Shown here: one piece after another, positions 1-64,000 of the stretch
How positions within the stretch are numbered: position 1 is the first letter of the stretch
Layout: every line of letters begins with the position of its first letter
Assembly: GCF_030684315.1 (NCBI RefSeq)
Contig: NC_081365.1
Span: 34,251,394-34,315,393 of the forward strand
Source of the DNA: Stegostoma tigrinum
Lineage: Eukaryota
Length of the DNA: 64,000 nt
Direction: 5' to 3'
The notes under the pieces: generated by a model
Told to the model about the DNA's origin: nothing
Databases searched by the model: none
Seen by the model: only the letters and a program-made list of their open reading frames with translations
Position numbers and translations under genes: made by a program

Positions 1-260
1 TCGGCCCAACAAGTCCACACTGCCCCTTGAAGCATCCCACCCAGACCTATTCCCCTATAATCCACACACCCCTGAACACTGTGGGCAATTTAGCATGGCC
101 GATCCACCTAGCCTACACATCTTTGGACTGTGGGAGGAAACCCACGCCGACATGGGGAGAATGTGTAAACTCCACACAGACAGTTGCCCAAGGCTGGAAT
201 AGAACCCGGGTCTCTGGTGCTGTGAGGCTGCAGTGCTAACCACTGAGCCACCGCGCCGCC
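1..260 (-). mobile_element. HE1-like tRNA-derived V-SINE (cut by window edge)
   Basis: Reverse complement starts GGCGGCGCGGTGGCTCAGTGGTTAGCACTGC (A box), then GGTTCTATTCC (B box) and the V-domain TGTGTGGAGTTT..CATTCTCCCC; same family as 43492 and 45136. Confidence 0.9.
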
Positions 261-1404
261 TTCTCGATGCTTTTGGAGAGGTTTACATTTCCAGATGGCT
301 TTGACAGTTCCAAGGAGTTTATGCATTTTTTACATACAATTTCTCCATGGAACAATCCCAAAGAATACTTACTGTTGCTCTTTCTGCTCAAAAGGATACC
401 TGTCCCTAACCCTAAAGTATTCTTGAACTTCATCCCAAGGTCTCCGGGAGCCATAACCACATCATTATTTCAGCTCTTCAAAGAGATATCCACACCATGC
501 AAAGAAAAAGAAATGCACTGAGAATTGATTTTACTTGTTCCAGACAGCAGGGACCCCACAATCTGATTAGAGTAGATGCAGTTGATTATTTAAATAGCTA
601 GCTGCCTCTCTGAGTCTCACATGCATACGTACCATGCTACCCTGTCTCTACCCGCTCCAAAAATAGGAAGCACCAGTTATGGGGGCTCGATGTAAGATTT
701 CAGATGATTCCGCCATGGTGAAAATCTGGGCCCCAGCCTCAAAGCAGAGTACTTGTTGATAGAACAGATGTTATGAGTTCTTCACTGTTTCTTGACTGGA
801 CATTCTGATGGCTCTCTTGACAAGTGAGCTACAAGAATAACAAACCACCTCAGAATGTGAAGTGCACTAGCTGTTAGACATTTTCTGGGGCACAAGAAGA
901 AATTAAGTAGAATGCTAACAGTGACACCCAAAGTAGCTTAATGTAAAATAACAATCTTTTGATGGTTAGAACAAAACATGGAATTTTTTTAGATTTCTAA
1001 GCTTTTAATTATCCTTTAGATCAACAGTCTATTAAAAATTTCAGATTTACAGCATTTCTTAAAATAAATATTGAGAATTTCATTTTGTTTTATTGCTACA
1101 AATTCAACTACCTCTGCACTTTCAGTTATTCTTCCAATTTGGTAATGCCTCTATTTTCATCACTCCTACCTGATAATTGTTGTCTTCTTTCATTGACAGT
1201 GATGTCATGTTTTGTTTACATTTGCAAACTTAAAATAAATTTCCACAGGGCTTCTTTTCTTAAAATTCATTTTGGTTCATCATTTCTGTTCTTGTAGAAT
1301 GCTATACTTAAAAAAGAAGAGGTTTCGACTGTTGATTTCAAGATGAGACTCCTAAGCATAATTCTGACTTTTTCCTCAGTGAAGATAGTGGTATCAATTG
1401 GCAA

Positions 1405-2900
1405 TTAAAACAGAGAACGTTGGAAACACTCCGCAGGTCATGCAGCAGTTACGTCAAGAGAAACATTTCACGTTTCAAGTCTGTGACCTTTCATCAGAAC
1501 TGAGAAAAGTTAGAAGTGCTGAACAAACAAAAGAGGGAGGGATGGGCTGAAGGATAAAAAAACTGGAAAGTGAGGACTTGACAACTCCAATTATGTTTTT
1601 CAGAGGGCATATGAGAGCATGATATAGAACATACACGGTTCAGGGCCCTAACAGTGATGATGGAGGATGTGGTGCCATCTACTTTCAGAAGACCAAAAGC
1701 AGACTGGGCAATTATACAACACTTGCCTTCAGTATGCATGCATGACCCCAAGCTTCCTGTTGCCTGTCATTCGTACGTTGACCTTTTCCACTCTTAGCTT
1801 ACTGCAGTGTTCGAATGAACCTCAATGCAAACTTGAGGAACCGTAACTCATCTTTCAACTGTGTGTTTTATAGTCAGATCATAACCTCTGTCCCCATTTA
1901 GTTTTGTGTATATTTTTGCTTTTTACTTGTCTCATTGCCAGTTCCTTTGATTTTCTACTGTGAAATACCTTTAATTTTTCCTTCTACCCAATCACAGACC
2001 TCCTAGTTTGTTATTCTTCCAAACTATTCTGCTTTCTAAAATGCTGTTGTGTTCTAACTTTACTCAGTTCTGATGAAAGCCAACAGACCTGAAATGTTGG
2101 GCAGAATTTTACAAACACAGTGCGTGGACCACTTGGCTCATGAAGGAAAGTTAGCTGGAAGGCAACATGCTCCTTTAAAACCCACCCTGTAGCCATGATC
2201 CACTGCAGGTGGACTAAATTAACAGATAGTGTGACTTCTCCACTTGGGATTAAGATCTGCTGTCACTAATCTGATTGCCCAACCGTTCTACCACTCCCTG
2301 TAGTACTAGAACTCAACAGTGGGAACAGCGATAAGAAGCCTACAGAAGATTGGAAAAGTAGTTGCTGGGGCTTTAGGGCAAACAAGGGATCCCAGAGCCA
2401 GGGAGGCAGAAGAGGGCAAATTCTATCAGCTGAGAGTGTGGAAGGAACGGTTGGAGGGCAACCTAGAGGAGTGCCTTTGTTGCACATAGTGCATTCCCTG
2501 AATAAGGTGCCATTCCCCTTCCTTCCTGACTTAATTCATGGAGGTCATTGAAAATGATCTGGTCAGTCCTACCCGAATGCCTGGGCCATTCATCCTGTAG
2601 CTTCAGCAGTGTATAATTCATGTCAAATAGGCTTGTTAACAAGGCTACTTGACCTTTAATCGCTCAGTTAAATATGGCAGATATGTAGCTGATTTCAGTG
2701 CCTGCTTAGCATATTATCAGAATGAAGTCAGAGGTGAGTGAGCTAGCCGCCCAGACTATTTTATATGCCTTCCTCTGCAGAAAATAGACCTGATAAAGAA
2801 ATGTAAAATCCACCTCATTAACTCCACAGATACAGTCAATTTGGCTGTATGTTTCCAGCATTCCAGATCTTCAGCATCCTCAGTATTTTGCTTTTGCATT
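1405..2900 (+). mobile_element. Penelope-like element remnant (GIY-YIG C-terminus plus inverted and direct pLTR), split by a MITE
   Basis: ~1755-1870 reads PVACH..LLQCSNEPQCKLEEP*LIFQL, like the PLE endonuclease end. Inverted pLTR at ~1405-1520; direct pLTR at ~2030-2098 resumes at 2817. Confidence 0.7.
2099..2816. mobile_element. Putative MITE (PIF/Harbinger-like ends)
   Basis: Imperfect TIRs GGGCAGAATTTTAC / GTAAAATCCACCTC; 3-bp flanks GTT/ATT; cleanly interrupts a pLTR. Confidence 0.5.
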
Positions 2901-3364
2901 TATTTGGGCCTATTCAGTCAAGTTATGCAATGTTGACATGAGAGCAAACTATTTCTTCATCTTGTATAGTTGGTATTTTAGAGAATGTGGGCAACATTGA
3001 GGCGATTCATCAAAGGTGAAAGTTCATATTCTTGAAGTGAACTGAATGCCATCAACTTCCAGCAGTCAAGTTTCTAAATATATCTGGGACAGGGCCATAG
3101 TGTTTGTTTTATGTCTGATTTCTGTAGCTTTTCAGTTGTTGTTACATGCGTAGTTGGGTTAATTCAGTGGCATGGTTGGACGTGCCCTCTAGCTTCTAGC
3201 GTGAAGCCAAGATAATTGGTCAAGAGCTGGGAAATCGCGTGTAAAGTATTGGAATGATGCTGACATGAATTTTCTCATATTAATCTGTGCTGTGAAAACT
3301 AAGGGAATAACTCTTTTTACTTTTAAAACATAAAAAATGTTACCACCATTATAAGGTTATGGCA

Positions 3365-4030
3365 GCAGGGTAACCTTGTTATGGGATGGATGATCCAAAT
3401 GTCTTAATTAATGATTCAGAGGCAGAGTTCAAATCCCACTATGGAAGCTGAGGAATTCAAGTTCAGTTAATTAATTAATCATGGATGACAAAACTAATGT
3501 GATTCATGTTGTTCTTGATTATACAAGATAATAAAACCTAAGTGAAGAGAAATCAGAGTTAATGTTTTGGGTCCAATGATCCTTCCTCAGAATTTATTTC
3601 TCCTCACAGATTCTACCACTCCTGCTGAGCTTTTCCAGCAACTTCTGTTTTTGTTTCTAATTTACAGCATCGGTTTTTATTATAAAACCACCTCTGGTTC
3701 ACTGATGTCCTTTAAGAGGACATCCTCACCCAGTTTAACAACTCTGGATTCCAGGTCCTTAGCAATGCAGTTAATGTTTAACTGGCCTCTAAAATTCAGG
3801 CCACTCAGTTTCAAACTACTTGACGTATCATAACTACTGCAAAACCTGTGAGAAGAATACGATCAACAGAGGCATGCAACAATGATCTAGGAACTGGGTT
3901 TGGACATGAGAATGGCACATGACTGAAGTAATTCAAGAGGTGGCTCACCACCACTTACTTGAGGACATTTTGGGATATGCAATAATTTCTGAGTTGCCAG
4001 TGACGATTCACATCCATTGAATGAATAAAG
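3365..4030 (+). mobile_element. Degenerate tRNA-headed SINE/LINE deletion derivative
   Basis: B-box-like GAGTTCAAATCCC; body homologous to 53240 and 61480; 3' tail homologous to 62285-62385. Confidence 0.65.
3539..3681. mobile_element. Penelope pLTR palindrome fragment nested in SINE
   Basis: Minus strand reads TTCTGAGGAAGGATCATTGGACCCAAAACATTAACTCTG (decayed hammerhead core); flanked by ATAAAACC at 3531 and 3682. Confidence 0.6.
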
Positions 4031-4283
4031 AACATCAATGGTTTGAGAGTGCCAGAGAAAGTCATGACAGTTGTGGAAATTGTAAGTGGTTACTAGATTA
4101 GTTATCCAAAACTATTAAAATATTCAATGGACCTCCTTGTTGCTGCCTGTAATAATAAGTTCATAATTTTTATTGTATTCTACTATATGTTCTACTGTTA
4201 TGCAGTGCAAGGAGTATAAGTATTTTCCAGAAAAATGATTTTAGTTAATAAACCTAAAATCAAGTTGTTTTTAATTTTTGCAG

Positions 4284-4372
4284 AGGTGCCTTACTAAGTC
4301 TGAATCCAGGGAGTCTTGGTGGTGCTCTTGGCCCAGCATTAATGAGTAATAGCACATTGGCAACCATTCAAG
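4284..4372 (+). CDS. POU2F1: POU2F1/Oct-1 penultimate coding exon (89 nt)
   Basis: ttttgcag|A GGT GCC...CAA G|gtcagt; encodes [29 protein letters not shown], near-identical to the Oct-1 C-terminal region; phase matches the 11989 exon. Confidence 0.96.
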
Positions 4373-5544
4373 GTCAGTAACTAGTAAACTTCATGTCGCC
4401 TGAATTCTATCAAACTAGAAGAGCTTCATATAAAATGTGCCATAACCTGTGCTTTTCAAGTTGATGAAAGACTGATGCATCCAATGTTTTACTGCTTCAA
4501 AATGCTTAATATTTTTAATGAATATGACTTTAAAAGTCAAATAAACACCTGATTTGCTTCATTGTTGGAAAAAATTGCTTTCGGTATTGATGTTCATGTT
4601 GTATAACATTTATGAAGTTAGAAAGGGACAAAATTCTTTGCCACTTAAGAAAATAGTTCTACTTTTTATAATACGTCATATAAGACTGTTTCTTCCTTTC
4701 ATTGCATGATGAAACTTTACAATAGGATTTGCTGGAAACATTGGGTTAATCTGATGTGGTCCAAAACTGGTATAAAATGACAAAGTCTGTGCTTTGGGGG
4801 TACTGTAAAAAGAGAGCCAAATAGTCTAACCTTCATGGAAGACTGATCCAAATAGATATTCTGAACAGTTCAAGTTCATCCTTTGTTAGAATTCATGATC
4901 AGATATTGTTTTCCAGTACTTTAAGTAGTCATAAACTGAATGTGTTATCAACAATGTAAAAGTTCAAAAATTGGTGAGATGGGAATTTGGTGTAGAGTGG
5001 GACAAAGATGATGCTTTTTTCTTCCAATACTTGTCACGCTTCATGTTGCAGATAATATTGGATCTGCTCTACCTATAACTTCAGTTATATCAGTAAATGG
5101 TTTGAAAGCTGAGTTGAAATATGTCTATTTGCATAAATAAAAATTGAAATGTTTGTGATATGCCGGATGGGCGGCACCTGGTGGTTTTTAGAGAACACTG
5201 TTTGGGAAAACATCTGTTTGGAATTGCTAGGTTGGAATTCAAGGTGCAGACATTACAGGATATCCTGGAGAGGTAGAGTTGTGCGGTCATTTTCACATAG
5301 GATACAATCCCACACACCCCTTACATTAAGAAGTAGCACAAACCTGCTTATTGGTCATGTACAGAAAGGCGTGACTGCAAGGCAAGAATGCATCAAAGGC
5401 AATGCCAGAGGAGCCTTTGTCTTTGCCATTATTTATCAGGTGCAATCTTCTTGCTGCCAACGTGGATGAGGGCATATTGGGTATTGGATGAGTTAAACAA
5501 CTATGTCACTGATAGAAGACCTTTTAATTGAGGGAAATGGAAAA

Positions 5545-5760
5545 TAATGTGATAATGGTAGGAGGTACTATAGTTAGAAGTAATTACTATACCTTGGCAG
5601 TTCCAAAGTTGTTGTTGCCTGCCTGATGCTAGGGCAAATCTTTTTGCAGCTAGAGAAGCATTTGGAGTGGGAGGGGGAGGACCCAATTATCATGGACCAT
5701 TTCGGAACCAACAACATAAGTAGAACAAGGAATCAGGTTCTGCTGAGGGAATTTGAGGAG
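5545..5760 (+). mobile_element. CR1 ORF1 esterase remnant
   Basis: VIMVGGTIVRS..CCLPDAR..LEWEGEDPIIMDHFGTNNI parallels the intact ORF1 at 57442-58059. Confidence 0.7.
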
Positions 5761-6377
5761 GTAATTTTTGTTTATTTCTTTGAGAGACTTAGGCATACTG
5801 TCAAAGAAGTATTTATTGCTCATCCCAAATTCCCTTGAGAAGTTACCTTATTCCACTGCAGATTTTGTGTTATATGCTCAGCGTTAGTCATGAAGTGAAG
5901 TCAAACGTCAACCAGGATCTTACTGAATGTTGGTTTGCAGACCCACATGTCCACTCTTGATATTGTTTGTTACATTCTTACTCTAAAGCTAAATGTTTAT
6001 TTGCTCCAGTCACTTTAATCCCTGTGAATTACAATTTAACGCAAGAGATGAGATTAAAAAGTGTGAAAAATGGAAGTAGCAATCTTAATTTGAAACCTGT
6101 CACCTCTTGCGCTCCACGTAGGATGCTAGTTAGCTCCTGTGTGGTGGTCTTCCTGGTAACAAAACTGACACTGTGAGTAAAAACATGAAAAGAGAGGGAA
6201 ATTATCCTCTTCGTCTACAAAGGTGCTTAATAGTGTTTGAAATAATGTGTAAAATTATGTGTTGTTCATTTATTTAGACTCTACATGCAAAGCCACTTAG
6301 TTTATCTTGCCAGTTTGAGCACTGCGTGAGGTGTTTCCCTTAAAAGCAAATCCAATATCTTAATCATGTACGAAGCT

Positions 6378-6759
6378 GTTGAGGTTGGTTGCCTCGTCAA
6401 GTTGGTTTGTTGTTTTGCAGGTGTTTCATTACCGTGCTGGGTAACATCCTCAGTGCAGCCTCTGATGAAGCATCGGTGTGTTTTCCTGCCTGTTTTTAAA
6501 CTCTGGGATCCATTGAGCTGGATTACCTCACTTCCAGTTTTCCTTCATAGTGGAGTGTCTATGGGGTCGAGTTCTATGTGTTTATTCAATGTATCCCAGA
6601 GTTTAAAAACCAGGTGAGAAAACACACCGATATTTCATCGGAGGATGCGCTGAGGTTGTTACCGAGCACGGTAATGAAACGCCTGCAAACCAGCTCAGCA
6701 AGCCAATCAACCTCAACACCCACAACCCGAGCTACAGATCTACTCCAAAACCTTAGAGA
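6378..6759. mobile_element. Penelope-derived inverted-pLTR element with hammerhead-like cores
   Basis: Inverted arms ~6378-6510 / ~6594-6717; spacer on - reads NKHIELDPI (Penelope ORF end); TSD CATGTAC(G/A)AAGCT at 6365-6377 and 6760-6772. Confidence 0.85.
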
Positions 6760-7249
6760 CATGTACAAAGCTCTTCCAGAAAAAGACTTTTTTTGCTCCT
6801 TTATGTAAAGACTTAAACAATTTCTGGATTTCAGTTCCCCTAAGCCCCCATCGAAACACTTATTCTGCTTTTATTTCCCCTCGCACTTTTTCCAGTCTTA
6901 CCCCCCATGGTGTTTTGTCTACCTCCTCTTACTGTGAATGATAAAGTCTCAGCTTCACCCCTTTCAGTCCCATCATAATGAATTTGGCCGGAAGCTAAGC
7001 CTTCTTTGGTGGCCTTCGTCTCCATATTCACTTCTCTAGTCAAGAATTGCCTTCTCCCCCAAGATATTTGAATAGAGAGCTGTTCCATTGCATCAGACAT
7101 CTCAATTTCTCTGCTCCCACACTTCCTCGAGCCAATCTCCTTTGAATGTAGGGCATCCCGTTCACTCAGGTTTAAACCTAGCATTGCCATGAAGCCAGCC
7201 GATAAGGGTGGTGCTTTACTTTGGCAAAATGACTTCTATATAAGTCTGT

Positions 7250-7560
7250 ACGAATTAGAAACAGGAGTATACCTACTTGGCACCTTTGGCCTGCTCTGCC
7301 ATTCACTAGAATCATGGCTGATCTGATATTCCTCATAAAAACCTTTTCCAGCCACTTTGTTTTTGTCCCTGATATTCCTAATGTCCACTTTCTCGCCGTT
7401 TTCCTAAAACCCTTGGTTCCACTACAGATCACGAATCTATCTATCTCAATTTTAAATATACACAAGGATTCTCTCCCGGCAGCTCTCTGTGATGAGGAAT
7501 TCCAAAGATATCTGGCAGAGATTGAACACCCGACACTCTTAGGCATGTCACTGCTTCTGA
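7250..7560 (-). mobile_element. Old CR1 3' end
   Basis: LWNS..IFKIEIDRF RT C-terminal remnant plus CR1-type 3' UTR. Confidence 0.65.
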
Positions 7561-7634
7561 ACACAAGCCATCATTTCAAAGACTGCCCATCATCTACTTT
7601 CCCTTGCAGTCACTTATACTGCATCTAGGACTCA

Positions 7635-9490
7635 AAGAGCAAAGAAGAACAAAAGAAAATTACAGTACAGGAACAGGCCCTTCGGCCCTCCAAGCCTGCA
7701 CTGACACAACTAGCACCCCCCCCCCAACCCTTCCAGTGACTGTACCCCTCTATTCCCATCCTATTCATGTATTTGACAAGACGCTCTTTAAAGTCACTAT
7801 CATATCAGCTTTCACTACCTCCCCCGGCAGCAAGTTCCAGGCACCCACCAACCTCTGTGTAAAAACAACTTACCTCGTACATCACCTTTAAACCTAGCCC
7901 CTCGCACCTTAAACCCCTGGCCCCTAGTAACTGATTCTTCCACCCTGGGAAAAAGCTTCTGACTGTTCAGCCTGTCCCTGCTCTTTCATAATCTTTAGAC
8001 CTCTATCAGGTCACCCCTCAACCTCCGTCGTTCCAGTGAGAATAACCCAGGTTTCTCCAACCTCTCCTCATAGCTAATGCCATGCAACATCCTTGTAAAT
8101 CTTTTCTGTACCCTCTCCAAAGCCACCACGTCCTTCTGGAAGTGTGGCAACTAGAATTGAATGCAATATTCCAAATGCGGCCTAACTGAGGTTCTGTAAA
8201 GCTGCAACATTACCTGCCAATGTTTAAACTCAATGGCCCAGCTAATGAAGGTAAGCATGCCATATGCCTTGTTGACTACCTGCGTTGCCACGTTTAGTGA
8301 CCTGTGTACCTGTACACCCAGATCTCTCTGCCTATCAGTACTCTTAAGAGCTCTGCCATTTACGGTATATTTTCCATCTGAATTAGACCTTCCAAAATGC
8401 ATTACCTCACATGTTCCCGGATTAAACTGGAATTCCTGGCCATCCCTCTGCCCAAGCCACCAACCAATCTATACCAGCTATATCCTTTGACGGTCCTCAT
8501 TGCTATCTGCAATTCCACCAACCTTTGTGTCACCGCAAACTTACTAATCAGACCAGTTACATTCTCCTCCAATTCATTTATACATATTACAAACAGCAAA
8601 GGTCCCAACACTGATCCCTGAGGAACACAAGTCATAGCCCTCCATTCAGAAACGCACCCTACCACTGCTACCGTCTGTCTTCTATGACCAAGCCAGTTTT
8701 TTTTTTAATCCATCCTGCAAACTCACCTCTGACTCCATGCGACTTTACCTTCTGTATTAGCCTGCCATGAAGGATCTTGTCAAAGGCCTTACTGAAGTCC
8801 ATGTAGAGAACATCCACTGCCCTACCCTCATTGATCATGTTCGTCACTTCCTCAAAAAACTCAACCAAGTTAGTGAGACACAACCTCCTCTTCACAAAAC
8901 CTTGTTGCCTCTCGCTAATATGCCCACTAATTTCCAGGTGGGAGTAAATCCTGTCACGAAGAATCGTTTCCAATAATTTCCCTACCACTGATGTAAGACT
9001 CACCAGCCTGTAATTAGCTGGATTATACTTGCCACCCTTCCTTCTTAAACAAAGGAACAACATTGGCTGTTCTTCAGTCCTCAAGGACCTGCCCTGTAGC
9101 CGGTGAGGAAACAAAGATTTCCCTTAAGGCCCCAGCAATTTCCTCCCTTGCCCCTCTCAGTATTCTGGGGTATATCCCATCAGGCCCTGGGGATTTGTCT
9201 ACCTTAATGTTTTTCAAGACCCCCAATACTTCCTCCCTTTTGATCTCAACATGACCCAAAGTATCTACTCACTCTTCCCCAGACTCATCATCCACCAAGT
9301 CCTTCTCTGTGGTGAACACTGACGCAAAGTACTCATTTAATATCTCACCCATTTCCTGTGGCTTCACATATAAATTCCCTTCCCTCTCCTTGAGTGGGCA
9401 ATCCCTCTGCCTGGCTACCCTCTTGTTCTTAATATAAGTATAAAAAGCCTTGGGATATTCCTTAACCCTGTTGGCCAATGACTCATCTAA
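7635..9490 (-). mobile_element. CR1/HER1-like LINE, 5'-truncated and frameshifted
   Basis: ORF fragments KSPGPDGIYPR, YMDFSKAFDK, VPQGSVLGP, RPHLEYCIQF; tail GAAGGGCCTGTTCCTGTACTGTAATTTTC. Confidence 0.95.
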
Positions 9491-9754
9491 TGCCTTCCAC
9501 CAATGTAAAATCCCTAGCCCTAGCAATTACCTTGTCACCACGGATGCCAGTTATCTCCAAGCCTTCAATCCTCACCAGGACAACTTGAGGGATTTCCTTC
9601 CTTGAATTGAAGTTTTGCCAGTTCACATCAACTGCCAGCTTCTTCCACCTGTCAGTGCCTGTGAACGCATTGTGGTTTTCCTTTTACTTACTTAGCAATA
9701 CCTTCCATTTAGAAAAATCCATGGATTCTAGCTACATCTGCCTATTTATGTGAT

Positions 9755-10480
9755 ATTGCACAGCACAGAAGCAGGCTAGTTTATCCAACCAGGCCACACC
9801 GGCATTCCTTCCTTCACCCACCTAATTCTAGTATTTTCCATTGCCTTGTGTTATCCTGTCTCCCTTAATGCATTAATAGAATTCATTTCAATTCTCCATG
9901 GTAGTGGGTTCAATATTCTCACAATCTCTGAATAAACAGTTTTATTCTGATTCTCATATTTGATTTTCTTTTTGGGTGGTTGTAATATTGATGGTCTTTG
10001 GCCCTGATCTTCTCAAATGGAAACTTTGTACTCTCTAAAGTAACTGTTAAAACCATCAATGATTTTTGCTGATTTCTATTAGGTCACCCTTCACCCTTTT
10101 AAAATAAAAAAGACAATCTATCTTATCCTGATAGACGTTAGCCAACATTTCTGTTGTAATTTCCTATTTTTTTCCCCACCTGACCTCTATCTCTATATCC
10201 TTTTTATGGTAGAGAGACTAGAATTATACTCCAGGTATGGTCTAACCAAAGCTCAAAATATTTTAATGTATCAACTCAATTTTGTCTGTCTAAAATGAAG
10301 CCCTCAGGCCCTTGATTTGTGTGATTATCATTTGTAATTTGTGCGGTGGCACTTCTAGATCACTACATTCCTCTACCCTATTTTGATTCTTCCTTCTAAA
10401 TAGTTTGCAACTTCCTTATTTTTCATGCCAAAATGTAATATCTTACACTTAAGTTATGTTGAAATTGTTTTCCTATTATG
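9755..10480 (-). mobile_element. Highly decayed CR1 3' half
   Basis: Recognisable antisense RT C-terminal motifs (aggtcaccct, ccaggtatggtctaacc, gccaaaatgtaatatcttacactt). Confidence 0.6.
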
Positions 10481-10699
10481 TTCCCATTCTGCAAATTTTT
10501 ATGTGGAACCCTTTTTGTTCTAGTTCTTCTTGAGTTCATTTCTTATCATTGTTTTTCTAATATGTTGATGACTTTTGTGGATTCATTTCCTGCTCTTGCC
10601 CTGAACTGGGAGATTTCATTAAATCTTGGACAAAATTTAATGAGGAATGTGGACACTGCTGCTACCTGCATATATTCCACACGTGTGATTCCAACTTTC

Positions 10700-11140
10700 T
10701 GGTCACCTGCAGTTTTAATTCTTGAGAAACAGCTCTACAATTTCCAGTTAAAAATTTTGTATCTTTCTGGACTCAACATGGAATTGAACAATTTCCTGCA
10801 CTGTGCTTGTTTCGAAAGCAGTTGTTCATTCTGCCTGTGTTAGTTATGATTTTGTTTGATTCATCCTTTTTACCTTTCTTGTCCCCTCACCATCCTTTTT
10901 ACCTTGTTTCTTTATCTCTTCCACCCTCTCTCAGACCTTTTGATTTTCTTCCATACCTCCTATATTCCCAACTCTGTAATTGCTTAAACATGTTTTTTAT
11001 TCTTTTTCTCAGCTCTGATGTAAGATCATTCATTGACTGGAAACATTATCTTTATTTTTCTGTCAAGAAATAGTGCCTGACCCATTGAGCACTTATTGGA
11101 CTTGCTGGTCTTTTCTGAAACTAAAACTGTTTCTGCAGCT
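10700..11140 (+). mobile_element. Penelope-like 3' end remnant
   Basis: LEKQ..FQLKILYLSGLNMELNNF (GIY-YIG end), pyrimidine tract, decayed core CAGCTCTGATGT...GAAACATT at ~11009-11048. Confidence 0.6.
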
Positions 11141-11988
11141 CCCATGTAGAAAAATTGGTTAAATACATAACATCTGTTTTAAAGAGGCACAGACTACTAC
11201 AATGTTGTGGTAACGTGTATTAATTTGGAAAATTAAGTCAAATGAGGCACATCAGGCAGTAAATGATAACAGCTCACAGAAGTTAAATATGCTCATATAA
11301 AATTCCTTTGGCTACGCTTTTAAACTGGATTAAACCACAGTTGTCAAGAGAAATTAATAAAAAGGCAAAGCATGTTAGTATGTATCATTTGTTCAAAGTC
11401 ATTGCTTTTAAGTGATTTCTTTTTGTAAACTGAAGTTTGCAATATTTGTTTATACAAATGTATTTTTAAGAACCTGTATTACCTTCATTAGAGTACATGT
11501 AGCTAATCTGGTAATGAATTGATTGGAGCTTAAATTTAAAAGTAGTAATCTGAAATTAAACAATCAAACAAACAACATTGACTTCAAGCATATTTTAACT
11601 TAATGTCTCCCTGACTGATTATTTCCTTTAAGAAGACTTTATTCACCTATACAAACTACGATGCAAAATGATTGTATACCAGAATTTTATGATTCTGGAA
11701 TTTGCTCATTGATTGTTTGAAATGAAATAGGTTAGAATTGGATTATTGTGTTATTTGGATAGAGCCTACAACTTGTAAACTTTTTCTACATTTGTGCTGT
11801 CATATGCATAGAGCAATCTGAAAATGCATTTTATGTCCCTTTGGCATTGTTATCAACAATTTTAATATATTTGATTATTCAAACTAAGCCATTTTTCTAT
11901 TCTGTTTCCCTTTTCAATGTACAGGTGGTGCAAAGCGCTCTGAGAAAACATTTATTCTAACCAGGAATCTCTTCTCTTTTCTTCTCAG

Positions 11989-12287
11989 CGCTTGCGTCTA
12001 GTGGAACACTTCCTATAACCTCCCTTGATGCCAGTGGAAATCTGTTGTTTGCCAATGCAGCAAACCCAGGGGGTACTCCAAACATCGTGACAGGCCCTCT
12101 CTTTTTGAACCCACAAAACCTCTCCTTACTCACCAGCAACCCAGCCGTAAGCCTGATATCTGCTGCCGGGACGACTGGACATGCAGCGAGTCTCCAGATG
12201 GCCTCTATGTCAACTGATTCCAGCCAGAACTCTTCATTCACTGTGACCTCAGCAGGTGGGGCCACCAACACCACCAAGGCCCAATAA
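11989..12287 (+). CDS. POU2F1: POU2F1/Oct-1 terminal coding exon
   Basis: Branch-like TTCTAAC (~11955), polypyrimidine tract, cag|; encodes (A)[22 protein letters not shown]...[15 protein letters not shown]...TTKAQ*. The KAQ ending is Oct-1 rather than Oct-2. Confidence 0.97.
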
Positions 12288-15200
12288 GACGTACTCCCTA
12301 GAGTGGATCATTTAATCCAGTAATGGGATGTGTAGTTGGCTGCTTCCAGCAAAAGCAAAACTGATGTTTGCCTAATTTTTTTAACTTGCTTGTTTTTCAG
12401 GATTGTGTCACAAATGACAAAAAAAAGACTTCTACCAAAAAGGAAACACGTAAATATTTATCGTTTCAGACGGTCGTAACAATATAGGAGTCATTAACAA
12501 TGCATAGGCAAGGGTTCTGTCTCCTTTAGTATCTATTTTATTAGTTCTTTTTAATTGTGTGTTTATTTTAATTAGGTCTGTTGTACAGGCCTTTTTGTTT
12601 CATAAAGGTGTTTATATCATGTATAAATAGCATGGGTTTCTTTAACTGGTACAGTTTAGGCAGGCCTGTACCTGGAATGCTTGTGCATCTTTTTTTTTCT
12701 CAAGTGTATACTGTTAAGAAAATTACATTGGGTTTTATTTTTTTTTCTTCTTGTTAATGTCTCTTGAATTGTCTTCTTTCTTTAAAAAAAAAGGTTGTTC
12801 CTTGTCGGGTACACTGTAGATTTATGCACCGTTTGTATAAAGTGGTTTACTGTTGGTTATTTTTGTAGGAAAGATTCAAAGTTAGATGCTTTGAGCAAAA
12901 GTTCGCAAACTGATGGTTTTAAAAACATTCTTGGTTTTTAAAATGGCTTACTATGTCTGTCCTTCCTAAATGTAAGGGTTGGGTATGTTAGCAAATGTCA
13001 CACCATCAGCGATATTGATCCACACAACCAAACAACTGGAAATGGAGAATACTTTATTGTCAGTGGATCGCGGGTATCTTGTGAAGCTTTTGTCTTTGCT
13101 CAGATACTGAAACTAGTTGAAACCATCATGGAATATGGTAGAGATGAGCAAACTACAAATATGCCAAATCATCTATAAAAACAATTTGGAAAAATTCATT
13201 ATTTAGTTTCCCAAAACTGATTTATTTATAGAAACTAAATAATCTATGTTCCCATAGAGCTTGATAATATATCTAATGTTGGCACAGTTTGGTGTTTGTT
13301 TATCTTTAAGGGAAAATAGGGTTGTTTTGAGACAAGAGGCTTACAGTATGCACAGTATGGCTTGAACCATTGCTGTAAGCATATTAAAACCAAAAATTAA
13401 AGGACTGGAGTAGAGCATTGCAGTTCACATGGAATAAAAATGGTGCCTGTCATTTTCTGCAGTGGACTTGTAAGAGAGCAGCAAGGTTTACATTACAAGT
13501 CAGAATGATTGCTGTGGCCACACTGTCCAGCATTCCCAATTGGTTAATGAGCAACATGTTTAATTACTCGGTACATGTGAACTTCCTGCTGAGTTACCCA
13601 CGGGAAACAAATGCGAGGTAGAAAGTTCTTTCGTTCAGCAGCACATGATATTTTCTGATAAACGCAGCTGATTCTTTAACAAGTAACATGCTTGAACCGA
13701 ATAAGTGTTCTTTCGGACATCCCTGAGCTCTGTTGCTGACTATTCGGTCGTATTGCTGCACTGTGTGTGTCTTAAGTAGGTAGTTGAATTGATGTTATAA
13801 TTGAAAGTCACGTGGTTTAATGTTGTTCTTTATGCTAGTAATAATAACAGGGCACAGTTAAACCAGTTTCTAACCTTAAAAGTAATGACAGCCACCATTT
13901 TTTTCCTTGTTAGTAACTACATTAATCTCCTTTTCAAGACACAAAATATGCAGTTCTGGTAGGGTTGCACTATCAAACTGCAAATAAAATGAATATGGCT
14001 GCCTACCAAATATGGACAGCTATTAAAAGCTTGAACCAAAGTCAGTTTTACCTAGCTGCTGTACCAATGACATTGTTTGCATGAGTGCAGTTAATAGGCA
14101 TCAGTAATTTAGTTGCTCCTGTTCATAGAAGGTAAACAGTTACTATTTTATACTTTTTAATATCATTTTTCAGGTAAAGAAATCTTCAAACATGAACTTT
14201 ACAATTTTGCAGGATAGTAGTCATTTTGTCAAGAGTCTGGTGCAACCAGTTTTCATTGGGCAATTCAAATTTACTGGATGGCTAAATGTAGACTGGTGTT
14301 AGTGATATAAAGGAAGTTAAAAATATTCCAAGTTGTACAAACCGTCAGAGTGTCTAAATGTTCCAAACAGATCCTGTGACAGATTATACTGCTGCAGTAC
14401 TTGCATCCTTCTACTTTATGTACTCATGTACTATTTTCACTGAATATTCAATCAAATGTTAAAAGAATGTTGTTACTTTCCTAATAGTAGATTCTGGACT
14501 TTGGACTGATGGGACATGTTTGGACCCCATGCACAAATGTAAACCAAAATCCTTTAGTCCTTCAAGGCAGGTATTTAACCAGGCCATTCTGTAATCCCAA
14601 CGCCCACACAAATCATACTTAGGATACTTCTACCCTCATTACTGTTTTCTGTCATTGCTGAACTATGCAATGAAGACCAGTTGCCTACAGACACATTGGT
14701 GGCAATAATAAAGTGCATTGCATGTGAGGAGCAGGGAAAAGATATCCCCACAATGCTGAGTGTCTGAATAAAGGTGAAGTGCTTTTCTAAAGATGAGACC
14801 TTCGCTTACTAATATACTTGCTTGGTAGCATGGCTCAAGTATTGAACGTCAGTTGCTGAGCTAGCTTTTCATTTAGGGAATTACACATAGCACATAGAAA
14901 GTAAATTGGCCAGGTGAGTTATAATACTCAACCCATGCTGATGTTAGCCTAATGTATTTTGGAGCTTTTATTGCGTGCCATTTCATGTTAAACAGATGTG
15001 AATTAATGGATAAAACTGATTCATTGAATAGCAGAAAGCTTTCTGCGAACCCTTCTTTTGATCCTGATTTTTTCTGCTTACTCCATAAATAGCAAATGTT
15101 CTAAAAAGCAGCGAGAAGGAAAATAAGCATAAAGCTGAGATGATTGTTTCAAGTTTAAATGCGAGACAAAACTGAATGCTGGTCATTGATGGTGGTAGTG

Positions 15201-17214
15201 AAACAGAAGTGGAGGGAATGCTCCGATAGAAATTTTAAAATAATGCTTTATAGCTGACCTCAGACCACAGTTGATATTTTAATTTTGAACTTAACTGAGC
15301 TAGTTCTAATTCTTTGTTGTTTCCCTGAATAAGAAACAGAAAATAAGTTGCAGTAAAGTTTTTAATTTTATATTCCTCTTTGGATTAATGTTTTGCTACA
15401 GAGGTAGTCTTATATCACTGCATTAGTCCGTTGCAAAGAAAATCCTGCTTTTATTTGTGAGATGTTGGAATTTGAGGTTGAAGCAATCAAACCAGGATTT
15501 TCTTCCAGGATTATGTTTGGCCCTTGTTAGAGCTGACTAGTATCATTTGCACCAACTCTGTAAATGTTAATGGCTTATGAGACATTGAGTTATGCCAATA
15601 AAAATTGGTTGCATTAGTAGGTTTTTGGAACTAAATGATACATTGGTAAATATAAGGAATAGTTTTGAAAAGCAAAATTAGTCATTTTAGTTACTTGGCA
15701 ACAATTCAGAGCTCTTGTGGTTGCAATGGTTACAATTCATGCTCTCAACTGATCAAACTGCCATTTATGCCATTGTCCCGTTTTGTCATCTTTCCATAAA
15801 ATAAAGTCAGACACATACTGATTTAATCCATCAATCCACTTGAATCAAAGGTGACTACTGCATTTCAGATCAGATAAAATTGGTAAAATACAAGTTGCTG
15901 ATTAAGGTGGGACATACTTCATGATAAATGATAAACTATCCATTTTTAAAATATTGAATTCTAGAAGTGCTCTTACTAATAATTAATTAATTTACTCTTC
16001 ATGGATGAATATTTTACCCATGTTTCTAACTTTATTATCTGTTTTTAAGAAAATTCTAAAATGTTGACTTAATCTTAGTAACTTATTTGCCATATTTCTT
16101 AAAACAGAACTTTTTTGAGGCATTTTTGTTTTAAAAGCGTAAGATGCTAATAGATTAAATTTCAAACTAAATATGTGAAATCCATGAACAAATGCGAATA
16201 ACATTTTGTGATTGAGGCATTTATATTATCAAATTCAAATGCACCTTGTTGGCTTTGAGACATTTGTTCAAGTATTCCTCCTCTTCAGATAGTTGAGAGA
16301 AGTGAATTTCAGCACATTTCTTGAATGGAGTCTAAAACTGGTCCTCTGATGCGATTGTATATTGTCATTGAGGATGCACAGAAAAATAGTTTCTAAAATA
16401 AACTGGAACTAAGTGTGTCCATGTATCTATCTTCCACATCCTTGGAATATACCATTTTATTTGTTGTATAAATACTTGAATCTCAAAATTTTAATTACCC
16501 AGTATTGAATGCAATATGTGTATACATTTAGCATATTTTCAGTGCATGTATATGCTGTTCCCAGAATTTTAAGTAGCAAGCCTTTGACTTTGATCTTCAG
16601 AGGCTTAATCTTAACCAAATTCTTTGAGATGTGTAAATATTTATTGGTCTAAGCCAAATAATTTGTATGTATATTGGGCATACATCAACATTGCACCATT
16701 AGAATCCAATTTAAATGTCTTAGTTTAGGCATCAGAATGGGCCATAGTTCCATAGTCAAAGTTTTATTGCGCAGTTGCGATACAACAGCAATGTCACATT
16801 TTAACTGCTTGATCAGCTAAGGGCTAATAAATTTCTAAACGTTATTTTGGTTTAATGTTCTGTCATATGTTAATGTGTCTTTGTTCTAATATAACTTTAC
16901 AATGGAATTAATAATTTGTATTGTTTAACAAATCAAGTGGTCATTTTTATTTTATGTTTGTTCCCTAACTTTAAATCCTCTTATTTGGCAATATGACCGG
17001 TTTGTGTCAGAAGATCACTTTTTGGAATATCTAAGGTACTGTTGTGCTATAATTACCACAAATTGTCATGATAGCTGTCTTCAACCAGGTGAAAGCAGTC
17101 ACAGTGTTCCTGTAAGAAGATACACCTTATCCAGTTCTCACAATTGACTTGCGTGAAAGGAGCATGTATGCTTACATGCACTTTGATTTATAAATACTGT
17201 TTAGATCATGGTTT

Positions 17215-17690
17215 ATCACATAGGAGCTAGGAGCAGGAATAGGTAATTCAAGCCTGCTCCACCATTTGTTATGATCATGGCTGATTTTATCTTGGCTCAA
17301 ATTCAGTTTCTGCCCACTTCCTTTTAATACATTACTAATTAATAATTTAACCTATCGCCTCCTGAAATTTTTTTAATGCCCTAGTGTTTAAGACTGTATG
17401 ATGTCATGATTTTGACAGACTCACAACCCTTTGAGAGAAATAATTCCTCCTCATCTTTGTTTTAAATCTGCCACCCCTTAGCCTGACTATGACCTATCAT
17501 TCTAGATTACCCCATAAGGGGAAACACCTATTCTCCATCAACTTTGTCAATCTCCCTTAGCAACTTAAATTCTCAATTAGGCCTCCTCATTCTTCTAAAC
17601 TCTAGTTGGTCTAGGCTCAAGCTGCTCAATGTCTCCTCATAAACCAAGCCTTTCATTTCTGGAATTAATCTAGTGAATTAATCTCGTTGT
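17215..17690 (-). mobile_element. Old CR1 3' end within the putative 3' UTR
   Basis: cataggagctaggagcaggaatagg...atcatggctgat tail, followed by antisense RT C-terminal remnants. Confidence 0.75.
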
Positions 17691-20600
17691 AGTAATCTGG
17701 TGAACATAGCTCTTTTAGTTTATAAAATCCTAATAGACAAAATGAAAACTTACTTTATGCAGATTTGTAATACTTCTGTGTAGTGTTTAATCTCTGTTTC
17801 ACACTTCTGTTTTATACTCCAAAACTGATACACCCACATTGCTCCCTGTCCTCAAAAATACAAAAAAAACCGAAAACGTAAAATGCAAATTGACTGTGGA
17901 ATTGGCAGTGCAGCTCTGTTGATGGTTTAATTCACTATTTGTGGCAATAGCTTATTTCTTCAAGTATTAATTGAACTATTGAACCAAGAGCTACTGAATA
18001 ATGCTTTGAAAAAAATCAACTCTTTGCTACAGACATAACTTATTTTATTAATGGTTATTTGGTAAAAATATTGTATAGGACCTGTGTGATTTGATGAGGT
18101 TCACTTCTGAGCACAGCATGTAGAAATTGTTCTACAATACTCCATAAAATTTGTAGTATCTTTCAACAATGAAGGAAGCTGTTTGGCCTTTGCTGTCTAG
18201 CTTGCTTCCATCATCTTTCAGGCATTACCTTCGAGATCATACCCTTGCATTAAAATAAAATTCTATTCCTCTCTGATTCTTTTGCCATTTATCTTAAATA
18301 TCTCTTCCCAATTAGCAGTGATTTTCTTTCATGGTATGTAACACTGCTACTGGGATGATGCATCCCTGATTATCATAGATATAGTTGTCATAGTAGATCA
18401 GGTTGAGCACCATATTGGGGAACCACATCTTGGGATGAAAGGAGAAAATTGATATTCCACATAAGTTGCTTACAGTTGTGTTTTCTTTTGAGGTTTGTGG
18501 AGCTGTCATGAGCTCCTTTCTGAGACTTATAAAGCATTGAGTGGATCCTGTTGAAGTAGTAGGGAGACCAAACGTTAAAGAGAAATAATGTATTTTCCCC
18601 ATTTAATGTGACTGAAGTTGGAGGTGGGAGATCCCATCTGAACATACAATTATCCTCCTTAAATTTGTTCAGTAAAAAGAAATAGCTTTACACTATTTGT
18701 GCAAACATTTTCATTGACGGATGAGACAGATCTTGCACCCTGTAGGTAGAAAGTGAGCAAGCTTTTTTCAATCATTGCAATCTTTCCATTAAGAAATACC
18801 TCAGCATTGCATAGCATTTACAGGGTTGCTTTGCAAAGCAAAAACTATTCCTGGTGGATAGAATTGTGGATTTAGAATGTAGATGTTGATTTTTGGGGGA
18901 AACTTTTACTTAAAGGAACATGCTCATGGATTTAATTTCTCTCTTGAAAAGGTGATCTTGATAACTAAAGAAACCAATTACTCATGATTCTGTTTGCCAA
19001 AGCAAATGCCTTCTTTTGCGACTCAATTAAAATGTGGCCTAAGTTTTAGCATGTGTCACTTCACTATTTTTAAGCTAGTTAAGATTTGTATTCTACATTT
19101 GTAAGCAGTACCGTACTGTTTGTTTTCACCAGCCTTTTGATAGAAAGGGGTTAATTCACCAGTGTCAGGGTGGGAGAGAGTTCCACCATAAAAAGGTGTT
19201 TCCTTAAGAAAAGGAAGAAGTGAACAAGTTTATTGAATGTAATGTTTGTCACATTAATAGTTGAGCAAGTTTTTAAACTTCGTTATTATTATTGTTGATA
19301 GCAATGCTGAAAAATTCAGGCTAGACCAAAAATATATCCTGCTCCTTGCACCTGCTTGACTGACCAACAAACAATTAAGTTGATATGTGGCTGCGGTTGC
19401 CTCCAGTCATTTAGTTTGTGCTTTAGAATAACAGAGGCTTAACAGTTTGACAGTCCCAGGTTTCAGTTGATAGAATGAGAATTTTCAACAATTTGACAGT
19501 AATCCTGAGGTATCAAGGTGGATTGTGTCATATATTTGGATTCAGAAGTAGTCATTATTCACATATTTGGATTCAGAAATTGCTATAAAGCATCAGTAAC
19601 ATGATTTAACTGATTTAAGGTAAAATTCTGTACTAGCAAATATTGGGGGTGTGCAGTAATGTTCTTTTGGTGCAGTGAAGATGGGTTGTCCATGTAGCTG
19701 ACTCTTTTAAGTCGCTGAAGTGGCAACTTTGTCAATCTAATCTTTAATATATGAGTTTCAGCCAATAACTATTGTCAGTAAACATTTTAGCTACACGATT
19801 TATTGGTCAAATTAATAATAGTTAACTCTATACTTTCCTGTCTTTTGCCAGTTTCTTTTTATATTTCATGCAATTTAGCACATCCTGCTATGAAAACTGT
19901 TTGATTGCAGTTTGAAACAGCTGGCCTTTTGAGTTTGGTTTGCTTTTCAAAAGGCTACTCAGTTTATGTATTTATCTCTCTTTTTGTTTTCTCTTTTTGA
20001 TTTGCGGTTTTCTATTCTAGCAAAGTGAAAAAAAAATGCATTATATTGCACACCCTTAAATATTATCATTTATTGTGCCCCCATCTAAAAGTAAATGGCT
20101 ACTAAGCTTTTTTTGCCAATTATTACACAAGTGTAGGTTTAATCTCTATAATATCCAAAGTTATTGCAAAACTGGGTATTGCTGTGGGCAGTTAAAAATC
20201 CTGGGGCTACAGTGGTGTTGCAGAAGAACTACGTTTGAGCTTTGCATAACAAATGTCTTTCTGGTGTCATTACATAAAGCTGTAGTCTGGTATTGATGCT
20301 AGTCTGACATTTGGGCATTGATGATGTTTGCTCTGCTTTTTGTAGTAGAAATTTAAAGTTGTACCAAGTTGGGCATTATAAACCTCCAGTTTAAAATTGT
20401 GTCAAGATATTTGATCGCTTAACTTGCCACACCAAACAAAGTAACTTTTGAGTTTTGTTTCCTTAAGTATTCAGTTCTTTTTGCTACAGTTTCAGCTAGT
20501 TCGTGTTATAGTAATACTTACAAACCATAAATAGTGAATAGTAAGTTTAAAGTAGGAAAGTCATAGTATCCTATAGTATGGAGATCAGCAAAAGGTTTGT

Positions 20601-20895
20601 AATATTGCTTGCTGAATGTTTCCAACATTTTCTGGTCTTGTACCACTTGAAATAGCTCCCAAACAACTAGTAAAATATCACTTTTTTTCTCCAGCTCTCC
20701 ATCTTTCAAAAGGAAATTGAAAGTATCCCAAAGCTTTTGGTCATCCCTGGTACAGTATTAAAAATGTTACTCAGCTTTTGATACTGTATTCATTTGAAGT
20801 GCCTGATGAAAGTTGCAGCTGACTCTGATCTAAAGAAGCTAGTGATATCTGATCAATTTTTGCTTTATTATGCTTTCTTTGATATACTCCTAAAA

Positions 20896-20973
20896 TAGTA
20901 ACTATAATTCACTAGAGGAGCAGTGAAAGTTGATTAGTAACTATAATTCACTAGAGGAGCAGTAAAAGTTGCT
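20896..20973. repeat. 39-bp tandem duplication
   Basis: TAGTAACTATAATTCACTAGAGGAGCAGT(G/A)AAAGTTG(A/C)T x2. Confidence 0.95.
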
Positions 20974-23900
20974 TGACCCTTCTCTCAAACACTCCAGAAA
21001 TTCTCCGATCAATCCATTTCCTTTTTGCTACAAGCTAAACAGCTTTTCATTTTGTCTGCTATTTCCTGTGCAGTGAGATCTGATCTGTACATCACAATTT
21101 GCTTATATTTAAACTGTCTCCACAGTTATCTATGGTAACAATTTATAATTAGTCAAACATTTCAATTTTTGATATGCAGAATATGCATGTAAACTGGTGA
21201 TACTGATGATTTATGTAAAAACAAAAGTTTTTCACTTCGCTCCATGGTGAATTCACATCTGCTGTTACTCATCTTTTTTCATCCAGAAGTTCTCAAAGAA
21301 AGCAAAATAAAATTGTTAGCTTTTAATTGGTAGATACACACAGCTTCGTCACTGATATTAAATTCCTTGCTTTGAAATGATGAGGAAATGCATGGAAACC
21401 AATTGGTGGTTCAGTTATTAATTGTTGAAATATTCAATTGGTATCATTATACTAGGAACAGATTAAATTAAGGATTCTGAAAGAACCAACGTTTGGTTAC
21501 CTTGAGGTTTATAAATGCAAAAACAAAAATTTTACAACTAGTCTGCTCTGATGGATTTTGCAGGTAGAATTGATTCTCATTTTAGTGGCTGGTTTTGTAA
21601 AGAGCTACATACTCTTAGAGAATGATGTAAAATAGAAGTCTTAATGCATCCATTCCAGTTATACAAGAAGAGCACTTGGAACAAAGTATGGGTCAGTTTG
21701 TATAGTAAATTAATAAGTGAAGGAATTCTGAGGAAGAAAATGAAATTCTGTTAGATTTATTCCCACAGTTGTTATGAATACCAGACAGGTTTCTGTACTT
21801 AACTTTGATCTTTATAGTAACCTCTTTAAAATACTATATATAACAGCCTCCACATATATTGTGAAAGCATCACATCTGTAATAGGACAATCATACAGTTA
21901 GTTACTTTTGTAAGGTGCATTTGAGATTTTGAATCAGAAATTGCTGATAAATGAATGGGTTTTGTTTTACTGTTCTTCTAATTATTAAGATTAACCATAC
22001 TAATTATGGTAGAATAGCAACTTAGCTGCAATTGAAATTAATTTCCTGGGGAAAGAAATTTGACACAGATAGGAAAAATGACCCATTGTATTCCATTACA
22101 TTTTGTTTATCAGTTGATTCAGATACCTTTAAAAATATCATAATGGCTGACCAAAAACCACTAATATCTTGATTTGCTGTTCCCAAATAGAAGTTTAGAG
22201 ACTTAAGTGTCTGTGACTGCGCCAGCTATCCTAGGAATTGCCCTGTCCGGTGCAATGGTGAGTTTTGAAATTGCATCATTTCCAATTACATCACCAGTGC
22301 CGCAACACATTATACAATTGTTTTTGGTACTGACCTACAAGGAGGACGGAAAATATATCGTGTCTGGTAGCCCATTTACTTGAGCATAGTACAGATTTAA
22401 ATGGAAATGCTTCAGGTTTGCATTTGCCTACTCACATGGTGTGATTATTTCATTTTCTTCCTCAGTTGCTTAAATGGTGCCGTCACCATTTGTTCTGTGT
22501 ACAGGAGCTGTTGTATACCTCATTTCTAACTCATGACTGAGTAACTCGCTTTAATCTCTCCCCTCAGAGTGGCTGAACCTGCTACTGATTGTATACTTAA
22601 ACTGTATACTTAAAAAGAAATCTGGCATGTATTAGCACTAGCACAGCAGAAGAATAACGGCAGTCAGAATTGGCAACTAAAGTTAAAGTAGGCATTGAGG
22701 TATTGCAATCCTTTAACCGTTCCATCATGTCGTTAACTGTTTTATTGGCTGTTAATTCCATCCAATCTTTCTTCCTAAAATTTTTAGATGAACTGTTGTT
22801 GATCTAGCTACGTTTAATGGTGTGAAGGCAACTAAGTGGTTTTCGAACTAGATACATCCGGCAGTTCATGCTCTGTTATGGTGCAGCATGAGCAGCTTAT
22901 TGAGCTGACTGTCGGCTGCTTAATTTGAGAACTGGTTAGACATGAAGACAGGCAACCTCACCATTCTTAGTGGATGAGTTTAATTAATTGCAAACCTAGT
23001 TTTTCATGACTGAAAAAGCTGTTGTCTCTTCTGATTGAGATAGACTAATGAACACTAGCGAAGTGACTTTATGATGAAATAACTTAAATTCTGAATACTA
23101 TATGCAGCCTCTTTTCCAATTGCTTAAGACCACACTTATTAAATATAAAACTTACATTTTATGTACTTTAAAAAATCAAGCATAATGTCTGAGTGATTTT
23201 TAGTCAAAAATAAAGACATGGTACATTATAATAATTCTTCTCCTTGGCTGCATCTGTCAGCTATCCTGAGTTTCAAACAAATGAATGCACAGTTGTGCTC
23301 ATAGCCAAATATTGGTTGAATAACAAGGGGCTGTTCAGTTTTGACAATCTCATATCAGATTAAGTAATGGTTTTTGTCCATCATTAAAAATACCCTGAGA
23401 ATGACACTCGCTGTCTGAATGTAAATGTTAGTGATGGTCATTCCTGCCATGCTCAATGCTTTTATTACATGCCAGCAACCTTTCATTGTGCTGATAAAAC
23501 CAAAGACTTACTAATGATTGTATGACTTAAATTTTTAAACGTCTTCAGTCCTAAACTAATCTTATTTCAAAAGTATGAGTTTCTTACAGTGACAAAAGAA
23601 TTGCATAGAGCAAAATAAATCTGTTTCATTCCATCTATTAAACAGTAGACAGCCTGCTAAAAGTGGAACACATGTGCTAGTTGATTGGTTAAAGGACTGG
23701 AGACTCCTGTGGTAGGGTTGGCTCTTCTGAGGGGCATTTAGCCCTTTGGGCTGGGTGATCTGAATTAATACACACTGAGGTGCTCTTCCGAACTGACTGT
23801 AACTGGCTGGTCGCTGCCGTTTCATTTTGCAAAAGAAAAATGAGACTAAAAAATATGTAGCTTGCTTACAAAGGTTTCATATCCTTTTCATAATACCACT

Positions 23901-24684
23901 GTGCAACTATGCATTGTATTCCTCAACCTTGTGATAGGTAGAGACTCAGTACTTTTTTTGTGTAGAGAAAGGTAGATTTCTTTGTGTTCAGTGATATTTT
24001 TTGAGTACTAAATGGGGGTTGTAGGATCATACAAGCTCTATCCCAAAGCGAAATACAAATGTTAACATTCGCCTAATGCAGATACCAAAGATTTGTTTCT
24101 TCTTTGCAACCTTAATTGTGTATTAAATGCAATTACCCAGCAGGCATTAGTCTAACCTCAGTAATCCCAAAGCTTAGATGTATATTTTGGTATATTTCTG
24201 GGATAAAGGTTTTTTTTGTCAAACTCTTGTTCGTTTCAGTGTATTGCTCTTAAGTCATGGCATGAGATAAAAAAAATCGTCTTTCTTGGTAGTTTAAGAT
24301 ATAGTATTTTTGTATGTTTTGGGTGTGTCTTTGTGTGTGAGAACATAATTGTTTTTCACTGCCTAGTTGTTCATAGTTTTAAAGTGTACATATTATCCAA
24401 TTTTGGACGTCCGCAGGCTTGTATTCTTTAGATGTATTATTTATTGGAAGATTTTTAAAAACAAAGTTTTTCAATAGACAGTATTCCTTTCTTATACAAA
24501 AAATATCTACATGATAACCTTCAAAAGTTAAATCACTTCTTGAAATTATGCCTTCATCATTCATAATAAAGTAATTTAATTTGGTGTAATTTTTTCATTA
24601 GGAATGCAAAATTTCCATCGAGATCAACCAACATTAAAGATGGTACAGCCTGTTGTTGATGTATATTAAATCTAAAATTGTCAA

Positions 24685-24690
24685 AATAAA
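24685..24690 (+). terminator. Candidate POU2F1 poly(A) signal
   Basis: AATAAA with upstream TGTA (24660), CA ~20-25 nt downstream and a T/GT-rich downstream element. Confidence 0.55.
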
Positions 24691-26249
24691 GTGTTGTACT
24701 TTGCTTTTTCCAACATTTTATTATTTTCATTCGGGGTGTTCCATCCCTCCTCCTCATTCTCTGGTTTGGTTTGCCAATGAGCTTCCTAAAGAGAAATGTA
24801 AACTACTAACACTCAAGCATATTGTTCAGTGCAGGACTGATGAGAAAGTTTAGATAAATATATAATTCGCTAGTTCCACATGACCACATAATGAATGTAA
24901 ACATTCCTAAGAATGAATCTAATGGTTTTATCTAATCATATTTGAACTTAGTTAAATCAGGAATTATGGAAACCATAGCAAAAGACTACTTTTTTGGCCT
25001 AAAATGATATGTAGATATGAGCTTCGCTGGTCCTCTACATGTGTTCTGTAGACGAATCTTGTATATGACCAAGAAAAAAAGGGATACTGTTGCTGATGAA
25101 TACATTTCATGATTTATTAATTCATTATGAATGAAAATGTGAAACAACTCAGAGGTTGTAACTGTAACGTTTTCAATTGCGTTAAACTATCCCCACTTGT
25201 GCATGGTATATTTCTTGTACAATAAGACTGCAGCACAGGTAACCTGCGGACGTCCCTATATCCAGTGCACCTTAATGCAGTACCACAGTTGAGTGTGTTC
25301 ATATATACCCTGATGACAATTTTATGTATAAACTTCTGAAAGAATAGAAATGTCGGACCTTTTACCAGTGCAAATATTCCAAAAAAATCAATAGCTAATG
25401 TGAATTGCTACGATCCTGTACTACTTGCTGTCATTTCTCAGTGAAACCTAGATAACCAGATTTGTTACAAAATGCCTGAAACAAAAATTCAGTTGACGGC
25501 AAATCTAAAGCTAAAGTAAACTTCCAACATGAAATCCTCAAATGCTTGTTGCTCTGGGACAAGACACAGTTCTCCTAAAATAAATTCTGAAAATTTCAGC
25601 AGTAACGGGAGAATACTGTCATAAGAGAAATCTAATTGGCACTCAATTCATCAATGCAGTTTATATAAACAGTTGTTGTTACAAACCCTGTCGCGTTTTC
25701 AAGTCTTTTTTAGGAACTTGGATAAAAGTTTTTTTTTAACAAGAGCAGAAATTGTGAATCTTTAATATTTGATTAAAGGAAGAGATGGTGCAGGATATTG
25801 CAAAAAAAAGTGTTTAATCTTGTGGAAGATTTTGTACTTGCTTTCCAGTTCCCCAGATTTATTAACAATAATTGTGCAATTTTAATAATGTCTGTTTAAT
25901 TATCAAACGATTGCACTGAATTTGGTCCATAGAGATTTGCATCAGTCTAAAACAAATTCAGTACTTGGTAATAAAGATAACTTCTTGTGATGTTAGTCTG
26001 GATGCATGGCTTCAGATTTTTCAAAAAACATCAAAATCTTGATCTGTGACTGGAAACGTTTAACAGTGATGAACTGAAAGTGAAATTGCAACTAATTTGC
26101 ATTGCTTCCCATGAAAACCATGAAACCCCATTATCCCCATTTAAGATTCTCCACCTGAATATGGGAAACTGTTGGTGCTGAGTCACCTAGAAAGAATTGA
26201 CCGCACTGTAGTAATCTTGGAGATTTTTATTCATCAACCTGACACAGAA

Positions 26250-26340
26250 TTGATATTACATAGCTCTGGAGCGAATAAGACTTGAACCTAGACCGCCTGT
26301 CCCATAGGTAGGGATATCATTACTGCACCACAAGGGTCCA
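26250..26340 (-). mobile_element. tRNA-derived SINE head remnant
   Basis: Minus strand TGGTGCAGTAATG (A-box-like) ... GGTTCAAGTC (B-box-like). Confidence 0.5.
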
Positions 26341-29300
26341 AGTTTGCAACCTTGCATCCTGCTTGTAAATTTCACAATACTTGATGAAGGCTCCCATAAT
26401 GCTCATTTACTATTTTGAAAAAATAAGCAGTTCTTGCTAAAATAGTGTAAGTGAATTGGAGATTTTATAGTAAAAGTGAATGGCAAGGCAAGGCATGGCA
26501 TAAAAGAAATTAACCTATTTAGCAAGAGTAACAGCATTACTTTATGACCATTTAATCATGTGCAAGTAGGGCTTTGCTTAATAGCCATTAAGCATTAGCT
26601 TATTGGTTTAACTGTTTCCTTGTTTAACATTTTGAAAGATAGTCATATAAATGAGCTAGTCAAAATTTTAGTTTTTGATTGATAGGTCTTCAAATTCCTG
26701 CCCTTATTGACACTTGGCATTCATCAACAATTTTGTTTATCCAGAAAATGTTTTCTGGTATTTACGACAATCAGGATCTCCCTTGCTTCTCGTCACCTGG
26801 AATGTCTGCCCCATTGACTATATGTTGGTATGTATAAAAATGTTCAACCTCTGAATAATTTGATTATACCAACTATCTTCAATAATCATCCTAAAGCACT
26901 GATCTAAATACTTTTCCTTGCACTTGCAGGATTTCTTCACTGTTTTTGTGAAGTAATCTTCAAGGGAAATAGTTTTTTATATAGGAAAAGTAAGCACAGA
27001 TATCATGTTCTCTTGGTATTACCAGCAATTTTAAAATAATCCGCATGGAATAATTCTGGCAGGATACATGGTGTTAAAATGGACCATTGGTAATTTAATG
27101 AACCATTAAAAATTGTTTAAGAGGTCTAGTGTACAACTTTAACAACTAGCTTATTTAACATAGTTTCTAAGAAAATAAAATTACCAAGGTAAAAACAGGT
27201 GGTAAAATTTGCACGTCTAGCCCGAACGTATATATGAAAAAGCAAATTGCCTTACCATTCATTTTCCCCTTTGCTGCCTCTAGATGTCTATCAGTATCAA
27301 TTGGCTAATAGAAAATTTGCAAGTTGGCAAGAATATCAGTAATGCCTAGTATATTTTAGTTAGCTATTGTGATCATATTTTGTTTGGTCAATTCACCACT
27401 ATTTAAATTGGCTAAAAGAGAAATTTCAGTAGGAATAATAAATGTAGTGTGAATATGAAAGATGCAAAATTAGGAACAATTTTACATAACCATTTTGCCA
27501 CATTTAAATCAACAAGACCCTTGCATATTTTTTAATCCTGACTCATAGTGGTATTCAGAATTGTTACATCACAGGTTGGTATGTTTTTATTACTAATGCA
27601 CCAGTTTCAGTTCAATCAACAGCTAACTGGGTGACATTTTACTGTGAATGTTTTTATACATTAAGTAGCATAATCCTTTGGAACAGTGGTAATGGAAAAT
27701 TTAAAATGGTTCTAGCCTTATGGTTAGAAGTAGGAATACAACATGTTGTACAAAATATTTTTGAGGATAAACTGGTGTGAATACATACGTCATTGTAATT
27801 TTCTACTGACACATTGCAACAGTAAGGCATTATTGTTAAGCATTGATTTGTATATTGCTGTGTACTGGTATAATTTGATGAACATACAATGTACAGTATC
27901 ATTTCTGGCTCATGATAAACTCGGTTAGAAGTTCAAAGAGTAACATTTGGGACACTGTAAGAACTAAACTGTCAGGATATTAAATTTTATGCTTTGACAA
28001 ATTTAGTTACTTGATTTTTTTTTGGTGTTTTTGTTTATTTCTGGTCCTACATATTATTCCGTGTTTAGTCTTAGGTTTTCTCAATACGTCGTTTGTGATT
28101 TGCATGGGTACACATTTGTAGATCTTTTCAGTTGTATATTTTTTCATTGTATATTCAATTTTCTAAAACATTTGTATACATTTAACTGAAAGTCACTAAA
28201 TCGAATCTTGATGATTTAAGGGGCCTTTAGTGTACTACTGATGACTTTAGAGAAGTATTTATGACAAATTTTGTTGTGAATTTCTGGAAAATTACTTAAT
28301 CTTTAAGGGATTGAACATTTTGAACAATGCCTGAACCAACAACAGTATTTGGATTTGGCATCAGCAATGAAGCAATTGATTGCCTTTTTTTAAGGCATCA
28401 GCAATAGCTCATTTCTTCCAACACTTAAACATTTAGTTATTAAATATGATATAATGTCACTATGCAGAGATTAATTTAAAATTGAGTACCCCATTGGAAA
28501 GTAATGAAAGGAAGTAATGAAAATAATACCATTAACTCCAGGTAGTTTGACAACTAATTTAGGTGCCTAAGAAGCTATAATTCAGCTTTTACAGATTTTA
28601 CTTTTTCAGCTTATTATTTTTCAGATTCTTATCTATGTTTTCCTCTGGTCAGTTAACTAAATATCTGATTGTTGGGAATGATCCTTCTTCCCTAACTGTA
28701 AAATGCTTTATTTAGTAAATTCGTTCATCAAATGTAGATAAATCATCACGCAACATATAGGTGAAAGTTTGAACTGGAACTAGGAAACTGTTTTGGACAT
28801 TTCAACTCAGGAGCCAGCAAAACAAACTGGTCTAAATTAGCAGGTAATACCTATAACTGAAGACAATTTTCCATCCTTCACAAACAAGATGTGACAACAA
28901 CTTGCTCGAAATTTTAAGATTTTTTTAAGAAAAGACTGATTTAGATTATTGCACATATTTCTGATTTTACATGATACTGCCTGGTTTTAAGGTCATGTTA
29001 AATGGCTACTAGTCTGGTCTGCTGTACATGCGATAAATATTTGAGCTTTAAGATGTTAATTTATTTCCTACCCCTTTAATTTAAAAATATCTATTCAAAC
29101 AAGAACCTATTTTTCTAATTTATTATGGAACCGGATACACAGCGATAGGTATTCATGATGAACTGCTCAATTGTATTAGAAATGCAAAATTTAACAATAT
29201 TGCTTCTGTCTGCATTAAGGTACTCTTTGGTTTTTAACTTCCCTTTTCAAAATCTGTTCCATTGTATAGTGAGTAATTACAGATAAAGCTGTCTTCGATA

Positions 29301-29557
29301 ACTGCCATGAAAGATTTCCATTGCAGCTAGATTTTTTTGTATTGTAATGTGGTCATTTTATCTAATCATTTTGTATTCATTTTTGTAATGGCGTCTCGGT
29401 TCATTAAAAATGACTTAAATACTGATGGGAAACTTAATTATTCCTCCTTACCTTTGTGCAGTTCATTTTTTGAAGAACCATTAATAGCTAATCTTAAACA
29501 GTCTGTTAATCATCTCGGAGAAAGATGTATCCCCAGGCTTTTGAATTTAACTTTTAA

Positions 29558-29570
29558 AATAAAGAATAAA
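29558..29570 (+). terminator. Candidate distal poly(A) signals (tandem AATAAA)
   Basis: AATAAAGAATAAA after TGTA-rich sequence (29338-29390), at the edge of the TE-poor zone. Confidence 0.4.
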
Positions 29571-29839
29571 TAGCACTAAAACTTATTTATTTTCACCAGA
29601 ACAGCACTATCTACAACAATCCCAATGACATACATCAAATAGATAATAACAGTAGTCAGCAGAGGCAATGCTTCTCTTCTTTCACATTGAATGCCATATC
29701 GTTCCCAAAATGATGATCATATACTCATTTCTGAATGTGCAGGGGGCCATGGGTGGCTACCCTTTTCGAACAGAAGCACTTCGAAAGATGTGAATCTGGT
29801 AAGGATACCAATTGTGTGCAACATTTGGGCTGTCTAGTC

Positions 29840-31300
29840 TACTGGGTATTAATCTATATTTAGTATCTTGTACAGTGTGTGGCAGGTCATTGATGAAATT
29901 TTAATTCAACAATATGTAGAATCAAAAACTAGCCTAAAGGTGACCTTACAATCAGTGTGATTTATTATAAAACCCATTTGTTTCCCTAATGTCCGATAAG
30001 GAAGGAAATCTGCCATCTTTGCCTGGACTGGCCAGCAGGTAATTCCAACCCACAACAATGTGGTTGACACTTAACCACCTTCTGAAATAGCCTAGCAAGT
30101 CAGCCAGTTTTATCTAGTCACTACAAAGTCTAAAGAAAGGAATGAAACCAGACTGGCCACCTTGCATCAATCCAGGCAGCGCAAGCAGAAGCAGCAAACA
30201 CAGCCATCCCAGCCTTGCAAAATCCTCTTTACCAAAATCTGGGGGCTTGTGCTAAAATTGAAAGAACTGTCTCATAGATAAGCCATTTTTTCAGTACCGT
30301 ACCTGACAGACAACGTTCAAAAATCACATTTTACCAGGTTATAGTCCATCTATAAGATAAGCTTTTGGAGTCTCACTTCTCCAGGTGTCATGAGCCATTC
30401 CCAGTAGCGCCACCACTAACCAAACCAGCCAAGTTCGTAAAACTGGGTCTGCAGCAAGCGATGATGAAATAAACGTAAGGGAAAAAAATCTAATTGACAT
30501 CACCCTCGCCAATCTACCTGTTGCGGATGCAATCTTCCATGACTTTAGTGGTAGCTGACTGCTCACACAGCGCTCATGAAGGTAAAATCCTGTTTTCACC
30601 TAGAGGATGGCCTCCACTGTGTTGTATGATTCTACCACTGTATTAAATGGTGTGTATTTTGAACAGACCTAGCAATTCAAAACTGAGCATCTGTGAAGCA
30701 TTGTGCGCCATCACCAACAGCAGTGTTCTGCTTGACCGCTATCTGTGACCTAAAGGCCCAGTTTATTGCTCATTCTACTGCTACCATCAGATCATGAGAT
30801 TAGCCCTTGGTCAATGAAGAGTGCAGGAGATCAAAAATGAAGTGTCAACCTGTGAAGCTACAGCACAGGATAACTTGTATGGAAGCAGCATGCATAGACA
30901 TGACTAAGTGAATACACAACCAGTAGACAAACCTAAGTGCAGTAATACAGCTACATCCATCATGAATGGTGGTGGACATGGAACAATAGGGGAGTCCAGC
31001 ACCTCAGTCCAAGAAACAAAGGCTGATATATTAGTGTCTGTTTTCAGCCAGCAGTCCTCAGTGTCAGAACTGCCAGTGTTCAGCCAATTTTATTTCTTCG
31101 AGATGATATGTATCTTATGAAGGCTTTGGATACCTGACAGCATCCTGGCAATAGTACTGACAATGTACATTCCAGAACTATCCAAATCCCTGGCCAAACT
31201 GTACCGGCTACAACATTGGCACCTACACCATGATGTAGAAATTGCCCAGATATGTCCCAGGCACAAGAAGCAGGACAAATCCAACTCAACCACTTACCTG
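29840..31300 (+). mobile_element. Degenerate CR1-group LINE whose 5' end matches the tRNA-headed SINE
   Basis: 29968-30085 aligns to SINE body 61660-61774; then KIWGLVLKLKELSHR (EN start), RGKNLID-like EN end, and IPELSKSLAKL..IAQICPRHKKQDKSN (RT start). Confidence 0.75.
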
Positions 31301-31715
31301 AGATCTGCAATCCCACTTATCCCCAATAACAATTCAATCCCTTGCTGAAGAAGAATCTACCTAGTCTTAAAAATATTCAAAATGTCTGCTTCTACAACCT
31401 TTTTTGCAGTAAGAGGCTTTAAAGATTCATGACTCTCTGAGAGAAAATGTTTTGCCTAATTTCCTTTTTAAATGGGCAACTCCTGGTTTTTAAACAGTGA
31501 ACTACAGTTCTAGATTCTCCCATAGGCAAAAATATCCCTTCCAAATCTTCCCTGACAAGACCTCTAATAGTTTTGTGTTTGTCATGTTGCCACTTACAGT
31601 TCTAAACTCCAATGGAATAAAGCATAATCCGTGCCAGCTTTCCTCCTAAAACAATCTGCCTATTCCAGTCATCCAGTAAATCTTCTCAGAACAACCTCGA
31701 ACACATTTACATCCT
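31300..31715 (-). mobile_element. Old CR1 3' fragment
   Basis: Antisense RT C-terminal remnants similar to 17300-17690. Confidence 0.6.
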
Positions 31716-31739
31716 CAATTTCAATTTCATGTGAAAGTT

Positions 31740-31880
31740 TGCACCACTGATAGTGCAACATTCCTTTGGAACAGCATTGGAGTGGCAGCCTTGATATTTG
31801 TGCTTGTGGCATAGAATTGGACTTGAATCTACAGCTTTATCATTCTGAGATGAGAGTACTACCAACGAAGCTACAGCTGA
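31740..31880 (-). mobile_element. tRNA-derived SINE 5' part (DeuSINE/SacSINE-like)
   Basis: Minus strand TCAGCTGTAGCTTCGTTGGTAGTACTCTC...GATTCAAGTCC...GCACAAATATCAAGGCTG. Confidence 0.5.
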
Positions 31881-32544
31881 TCAACATTTCCCCATCCCTC
31901 CTTTCACATTATTTGAAAATGCTAAAGACTGTTGTGTTTTGTAAAAAAAATCAATAACCTCTCCTTACATGAATCTTTTGTCACCATGTTCAGTAAACTC
32001 CCCTTAATTATGGTCCCCCTCTGCAAGGCTAGACTACACAGAGGACAGGTGTAAAATATGAAGACTAGCTGACCCCATCTAGTCTCAATTATTCACATGT
32101 GGAGCAATCTCAAAGTCATAGAGATCTGCAGCGTAGAATCCTTTGGCCCAACTTGACCATGCCAACCAGTTTTTCACAAACTAGTTCCATTTACCTGCAT
32201 TTGGTCCATATCCTTCCATATCTACCCCATCCATGTACCTGTCTAAACATTTCTTAAATGACGAAATTGTATTTGTTGCAGTCCATTCCAAACACACAGT
32301 GCCAGCTGAAAAGATTGTCCCTCTGGACTTTTTTGTATCTCTCTCCTCTCACCTTAAACCTATGCCCTCTAGTGTTAGATTCCCCCACCATTGGGGAAAA
32401 GCTAGATCAAAGACACCCTGCAGTGTAGAAACAAGCCACAAACTCACACTGAACCTCAGAGCATCCCACCTGGAGGAACAAAGCAGACCTGGCAGCTTCT
32501 GGGGAGCAGAAAAGTTGATGTTTGGGTCCTTCATTCCTAGGATC

Positions 32545-32868
32545 ATAAAGTCACCAGTGTGAAAGCAAGCCATTCACCCCCACATGTCCACACCTACTCA
32601 CTGAAGAGCATCTCACCCAGACCTACTGTGTCGATGTAACACTGCATTTCCCTGCTAACCACTGAGCCTGCACATCCCCAGACACTATGGGGCAATTTAG
32701 CCTGGCCAATCCACCTAATCTGCATATTTTTGGACTGTGGGAGGAAGCCACAGCACCTAGAGAAAACACAGAGACATGGGGAAAAATGTACAAACTCCAC
32801 ACAGATAGCCACACAAGGGTGGTATTGGACCCAGGTCCCAGACAGAGTGCTAATCACTGTGCCAACCC
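32545..32868 (-). mobile_element. HE1-like SINE
   Basis: V-domain and tail homologous to 43492-43810. Confidence 0.85.
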
Positions 32869-32903
32869 ATTCCAAAATTTTGCCAATGACCAAAGTCAGG
32901 CTA

Positions 32904-33137
32904 GGAGAAAATTATTGGAGATGCTGGAATCTGAACTGAAAACAATAAATGCTGGAGATCACAGTGGGTAAGGCAACGTCCATGGAGAGAGAATAAGCTA
33001 ATGTTTTGAGTCTGGATGACTCTTCATCAGAGCTGGTGATCATAGCAGTTCTGTCATCTAGACTCAAAATGTTAGCTTGCTCTCACTCCATGGATGCTGT
33101 CTGACCAGTTGTGATCTCCAGCATTTGTTGTTTTAAG
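32904..33137. mobile_element. Penelope pLTR palindrome with hammerhead fold, inserted in a CR1 fragment
   Basis: Inverted arms; TSD GTCAGGCTA at 32895-32903 and 33138-33146. Confidence 0.85.
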
Positions 33138-33589
33138 GTCAGGCTAACTGGCCTGTAATTTCCCATTTTCTGCCTCTCTATTCTTAAACTTATTCAATAC
33201 CCCTACCATTTCCTGGTTCCCCATTATTATTTCCCTAGCCTTGCTCTCTAAGAGATCTATATTCACTTTCGCTTCTGTCTTTCATTTTATATATTTAAAG
33301 AAGCTCTTGCTGTCCTTTTTGACGTTACTTTCTGGTTTACCTTCAAAGCTTATTTTCTCCTTTTGACATTTTTTTTGGTTTTTAAAACTTTCCTAATTCT
33401 GCTTACTTCTTATATTTACCATTTTGTATGTTTTCTCTTTCAATTTGATGCATGCTAACCATGGTTAGTTTGCCCTTCCTGGAATCCTCCTTCCTCACTG
33501 AGATATCTCTTTGCTGTAAACAATGAACTACTTCCTTCGAAGTCTGCTGTTATTTATCAATTGTCTTTACTATTAAACTTCTTTCAGAC

Positions 33590-33775
33590 TTTTGAATGGA
33601 CCTGTCAAAGGTTAATAATCTATCTCTGCAATTTTTCTTCAGCTATAATATTGTATTCTACATTCTGTCTAGCTACCCTGATGCACTTTACATGGTACGA
33701 TCTACCTGTATGCATGCAAAACAACACTTTTCACTGAATCTCAGTAGATGTGACAACAATAAATCAAACAAACAA
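33590..33775 (+). mobile_element. LINE 3' tail (Rex1/Babar-like)
   Basis: CACTTTTCACTG..TCTCAGTA..TGTGACAACAATAAATCAAA; same tail reversed at 54062 and 59658. Confidence 0.55.
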
Positions 33776-34569
33776 GCTTCAGCTCATTCCTTTGTAATTA
33801 CCCTTATTTAAGCTTAGGATAGTTGGTTTCCAAAACAAATTCTTCTGTCTCAAACTGAATGCTAAATTCCACCATATTACGGTCACTATTCTTAACAGGA
33901 TATTGTACCCTGACATCATTTATTAAAACTACCTCTTTCATGCATTAAACTGTTTCTAAATGACATTGTAATTACTTTTGATGCATGTTTCATATGGGAA
34001 TATTCTCAGGACCCCACTCAATTTATCCTCCCACAATTCAGAGACTTTTTTAGGTTCACAGTTGCTGAAAATAACCATATGCGATATGTGTTGGCTGGAC
34101 TTTTTGTGAAATATTTGTTTCATGCTATGCCACTGACAAAGCTGTACAGCTAGCTAATCAAAGAAAGACCTAAACCAGTACTCTTTTACCTTACAACAAT
34201 AGTCTGGTCTGGTCCTCGCATCCCAGGGAGGTAGGCCAATTGTGCCTCTGCTTGTAACTTATCCTTCCCCTAAAACCCAGCTAAAAGTGATGGGGCTAGA
34301 TCTTGAGTGGAAAATCACAGTTAAAATGCATATTTTAATGCCCTTTAAAGTGGAAGAACTAGGTAAGTTATGCATGTGTACATATTCATTGGCATGTGTC
34401 ATGCCTGTTGACCAAAGAATGTCAACCCATGAAGATTGAGTGATAATCAACTGGAGCTATGACCACAATGTTAGGAGACACTGTGCAATCCTCCACGAGG
34501 GACACAATAAACCTCAACGCAAATGCCATTGGCAGCAAGTCTGAACCAGCATTCTCTATCATAAAGAGA

Positions 34570-34825
34570 GGGTGGCATAGTGGCTCCATGGTTAGCACTA
34601 TTGTGTCACAGCGCCAGGGACACTGGTTCAATTTCAGCTTCAGGTGATTGTCTGTGTGGGTGTCCTCCCACTGTCCAAAGACGTGTCGGTTAGGTGGAAT
34701 AGCCATGAGAAAAGCAGGGTATAGGGATAGGGCAGGGCAGTGATTCTGGGTGGGAGGTTCTTCAGAGAGTCAGTGTGGACTTGTTGGGCCACATGGCCTG
34801 TTTCCATACTGTAGGAATTCTATTC
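34570..34825 (+). mobile_element. HE1-like SINE (internally deleted)
   Basis: Head GGGTGGCATAGTGGCTCCATGGTTAGCAC; tail GGCCTGTTTCCATACTGTAGGAATTCTA. Confidence 0.85.
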
Positions 34826-35444
34826 ATATATTCCACCATAATATTTCAGAAGCAGGTGAGATATAAAATCAATATTGCTGCTCTCAATTACAAAAAAAAA
34901 ACCCTGGGTGGATGAAGGAGCACTTTTATTTATTTTCTGGAAGGGGAAATCAAAAATCAAATCAATATGATCACTTCAAAAAGAACAGCAGACCGACGTG
35001 GACCTGCTGGAGATACAGAACAGGAAGGAAGATAAATATGTCAGATTTGGGGAAAAGAATCAACATGATATAAAAGGAAATTTGCGATTGATTGGTTTAT
35101 GAGTAAGTGCTGTTGGGGACTGTTTGTAATGAGCTAAATTTGAGAAAAATGCTTTTTTTTTTAAAAACAACCTTGCTGGAAGTTATTTGAGAGTCTAGTC
35201 AAAGAAAGAAACAAGTGATGTCATTATTAATCTTTTTTCAGTGGTAAAGCTATTTGATTCTAAGGTTTAAGTTAGTACAGTAAAGTGGCGGTGAGAAGAG
35301 GCTTAATACTGAGTCGTAATTAAACATCTAAGACAATAAAAGATTAGATTGCAGGTGACGTGATGGATGAAGTGGGAGCTCTTGGATTCCAGTGTGATCC
35401 AGGGTAGACAGGTAAATTTTTGCAGCTTAAGCAGCTTTGGTTCT

Positions 35445-35792
35445 GTGCTTTCCAGTCCTCTGGGACCTTCCCTGACTCTAGTGATTCCTGGAAGATCACC
35501 ACTAATGCTTCCACTATTTGTTCAGCCATCTCCTTTAGAACTCTGGGGTAGAGTCCATCTGGTCCAGGTGAATTGTCCACCTTCAGGCCTATCAGTTTTA
35601 CTAGTACCTTTTCCTTGGTGATGGCCACTATATTCAGCTCTGCCCCCTGACTCTCTTGAATTTTTGAGAGATTACTTGTGTCTTCCACTGTGAAGACTGA
35701 CACAAAGTAATTATTCAGTTCCTCAGCCACTTGCTCCTAAGATGCTGCTTTGGCCTGCTGTGTTCATTCAGCTCCACACTTTGTTATCTCAG
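35445..35792. mobile_element. CR1 RT fragment (-) fused to half of a pLTR palindrome
   Basis: ELNNYFVSVFT..SPGPDGLYPRVLKE..VPEDWK; 35732-35792 matches the right arm of 63416-63638. Confidence 0.8.
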
Positions 35793-37861
35793 CGCTTCAC
35801 TGACAAGCTGCTTAATTCACAGGTATGTGCTCTATTGAATGCCCTCTTGTCTTCATTTGTAATTTACAATAATAACTTAAAGGCTTGGTGCTCCACCTTA
35901 TTTCATATTTGTATTTTATACTGTTATCTGACAATCAACTTGCTGCATCACTTGACAGAACAAATGAACTAGTCAGCTTTGATGCATCACAAGGAGGGAT
36001 TTTTATGACATCTAACTAACTGTTTCCTTTCTCATTCTTACAGAAGATTAAGATGAAAACTGGAATCGTGCCTTTTCAAAGCTGTCAAGATTATCTTATC
36101 TATTTCAGAATTTAAGCTATTCAGTGTAAATGTATCCATTTATAACATCTTCTTGAGATAATGCTTTCTTAGCTCATAATTAATTTACCATAAAACATCC
36201 TTTTGTTACCGTAACTGTTCTCAAAATAATATCAATTCTGATGTGGTTATGACAGCTGATGGAAAAGTCACTGGGCTTCACAAAAAAATGGATTCTCCTT
36301 AAGAGTAAAGAATCAAAGGATTATTAACCAATCTAGATAGCTACTCTTTTAATACAGAAAAATAGACAGGTATCATGGACAACATTACATCTTAAATACA
36401 TGAAATTGTAAAATGAACAATGGTTAAAATTTCCTCTAAACAACCATAAGACAAAGCAAAACAAAAATCATCTCATCAATTAGGCCCACATTCAAAATAA
36501 GTTAACAAATTGCCTCCTGGATTATTTGTTCAAATTTTTAAAATCAAACAGGGTATTATATTTCTTGAGAATGAATATTATCTGTTCATTCCTTTTTATG
36601 ATCTCAGGTAGTGCATTCATTTCAAAACTAGAAACTAATTGCACAGCCTATGAATAATATTTAGTTTTTTCATGGATATATTACTTTATAACAAAATTTT
36701 TTTTACTGTGCATTGAAAACACAATTACGATTATGGTGAATTTGGTACAATTATTAGAAAACAAAGGAAGCTACTTTACTAAGCAAATAGGATGGTAAAC
36801 AAAACGATGTTTGGTAAGGCACATTAAGGTAATTAGTAGTCACTGTAGTTGAGTGAGTTAGTTCTTATGAAAATGTTACCCAGAAGCAGAAACTGAAGCT
36901 GGATTACTGACTTCATTTTGATCTTTAATTTAACCACAATAATAATTGAATTATTCATTGAACTATTCCATCAAAGCATGTTTGTAAGAAATATTGGAAA
37001 TTTATAGCACATTAGTCCCATCATGTCGATACTGCCAGAAAAAAAGACTCAGTTGGCCTAATCTCACTTTCCAGCTCTTGGTCTGTTAACCTGCAATCTA
37101 TGGCATTTCAAGTGCATATTGAAGAATTATTTAAGTACAGTAAGGATTTCTACATTGTTTACTCTTTCACACAGTGGGTTCCAGACTCCCATATCCCTTT
37201 GGGTGAAAAGCGTTCTTCTCTACCCTCCTTTAATGCTTTTGCTAATTACTTTAAGTCAATCTCCTGAGAAAAAATAAGTCTTTCTTTCCACTCTATGTGG
37301 GACCCTCATCATTTCATAAGCCTCAAATAAATCTCTATCAACCCTATCAATTACAAGGAAAATAACCCCGGTCTATTTGAAAGAGCCATCCAATTAGTCC
37401 TGCTTTACCACTCTTGCCCAGTAACACTGATATTTTTCCCTTTCAAGTAAACATTTTTGAAAGTCATTATTGGCTCTGCTTTCACAACCTTTTCAGGCAA
37501 TGTGTTTTGGATCCTGATAACTCATGTAAATAAAATGACTCTCACACGAGTTAGGTAGCCGTTGCATTTTCTGCATTGAATACATGGGCAGCAACTACAA
37601 CATTTGGCCAAAGACTGTAAGTAACAGAAAAACCCAATACTGTATAAAGGGTCACAGCCCTGAAAACCTTAGGTGACCTCAAATAGTTGTTAATTTTCTT
37701 TTCCTTCATTTTTAGAATATGCCTGATCATCTAATTTTAAATAAATGTATTTTCATTAAAATGTATGTTTGTGTTGCTTAGTAAGCTAAGATCAAAGCCT
37801 GAATATTGAAATAATGGAGGGAATTAAAATTAACTCTAAAATTTCTAGCCAAACTGAAATC

Positions 37862-37867
37862 TTTATT
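37862..37867 (-). terminator. Candidate CD247 poly(A) signal
   Basis: AATAAA on - strand ~870 nt after the stop, followed by T-rich sequence; more distal sites are possible. Confidence 0.35.
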
Positions 37868-38731
37868 AGGAAGTTTAGTCACAGATGAATGCCTAGATGT
37901 GCTGAAAATCATTTGCTGAGTACTCATTGTGATTTTTTTCATTTGACGATGTTAAAGTCGAGAGGGCTGTGGGTAAATTGATTTGCTTCTCAATTGGAGA
38001 GTTTTGCTTTTACTTCAACAGGAAAAGTGAGACTAGATAACTGCCTGGAAACATCTGAAAACCTAATTTCAGACAATATCACTGCAACTTCTACAATCTC
38101 ATTGAAGTGCAAGAATTCAGTGGACAGCTAAAAAAAAGTTTACAATTAAAAAGATCTTGTTACTGTGCATTTCTAATAGTATTTACATGGCTTCTTATCT
38201 GTAGTTGTTTTCATACAAAATTAATCCAAATAAGACTGTTCAGATTAAATTTAAATTCGTTTTCAGAAAAGGACTGAAAACCCTATTTCAATTTTGAAAC
38301 CATCTCTTTGCATTAGAGGCTGGTCATCTTTCAAAATGCCTATTTCCAATTGTTATTTTCGTTTCCTCTACTTTTAAATACTTTCAGTATTGGAAAGATT
38401 TAAGTATGACATATACAAAAATGCAACTAAAAAATCTTTCAAAGATGCGTGTAAACTTAATCTATTCCATATTACCTGAAAAACATCAACACAACATGAT
38501 CCATAGAAGGAAAATAAGGTTTCAGGCATCAAAACTGTCACTCAGAATCCTGCTGTTATAGTGATATTTTTAAATCATGCAAATTTTTTAAAAATCTGGA
38601 TTTTTCAAGTAAATAACTTTGTCAGGAACAATTTCCAAAATAGTATTAACTTTGATGCATGTAAAATGGAGTTAATCCTAAAGGATTTTCACTTTCTGTC
38701 ATCATGGTGTTCCAATATCAATCACAGAATC

Positions 38732-38815
38732 TCAGCGACGAGGGTGTGGAGGGACAGCTGGTAATGGCTGCATTTGCAGCTGGTCATATGTGTCTTGCGT
38801 AGCTGTACTCAGTCC
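38732..38815 (-). CDS. CD247: CD247 (CD3 zeta) last coding exon
   Basis: ttttgcag|GLSTATQDTYDQLQMQPLPAVPPHPRR*; matches human [21 protein letters not shown]. Confidence 0.96.
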   Translation of the reverse strand, partial: GLSTATQDTYDQLQMQPLPAVPPHPRR

Positions 38816-39869
38816 CTGCAAAATAAATCGTTTCATGGGATTGTTAGTTCATTGAGTGTATCAAAAGGGAATACATTTCTCTCAATACATTTTGCTCTGC
38901 GGAGATAACTTTCTTGCAGGAAATGTGGGCTTGCACAGAACATTGGTCAAGGATGACTGCTCAGCTTCCTGATCTTTCAGCAGATAATTCCATTGCATAC
39001 GACAATCTGCCATGAGCATAGGAGTACAAAATATTGCTTTAAGTTGTTTCTATTTTTGATTTTCCTTAATAAAGGGACAGATTAAAAGCTCTCACATGAG
39101 AATCACTGTTGAACCTATGGCGCCTCAGAGTGAAAAAGTCAGAAATATAGTATAGAGAGGTAAGAAGATGCTGTTTTATTACCTTTGTAAGTATTGATTC
39201 ATGCAGCTTTGGTTAATAGTATTTCAAGATTTTGAACAAGATAAGTACTTAATGCATGCTAATGAATAGATTTAACAAACTGTGAAGTGGACATAAATAG
39301 CAAACTAAGGAATGGTTAAGCAGGTTGTGTGTCTGAAGGATGATGTGTTTGACTTTGTGGATGACAATACCAAAACTGAACACACCTATGATAAATGTTT
39401 CCATCTTGAATCTCTGGCTAATGATTCATTGAACTGGACTGTAAATTGACATAAGGAAGGGGAGCAGTATCTAGGCAGTTTACTCAAGACTTCAGACATA
39501 TTTTATGGAGAGGTGCAGGTTTTGAATAGAGTTGGTACAACAATAATATGCTGAGTAATGGGAGGGAGGGGAATCTTTGGAGAGTGAAGAATCATAGAAA
39601 CTATCCTATCCAACAACATTGATGAACTTGCTACATTTGAAGGTGGGGATAAAGACTGTTGGAAAGATGTCTGAAATGTGAACTACATGTCAATTATATA
39701 GCTTCCAATTTCTGGCACTCGAGCAGGACTTTGCAGACTGAAACTCTGAGCCACATGAAAATTGGTAAAGGGAAAAGCAGGTTAGGAAGGTGAACACATG
39801 ACGTAAGGAGTACTTTGAGAAAGATGGGTCCCATTTCATGGGTACTGGACACAGCACTGGGCTAGAAAA

Positions 39870-40680
39870 ACACCCTTGACCACAAATCCATCACACAGTT
39901 CTCAGCATGCAGTGTCCTCAAGACCCCTCAGGAAAAGGAGAGAGTGGACTTTGACCCATGGTTTCCTGAGCAGGCTTTCAAAGTCATTTGGCAAATGCCT
40001 CATCGCCAAAACTTTCCAAGAAGCACCCAGCTGCCCTCGAACTGGCTCTGGAACGTGGGTGAGATTGTCACACATCTCTTTCTGGAATGCGCCTTTGCAA
40101 AGTAAGTTTGGCGGGAGATGCAACGGGTTGCTGTTTGTTTGAGGTTCATCCTGAGCAGCTCTGTGGTGCAGGACGTGCTGTACAGTCTGTTCTCTGAGAT
40201 GTACACCAAGAAAAACATTGACTTCACCTGAAAGACCATCACCTCGGTGAAAGATGCTCTTTGATCTGCCAGAATCCTGCTGGTCTTCCAGTTGAAAGAG
40301 ATGACCCTGACTGAGTGTTGTAGACTGGCACATTCCAAGGTCCAAGACTCTGTGCTGAGGGAGCAGTAAAGCATGGGGCAGCTGCTGCCAAGGCACACTG
40401 GGGAAAGACCACAGTCTGAGGTCTTTCTGCTAACGGAAAATGGGGGTTCATTTAGCTATCGGACACCCCCAAAGCCTCAGATACATAAATATTTCCTAGT
40501 ACCTAGTGCAATTTAGAAATGCTTTTAGACTCACTGTAACTATCGAGAAAGTTAAATCCCAATATTTGTTCTCTCCTCTGAATGCAAAAACCGTAAAAAG
40601 ATCGGCACTGTTTTAGTAACTGTGTATGTACATAAAGATTTTCTTTTTTTATGAATAAAATGTATTTTTGCAAAAGAAAT
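39870..40680 (+). mobile_element. Tx1/L1-clade LINE 3' end
   Basis: Zinc-knuckle-like CPRTG..EIVTHLFLECAFAK*VWREMQ; ends ATGAATAAAATGTATTTTTG + A-rich. Confidence 0.7.
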
Positions 40681-41555
40681 TATAATACAGAACAAGTTTA
40701 TGCACCTTCTAAAAACAAAACAGAAAACTCCAGTGAAAAGAGACAACATAAAACTGAAAGGAAAAGCCCACAAAAATATGAAAAATCCTGACCAATTGAA
40801 AAAATACACGTAATAGCAAAACACAACAAAATGTATACAGCTACAGAAAGGGAAAGTGAAAAAAAAATGTATTAGATATCCAAGATCAACACAGAAATGT
40901 TCATTAATCATCAGGAGAAAGCAAATGGCTGCCAGCAATGTGGATCCCTTGGAAAGTGACAACAGTGATAAACAGTGAGAATATGGAAATAGTGAACAAA
41001 CTGAATAATCGATTTGTATCATAAAAACTGACAGTCAAACTTCAGATGAATCTACCAGACAGTGTCAGGAAAATAAGATAGAATCAGAGATTTAAAAAGT
41101 AAAATAGCAATAGTGAAGACTATAATGACACTAAAATAGTCACAGACGCCAGGACCAGATGATTCTATCCCAGGGTTTCAAAATAAGTTGAAAATTGAAG
41201 GCGCCCTAATAGTATCAAAGTTCTATCAATTTGGAGACTGTGAATTTAGATTGAAAATTGTGTCGCTCCTTAAGAAATGAGACAGTGGAAAGCCAGTTAG
41301 TCTAACACCTGACCTATTTGAAATTTTCAGCTGATTGGAGAGAGTCAGCATGGATTGAAACAGTAAGAGATGCCTGATGAATCTGAGTAAATGTTATGCA
41401 GAGGTGACCAAAGTAATACACAGGAGAATGTCTAAGGTTTTTAGTTATTTTGCTTCCTGAAGCAATTTGATAAAATGCCTCATGGAAATGTTACTACAAT
41501 TGAAGCTTATAGAATTGGAGTGCTGTTTAGATGATGCGGTAGTGGTAATGCCACT

Positions 41556-42623
41556 AGAACATGTTGTGCCGACATATTAATCTACTGAGATCAATCTACC
41601 CTGCATACCGTACATTTTACTATCCTCCATGTGCCTATCCAAGAGTCGCTTAAAAGTCTCTAAAGTATCTAACTCCACTACCACTGCCGGCAGCGCATTC
41701 CACACGCCCACTACTCTCTGTGTGAAGAACCTACCACTGACATCTCCCCTATACCTTCCTCCAATCACCTTAAAATTATGCCCCCCTCATAACAGTCATT
41801 TCCACTCTGGAAAAAATCTCTCACTTCCCACTCTATCTTTGCCTCTCATCATCTTTTACACCTCTGTCAAGTCACCTCTCATCCTTCTTCACTCCAATGA
41901 AAATTGCCCTCGCTCCTTCAACATTTCCTCTTCAAACCTGCCTTCCAGTCCAGGCAGCATCCTGGTAAATTTCCTCTGCACCTTCTCTAAAGCTTCCACA
42001 TCTTTCCTACAATGAGGTGACCAGAACTGAACGCAATATCTCAAGTGTGGTCTAACCAGAGTTTTATACAGCCGCAGCATAACCTCACAGCTCTTAAACT
42101 CAATTCAAATGCCAATGAAAGCCAACACATCATATGCCTTCTTTACAACCATATCAACTTGGATGGCAACTTTGATGGTTTTGTGGGCGTGGACCCCAAG
42201 ATCCCTCTGTTCCTCCACACTGCCAAGTAACCTGCCATTAACCCTGTATTCTGCATTCAAATTCAACATTCCAAAATGAATCACTTCACACTTTTCTGGG
42301 TCGAATTCCATCTGCCACTTCTTTGCCCAGGTCTGCATCCTGACAATGTTCCATTGCAACCTACAACAGCCCTCCACACTATCCACAACTCCTCCAACCT
42401 CCATGTCATTGGCAAACTCACTAACCCACCCTTCCAATTCCTCATCCAAGTCATTTATAAAGATCACAAAGAGCAGGGGAGCCAGAACAGATCCCTGTGG
42501 AACACCACTGGTCACCGAGCTTCAGGCTGAATACTTTCGTTCCATTACCACCCTCTGTCTTCTACTGGACAGCCAGTTTTGTATCCAGACAGCCAAATTG
42601 CCCTGAATCCCATGCCCCCTTAA
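41556..42623 (-). mobile_element. CR1/HER1-like LINE 3' 1.1 kb
   Basis: SGVPQGSVLAP, FANDMEVGG, RPHLRYCVQFWSP, RFFTQRVV. Confidence 0.95.
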
Positions 42624-42893
42624 CTTGTAATATGGCAATGAGCTTGTAATTCAAAGGGCCCAGACTCTGGGGGTCAAGGGTTCAAATGCCATTATGGAAG
42701 CTGTTGGAATTTAAGTTAATATATCTGGGAATGAAATCTAGTGTCAGCAGTGGAAATCATGAAACTTTCAATTGTTATAAGACCCCATTTGTTTCACCAA
42801 TGCCTTCTAGGGAGGTACAACTGTCAGCCTTACATAGTCTGGCCTACATGTGACTGCAGACCCACAGGAATGAGTTTGATTCTTAACTACTTG

Positions 42894-42925
42894 AACCCTA
42901 CTAACCCTAACCTTAACCCTAATCC
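42894..42925. repeat. Short degenerate telomere-type (CCCTAA)n tract
   Basis: AACCCTACTAACCCTAACCTTAACCCTAATCC. Confidence 0.7.
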
Positions 42926-43491
42926 GACCTGAAATAATTTAACAACCATCTCTGTTCAAGGGCAATCACAGATGGACAACAAATGATGGCATTGCCAGTG
43001 ACACCCATATCCCGGATGTAAGGGAACTGATGGGTAGCTGCTGCTTGGATGTCTAGATCAAGGGCACATTATCTAAAAATTAGAGTTGGGTTTCTCAGGA
43101 GTGAAATTAGAAATCGCTTCTAAAACAAAGAATGGTAGAAGTTTGAAACTGTCTTCTGCAAAGGCAGTTGGTGCTAGATTTATAGTTCAATCTATCAATA
43201 TTAGTTTTAATATTTTGTTAGCCAATGGGTACCAGGGAAAATAAAGGAATCAATTCCAAGGCCAGCCATAGCTCTCAAAAGGTGAAAGAACTGTTTGGGG
43301 ACTAAATGCTCTAACATGACAGGTTCCTATGTGACCAATCATTTACAAAGGTGGAAACATTTGCCACAATTTGTGCACATGATTTGTATATGCTATCTGC
43401 AACAGCAATGATTTACAGTGGTACACTGCTTTTAACATAGTCACATGTTCTCAGGCAGTTCACTAGAACATTACTAGGGAGACATTATTTA

Positions 43492-43810
43492 GGGGCGTCA
43501 CGGTAGCTCAGTGGTTAGCACTGCAGCCTCACAGCAGCAGGGACCCGGGTTCGATTCCAGCCTCGGGCAACTGAGTGTGTGGAGTTTGCACATTCTCCCC
43601 GTGTCTGCGTGGGTTTCCCTCGGGGTCTCCGGTTTCCTCCCACAGTCCAAAGATGTGCAGGCTAGGTGGATTGGCCATGCTAAATTGCCCGTAGTGTTCA
43701 GGGGTGTGTGGGTTATAGGGGGATGTGTCTGGGTGGGATGCTGCCAAGGGGCAGTGTGGATTTGTTGGGCCAAAGGGCCTGTTCCCACACTGTAGGGAAT
43801 CTAAAAAAAA
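43492..43810 (+). mobile_element. HE1-like V-SINE, full length
   Basis: A box TAGCTCAGTGG, B box GGTTCGATTCC, V-domain, CR1-like tail GGGCC.AAGGGCCTGTT. Confidence 0.95.
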
Positions 43811-44689
43811 TTAATTCGAATGTGGTACATCATTTAGGGAGACATTGGCCATGAAATTCTAATCAGAGCTGGAAACCCAGCTAGTAGGATGCCAGGAAAA
43901 TGGATAAGTGCTTAGAATAGGTCAAAGTATTTGTTGGGGTAGAAGGGGTCAGTAGTTTTGGTGGAAGGGATTGGGAGGTAGCTATCAGGCTGTCTCAGAG
44001 GGCTATGAGATGGAGACTCAGTTTGATCGTTACCCTAGAGTAGGGTTTAAAATCCTTTCACCTTGGTAAACATTAAGTTCAAATGAGTAGGAATCCTTAA
44101 GTCCTTGATATAAGAGCTTTTCAGAGGGTTCTGGATGGAAGGGAATTGCCCATCGAAAGTTTTAATTTCTCAGGCAGTTTCCATAGAATCACCTGCACCA
44201 GAGATTCCACATGATTTATATATGCATTTTCAGTCTACACTGCTCCAGAGACTGCCTGGCCTTCAGAATATCCGAGCCATTGTCTACCATTTACAGCCAT
44301 AAAAGTAACAAAATTAAATATTGGTTTGAAGAACACTCTAAAAGAGAAAATTTGCGGAGGTTTTTGAATTTCCACAACTTAGGGACTCAGTAATTGAGGG
44401 AAGGCCTTGGATACAAAGGTTTATGGCAGTTGTAGAGTCGTATGAGGTTAAAGAGTTTGGAAATGATGAGCTAAGGAGAAATTTGAAATTGTGGATTAGA
44501 ATTTTATTGTTCAAGTGCAGCTTAACTAACAGCCTTATCATCAGAAAGCACTTGTGCTGTGTGTGAATGGGACATGATGCAAGTTAGGACAAATTGACAT
44601 ATAGCAGAAGGTGGGAGGGGAGGCTTATTAGTTTACATCACTCATACTTCATCGTCAAATGATAACAACTCCACTCATCTCCTTCTTAC

Positions 44690-44728
44690 CTGGTAAATGT
44701 CATTCCCTCCCTTTCCTCTTCGCTTGGG
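44690..44728 (-). CDS. CD247: CD247 exon (human exon 7 equivalent)
   Basis: cttccccag|PKRRGKGGNDIYQ|gtaaga; human RRRGKGHDGLYQ. Confidence 0.95.
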
Positions 44729-45135
44729 CTGGGGAAGATAAACATAACGTTGATTCATTCCAAAAACACATATTTATTAGGTACATAGCTAAACGTCTGT
44801 CCTAAATTTCAGTTGAACACATTTAATGATAGATTTTCCAAGGCCTTACTTGTATGAGCATATACCAAATAATCAGGCTGAAGGATGGGCAAAGTCTTTC
44901 AATAATTTAATTATCTCATTGAGCTGATATCCCACAATACAACTCTAGGATGTTTCTAATTCAGATTATTTTGCATGTGTGCGTGTATAAAACCTATACA
45001 CCATCTGCACTGGAGACAATGATCTGTGTAGCGTTTGTACTGGAAATGTAGATCATTTAGTTTGCAATTTTTACCCAGTTACCAGAGAAATTAAAACTGC
45101 CTTCTTTGTCACTAAAATAATTTATTCTCCCCAAA

Positions 45136-45460
45136 GGGGCGGTGCCTCAGTGGTTAGCACTGCTGCCTCACAGCGCCAGGGATCCAGGTTCAATTTCACC
45201 CTCAGGCGACTGTCTGTGTGGAGTTTGCACATTCTCCTTGTGTCTGCATGGGTTTCCTCCAGGTGCTCCAGTTTCCTCCCACAGTCCACAGATGTGCAGG
45301 TTAAGTGGATTGGCCATGGTAAATTGCCCATAGTGTTCAGGGGTGTGTAGATTGGTGGGTTATAAGGGGATGGGTCTGGGTGAGACGCTCCAAGGGTCGT
45401 TGTGGACTTGCTGGGCCGAAGGGCCTGTTTCCACACTGTAGGGATTCTATGATTCTATGA
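45136..45460 (+). mobile_element. HE1-like V-SINE
   Basis: As 43492; tail (GATTCTAT)n. Confidence 0.95.
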
Positions 45461-45679
45461 TACAACAAATGTAGCCCTTCTGTTCAGCTTACTGAGTTTG
45501 TGACATATACCCAAAGACATTCAGCATCAGGCCTGATAATCACCAACTTTTACAGTAGTGAACAATTGACCGAGTATTTCAAATATGTAATACAAGCAAA
45601 AGTATACATTTATACTTGGATATGATTATTTACAGCAGTTACAGAAATCTGTAGATAGATCATTTCATCCATATCATAC

Positions 45680-45736
45680 CTGCTGAGTTGGTTTGAGTTC
45701 ACCATAAGGCTCACTTCTATTCTTAGGATTCAGTTT
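45680..45736 (-). CDS. CD247: CD247 exon (exon 6 equivalent, 57 nt)
   Basis: ttttgattgcag|KLNPKNRSEPYGELKPTQQ|gtatga; completes ITAM2 YSKL-x8-YGEL. Confidence 0.92.
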
Positions 45737-47004
45737 CTGCAATCAAAATAATTTTTGATCTTCAGTTGAAATGCTGTTTAATTACAAATTAACCCACCAG
45801 TCTATGTGGTTCTGTATGCAGCTATTAAAGGATGTGCAAAAGATGCACAAGCTGGGTTTTGTTCATCATATCCCTCTAATATGATCACAAATCACTGTGT
45901 AGACAAGCATTGGTATAAGCTGTACTCATCCATGACATCTCCTGGATGCTGCACACAATTGACTGACCAGAAGTTAATAAGAGATATTGCTACAAGTGTC
46001 ATTAGAGTTAATGGGGTTTTATCAGCAGGTTGGATGGAGGGCTATGTTCAAACATCTACCCAATTCTATCCTGCCTCAAATCAACCCACTTCCAGGTTCG
46101 GTGACAAAGATCTGGGAGACATGCATCAATCTCACAGGAGAAGTTTGTTTATTCACATATGCCCATTGAAATGAATGCTTCAATTTCAACATATATACAT
46201 TGAATGGCTACTGGCTGAATTTCCCAGAATCCTGCAACTGAAGAGCAGAGTGAGTTAGCAGATCCAGAGATATGTATCTCTCCAGCACTTGAGTATACAG
46301 CTGTTTGCAACCCAACCTAATCTCCCCACAATTGCCCACGATCTGCACTCTCTTCAACCATCATCAGATCTCCCCATGGCTCATACTGTCTTCAACATGT
46401 CCGTAAACTTTTCCCTACAATATCCACAAACAACAAACTTTTAAAATTGTCCTTCCCCATTACAAACCCAACATTCTTCACCACCCCCCAAATGCTCCTA
46501 CCCTTCCTACACATGCCTTCCAGTCATGAGCTAGCAAATCTCTCAATCTGACTGGTTACTGGCCAGAAAACATTGACAAGAAATTTAGCAGGACCAATGC
46601 ATCAACCACAGCCTCTGTCTTACACTATAGTTATCAGGATGACATTGGTGTTAAGTTCCACAAGGTGCAATATCTACACTCTCCTCAGGAGGCTATATGG
46701 TGGTGAATAGTTTTTACACCAAAGCCAAACCTTACTCCATTTAGTCAAATTATAAACAAGTCTACCATTACATGGGATCAGGTGTATACTATCCACAGAT
46801 ATTTGATGTTGCTGCCTCTCATATTATTCACAATTCAAGAGAACATGGTCATTAGATGTCCAAAAATTCCAGGGCAGGGCACATGATACAATTGTACCTA
46901 AATACATTTGTGCCAATGAAATACAGTTACGTTTTTAAAATGTGCACTATCATTCTCAGTCCTTAACAGGGGTGAAAAGAAAAAGAATAAATATACAGTT
47001 TATA

Positions 47005-48615
47005 ATGCAATACAACAAAGGAACAGGCCTTTCAGCCCAGCAAGCCTGGGCTGATTGCTAGTCCTTATTTAGACCTGCTACTTATTGTCCATAAATGGTT
47101 TCTAGTTCTCTATTCACCTCCCATTCATGTGTCTATCAAGATATACCTTAAGTGTTGCTAACATACCTGTTTCCACAACCCCTACTGGCAATGTGCCCAC
47201 TACCTTCTGTGTGAAATATTTGCCCTGCACTTCTCCCCTTAAACTTTCCCCCACTCACCCTGAACCTGTTGATCTTTCCATCCTGGGAAAAAGCCTCTCA
47301 CTAAGCATCCCATCTGCACCTCTCATAATTTTGTAGGTCTCTATCAGGTCACCCTTCAGCCTCCATCTGTCCATTGAAAAATGATCTGAGACAGCCAACA
47401 TCTCTTCATAACTAAAATCTTCCAGACCAGGCAAAATCCTGGTAAACATCCTCTCCAAAGCATCCACGTCTATGGCGACCAGAACTACATGCAATATTCC
47501 AAAAGTGGCCTAACTAAAGTTTTACACAGCTGTAACATAACTTGCCAATTCTTATATTTGATGTCCCGGCCGATGAAGACAAGCATGCTGTATGCCTTCT
47601 TGACCACCTTATCCAACTGTGTTGCCACTTTCAAGGACCTGTTGATCTAACCTCTTGGAGCCCTCTGTATGCCAATGCTTCTGAGGGTTATGCCATTTAT
47701 TGTACCATTTGCACCTGAATTTGACCCTCCAAAATGCATCACCTCGCATTTGTCTGGGTTAAACTCCATCTGCCATTTCTCTGCCCAAATCTGCAATCTA
47801 TCCATATCCTACTGTATCCTTTGACAATCCTCCTCACTATCTGCAACTCTTCCAATTTTGGTGTCATCTGCAAACTTACTAATCAGACCACCAACATTTT
47901 CCTCCAGATCTTCTCTACATGTTACAAACGACAAAGGTCCCAGCACTGATCCCAGTGGAACACCACTAGTTACTAATCTCCATTCTGAAACCTCCCTTTC
48001 ACTGCTACTTTCTGTCTTCTATGACCAAGCCAGTTTTGTATCTATCTAGCTAGCTCGGCCTGGATCCCATGAGACTCTATCTTTTGTATCAATCTGCCAT
48101 GAAGTACTTATCAAATGCCTTACTAAAGTTCATGTAAACAACAGCCCTTCCATCAACAATCATTCTTGTCACCTCCTCAAAAGACTCAATCGAGTTGATG
48201 AAACATGACCTTCCCCGTGAAAACCCATGCTGCCTATCACTAACAAGTCCATTTGCCTCCAAATGTGATGAAATATGCTCTCAGTCTCTTCTCCAAAGGC
48301 ATCCCCACCACTGACATCAGGCTCACTGGCCTGTAGTTACCTGGATTATCTCGGTTTCCTTTATTAAACAACAGAACAACATTAGCAATTCTCCAGTCCT
48401 CTGGAACATTGGCTGAGGCCAAACCTGGAATGGATCCCATCTGGCCCTGGGTTCTTGTCTACCTTCATGCATTTCTAGACTTCCTCCCTCATTATATTGA
48501 CCTGTCCAAAAGTATTCACACACCTTTCCCTAACCTCAGCTTCCCTCACATCCCTCTTTTTGGTGAAAACTGATGTAAAGTACTTATTTAAGGATCTCAC
48601 CCATTTCCTCTGGCT
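47005..48615 (-). mobile_element. Degenerate CR1 LINE
   Basis: VPEDWRIANVVLLFNKGNRDNPGNYRPVSL; FTRILPGLE; CR1 tail at ~47010-47045. Confidence 0.9.
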
Positions 48616-48659
48616 AATTGAACAATCACATTAATTTCCCAAAGCGATATAGTACTTAC

Positions 48660-48692
48660 GGAATAGGTGTCACTATGAGGAGCACCGTCTCT
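48660..48692 (-). CDS. CD247: CD247 exon (exon 5 equivalent, 33 nt)
   Basis: ctttttcttatcaaatccaacag|RDGAPHSDTYS|gtaagt; supplies the first Tyr of ITAM2. Confidence 0.88.
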
Positions 48693-49763
48693 CTGTTGGA
48701 TTTGATAAGAAAAAGAGCAATGAATGTTGAATATTTGATAAGACATTTTAAAAACAAAGTATATGTTTTTCAAGTATCAGGTGAGGCTTTCAACTTCCTG
48801 GCAACCATAAGGAGAACTTCTGTAATTGCATGTTTCATGTGGTAAAATTTTCATTACGTGTTTCAGAATTCCAATTTGCTATTTGTGTTTAAAAATGATT
48901 GTAGGTTATGTCTTCCTTCTAAGTATGTTATTATCCTTGCCTACTTCTAGTTTTTGTCTTGCTTAAAGCTAATTACATTAGCAATCCTACTTAACTAATT
49001 ACAGTAGTAGTTTTGCAATAAAATAACCTTTGTTTTGTTAAAGTCTAAAGATTCACTGCTACTATTTTTAAATTAAATGATTCGCTACTCATACACACAC
49101 ATTCTTATCTCATGGGGCCTTTTAAAGAAACACCTTTTATATGGCCATAAAAATGAAAATAAGTATTATACAATAACATGTCGCAACTAATAGAAATAAT
49201 GCAGTTGCATTTTGAAAATACTGAACACTTACAATTCACTTAATAACTAGCTGTGCATGTATTGTAGGAATTTCACATTGAATACTAATGCTCTTCTGTC
49301 ACCCATTGACTACTGTTTGTGGTGGCGGTGGTGCTACAGTCACTTACATGCACTTTGAAACAAATGTACTCTGGAGATAAGGGCAGTGATAGGTATTGAC
49401 ACTTATATTCTTTGTATCATGTGGCAGAAATGTTTCTTGCTCTTACCGCCCATCATTAACTTGAGTTGGAAGGATCTGTAGACTGATATACAACCTGTTT
49501 GATTGTGTTATCATCACACTTTCCTTCGCTATCAAGTGCTGGGATGGGCCCCAAGCCTGGGGTTTTGATTCGGGGGTGGAAGAGCACCACAGGGCTCCTG
49601 CAGTACTGTGCATCATCTTGTGCAAATAACATCTGAGATTAGCCTAAGCATCCCAGAAATTGTAACCTCAACATTTAAAAGATTCATTCTGAATTTCTTG
49701 TTATAAAATAGTCTGTGTTTGGAATCGATTCTTATTTTATAAAAAAAAAGTTTAAAAAAAAAC

Positions 49764-49853
49764 CTGTTTTGTTTCAAATCCAGCCTCTGTGTCCTGGTTC
49801 CTTTTGTTAAAACCAAGTTGGGAATATGCATCTTGATCTCTCTTCTGCAAAGG
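49764..49853 (-). CDS. CD247: CD247 exon (exon 4 equivalent, 90 nt)
   Basis: tctttgcag|PLQKRDQDAYSQLGFNKRNQDTEAGFETKQ|gttttt; completes ITAM1 YQPL-x7-YSQL; donor is weak. Confidence 0.85.
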
Positions 49854-50085
49854 CTGCAAAGATAATAAAAGTTCTGATTACTCTGACAAATATCTCAAAC
49901 ATAATTTAATCTCTTTTCTTAGAGGTTCAGATCAATCACATAAATCATTTAAATATTATCGTTAGTGCCATGTTACTCCAGTGACTATTTCTAATGTAAT
50001 AAAAGACTGAAGTAGCCAGCTAAGAAAGTTGAATAAGTCTTAAGACATGTCTTCAAAGTGATCAATAACTGCAAAAAGTTAACTT

Positions 50086-50512
50086 TTGGAGGGAAGGTCT
50101 TACAAGGAAAGGCTGAGGGATTTGAGGCTGTTTTCATTAGAGAGAAGAAGGTTGAGAGGTGACTTAATTGAAACATATAAAATAATCAGAGGGTTAGATA
50201 GGGTGGATAGGGAGAGCCTTTTTCCTAGGATGATGACGGCGAGCACGAGGGGGCATAGCTTTAAATTGAGGGGTGAAAGATATAGGACCGATGTCAGAGG
50301 TAGTTTCTTTACTCGGAGAGTAGTAAGGGAATGGAACGCTTTGCCTACAACAGTAGTAGATTCGCCAACTTTAGGTACATTTAAGTCGTCATTGGACAAG
50401 CATATGGACGTACATGGAATAGTGTGGGTTAGATGGGCTTGAGATCGGTATGACAGGTTGGCACAACATCGAGGGCCGAAGGGCCTGTACTGTGCTGTAA
50501 TGTTCTATGTTA
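50086..50512 (+). mobile_element. CR1 3' end
   Basis: EGRSYKERLRDLRLFSLERRRLRGDLIE..FFTRRVVREWNALP; tail TGTTCTATGTT. Confidence 0.95.
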
Positions 50513-51329
50513 TCTATGATACTAATGTTGTGTCAAAATTGATATGCAAAATTTTTGCCAGATCGCTTGGATCTCCTGCAGAAAAGTTTTTGTCAAATGA
50601 TTGGTATTAGAAGCTGTCTTCTTCCAATCCATGCTTTTCAGCTGATTGTTTGAATCTCTGAATGTGAGGGATTTACACTGAATGCTGTTGTGTGTTTAAT
50701 GCAGTACATGATCCATTGCCACTGGCTAGTTTACTGAGAAGACAAAGTGTGCAAGTTCTCTCCTGTCAGTATATTGCATTTGCATCACCAAGAACTGCAA
50801 AGTACCTCTTTGCAATGACACATATCCATGAGTCACCATTCAGCCTTAGGTTGACCTACATAGGATCTCAGAGGAATCCTGGTCCACAGGAGTAAGGTAT
50901 GAAGTCCCTCCAGCAAGTGGACACACCCTGATGTCCCTCCATCAGTTCATTTGGACCAATAGTACCCACTGCCCTGTGTGCCTGCCTTGGAAAAGTCAGA
51001 ACCACTAGAGTGGAATCGTATAGACAGCTGGTGATCAATTCAAACAAGCCGCTCCTTACAACTGAATGGGCTGAAGAAGGATGAATTTCTGTCCTTCCTT
51101 TGGATTTAATCCATTTGGTCAAGAGAGATGTAAATACTGCACAAGTCTCTCCCTAGATCCTGCCAGGACTACGCAGCCAAAACAAACAGAAAGGACATCT
51201 CATCCTTAGTTTTATCTAGGTGGGTTGATGTTGGAGGCAAACACTTGAGATAGTAGTTTCTCGCCCAGCTTGATTGATGTAAGGGAGGTTGTCTCTAATG
51301 GACAGCATTGGCATTCTATTTGCCAACCA

Positions 51330-54052
51330 CTATAAACACCAGTCAATAGAATATTAACCCACCAACATCTGCTTTCCTAAATTAGTGCATGAGGGCTAGG
51401 ATCATGTTCCGTCAAGCAGATGGCAAATGGGAAAATCTCAAACAAGACGAGCAGATCCTCCAGCTTGAGGACTGGAACTTCAAGTATGTATGTCTTGGCA
51501 TGAGGACTTGCAGTTCACAGATGGTATTCACAGGCAGCACTGATCTGCCATGAGCTACATAACTGCAAAGTTGAAATTCTTTGCTCTCAAAGAGACTAGA
51601 TTGGCCAATAATGGAACAATATGTGAAGCCCATTACATAATCGACTATCCTCTGGCATGGCAAAAGTTCAGCTGACCACCTGTGAACATGAAGTAGGTTT
51701 CATTGTCCAAAAATAATGATAATTGAGATATTTGTTGTGACTGCTGAACACCTTCTTTCTCTTCATCAGCACTTATGGAGCAACCTTGTATCCATTGCTG
51801 AAAACAAAGATCACCCATATGTTGGTCTTGAATGATATTCTGGAGCATCAGCAATACGAATAAGGGTTATTTCTCCTGGAGGATGTTAATGCAAGAGTTA
51901 GATTTATTTTTGTCAAATATAACTTAGTCATCTTGGCATTGGCAAGATGAACAAAAATAGACAGTGACTATTAGAACGGTATGCACAGTGTGGTCTTTGT
52001 GTTCCTAACATCATCTTCCAGGGCAGAAATCAGCACACAGCACTATCCAGAATCTGGCCACTGGCACCAACTCCACCCAATAAACAGTGTTCCACATAAC
52101 TCTGCATCTATCACAGTACAGAGTGATACCAGTCACTCTCTCGTCCCTGACAGGGGGATGGTGCAACAATATATGCAAATCCAAATACATTGACATGCCA
52201 CACATCAATATTCCATGTAAAATTGATGAGAAGTTTCAGGAATACTCAGGTTTTTAAGACCCAGCATGCAGAAATTATTTCTGTCACTGAAGCAAAAATG
52301 TAGCTCAGCTGACTTCTAACCTGTCTCCTATACCTAAAGCACATTTCAATCTCAAGCAACAAATGAGATGTGTGGATCAGCAAGTTACTTTTATTAACCT
52401 CTTCCATTGGATATGGGTGTTGCTGGCTAGGTCTGCATTAATTGTCTATCCCTAATTACCCTGGGTGGGGTTAGATGCTACTGTCAAAGAGGCCATTGAC
52501 CCTGTGGCAGCAAGGGAAATCCCTGGAATAGATGGATTACCAGTTGAGCTGCTCAAATATAAAAAACTCCTGCTGCTGCTGCTATACCTTCATGACCTCT
52601 TCTTCCTCTGCTGGAGCTAAAAACTGTTCCCACAATGTGTGTAACACAAGTATCAAGTTACGCAAGAACAAAGGCAATTGAAGAGATTATAGCAACAACC
52701 ACAGAATCTCACTCCTCAGCATCACTAGAAAGTTCTTTGCTATTGTTGTACTAAGGAAGCTGTAATGACTAGCCTTGAGATTGTTCCTGATGTACAATGT
52801 GGTTGCAGAATGGGTAGATCCATAGCAGATATGATCTTATTAGAGAAAATAGGTGCTCCTTCCTTTATAACATGGACAGCAACATTCAGTTTGATAGTTC
52901 CACCTCTGATAGTTTTGTGATCAAGAATGGAATCAATTAGGGCTGCGCTGTAGTCCCTACTTTTTTTTAGGGTCCCTCACCTGTCTTACGGCAAGATTTA
53001 AGCATGGCGGGATGGCAACTTCCTGAACCTATCATGACTGAAAACCAAGTCAAATATGTAGAAAGTCACGATCAGAAAACTTCTGTACACAGGTGATGCT
53101 GCACCCACTGCCCAGGGAGATGAGCAGCTCCCAAGGCTCATGACATCACCCCGGTGTTGCGTTCACACACACCTACAGTATCAAGAAAACTAATTCTAAG
53201 ACAGAATATTGTGCCTCCACCAATGATTGGACACAATCAGGAGGTGATGGCCTCATGGTATTATCGCTGGACTATTAATCCAGAGACCCAGAGTATGTTC
53301 TGGCGACCTGGGTTCGAACCCTGCCATGGCAGATGGTAGAATTTGAATTCAATAAAATATCGGAATTAGGAATCTAATGATGACCATTGTTGATTGTTGG
53401 AAAAATCCACCTGGTTCACTAATATCCTTTAGGAAAGGAAACTGCCATCCTCACCTGGTCTGGCCTACATGTGACTCCAGATCCACAGCAATGTGGTTGA
53501 CTCTCAACTGCCCTCTGTTTAGGGATGGGCAATAAATGTTGCCTGGCCAGTGATGCCCTCATCCCATGAATGAATAAAGAAAAAAAAAATCACACACTTC
53601 TGAAAACATTCAAGCAATTCCGCCACCTTGGATCTTTGGCTAGAGAACTCCCCTCATGTTGAATTGCTCAGTACATGCATTGGAATGATAGTTACCAATA
53701 TTAGCTGACGAACTAAACAGCCATGGCATAATTACAAACTGACCTGAAGGATCAAGGTGTTTATCTACAAGTCGCTTATCCTCAGTGTATTGGTGTATAA
53801 CTGTAAAGCCTGGATAAACTATACCACCGTAAGAAGAATCTCAATATTCTCCATCCATGATATCTATATCACATCCTGGCACTCACAGAAACATGAATCA
53901 CCAAGTCCATATTTGGGCAAGTCTTGCAAACATGCTAACACTGATCAAGAAGGCTTCACTGGTTTGGGCATGCATGCAGGATCAAAGATGGCCACATCCT
54001 CAAAAGTATGCAATATGGGAAGGTAACCCTCAAGGTGCCCAATGCTCTGGCT
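51330..54052 (+). mobile_element. Degenerate RTE-clade LINE (EN + RT)
   Basis: ETRLA; LFLLEDVNARV; GIGKMNKN; SGHWHQL; PGIDGLPVELLK; ISLLSITRKFF; QCGCRMGRSIADMI; LLYTGDAA; VLVYNCKAW. Confidence 0.8.
53240..53590 (+). mobile_element. tRNA-headed SINE nested in the RTE element
   Basis: TGGCCTCATGG (A box), GGTTCGAACCC (B box), tail GGGATGGGCAATAAATG..ATCCCATGAATGAATAAA + poly(A). Confidence 0.9.
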
Positions 54053-54553
54053 AAAGAACAATTGAATTATTGTTGTCACATGAACTGAGATACAGTGAAA
54101 AGTGTTGTTTGTGTCATATTCAGGTAGATTGTACTATATAAATTGCATCAGAGCAGCAGAACAGTGTGCGGATTATAGTGTTACAGCCACAGAGAAGGTG
54201 CAGAGTGAGAGATCAGAATTAACATTTAAGAGGTCCATACAAAACTCGAATAAAAGCAAGGAAGAAGCTGTCCTTGAGTCTGTACATGTATTCTAACTTT
54301 TATACCTCTGCCTGATGGGAGAGGGTAGATGACAGCATAACTGGGGGTGGGAGAGGTCTTTGTTTATGTTGGTTGTTTTCCTGAAGTGGGAAATATAGAT
54401 GGAGTCAATGGATGGGAGGCTGGACTGCCTGATGGATTGAGCTGCATTCACAAGTCTCTGTGGCTTAGAACATAGAACATAGAACAGTACAGCACAGAAC
54501 AGGCCCTTCAGCCCACAATGTTGTGCCGACCATTGATCCTCATGGATGCACCC

Positions 54554-57454
54554 TCAAATTTCTGTGACCATATGCATGTCCAGCAGTCTCTTAAATGACC
54601 CCAATGACCTTGCTTCCACAACTGCTGCTGGCAACGCATTCCATGCTCTCACAACTCTCTGTGTAAAGAACCTGCCTCTGACATCCCCTCTATACTTTCC
54701 ACCAACCAGCTTAAAACTATGACCCCTCGTGCTAGCCATTTCTGCCCTGGGAAATAGTCTCTGGCTATCGACTCTATCTATGCCTCTCATTATCTTGTAT
54801 ACCTCAATTAGGTCCCCTCTCCTCCTCCTTTTCTCCAATGAAAAGAGACCGAGCTCAGTCAACCTCTCTTCATAAGATAAGCCCTCCAGTCCAGGCAGCA
54901 TCCTGGTAAACCTCCTCTGAACCCTCTCCAAAGCATCCACATCTTTCCTATAATAGGGCGCCCAGAACTGGACGCAGTATTCCAAGTGCGGTCTAACCAA
55001 AGTTTTATAGAGCTGCAACAAGATCTCACGACTCTTAAACTCAATCCCCCTGTTAATGAAAGCCAAAACACCATATGCTTTCTTAACAACCCTGTCCACT
55101 TGGGTGGCCGTTTTAAGGGATCTATGTATCTGCACACCAAGATCCCTCTGTTCCTCCACGCTGCCAAGAATCCTATCCTTAATCCTGTACTCAGCTTTCA
55201 AATTCGACCTTCCAAAATGCATCACCTCGCATTTATCCAGGTTGAACTCCATCTGCCACCTCTCAGCCCATCTCTGCATCCTGTCAATGTCCCGCTGCAG
55301 CCTACAACAGCCCTCTACACTGTCAACGACACCTCCGACCTTTGTGTCGTCTGCAAACTTGCTGACCCATCCTTCAATTCCCTCGTCCAAGTCATTAATA
55401 AAAATTACAAACAGTAGAGGCCCAAGGACAGAGCCCTGTGGAACCCCACTCACCACTGACTTCCAGGCAGAATATTTTCCTTCTACTACCACACGCTGTC
55501 TTCTGTTGGCCAGCCAATTCTGTATCCAAGCAGCTAAGTTCCCCTGTATCCCATTCCTCCTGACCTTCTGAATGAGCCTTCCATGGGGAACCTTATCAAA
55601 TGCCTTACTGAAGTCCATATACACCACATCCACAGCTCGACCCTCATCAACCTTACTAGTCACATCCTCAAAAAACTCGATAAGGTTTGTAAGGCATGAC
55701 CTACCCCTCACAAAGCCGTGTTGACTGTATTTGATCAAGCCATGCTCTTCCAGATGGTCATAAATCTTATCCCTCAGAATCCTTTCTAACACCTTGCAGA
55801 CGACAGACGTGAGACTTACCGGTCTATAATTGCCGGGGATTTCCCTATTTCCTTTCTTGAAGAGAGGAATTACATTTGCCTCTCTCCAGTCCTCAGGTAC
55901 GACTCCAGTGGAGAGCGAGGATGCAAAGATCTTCGCAAGTGGCGAAGCAATTGCATTTCTCGCTTCCCAAAGCAGCCGAGGACAAATCTGATCCGGGCCT
56001 GGCGACTTGTCAATCTTAATGTTTGACAAAATTTTCAGTACATCAGCTTCCTCTATCTCTATCCATTCCAGCATGCACACCTGCTCTTCAAAGGTTTCAT
56101 TCACTACACAGTTTGTTTCTTTCGTAAAGACAGAAGCAAAAAACTCATTTAGGGCTTCCCCTACCTCCTCAGGCTCCACACACAAGTTCCCTATGCTATC
56201 CCTGATCGGCCCTACTCTTTCTTTGACCATTCTCTTATTCCTCACGTAAGTGTAAAATGCCTTTGTGTTTTCCCGGATTCCTTCTGCCAAGCCTTTCTCG
56301 TGCCCCCTCCTGGCTCTCCTCAGACCATTTTTGAGCTCCTTCCTTGCCTGCATGTAATCCTCTCTAGCTGAACTTGACCCTAGCTTCCTCCACCTTATGT
56401 AAGCTACCTTCTTCCTTTTCACTAGAAGCTCCACCGCTCTCGTCATCCAAGGTTCCTTTATCTTACCCCTTCTTGCCTGTCTCAGAGGGACATATTTACT
56501 CATCACTCCCAACAACTGTTCCTTAAACCATCTCCACATGTCTATAGTTCCCTTACCATGGAACAACTGCTCCCAGTCCATGCTTCCTAACTCGTGTCTA
56601 ATCGCATCATAGTTTCCTCTTCCCCAATTAAATATCCTCCCATTCTGCCTAATCCTCTCCTTCTCCATAGCTATGTAGAATGAGAGAGTGTTATGGTCAC
56701 TATCACCAAAATGCTCTCCCACCACAAGATCTGATACCTGCCCCGGCTCGTTTCCGAGCACCAAGTCTAGAATGGCCTCTCCCCTCGTCGGCCTGTCAAC
56801 GTACTGCGTTAGGAAACCCTCCTGAACACACCTTACAAAAACAGCTCCATTCAAATCTTCTGCTCGAAGGAGGTTCCAATCAATATTAGGAAAGTTAAAG
56901 TCACCCATTACAACAACCCTACTGCGTCCACACTTTTCCAAAATCTGTCGACCTATGCTTTCTTCAATCTCCCTGCTGCTATTGGGGGGCCTGTAGTAAA
57001 CCCCTAACGAGGTGACTACTCCCTTGCTGTTCCTAATTTCCACCCATACTGACTCAGTAGGCAGATCTTCCTCGACAATGGAAGCTTCTGTAGCTGTGAT
57101 ACCCTCTCTGATTAGTAGTGCTACACCCCCTCCTCTTTTTCCCCCCTCCCTATTCTTTTTAAATGTTCTAAACCCTGGAACATCCAGCAACCATTCCTGC
57201 CCATGAGAAACCCATGTCTCTGTTATGGCCGCAACATCATAGCACCAGGTACTGATCCATGCTCTAAGTTCATCACTTTTATTCCTGATACTCCTTGCAT
57301 TAAAGCAAACACACTTTAACCGATCCCTTGGTTCCTTCCCAGGAAAATCCTTCCCACTAGCTGGTCTACCTCTTGCTACTGCCTCACCTGCATCAACGCT
57401 CACCTCTGGTATACAGCTCAGGTTCCCACCCCCCTGCCATACTAGTTTAAACCC
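54554..57454 (-). CDS. CR1 ORF2: APE endonuclease + reverse transcriptase, intact, no AUG start
   Basis: FNARSI, ITETW, YYRPP, MGDFNFP, DSDH, YMDFSKAFDKVPH, GVPQGSVLGP, KFADD. The ORF-track start at 57562 is TTG; the first ATG (56908) lies inside the EN domain. Confidence 0.95.
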   Translation of the reverse strand, partial: GFKLVWQGGGNLSCIPEVSVDAGEAVARGRPASGKDFPGKEPRDRLKCVCFNARSIRNKSDELRAWISTWCYDVAAITETWVSHGQEWLLDVPGFRTFKKNREGGKRGGGVALLIREGITATEASIVEEDLPTESVWVEIRNSKGVVTSLGVYYRPPNSSREIEESIGRQILEKCGRSRVVVMGDFNFPNIDWNLLRAEDLNGAVFVRCVQEGFLTQYVDRPTRGEAILDLVLGNEPGQVSDLVVGEHFGDSDHNTLSFYIAMEKERIRQNGRIFNWGRGNYDAIRHELGSMDWEQLFHGKGTIDMWRWFKEQLLGVMSKYVPLRQARRGKIKEPWMTRAVELLVKRKKVAYIRWRKLGSSSAREDYMQARKELKNGLRRARRGHEKGLAEGIRENTKAFYTYVRNKRMVKERVGPIRDSIGNLCVEPEEVGEALNEFFASVFTKETNCVVNETFEEQVCMLEWIEIEEADVLKILSNIKIDKSPGPDQICPRLLWEARNAIASPLAKIFASSLSTGVVPEDWREANVIPLFKKGNREIPGNYRPVSLTSVVCKVLERILRDKIYDHLEEHGLIKYSQHGFVRGRSCLTNLIEFFEDVTSKVDEGRAVDVVYMDFSKAFDKVPHGRLIQKVRRNGIQGNLAAWIQNWLANRRQRVVVEGKYSAWKSVVSGVPQGSVLGPLLFVIFINDLDEGIEGWVSKFADDTKVGGVVDSVEGCCRLQRDIDRMQRWAERWQMEFNLDKCEVMHFGRSNLKAEYRIKDRILGSVEEQRDLGVQIHRSLKTATQVDRVVKKAYGVLAFINRGIEFKSREILLQLYKTLVRPHLEYCVQFWAPYYRKDVDALERVQRRFTRMLPGLEGLSYEERLTELGLFSLEKRRRRGDLIEVYKIMRGIDRVDSQRLFPRAEMASTRGHSFKLVGGKYRGDVRGRFFTQRVVRAWNALPAAVVEARSLGSFKRLLDMHMVTEI

Positions 57455-58059
57455 TCTCGAACTACTCGAGCAAACCTTCCACCCAGGACATTGGTCCCCT
57501 TCCAGTTCAGATGCAACCCGTCCTTCTTGTACAGGTCCCACCTTCCCCAGAAGGCATCCCAATTATCAACATATCTGAAGCCCTCCCTCCTACACCAGCT
57601 GCGTAGCCACGTGTTCAGCTGCGCCCGCTCCCTGTTCCTCACCTCGCTATCTCGTGGCACCGGTAGTAAACCAGAGAACACTACTCTGTTCGTCCTGCTC
57701 TGCAGCTTCCATCCTAACTCCCTGAAATCACTTTTTATATCCTCAAACCTATTTCTGGCTATATCATTTGTGCCAATATGTAACACGATTTCTGGCTGTT
57801 CACCCTCCCCTTTCAGAACTTTATACACCCGATCGGAGACGTCCCGGACCCTGGCACCAGGGAGGCAACATACCTTCCGGGAATCCCGATCTTGCCCACA
57901 AAATCTCCTGTCGATTCCCCTAACTATCGAGTCCCCTACCACGAGTACTTTTCTATTCTGCCCCCTTCCCTTCTTTGCCACAGTGTCAGGCTCAGTGCCA
58001 GAGAACTGACTACTATGGCTTTCCTCTGGTAGGTCAACCCCCCCAGCAGTATCCAAAAC
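57442..58059 (-). CDS. CR1 ORF1 C-terminal SGNH/GDSL esterase domain (N-terminus lost)
   Basis: VVGDS, LPGA, HIGTND and DGLH blocks all intact. Confidence 0.92.
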   Translation of the reverse strand, partial: VLDTAGGVDLPEESHSSQFSGTEPDTVAKKGRGQNRKVLVVGDSIVRGIDRRFCGQDRDSRKVCCLPGARVRDVSDRVYKVLKGEGEQPEIVLHIGTNDIARNRFEDIKSDFRELGWKLQSRTNRVVFSGLLPVPRDSEVRNRERAQLNTWLRSWCRREGFRYVDNWDAFWGRWDLYKKDGLHLNWKGTNVLGGRFARVVREGLN

Positions 58060-59657
58060 GGCTTCTTGTGTCTAAGGAAAATTAGTTGCCATACCAGGCT
58101 GTGATGCATCCAGATAGGATGCTATGACACATCCATAAAAATTGTTAAGAGACACTGGAGACTTGCAAAATTTCCTTAGTCTCCTGAGGAAGTAGAGATG
58201 TTATTATGCTTTCTTGACCGTTGCGTTGATGTGGGAGGATCAGGACAGGTTATTGGTGATCATTACTCCCAGGAACTTAGTGCTCTCAGCTATCTCCATC
58301 TCAGTATCGATGAGGTTAAAAGAGACATAAATGTCCTTAGCACCAATCACAGAGTGTTAGTGAGCAGAAATGATAATCAATGTGAACAGCAACACCAGCT
58401 GTATACAGCAGTTTGCCACCACACATCAAGTGGTTTCCAAAGCTCCAAAACAGGTGTCAGGCATGCAGACAAGGTGCAAGTAAAAATCATCCCTTGGATC
58501 TTTAAAGACTTCAACCAACTCCAAGTAACTTTTAGTCAGGCAGAACACTCCAGCATAAACTTTTGAAACTTTTAATCTGTAATGCCAGTGATAGAATTCC
58601 CACACCTGTGAGCCATCAGGATGGTTTACTGATTTAAAGGTGCTATGTACACACAATTTTTTGATTATTGCCTGAGATGGAAAACATGCTTTATCTTAAT
58701 ATTTTATCGACTGTGAGATTGTATTATAAAGTAATGTAAAAGCTATATTTATTTCATAGTCTCTATTTCTGAACACAGAGATTCTGGAGTACAACTGCTA
58801 GAAAAGGGTTGATCCATGAGTGAGCACTCCAGCGTTCATTTACCAATATGGAACACATGTCAGGAACACAGATTACTGAGACAGTCTTACTGGCTGGTTT
58901 TACCTAGGGCTTAATATGAAGATGTTTGATCATATGCTGAAGTGCAAACAGTAATTGGGTTATACATAAATTTCAATTATTACCTCAGCTCTTGATAGTT
59001 ACCTGTCGAAACCAGCATTCAAAATGCTTTTCAGTGGGGAATGGTCTGCAACAATGCATTGATGAATGGGTACACACCATATGTACAGTTTATAGTCAGT
59101 TGTGCTGCGTTTGACAGTAGAACCTATAATTACTTTCCGCATTAACAGTTGGAGCAGAGACTCCTCAGGGTTGGATTGACTCCAATGTGATTCAGCTCAC
59201 CATGAAAGATTAGAATTGAATGAATTTGTCAATAAATTGGTTTGGACATGTAAATGTTACGAGAGAAAGCTGTATCAGACACCTAGCTAACCAAAAGGAA
59301 GTGAAATTGGTTTGGTCAGCCACAAGTCACTGAGTGGATACAAGTCCAGATCACAGAATTGTTTCAGTTAACACTGACTGGTACCAAAGTGTTTGTATCA
59401 CTCAGGGCAGCTTCAGTAGGAAACAGAAGTGTCATAAGGGTGCGAGATGTTCCTCTGTTTCACAACTTATCGGAGAAGTGGAGAATTAATGGAATGTTTT
59501 AAAGTTATGAAATGTACTGTTGTAGTGAGTTGAGAAGGGCAGATTTAGCTGTTTGTGAATCGACAGTTAATTGCTGTCTTGATGTCAATGGCAGTCACCC
59601 CAGCACTCCTTCTGGAGTTCAGTTCCCTTGTCCCTCTTCAGATCAAGGCTGCAATAT

Positions 59658-60000
59658 TGATTGATTGATTTATTGTCACATGCACCAAAGTAGAGTTGAA
59701 AGGTTTTTTTACGAGTAGTACAAGTGGATCATAGTAAGCAAGGATGTATAGATCAAAAAGACTTAGACAGAGGTATACAAGTTACATTGCACTGGGCATG
59801 CACTAGGTGAGATCCATGTTAGCAAGACCAGCATTATTTGAGGCTAGAGAGTCTGTTCATCAGTCTAATAACAGCTGGGAAGAAGTTGTTCCTGGACCTG
59901 CTGGTTTGTGTGTTCAAGCTTCTGTATCTTCTGCCTGCCTGCATGGTCTTGGCAGAACCCAAGCTGAGGTTCAGTGAGCAGGTTATTGTTGTGCTTGATA
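59658..60000 (-). mobile_element. Rex1-like LINE 3' tail
   Basis: (TTGA)n TTTATTGTCACATG tail; body homologous to 54062-54330. Confidence 0.55.
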
Positions 60001-60164
60001 GCACTTAATTCCTTCCAAACACATGACATTTGATCATCTCTGATATATCTAGATGCTTTCCAATACTAATGTGTGGGGAACACATTCCATTGTGGTCTCG
60101 TCTCTGGACAAGTCATTTGTCCTGAAACGGCCTGGTGAGATATTCAGTTATAACAAACGTCCGT

Positions 60165-60705
60165 AGTGCGGCCTCATTTGGAATATTGCGTGCAGTTCTA
60201 GTCATCCCATTACAGGAAGGATGTGGAAGCATTGGAAAAAGTGCAGAGGAGATTTACCAGGATGTTGCCTGGTCTGGAGCGCAGGTCCTATGAAGAAAGG
60301 CTGAGGGACTTGGGTCTGTTCTCATTGGAGAGAAGGAGGCTAACAGGGGATTTAATAGAGACATACAAGATGATCAGAGGATTAGATAGGGTGGACAGTG
60401 AGAGTCTTTTTCCGAGGATGATGATGATGTCAGCTTGTACAAGGGGGCATAGCTACAAATTGAGGGGTGAATGGTTTGAGACAGATGTCAGAGGCAGGTT
60501 CTTCACTCAGAGTGGTAAGGGTGTGGAACACCCTGCCTGCCAATGTAGTTAACTCAGCCACATTAGGGGTATTTAAACAGTCCTTGGATAAGCATATGGA
60601 TAATGATGAGATAGTGTAGCGGGTGGGGCTTAGATTAGTTCACAGGTCGGCGCAACATCGAAGGCCGAAGGGCCTGTTCTGCGCTGAATTGTTCTATGTT
60701 CTAAA
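60165..60705 (+). mobile_element. CR1 3' end
   Basis: RPHLEYCVQF..ALEKVQRRFTRMLPGLE; tail GTTCTATGTTCTA. Confidence 0.95.
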
Positions 60706-62387
60706 TCTAAAAGGAATTAAACTGTTGGACAATCCAGTATCAACATAGGCACTGGAAATGATAACAGGTAAGTGCTCCTTACTAACATTTAGGGATTCGT
60801 GCCAAAATTGGGGGTTAGTCAAGCAAAAGCCTGACAGTCATATTCATGGAATCATCTTACTGAGAAATTCCCTAGGCAACACCATCACCATGCCTGGGTA
60901 TATCTTGTCCTACCAGTAAGGCAGACCATCCAGTTGTATGAAGTGAGGGGTTGGGGAGGGGGTGATGCCCTGGGTGTTCTCAACATTAATTTCAGATCTC
61001 ATAACATCCTATGGTATCATGTCAAATATGGGCAAGGGAACCTCTTGCTGATCACCACCTACCACCTCCCACTCCCCAGCTGATGAGTCAATGTGTCTCC
61101 ATGTTGAACAACACTTGGAAGAAGCATGAGGATAGCAGGGGGATAGAATATGCTCTGGATGGGTGACTTCAGTGTCCATCACCGAGGGTATCTCGGCAAT
61201 GCCAATATGACTAAGCTGGCCCAGTCCTAAAGGATATACCTGCTGGACGGAGCATGCAGCAGAAATGGAGGAAACCAACAAGAGGAAAGCTATTTGACCT
61301 AATTCTCACCTGTTGCATACATGTCAGTCCATGACATTATTAGGAAGCGTAACCATTGCTCAATCCTTGTGGAAATGCAATCCTGTCTTCATATTGAGAA
61401 TATCTTCCATTGTTTTATGCTAAATGGGATCAACTTGAAACTTATTGTACAACTCAAAACAACGAATCCATGTGGCTGTATGGGGACATGATGGCCTAGT
61501 GGTATTATCACCAGACTGTTAATCCAGAGAGCCAGATAACATTCAAGGTGCCAGGGTTTGAATCATGCCACAGATGATGGTGGAATTCGAATTCATTTAA
61601 AAAAAAATCTGGAATTAGGAATCCAATGATGACACTGAATCCATTGTCAATTGTCAGAAGAACCCATCTGTTTCACTAATGTCCTTTAGGGAAGGAAACC
61701 GCCATCCTTGCCTGGTCAGGCCTACATGTGACTCCAGACCCACAGCAATGTGGTTGACTCTGAATTGTCCTCTGGGCAATTAGGGATGGGCAATAAATGC
61801 TGTCTAGCCAGTGAAGCCCTCATCCCGTTAATGAATAAAAAAAAGTTCTGGGCCATCAACAGTAGCAGATTGTATTCAATCACAGATTGTAATTTCATTT
61901 TCCCCACTGTACTATTATCAACAAGCCAAAGGATCAACACAAGAAAGCATACCAAGAGAAGCATCAAACATACCTACAAAGGAACTGTCAACCTGTCAAA
62001 CATCCACTCCTTCCACCACTAATGCTCAGTAACAGCCGTGTGTACTATCTACAAATGCACTGCAGAAATTCACCAAAGATCTTTAGGCAGAACTTCCCAA
62101 ACCCACAAACTCTTCCATCCTGAAGGACAAGGGCAGCAGATACATGGGAACACCGCCAACTTCAAGTTTCCCTCCAAGCCACTCACCATCCTGACTTGGA
62201 AATATATGAGCATTCCTTTAAAATCCTGGAATTCCCTCCCTACGGGCATTATCAGTCATCCCACAGCAGGTGGACTGTAGTGCTTCAAGAGGGCAGCTCA
62301 CAAACATGTTGTCAAGGACAACTAGGGATGAGCAATAAATGCTGACCAGCCAGCGATGCCCACATCCCGCAAATGAATTTAAAAAAC
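60706..62387 (+). mobile_element. CR1-group LINE (same family as 29840) with EN domain, RT deleted, 3' tail present
   Basis: GFVPKLG..LVKQKPD, TMPGY, LWMGDFSVHH, PTRGKLFDLILT; jumps to C-terminus and tail at ~61995; a 5' piece lies at ~60120-60160, before the CR1 insertion. Confidence 0.75.
61480..61843 (+). mobile_element. tRNA-headed SINE nested in its partner LINE
   Basis: TGGCCTAGTGG A box, GGTTTGAATC B box, same body and tail as 53240. Confidence 0.9.
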
Positions 62388-62836
62388 CTGGTGAAGATAC
62401 AACATAGGATAAGTTGCATGCCAAACCACATAAGCATAAAGTGATCCCACAACCATCTCATTAGATGCATGTTCTGCAGTCTTGAACATCTAATTGTGAA
62501 CGGTGGTGGACAATTACACAACTGACAGGAGGAAAAAGCCAGTTTCAGTTTGCTGTTACTTCATTCTTGACAAAACACTTCAGTCATTTCATTTTGAAAC
62601 AAAAAGGGTTTGTAGAACAATGGATGGGAATTGGTGAAGTGATTTTTATTCATTAAGAGAGAGAAAATAGTGAAAAATACAGATCCATTTCCAGCTTCTT
62701 CAGAGAATACGGATGTGTATTTGTCAACATTTGCATTACTTTTCTTCCAATTTATTTTCAGCAATTGCTATTACAAATTATGCATTTAACTAAGCATTTT
62801 CCTACTTTCACCTGAAGCCATATCCCAAATAGTGAG

Positions 62837-63040
62837 ATAACAAAATGTGGAGCTGGATGAACACAGCAGGCCAAGCAGCATCTCAGGAGCACAAAAGCTG
62901 ACGTTTCAGGCCTAGACCCTTCATCAGAGGTCTAGGCCCAAAATGTCAGCTTTTGTGCTCCGGAGATGCTGCTTGGCCTGCTGTGTTCATCCAGCTCCAC
63001 ACTTTGTTACCTCGGATTCTCCAGCAACTGCAGTTCCCAT
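62837..63040. mobile_element. Penelope pLTR palindrome, copy 1
   Basis: ~85-bp inverted arms plus right-side extension; TSD TATCCCAAATAGTGAG at 62821-62836 and 63041-63056. Confidence 0.9.
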
Positions 63041-63191
63041 TATCCCAAATAGTGAGTACCATTTGCAGCAAAGGTTAATGATTTGTGACTGACAAGTTAA
63101 CTCACCCAACACAATGTAAAGTGTGAATCTCAGTATGCTTGCATCTTACAGCCTTCAAAAGTGGTGGCAAAAAATATTTTCAATCATTGTT

Positions 63192-63353
63192 AGAGATAAC
63201 AAGGTGTAGAGCTGGATGAACACAGCAGGCTAGAGCAGGAAAGCTGACGTTTTGGGTCTGGACCCTTTTCTGAAGAGGTGCGTGTGTGCTCATCCAGCTC
63301 TACACCTTGTTATCTCAGATTCTCCAGCATCTGCAGTTCCTACTATCTCTGAA
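63192..63353. mobile_element. Penelope pLTR palindrome, copy 2 (internally deleted)
   Basis: TSD TTC(A/G)ATCATTGTT at 63179-63191 and 63354-63366. Confidence 0.85.
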
Positions 63354-63415
63354 TTCGATCATTGTTGCTGTGTTATCCATTTTATTAGATCTGACCCAAA
63401 TCAGGATGCTATTGT

Positions 63416-63638
63416 AACAAAATGCGGAGCTGGATGAACACAGCAGGCCAAGCTGCATCTTAGGAGCACAAAAGCTGACGTTTCGGGCCTAGACCCTTCA
63501 TCAGATGATTTTTCTGATGAAGGGTCTAGGCCCGAACCGTCAATTTTTGTGCTCCTAAGATGCTGCTTGGCCTGCTGTGTTCATCCAGCCCCACACTTTG
63601 TTATCTCGGATTCTCCAGCATCTGCAGTTCCCATTATC
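63416..63638. mobile_element. Penelope pLTR palindrome, copy 3
   Basis: ~90-bp inverted arms; TSD TCAGGATGCTATTGT at 63401-63415 and 63639-63653. Confidence 0.92.
63472..63506 (-). ncRNA. Minimal hammerhead ribozyme core motif
   Basis: CUGAUGA-A-GGGU(CUAG)GCCC-GAAA-CG-UC^AGCU; core intact but the 5' strand of helix I is missing in this copy. Confidence 0.6.
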
Positions 63639-63707
63639 TCAGGATGCTATTGTCCCTGTGATATACAAAGAATAGCCAATTTAAAGAAAATGTAAACCGT
63701 TACTTAC

Positions 63708-63776
63708 TTGATATTGGTCTTCTGTATTTGGTTGGTTTGCAGGAAGATCTCCATGTTTTCCTTTTACTTTGGTCAG
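63708..63776 (-). CDS. CD247: CD247 exon (exon 3 equivalent, 69 nt); signal/TM exons lie beyond the window
   Basis: ttttgttttcaaag|LTKVKGKHGDLPANQPNTEDQYQ|gtaagt; basic juxtamembrane stretch plus first Tyr of ITAM1. Confidence 0.88.
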
Positions 63777-64000
63777 CTTTGAAAACAAAATGTAAAGGAG
63801 ACATTGCACAAAGTAAATTTCATTTACTAATCCTGCTATATATCACTAATATCACTCATTAAAATAACCAGCAATATTCTCATGCGACAAACTAATTTGT
63901 TTGTTATGTAATGAGAAATTAGTTCATATGTGGCCAGTAGGGTGTCCTGAAAGCACAAAAGAAAAGATTGACCATTCACAGAATAACCTGCACCCGCAAG

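What the first reader, a model, noticed from the sequence alone, without database searches (positions are those of the whole stretch)
57400..57460. Coronavirus-type -1 ribosomal frameshift signal joining CR1 ORF1 to an AUG-less ORF2
Seen: on the - strand ORF1 ends GAG GGU UUA AAC UAG. This holds two overlapping, correctly phased X_XXY_YYZ heptamers, G_GGU_UUA (57454-57448) and U_UUA_AAC (57451-57445), directly before the stop. ORF2 (GGG UUU AAA CUA GUA UGG) is exactly the -1 frame. Its first AUG is ~179 codons later, inside the endonuclease (MGDFN), and the AUG just after the ORF1 stop is in the third frame and closes after 15 codons. A few nt downstream is a G-rich segment that can fold as UAUGGC-AGG...CCU-GA-GCUGUA or as a G-quadruplex. 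Known: UUUAAAC is the coronavirus slippery site; -1 PRF is typical of retroviruses and LTR elements, while L1 ORF2 is made by termination-reinitiation. Inference: this LINE makes an esterase-EN-RT fusion, gag-pol style. I cannot check whether this has been reported for CR1.
Basis: partly seen in the sequence, partly recalled or inferred. Interest (0 to 1): 0.85.

Follow-up and report, generated by a model that had tools for sequence, protein, structure and literature searches.

The report
Conserved frameshift signal in CR1 LINEs
A very common vertebrate jumping gene (a CR1 LINE) ends its first gene with the same seven-letter slippery sequence in every lineage examined, followed ten bases later by a conserved G-rich patch instead of a folded RNA, so its second gene is likely made by ribosomes slipping back one base, as in retroviruses and coronaviruses.

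Summary
Observation confirmed. A young, 5'-truncated shark CR1 LINE (minus strand, 58066-54466) ends ORF1 (SGNH esterase) with U_UUA_AAC UAG. ORF2 (endonuclease-RT) runs on in the -1 frame, first AUG 179 codons later. This is the family's normal state: 6,066 genomic matches of heptamer+stop+G-patch against 2 for the control. U_UUA_AAC is the commonest state in five shark lineages and stands in seven amniote-type loci; one distant locus has G_UUA_AAC. Other invariant Leu and Asn positions use mixed codons. Among distant ORF1 proteins, 48 of 72 C-termini can encode a slippery heptamer (1-13 of 72 at nearby offsets); eight end QGN, compatible with G_GGA_AAC (DNA not seen). What is conserved is an unstructured GGGGG-NN-GGG at +11 to +20, the geometry of the protein-bound PRRSV stimulator. 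Best reading: -1 frameshifting gives an ORF1-ORF2 fusion (0.8; inferred, untested). Rival: termination-reinitiation, since some lineages have an in-frame AUG at the stop. No CR1 report in nine searches of open papers; the original CR1 papers were not available. The scan noted this signal twice before, in other genomes.

The parts
54466..58066 (-). 5'-truncated young CR1 LINE copy with intact ORF2 and a TTCTA-repeat 3' tail (54466-54490)
   Evidence: 40 of 40 scored genomic matches 100% identical over 57250-57700
57442..58066 (-). 3' part of ORF1: SGNH/GDSL esterase domain, ending ...EGLN-stop (57444-57442). Longer copies give 311 aa from the AUG, with two N-terminal CxxC motifs
   Evidence: Pfam PF13472 6e-14; PDB 4c1b ORF1-encoded protein 6e-29
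57445..57451 (-). Slippery heptamer U_UUA_AAC in ORF1 phase, directly before the stop; the conserved core
57448..57454 (-). Overlapping heptamer G_GGU_UUA; real here, but only in lineages A, B and E
   Evidence: three bases before the core: GGG in A, B, E; GAC in C; GTG in D
57425..57434 (-). G-rich motif GGGGG-NN-GGG at +11 to +20 after the heptamer; candidate unstructured 3' stimulator
   Evidence: G in 11-12 of 12 vertebrate-type representatives at eight positions, three of them third codon positions
57411..57442 (-).
57393..57440 (-). Out-of-frame (+1) AUG ORF of 15 codons after the ORF1 stop
54554..57445 (-). ORF2 in the -1 frame: about 40-codon linker, APE endonuclease (about 57304-56693), RT (about 55858-55133); 963 codons after the slip site; first AUG at 56908

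Best explanation
The U_UUA_AAC heptamer that ends ORF1 of this CR1 LINE family is likely a programmed -1 ribosomal frameshift site, which would let a minority of ribosomes slip back one base before the stop and make an esterase-endonuclease-reverse transcriptase fusion. Shown: the heptamer, its phase, the adjacent stop, the open -1 frame, the lack of a usable AUG in this and two other lineages, and their conservation. Inferred: most ribosomes stop and release the 311-aa ORF1p; the tRNAs on UUA and AAC re-pair on UUU and AAA to give a fusion of about 1,270 aa (about 146 kDa); this sets a gag:gag-pol-like ratio. More weakly inferred: the pause comes from the G-rich patch at +11 to +20, probably through a bound protein rather than a fold, perhaps helped by slow termination at the adjacent stop.
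For: (1) Codon-level fixation: TTTAAAC at the ORF1 end in 133 of 141 distinct copies of five shark lineages found by protein search. Among 13 lineage representatives the last two codons are TTA AAC, while three other invariant Leu columns use 3-5 codons and the other Asn column is split 7:5; four-fold sites agree only 0.08-0.54 between groups (representatives were picked to carry their lineage's majority heptamer). (2) The changes seen stay within known slip-site forms: G_UUA_AAC in L031 (G_UU(A) is listed for equine arteritis virus); one lineage-C subgroup moved the stop one codon on yet kept the heptamer. (3) Proteins only, 50%-identity representatives: the residue before terminal LN lacks a U-ending codon in 1 of 55 against 17% nearby (p 4e-4); 48 of 72 C-terminal tripeptides can encode a perfect X_XXY_YYZ against 1-13 of 72 at offsets 1-7; eight end QGN, compatible with G_GGA_AAC, one SKN, compatible with A_AAA_AAC. 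These and U_UUA_AAC are named among the most shifty mammalian heptamers. (4) Phase: linkers of 37-88 codons stay in the -1 frame; 20 of 24 scorable loci of 30 taken by pattern are in -1 phase, 18 of those 20 without a stop. In 8 of 13 representatives the -1 frame opens only 3-7 codons before the heptamer's end. (5) First in-frame AUG at codon 179 (A), 118 (B), 64 (D, the residue before the NARS motif).
Against: No direct measurement of frameshifting or of a fusion protein. No conserved stem-loop or pseudoknot, the usual stimulator. In-frame AUGs lie at or near the stop in lineage E (UAAUG, the SART1 reinitiation form), in 4 of 7 amniote-type loci (2 codons on), and 14-26 codons on in C, F, L031 and L039, so those could make ORF2p without slipping. 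24 of 72 distant ORF1 proteins end in residues that cannot encode a perfect heptamer. The lineages are related, so counts are not independent (tree: one amniote-type clade and an unresolved group of five shark lineages plus L031). A review states that APE-type ORF1 and ORF2 products are not processed, so a fused ORF2p would have to work with ORF1p attached.
Confidence: 0.8

Rival explanations
1. Termination-reinitiation, as in L1 or SART1: ribosomes stop at the ORF1 stop and restart close by in the -1 frame at an AUG or any codon, giving a separate ORF2p; the heptamer and G patch would be part of the reinitiation signal.
For: UAAUG overlap in lineage E and early in-frame AUGs in several others. 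L1 ORF2 initiation is AUG-independent. The open -1 linker is expected here too.
Against: Does not explain fixed TTA AAC codons upstream of the stop, the U-ending codon before them, or alternative endings that fit other slip sites. Lineages A, B and D lack an AUG ahead of the endonuclease, and the codon after the stop is not always near-cognate (AGT/AGC in D). A subgroup of C moved the stop but kept the heptamer.
Confidence: 0.13
2. ORF2 comes from a spliced or internally started RNA; the motif is a splice acceptor/branch signal with a G-run enhancer, or a TATA-like box with a GC box.
For: G-runs are known splicing enhancers (recalled); CTAG/CAG acceptor-like trinucleotides occur near the stop in several lineages.
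Against: The AG is not at a fixed place (TAA in B, D, E; TTC in part of C) and the upstream sequence is purine-rich. A shorter RNA would still lack an AUG in A and B. Fixed phase to both frames is not expected.
Confidence: 0.03
3. Coincidence of protein constraints: ORF1p needs terminal Leu-Asn, ORF2p needs a Gly-rich start, and the nucleotide motif is inherited baggage.
For: The last ORF1 residues follow the esterase C-terminal segment at a fixed distance, 26 residues from the catalytic Asp in most cases. The sense strand is G-rich.
Against: Protein constraint does not fix synonymous codons. The solved relative 4c1b aligns only to residue 173 of 177, short of the LN. G-patch Gly codons are GGG in 11 of 12 at two positions against 1/14-8/18 elsewhere in ORF2; L031 keeps the G runs while encoding Ala-Gly-Ala-Arg.
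Confidence: 0.04

Closest known systems
Viral -1 frameshift sites: coronavirus IBV U_UUA_AAC, arterivirus ORF1a/1b G_UUA_AAC, retroviral gag-pol (Atkins 2016, PMC5009743, passages)
   Same: Same heptamers, in phase at the end of a 5' ORF, opening an AUG-less polymerase frame.
   Different: No conserved pseudoknot or stem-loop 5-9 nt downstream; host is a non-LTR element without protease or capsid.
PRRSV nsp2 -2/-1 frameshift stimulated by nsp1beta/PCBP (Napthine 2016, PMC4937337, passages)
   Same: Two short homopolymer patches behind a 10-nt spacer, ending about 20 nt after the slip site (21 nt suffice in PRRSV).
   Different: G patches instead of C patches; no binding protein identified; only the -1 frame is useful here.
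Dictyostelium TRE5-A / TRE3-A non-LTR elements (PMC5911963, figure legend)
   Same: APE-RT LINEs stated to need a -1 frameshift for ORF2.
   Different: Different elements with an unrelated ORF1; I saw only the review's statement, no slip site or assay (primary paper not held).
L1 and SART1 ORF2 termination-reinitiation (PMC3894237, parts 1-2 of 3; PMC5009743 and PMC1965478, passages)
   Same: Bicistronic LINE RNA with low ORF2 output; lineage E even has UAAUG.
   Different: L1 has a spacer between its ORFs and SART1 a stop-start overlap; here a fixed heptamer precedes the stop.
CR1 clade LINEs with esterase ORF1 (PDB 4c1b; its source element ZfL2-1 is recalled)
   Same: SGNH esterase ORF1, APE-RT ORF2, short-repeat 3' tail, frequent 5' truncation.
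   Different: No junction mechanism found described for them in the papers searched.

Membership tests
CR1-type non-LTR retrotransposon | ORF2 with APE endonuclease then RT | tested here: met
   PF03372/PF14529 and PF00078
CR1-type non-LTR retrotransposon | ORF1 with SGNH esterase; short-repeat 3' tail; 5' truncation | tested here: met
CR1-type non-LTR retrotransposon | RT phylogeny inside the CR1 clade | not tested
   no named reference RTs in hand; the label CR1 rests on architecture and recall
Programmed -1 frameshift cassette | X_XXY_YYZ heptamer in phase with the upstream ORF | tested here: met
   U_UUA_AAC 57451-57445
Programmed -1 frameshift cassette | Downstream ORF open in -1 frame from the site, without its own start | tested here: met
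   met in this lineage and in B and D; early in-frame AUG in E, C, F, L031 and five amniote-type loci
Programmed -1 frameshift cassette | Site conserved beyond protein constraint | tested here: met
Canonical structure-stimulated -1 frameshift (coronavirus/retrovirus type) | Conserved stem-loop or pseudoknot 5-9 nt downstream | tested here: not met
   z-scores about 0, empty consensus fold, hairpin private to lineage A, no Rfam frameshift element; pseudoknots were not modelled directly, but C, D and E fold to only -1.6 to -4.1 kcal/mol over 60 nt
Protein-stimulated frameshift (PRRSV nsp1beta/PCBP type) | Conserved linear motif about 10 nt downstream | tested here: met
   G patches at +11 to +20; PRRSV spacer 10 nt
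Protein-stimulated frameshift (PRRSV nsp1beta/PCBP type) | Trans-acting protein binds the motif and is required | not testable with these tools
   needs binding and reporter assays
Programmed -1 frameshift cassette | Measured frameshifting or transframe product | not testable with these tools
   needs reporter, ribosome profiling or mass spectrometry

The most novel reading that the evidence does not exclude
CR1 LINEs of sharks, rays, bony fish, frogs, turtles and lizards (and unnamed relatives that swap in G_GGA_AAC) all make their reverse transcriptase as a gag-pol-like fusion by -1 frameshifting, driven not by RNA structure but by a host or element protein bound to a G-rich patch 10 nt downstream: a G-rich mirror of the arterivirus PCBP switch, present in thousands of copies per genome and giving the host a handle on LINE activity.
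Probability: 0.3. Interest if true: 0.92.

Novelty: new variant of a known kind. Interest (0 to 1): 0.74.

Why it matters
How LINEs translate ORF2 is called an open question in the review read (PMC3894237), and the worked cases are reinitiation. A -1 frameshift in esterase-type CR1s, a widespread vertebrate LINE group, would show a second solution shared with retroviruses, would put the ORF1 esterase on the RT-endonuclease, and would correct ORF2 annotations that start at internal AUGs. It is testable with a 40-nt reporter insert. If the G patch works through a bound protein, it would be a cellular-genome case of protein-stimulated -1 frameshifting, which the papers read describe for viruses.

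Tried and rejected
Hairpin and quadruplex as stimulators: not above shuffles and not conserved. Long-range partner for the G patch: best downstream partners fall at different places in each lineage; an upstream partner in the CLPG codons about 420 nt 5' looked good in lineage A (-23 kcal/mol) but cognate pairs are no better than crossed pairs (permutation p 0.36). Rfam: one chance hit, E 3.7. Reads: no run on record as RNA was listed; contigs of four runs (three guessed RNA) cover the junction; none of the 15 joints shown has GT-AG ends on the minus strand (23 not shown) and none of the 40 differences shown is in the heptamer (356 not shown); too weak to count either way. DNA for the QGN-ending family: not found in viral contigs, plasmids or prokaryote genomes (one search gave one weak 27% hit, not examined), so G_GGA_AAC is unverified. 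Alignment A1 found nothing in viral or prokaryote contigs. The L031 query gave nothing in the own genome at the strict cut-off used. In-frame fused copies are one amplified insertion, not an active fused subfamily, and are not used as evidence. The linker stop count (0, 37, 60 stops in the -1, 0, +1 frames over 12 representatives) is biased because representatives were chosen for a long open -1 frame. Papers not held: Kojima 2005 (tried under a recalled id), Kapitonov and Jurka 2003, Marschalek 1992.
Full report
What is there. The minus strand of 58066-54466 is a 5'-truncated LINE with the 3' part of ORF1 and an intact ORF2. ORF1 is an SGNH esterase and ORF2 an APE endonuclease plus RT; the best solved relative of ORF1 is the ORF1-encoded protein 4c1b. 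A 100% identical protein is labelled Stegostoma tigrinum, so the genome (3.2 Gb) is probably that shark. I call the element CR1 from architecture and recall; no RT tree with named references was built.

Not decay. All 40 scored matches (of 573 candidates, best first) are identical over 451 nt around the junction, and 13 of 30 such loci have 327-328 open codons upstream with an AUG about 311 codons before the stop. The window's own copy lacks that start, so the signal matters in the full-length members. The pattern heptamer+stop+7 nt+GGGGGNNGGG occurs 6,066 times against 2 for the reversed control. All of the first 30 places end a frame in xLN; the endonuclease motif could be placed in 24, 20 in -1 phase, 18 of those without a stop.

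Conservation in DNA. Protein searches of the own genome gave five lineages, A to E, 52-71% identical in ORF1. TTTAAAC stands at the expected place in 67 of 67, 14 of 14, 12 of 15, 26 of 30 and 14 of 15 distinct copies; these copies were found by protein likeness that includes the terminal LN, but not by codon. The metagenome scan gave 31 loci; I read 13, of which 10 reach the junction. Nine amniote-type ones (bird-like by recall, source unnamed) have TTTAAAC, eight of them with TAG next; L031 has G_TTA_AAC TAG. In 13 representatives (one natural copy per lineage, picked to carry the majority heptamer and a long -1 frame; L049 and L035 left out) the last codons are TTA AAC throughout, while other invariant Leu columns use 3-5 codons, the other Asn column is split, and four-fold sites agree 0.08-0.54 between groups, 0.26-0.52 among the shark lineages. 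TTA is 0-23% of Leu codons elsewhere in these ORF1s. The rows are not independent: the amniote-type loci form one clade.

Conservation in proteins. 41 of 76 close homologs end in xLN, among them named shark, ray and frog proteins; turtle, monitor lizard, common lizard and eel proteins do too. Among the best 150 of the 50%-identity representatives, 62 end in LN (55 distinct); the residue before is one without a U-ending codon in 1 of 55, against 17% at positions -4 to -11 (p 4e-4). Of 72 distinct proteins that end 20-40 residues after the catalytic motif, 48 have a last tripeptide able to encode a perfect X_XXY_YYZ, against 1-13 at offsets 1-7; eight end QGN (could be G_GGA_AAC) and one SKN (could be A_AAA_AAC); 24 fit no perfect site. 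I could not get DNA for the QGN family, so this swap is a prediction. [quoted passage not shown]

What lies downstream. Local z-scores run from -2.2 to 1.6 over 38 folds, and a quadruplex is predicted in 2 of 13. Instead, positions +11 to +15 and +18 to +20 are G in 11-12 of 12 vertebrate-type representatives, including third codon positions +11, +14 and +20, whereas GGG is 1/14 to 8/18 of Gly codons further into ORF2. L031 has the same two runs three bases nearer. No shared pairing partner was found downstream (about 1.5 kb per lineage at most, the whole element only for A) or upstream (p 0.36). The PRRSV protein-dependent signal has two C patches behind a 10-nt spacer, and 21 nt suffice (PMC4937337, passages): the same geometry. 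That a protein binds the G patch is inference from this likeness only.

Evidence against. Lineage E has UAAUG with the AUG in the ORF2 frame; four of seven amniote-type representatives have an AUG two codons on; C, F, L031 and L039 have one 14-26 codons on. SART1 uses UAAUG and L1 ORF2 starts without needing its AUG. Reinitiation therefore stays open, perhaps beside slipping in some lineages. It does not explain fixed codons upstream of the stop, nor a subgroup of lineage C (9 of 15 copies) that moved the stop one codon on and kept the heptamer. Nothing here measures translation.

Literature. Nine searches of the open library for CR1 or non-LTR elements with frameshift terms found no report for CR1; a tenth was for the PRRSV comparison. 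The frameshifting review has no 'CR1' in its first 300,000 of 449,034 characters. A review of LINE protein synthesis (parts 1-2 of 3 read) calls ORF2 initiation an open question and lists no -1 frameshift there. A figure legend says Dictyostelium TRE5-A and TRE3-A need a -1 frameshift, and Paramecium LINEs are suggested to use +1 shifting, reinitiation or readthrough. PMC5006619, PMC4255032 and PMC1947958 (passages) added nothing. The original CR1 papers (Haas 1997, Kajikawa 1997: recalled, not seen; Kapitonov and Jurka 2003: not held) and Repbase notes may mention it. No supplements were read. Two earlier notes of this scan report the same signal in other genomes; they are not independent support, and I saw only their few listed lines, which do not mention the G patch.

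Verdict. A real, strongly conserved nucleotide signal, best read as a -1 frameshift site (0.8) with an unusual, unstructured G-rich downstream motif. New variant of a known kind; interest 0.74.

Noticed in passing
L122:3667-7356 (G000:C829) and 19 further places: A copy of this family in which a short deletion at the junction removes the stop and G patch and fuses ORF1 to ORF2 in frame (1,230 open codons in L122 and L126). 10 of 12 loci compared differ from L122 at 11 or fewer of 1,500 upstream bases, flank included, so it is one insertion carried in a larger amplified repeat.
   Followed up: partly
L218-L232 (lineage E): ORF1 stop overlaps an in-frame AUG (UAAUG) right after the heptamer: a natural construct to compare slipping with reinitiation.
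   Followed up: partly
L090, L204-L217 (lineage C): Two subgroups: heptamer followed by TAG (5 of 15) or by TTC TGA (9 of 15), so the stop need not be adjacent.
   Followed up: partly
proteins P0134, P0136, P0137, P0140, P0147, P0152, P0158, P0210: Unnamed family of esterase ORF1 proteins ending QGN, predicted to use G_GGA_AAC; two others end FFR and one FFH, meaning unclear.
   Followed up: partly
window 7774-9496, 41628-42626, 47126-48594, 50086-50406, 60160-60598, 35362-35736, 17362-17677: Older 3' fragments of related LINEs, 32-72% protein identity to this ORF2; none reaches the ORF1 junction.
   Followed up: no
proteins P0002, P0036: Shark-type CR1 ORF1 proteins (73% identical) labelled as Pseudomonas aeruginosa and Proteus mirabilis: probably host contamination in bacterial records.
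   Followed up: no
L123:1-4830: A CR1 copy of this family abuts about 4.8 kb of CA-rich simple repeat.
   Followed up: no

Follow-up and report, generated by a model that had tools for sequence, protein, structure and literature searches.

Endonuclease-bearing (EN+) Penelope-like elements (PLEs) leave complex insertions which, in the accessible portions of two published accounts (PMC8557442; PMC3846280), comprise an inverted 5′-truncated copy, a tail of 30-40 bp at one end and a target-site duplication (TSD). The origin of these inverted and tandem structures is called undefined in the portions of the PLE literature available. For the PLE of the anole, the accessible text of Frangieh et al. 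(PMC11167929) describes a protein, predicted to form a dimer, that cuts and extends both target strands and starts reverse transcription at two sites bounding the tail; its endonuclease prefers ATT, and the anole ribozyme needed protein. Concerning the minimal hammerheads of metazoan PLEs, Cervera and de la Peña (PMC4209133, as far as its accessible text goes) found that monomers did not cleave and that dimers did so at a low level; they also reported a helix I of only 2 bp in D. virilis. At the protein level, the available part of PMC8557442 assigns a CX2-5CxxC linker with internal nuclease cysteines to Neptune and Nematis and not to Poseidon, the linker being absent in Penelope/Poseidon. Finally, non-LTR retrozymes have been reported in one chondrichthyan, according to the accessible text of a preprint (bioRxiv 10.64898/2026.07.22.740005). 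No title dealing with PLE twin priming, with the PLE hammerheads of sharks or with truncation at the ribozyme's cut came up in a literature search that had most subscription papers outside its scope.

The locus studied here belongs to a stretch of 64,000 nt from the shark Stegostoma tigrinum, hereafter the window, and consists of three hairpins within 62821-63653 (Table 1), in an intron of CD247. A first-pass annotation had described them as three related hairpins with TSDs of 16, 13 and 15 bp and a one-sided tail, and this description holds: copies 1, 2 and 3 are inserts of 204, 162 and 223 bp, their inverted arms are 91-97% complementary, and in each the right arm carries ~30 extra nt. Arm positions are counted from the T before CUGAUGA, which is position 1. 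The hammerhead cores placed on the CD247 sense strand in copies 1 and 3 are indeed intact, while the one on the plus strand of copy 3 is disrupted, with GAAC in place of GAAA; copy 2, from an older subfamily than the other two, has no intact core. Elsewhere in the window, at 35732-35790 (plus strand), lies a fourth arm of the same family, single, tail-less, starting from position 38 and without an inverted partner.

Table 1. Features of the three hairpins and of the neighbouring exon (window coordinates), and the four insertions that pair a short with a long arm (block coordinates)
Feature	Position	Strand	Remarks
Left TSD, copy 1	62821-62836		16 bp, identical pair; up to 4 bases common with element end
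Tail-less arm, copy 1	62837-62928	-	arm positions 0 to 92
Hammerhead core, copy 1	62927-62900	-	intact; CD247 sense strand
Tailed arm, copy 1	62929-63040	+	positions 11 to 122; tail ~63014-63040; without CUGAUGA
Right TSD, copy 1	63041-63056		16 bp
Left TSD, copy 2	63179-63191		13 bp
Whole insert, copy 2	63192-63353		older subfamily
Tail-less arm, copy 2	~63193-63267	-	internal deletion, broken core
Tailed arm, copy 2	63285-63352	+	positions 64 to ~131
Right TSD, copy 2	63354-63366		13 bp, 1 mismatch
Left TSD, copy 3	63401-63415		15 bp, identical pair
Tail-less arm, copy 3	63416-63505	-	positions 1 to 90
Hammerhead core, copy 3	63504-63477	-	intact; CD247 sense strand
Head-to-head junction spacer, copy 3	63506-63512		7 nt
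Tailed arm, copy 3	63513-63638	+	positions 1 to 126; tail ~63608-63638
Right TSD, copy 3	63639-63653		15 bp
CD247 exon after the transmembrane exon	63708-63776	-	69 nt; host context, outside the element
Mixed pairs	C24 71107, C24 94788, C1 49050, C33 9298		block coordinates

The identity of the arm emerges from its longer copies. A genome search with the tailed arm of copy 3 gave 1192 candidates, of which the best 40 were scored and 30 retrieved; among these 30 loci, many arms extend upstream into a C-rich 3′ region and then into coding sequence for an RT thumb and a GIY-YIG domain, on the same strand as the arm. A protein search of the genome gave 93,374 candidates, of which the best 150 were scored and 20 taken for long open frames. 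Two of these loci are arm-ORF-arm tandems, with an arm on both sides of an open frame of 1178 aa (L155) or 1108 aa (L156), and a third (L157) has a frame of 1105 aa after a partial arm. The tandem unit of the element measures 3.6 kb, and the arm is its pLTR/tail. Profile matches to RVT_1 (E 9e-6) and GIY-YIG (E 0.004) are both below the Pfam cut-offs; the motifs YIDD and VYCIHC..C..YIG are plain, and the two domains follow each other, RT then GIY-YIG, in a single ORF. By eye, CIHCTRC can be recognised between VY and YIG in L155 and L156, followed by AEH and ANH, and the linker upstream of GIY-YIG reads CNRRKCYTC (CX4CxxC) in all the long copies shown. Judged by its sequence, the element is an EN+ PLE, with a C-terminal EN and a linker of the Neptune/Nematis type, and the hallmarks of such elements are all present: pLTRs from partial tandems, inverted truncated copies and a tail of 30-40 bp.

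The first-pass annotation had expected the arm to be linked to full PLE ORFs, as is the case, and had regarded the hairpins as non-autonomous Penelope products. The Penelope derivation and the target-primed insertion stand; a separate non-autonomous lineage does not, the hairpins being instead independent truncations of an autonomous element. In other words, they are almost certainly independent 5′-truncated, head-to-head insertions of the 3′ end (pLTR) of a PLE. The AUG in the hammerhead core opens in all copies a frame of 13 codons (arm positions 5-46), which is closed by TGA or TAA depending on the subfamily, and the long frame starts beyond the tail and in a different phase; the short frame is possibly a regulatory upstream ORF.

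The frequency of these insertions was estimated from a sample of 1.304 Mb, made up of the window plus 140 kb and of eleven further blocks of 100 kb each, twelve in all, of which ten were scanned first and two were added later. It contains 261 arms in 178 insertions, that is, ~136 insertions per Mb, in blocks picked by round coordinates rather than at random and with 5-25 insertions each; extrapolated to a genome of 3.2 Gb, this amounts to ~4x10^5 insertions and ~10^5 hairpins. Short hairpins account for 44 of the 178 insertions: about a quarter are reduced to 100-300 bp, a difference from the published EN+ PLE insertions, which the present ones otherwise resemble in their head-to-head arms, tail at one end, TSD and partial tandems forming pLTRs. 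Four triples within 1.2 kb, the CD247 cluster included, occur in the sample, and a Poisson model predicts ~860 such 830-bp windows genome-wide. Since hairpins are common throughout the genome, neither the cluster nor its position in CD247 needs a special explanation, and the emphasis initially placed on the cluster falls away.

Such a high copy number could also suggest that the hairpins form a non-autonomous family, SINE-, retrozyme- or MITE-like, whose unit is copied by PLE proteins or by a transposase, and retrozymes have been reported as non-autonomous PLE derivatives (bioRxiv 10.64898/2026.07.22.740005, accessible text). The hairpins resemble them, as there described, in being short, pLTR-derived and endowed with type I hammerheads; retrozymes, however, are head-to-tail units copied as families, whereas the hairpins are head to head and each is unique. 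Of the short hairpins, 27 could be mapped, and no two of these agree in both arm ends and length; insert lengths run without a gap from 101 bp to >4 kb. The TSDs vary between 9 and 19 bp, with a mode of 14 bp (8-10 bp in the rotifer PLE examples given in the available literature) and one outlier of 36 bp in a local duplication; the TSD test was passed by unrelated flanks 3 times in 352. The ends, moreover, are not symmetric terminal repeats, and at the centres the arms meet through microhomology of a few bases or with short stretches of extra bases between them. Two specific candidates were rejected on this account. A non-LTR retrozyme should be built of head-to-tail repeats of a unit, each with its own hammerhead, and the three CD247 copies all have their arms head to head. 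A cut-and-paste MITE should have a short TSD of fixed length, a uniform size and terminal inverted repeats; TSDs vary, the 27 hairpins differ from each other and the tail is at one end only, which, together with the contiguity between the arm and the RT and GIY-YIG coding sequence, agrees with the first-pass annotation, where a MITE had been dismissed. Variable TSDs, continuous lengths and the uniqueness of each hairpin thus indicate that each one was built at insertion, and a non-autonomous family, already largely refuted within the sample, is very improbable. At the other end of the size range, four young insertions (L171, L172, L158 and L166) have inverted arms of 2.2-2.7 kb with 98-99.7% identity and persist as near-perfect palindromes.

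The tail obeys a strict rule. The 3′ ends of 256 arm matches are bimodal, with ~99 at positions 88-99 and 118 at 124-128, and the two end points, ~93 and ~128, delimit a tail of 33 bases. From 60 rows of TSD-bounded pairs, 51 remained once 2 repeated pairings and 7 unclassifiable ends had been dropped, and 49 of these 51 combine one tailed and one tail-less arm. Two pairs are tailed on both sides, both doubtful (one has a 9-bp TSD and the other lies in a local duplication), and none is tail-less on both. A further 13 of 13 pairs in new loci are asymmetric, which brings the total to 62/64 (P 2e-16 against free choice); L011 is one more both-tailed case. The asymmetry is therefore near-absolute here, compared with the "often" or "optionally" found in the accessible text of PMC8557442 and PMC3846280. 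Both outer junctions share microhomology with the target (1.5 and 2.3 nt, against ~0.5 for shuffled TSDs) and may contain extra bases (7/31 and 12/34), and in the flanking target sequence, 3 nt outside each end of the TSD, purines are favoured in a mirror-image pattern. No stable stem-loop is predicted by folding at either of the two start sites (z 0.3 and 1.7).

To account for this arrangement, a mechanism can be proposed in which the protein of the element would nick both target strands ~14 bp apart, each target end would prime RT at one of two RNA start sites located 33 nt apart, and the two resulting short cDNAs would be joined head to head. Priming from both target ends should produce just the geometry seen here, with 3′ ends that point outward inside the TSD. 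Both arms would be cDNAs, usually from one RNA. All of this is read from finished insertions. In L1 twin priming, both target ends likewise prime, and the inverted 5′ part is joined by microhomology within a TSD of variable length; the two parts are non-overlapping and the second primer lands anywhere, whereas the arms of the present element are both copied from one region, starting at two fixed sites. The closest parallel is the anole Poseidon PAc (PMC11167929, accessible text), whose hammerhead also has an AUG where stem II begins and which also uses two RT start sites ~30 nt apart that bound the tail; in the present element, these sites lie ~65-100 nt 3′ of the cut site. The two differ in that the shark ORF has a CX4CxxC linker that Poseidon, the clade in which two-strand priming was observed in vitro, lacks, and in that the hammerhead AUG opens here only the 13-codon frame, the long frame starting after the tail.

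A rather different route would start from one target-primed cDNA that folds back, or from an antisense template that primes itself, followed by EN trimming of one tail and by later, uneven deletion of the centre. Self-priming on an antisense template is favoured for the inverted junctions of rotifer PLEs in the available part of PMC3846280, and EN-mediated resolution or trimming has been proposed for the tail in that of PMC8557442. Both end points contain an ATTATC/TTATC word, which, given the ATT preference of the anole endonuclease, keeps nuclease trimming of the tail as a candidate. Arm lengths bear most directly on the choice. Among 55 pairs from the position-picked blocks, the tail-less arm is longer by >20 nt in 18 and the tailed arm in 7, while 27 are within 20 nt of each other and 3 could not be classed. 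In 18 of the 25 unequal pairs it is the tail-less arm that is longer, which it could not be if it were simply the tailed strand folded back and copied, short of a later deletion at the centre. If the centre of the palindrome were lost unevenly, either arm could likewise come out longer, yet the excess of the tail-less arm reaches 2.5 kb in copies that match the reference at 97-99% identity. The near-symmetry of some long pairs, with a loop of 1-3 nt in L156, speaks for this route; against it, in the 6 pairs of this kind the tail-less arm is longer in 3 and equal in 1. The likeness of the two outer junctions also counts against it.

Sequence relationships between arms are in part favourable to it, as they are to two cDNAs made from one RNA: the two arms of an insertion have derived bases in common at 16.6 per kb, compared with 5.8 for arms of different insertions. 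In terms of whole-arm identity, the closer arm is in another insertion for 6/14, with 1 tie, and subfamily-diagnostic sites disagree between the arms at 17/75 in L161 and 8/111 in L170, which suggests two templates or conversion in these insertions. Taken together, folding back of a single cDNA is distinctly unlikely. Twin priming is probable, and that the hairpins are independent truncated insertions of the PLE 3′ end, likely made by twin target priming, can be held with slightly more confidence.

The ribozyme moiety of the arm is well defined as a motif. In 1.104 Mb there are 98 hammerhead motifs, where three shuffles gave 1, 3 and 1, and helix III is CG or one of its CpG-decay forms in 93 of the 98; an Rfam scan of the locus gave no match to a hammerhead family, only hairpin miRNA models far below their gathering scores. 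The features of minimal type I hammerheads of metazoan PLEs, as given in the accessible text of PMC4209133, are all present, namely CUGANGA, an extra base before stem II, G10.1-C11.1 and a palindromic CG at 15.2-16.2, without a helix III loop. Helices I and II have 2 and 4 bp, compared with 4-5 and 7-8 bp in the Schistosoma motifs of the same source. Motif and column counts agree with the minimal hammerhead of the first-pass annotation, with its ACGU helix III and short helix I. The core columns vary by 0-5%, except for N7 (22%) and the CpG sites, and the first pair of helix I is U-A in 94/97 and 7/7 motifs of two families and A-U in 9/9 motifs of the third. Selection in the source elements is suggested by core columns that hardly vary, N7 excepted, and by a first helix I pair whose two bases both change from one family to another. 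Head-to-head arms of two other hammerhead-bearing families, presumed to be PLEs, are found in the window at ~1394-1500 (minus strand) with 2065-2100 (plus strand), at 3543-3670 and at ~6393-6750.

Apart from the tail, the arms are characterised by the places where they stop. Pairs are both short in 28 cases, both long in 20 and mixed in 4 (P 8e-11), and the ends of long pairs lie within 25 nt of each other in 6/33, against 0.9 expected, which, like the shared derived bases, points to two cDNAs drawn from a single template. In all 4 mixed pairs the tailed arm is the short one, ending at 27-35, and the tail-less arm reaches 186-757 nt further upstream; none of them has the opposite arrangement. 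The small size of the hairpins would be explained if both cDNAs stopped at the same place near the hammerhead, be it the 5′ end of the RNA, a cleavage site or a stall. A first count with mixed references gave a second pile-up from position 22, which was rejected, as the ends at 22-24 are mostly older-subfamily arms mis-mapped on a mutated reference; the count was therefore redone on the younger subfamily only. Of its 138 arms, 54 have 5′ ends beyond -70, 8 at -70 to -6, 40 at -5 to 11, 8 at 12-29, 23 at 30-41, 4 at 42-53 and 1 beyond.

The hammerhead is predicted to cut at GUC^A, the bond 29|30, and the class at 30-41 has its mode at position 30 (7 arms). Its 23 ends compare with 6 and 4 in the adjoining 12-nt bins (P 0.002 and 0.0003 per arm, 0.009 and 0.002 per insertion), with bins and subfamily filter chosen once the data were known. 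In 29 loci selected only on the 3′ part of the arm, whose arms are included in the pooled count, ends fall at 29, 30, 30, 30, 32, 33, 38 and 41, and none at 17-28. Within the both-short pairs, both arms end at 24 or later in 8, both before 24 in 16, and 4 are mixed (P 4e-4). This pile-up is what run-off from cleaved RNA would give. Nevertheless, 4 of the 7 ends at position 30 are symmetric joins at a self-complementary AGCT, three arm ends at 27 lie upstream of the predicted cut, and a predicted 6-bp stem (positions 2-7 with 26-31), which competes with the hammerhead in the monomer, could stall RT nearly at the same position. The PAc study (PMC11167929) reports, in its accessible text, no RNA reads ending at the cut site, where the genomic arms pile up here. 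In vivo hammerhead cleavage may be the cause of the position-30 class, a possibility that we put forward tentatively. The larger peak at -5 to 11 may be either a transcription start or a stall at the 5′ edge of the ribozyme, and priming at a start-site copy near the 5′ end of the RNA is one economical reading of the short hairpins. In two other PLE families, represented by old copies mixed with cross-hits, one has, by eye, ends at the 5′ edge of the hammerhead and two 3′ end points.

With regard to the host gene, the transmembrane exon of CD247 is recognised by a PF11628 profile match (E 1.8e-12, minus strand) 1 kb past the end of the window, and the ITAM-bearing last exon lies at 38735-38815 (E 0.01, below the cut-off). 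A second PF11628 match in the genome, at G000:C59:9569577-9569660 (plus strand, L052), is probably the gene for the Fc receptor gamma chain. The intervening exon (Table 1), which we take to be exon 3 after the human numbering, has its splice donor GTAAGT at 63707 (minus strand), and 63708-63777 is covered exactly by two RNA-like contigs of a related organism. These contigs are swamped by paralogous copies, and A-to-G differences in them are uninformative on editing. The hairpins occupy the intron from 67 to 871 nt downstream of this exon, and several insertion junctions are spanned by contigs of the DNA runs X11 and X13, which argues against an assembly artefact, bearing in mind that these runs may be the source of the assembly itself. 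A CD247 intron also harbours, at 54554-57562 (minus strand), a LINE with an open frame of 1002 aa for an APE-type endonuclease and RT, presumably CR1/L2-like. At 61774-61844 and 62316-62386 (plus strand) of the window lie two copies, 83% alike, of a 71-nt repeat end followed by A-runs, which to us resembles the 3′ end of a shark SINE/LINE.

The hairpins might be thought to regulate the splicing, editing or RNA stability of CD247, and to have been retained as a cluster for this reason. DsRNA hairpins had been announced ~70 nt from the donor; this is right for the start of the nearest element, copy 3 (~67 nt), and not for its paired stem, which begins only at ~100 nt, the tail being unpaired. 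The three hairpins together have a stable predicted fold (z -29.7), and each copy is predicted to form, in the CD247 pre-mRNA, a hairpin of 32-90 bp in which the ribozyme is buried, in line with the masking foreseen in the first-pass annotation. Proximity to the donor and stability of the fold speak for such a role; against it, hairpins of this kind occur roughly once every 30 kb in the genome, with the four triples within 1.2 kb already mentioned in 1.3 Mb, the copies have decayed in the ordinary way (their arms differ at 7, 3 and 1 non-CpG sites) and they come from two subfamilies. A role in CD247 regulation is consequently highly improbable. Since the predicted folds enclose the cores in long stems, ribozyme cleavage in the CD247 pre-mRNA is also unlikely, and from these folding models the copies are most likely inert within the gene.

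As a locus, the cluster is of little weight, being three among ~10^5 similar stumps, and the hairpins are an ordinary product of a known class, whose inverted pLTR, tail, TSD and minimal hammerhead have already been published. What the genome sample adds is the near-exclusive tail on one arm, the fact that either arm can be the longer, the tendency of both arms to stop together and the piling of ends at the predicted cut. In annotation, such hairpins will pass for MITEs or, given their weak matches to Rfam miRNA models, for miRNA precursors, and much double-stranded RNA could potentially arise from them within introns. The genome holds enough young copies to test by counting both the origin of the inverted and tandem structures of PLEs and hammerhead cleavage. 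The most complete reading, in which a dimeric RNP would prime both strands at the two fixed start sites of one RNA and germ-line hammerhead cleavage would produce the position-30 class, is for now doubtful as a whole. If true, the inverted pLTR, the one-sided tail and the TSD would all be explained by a single step, and the shark genome would provide evidence for in vivo activity of the PLE minimal hammerhead.
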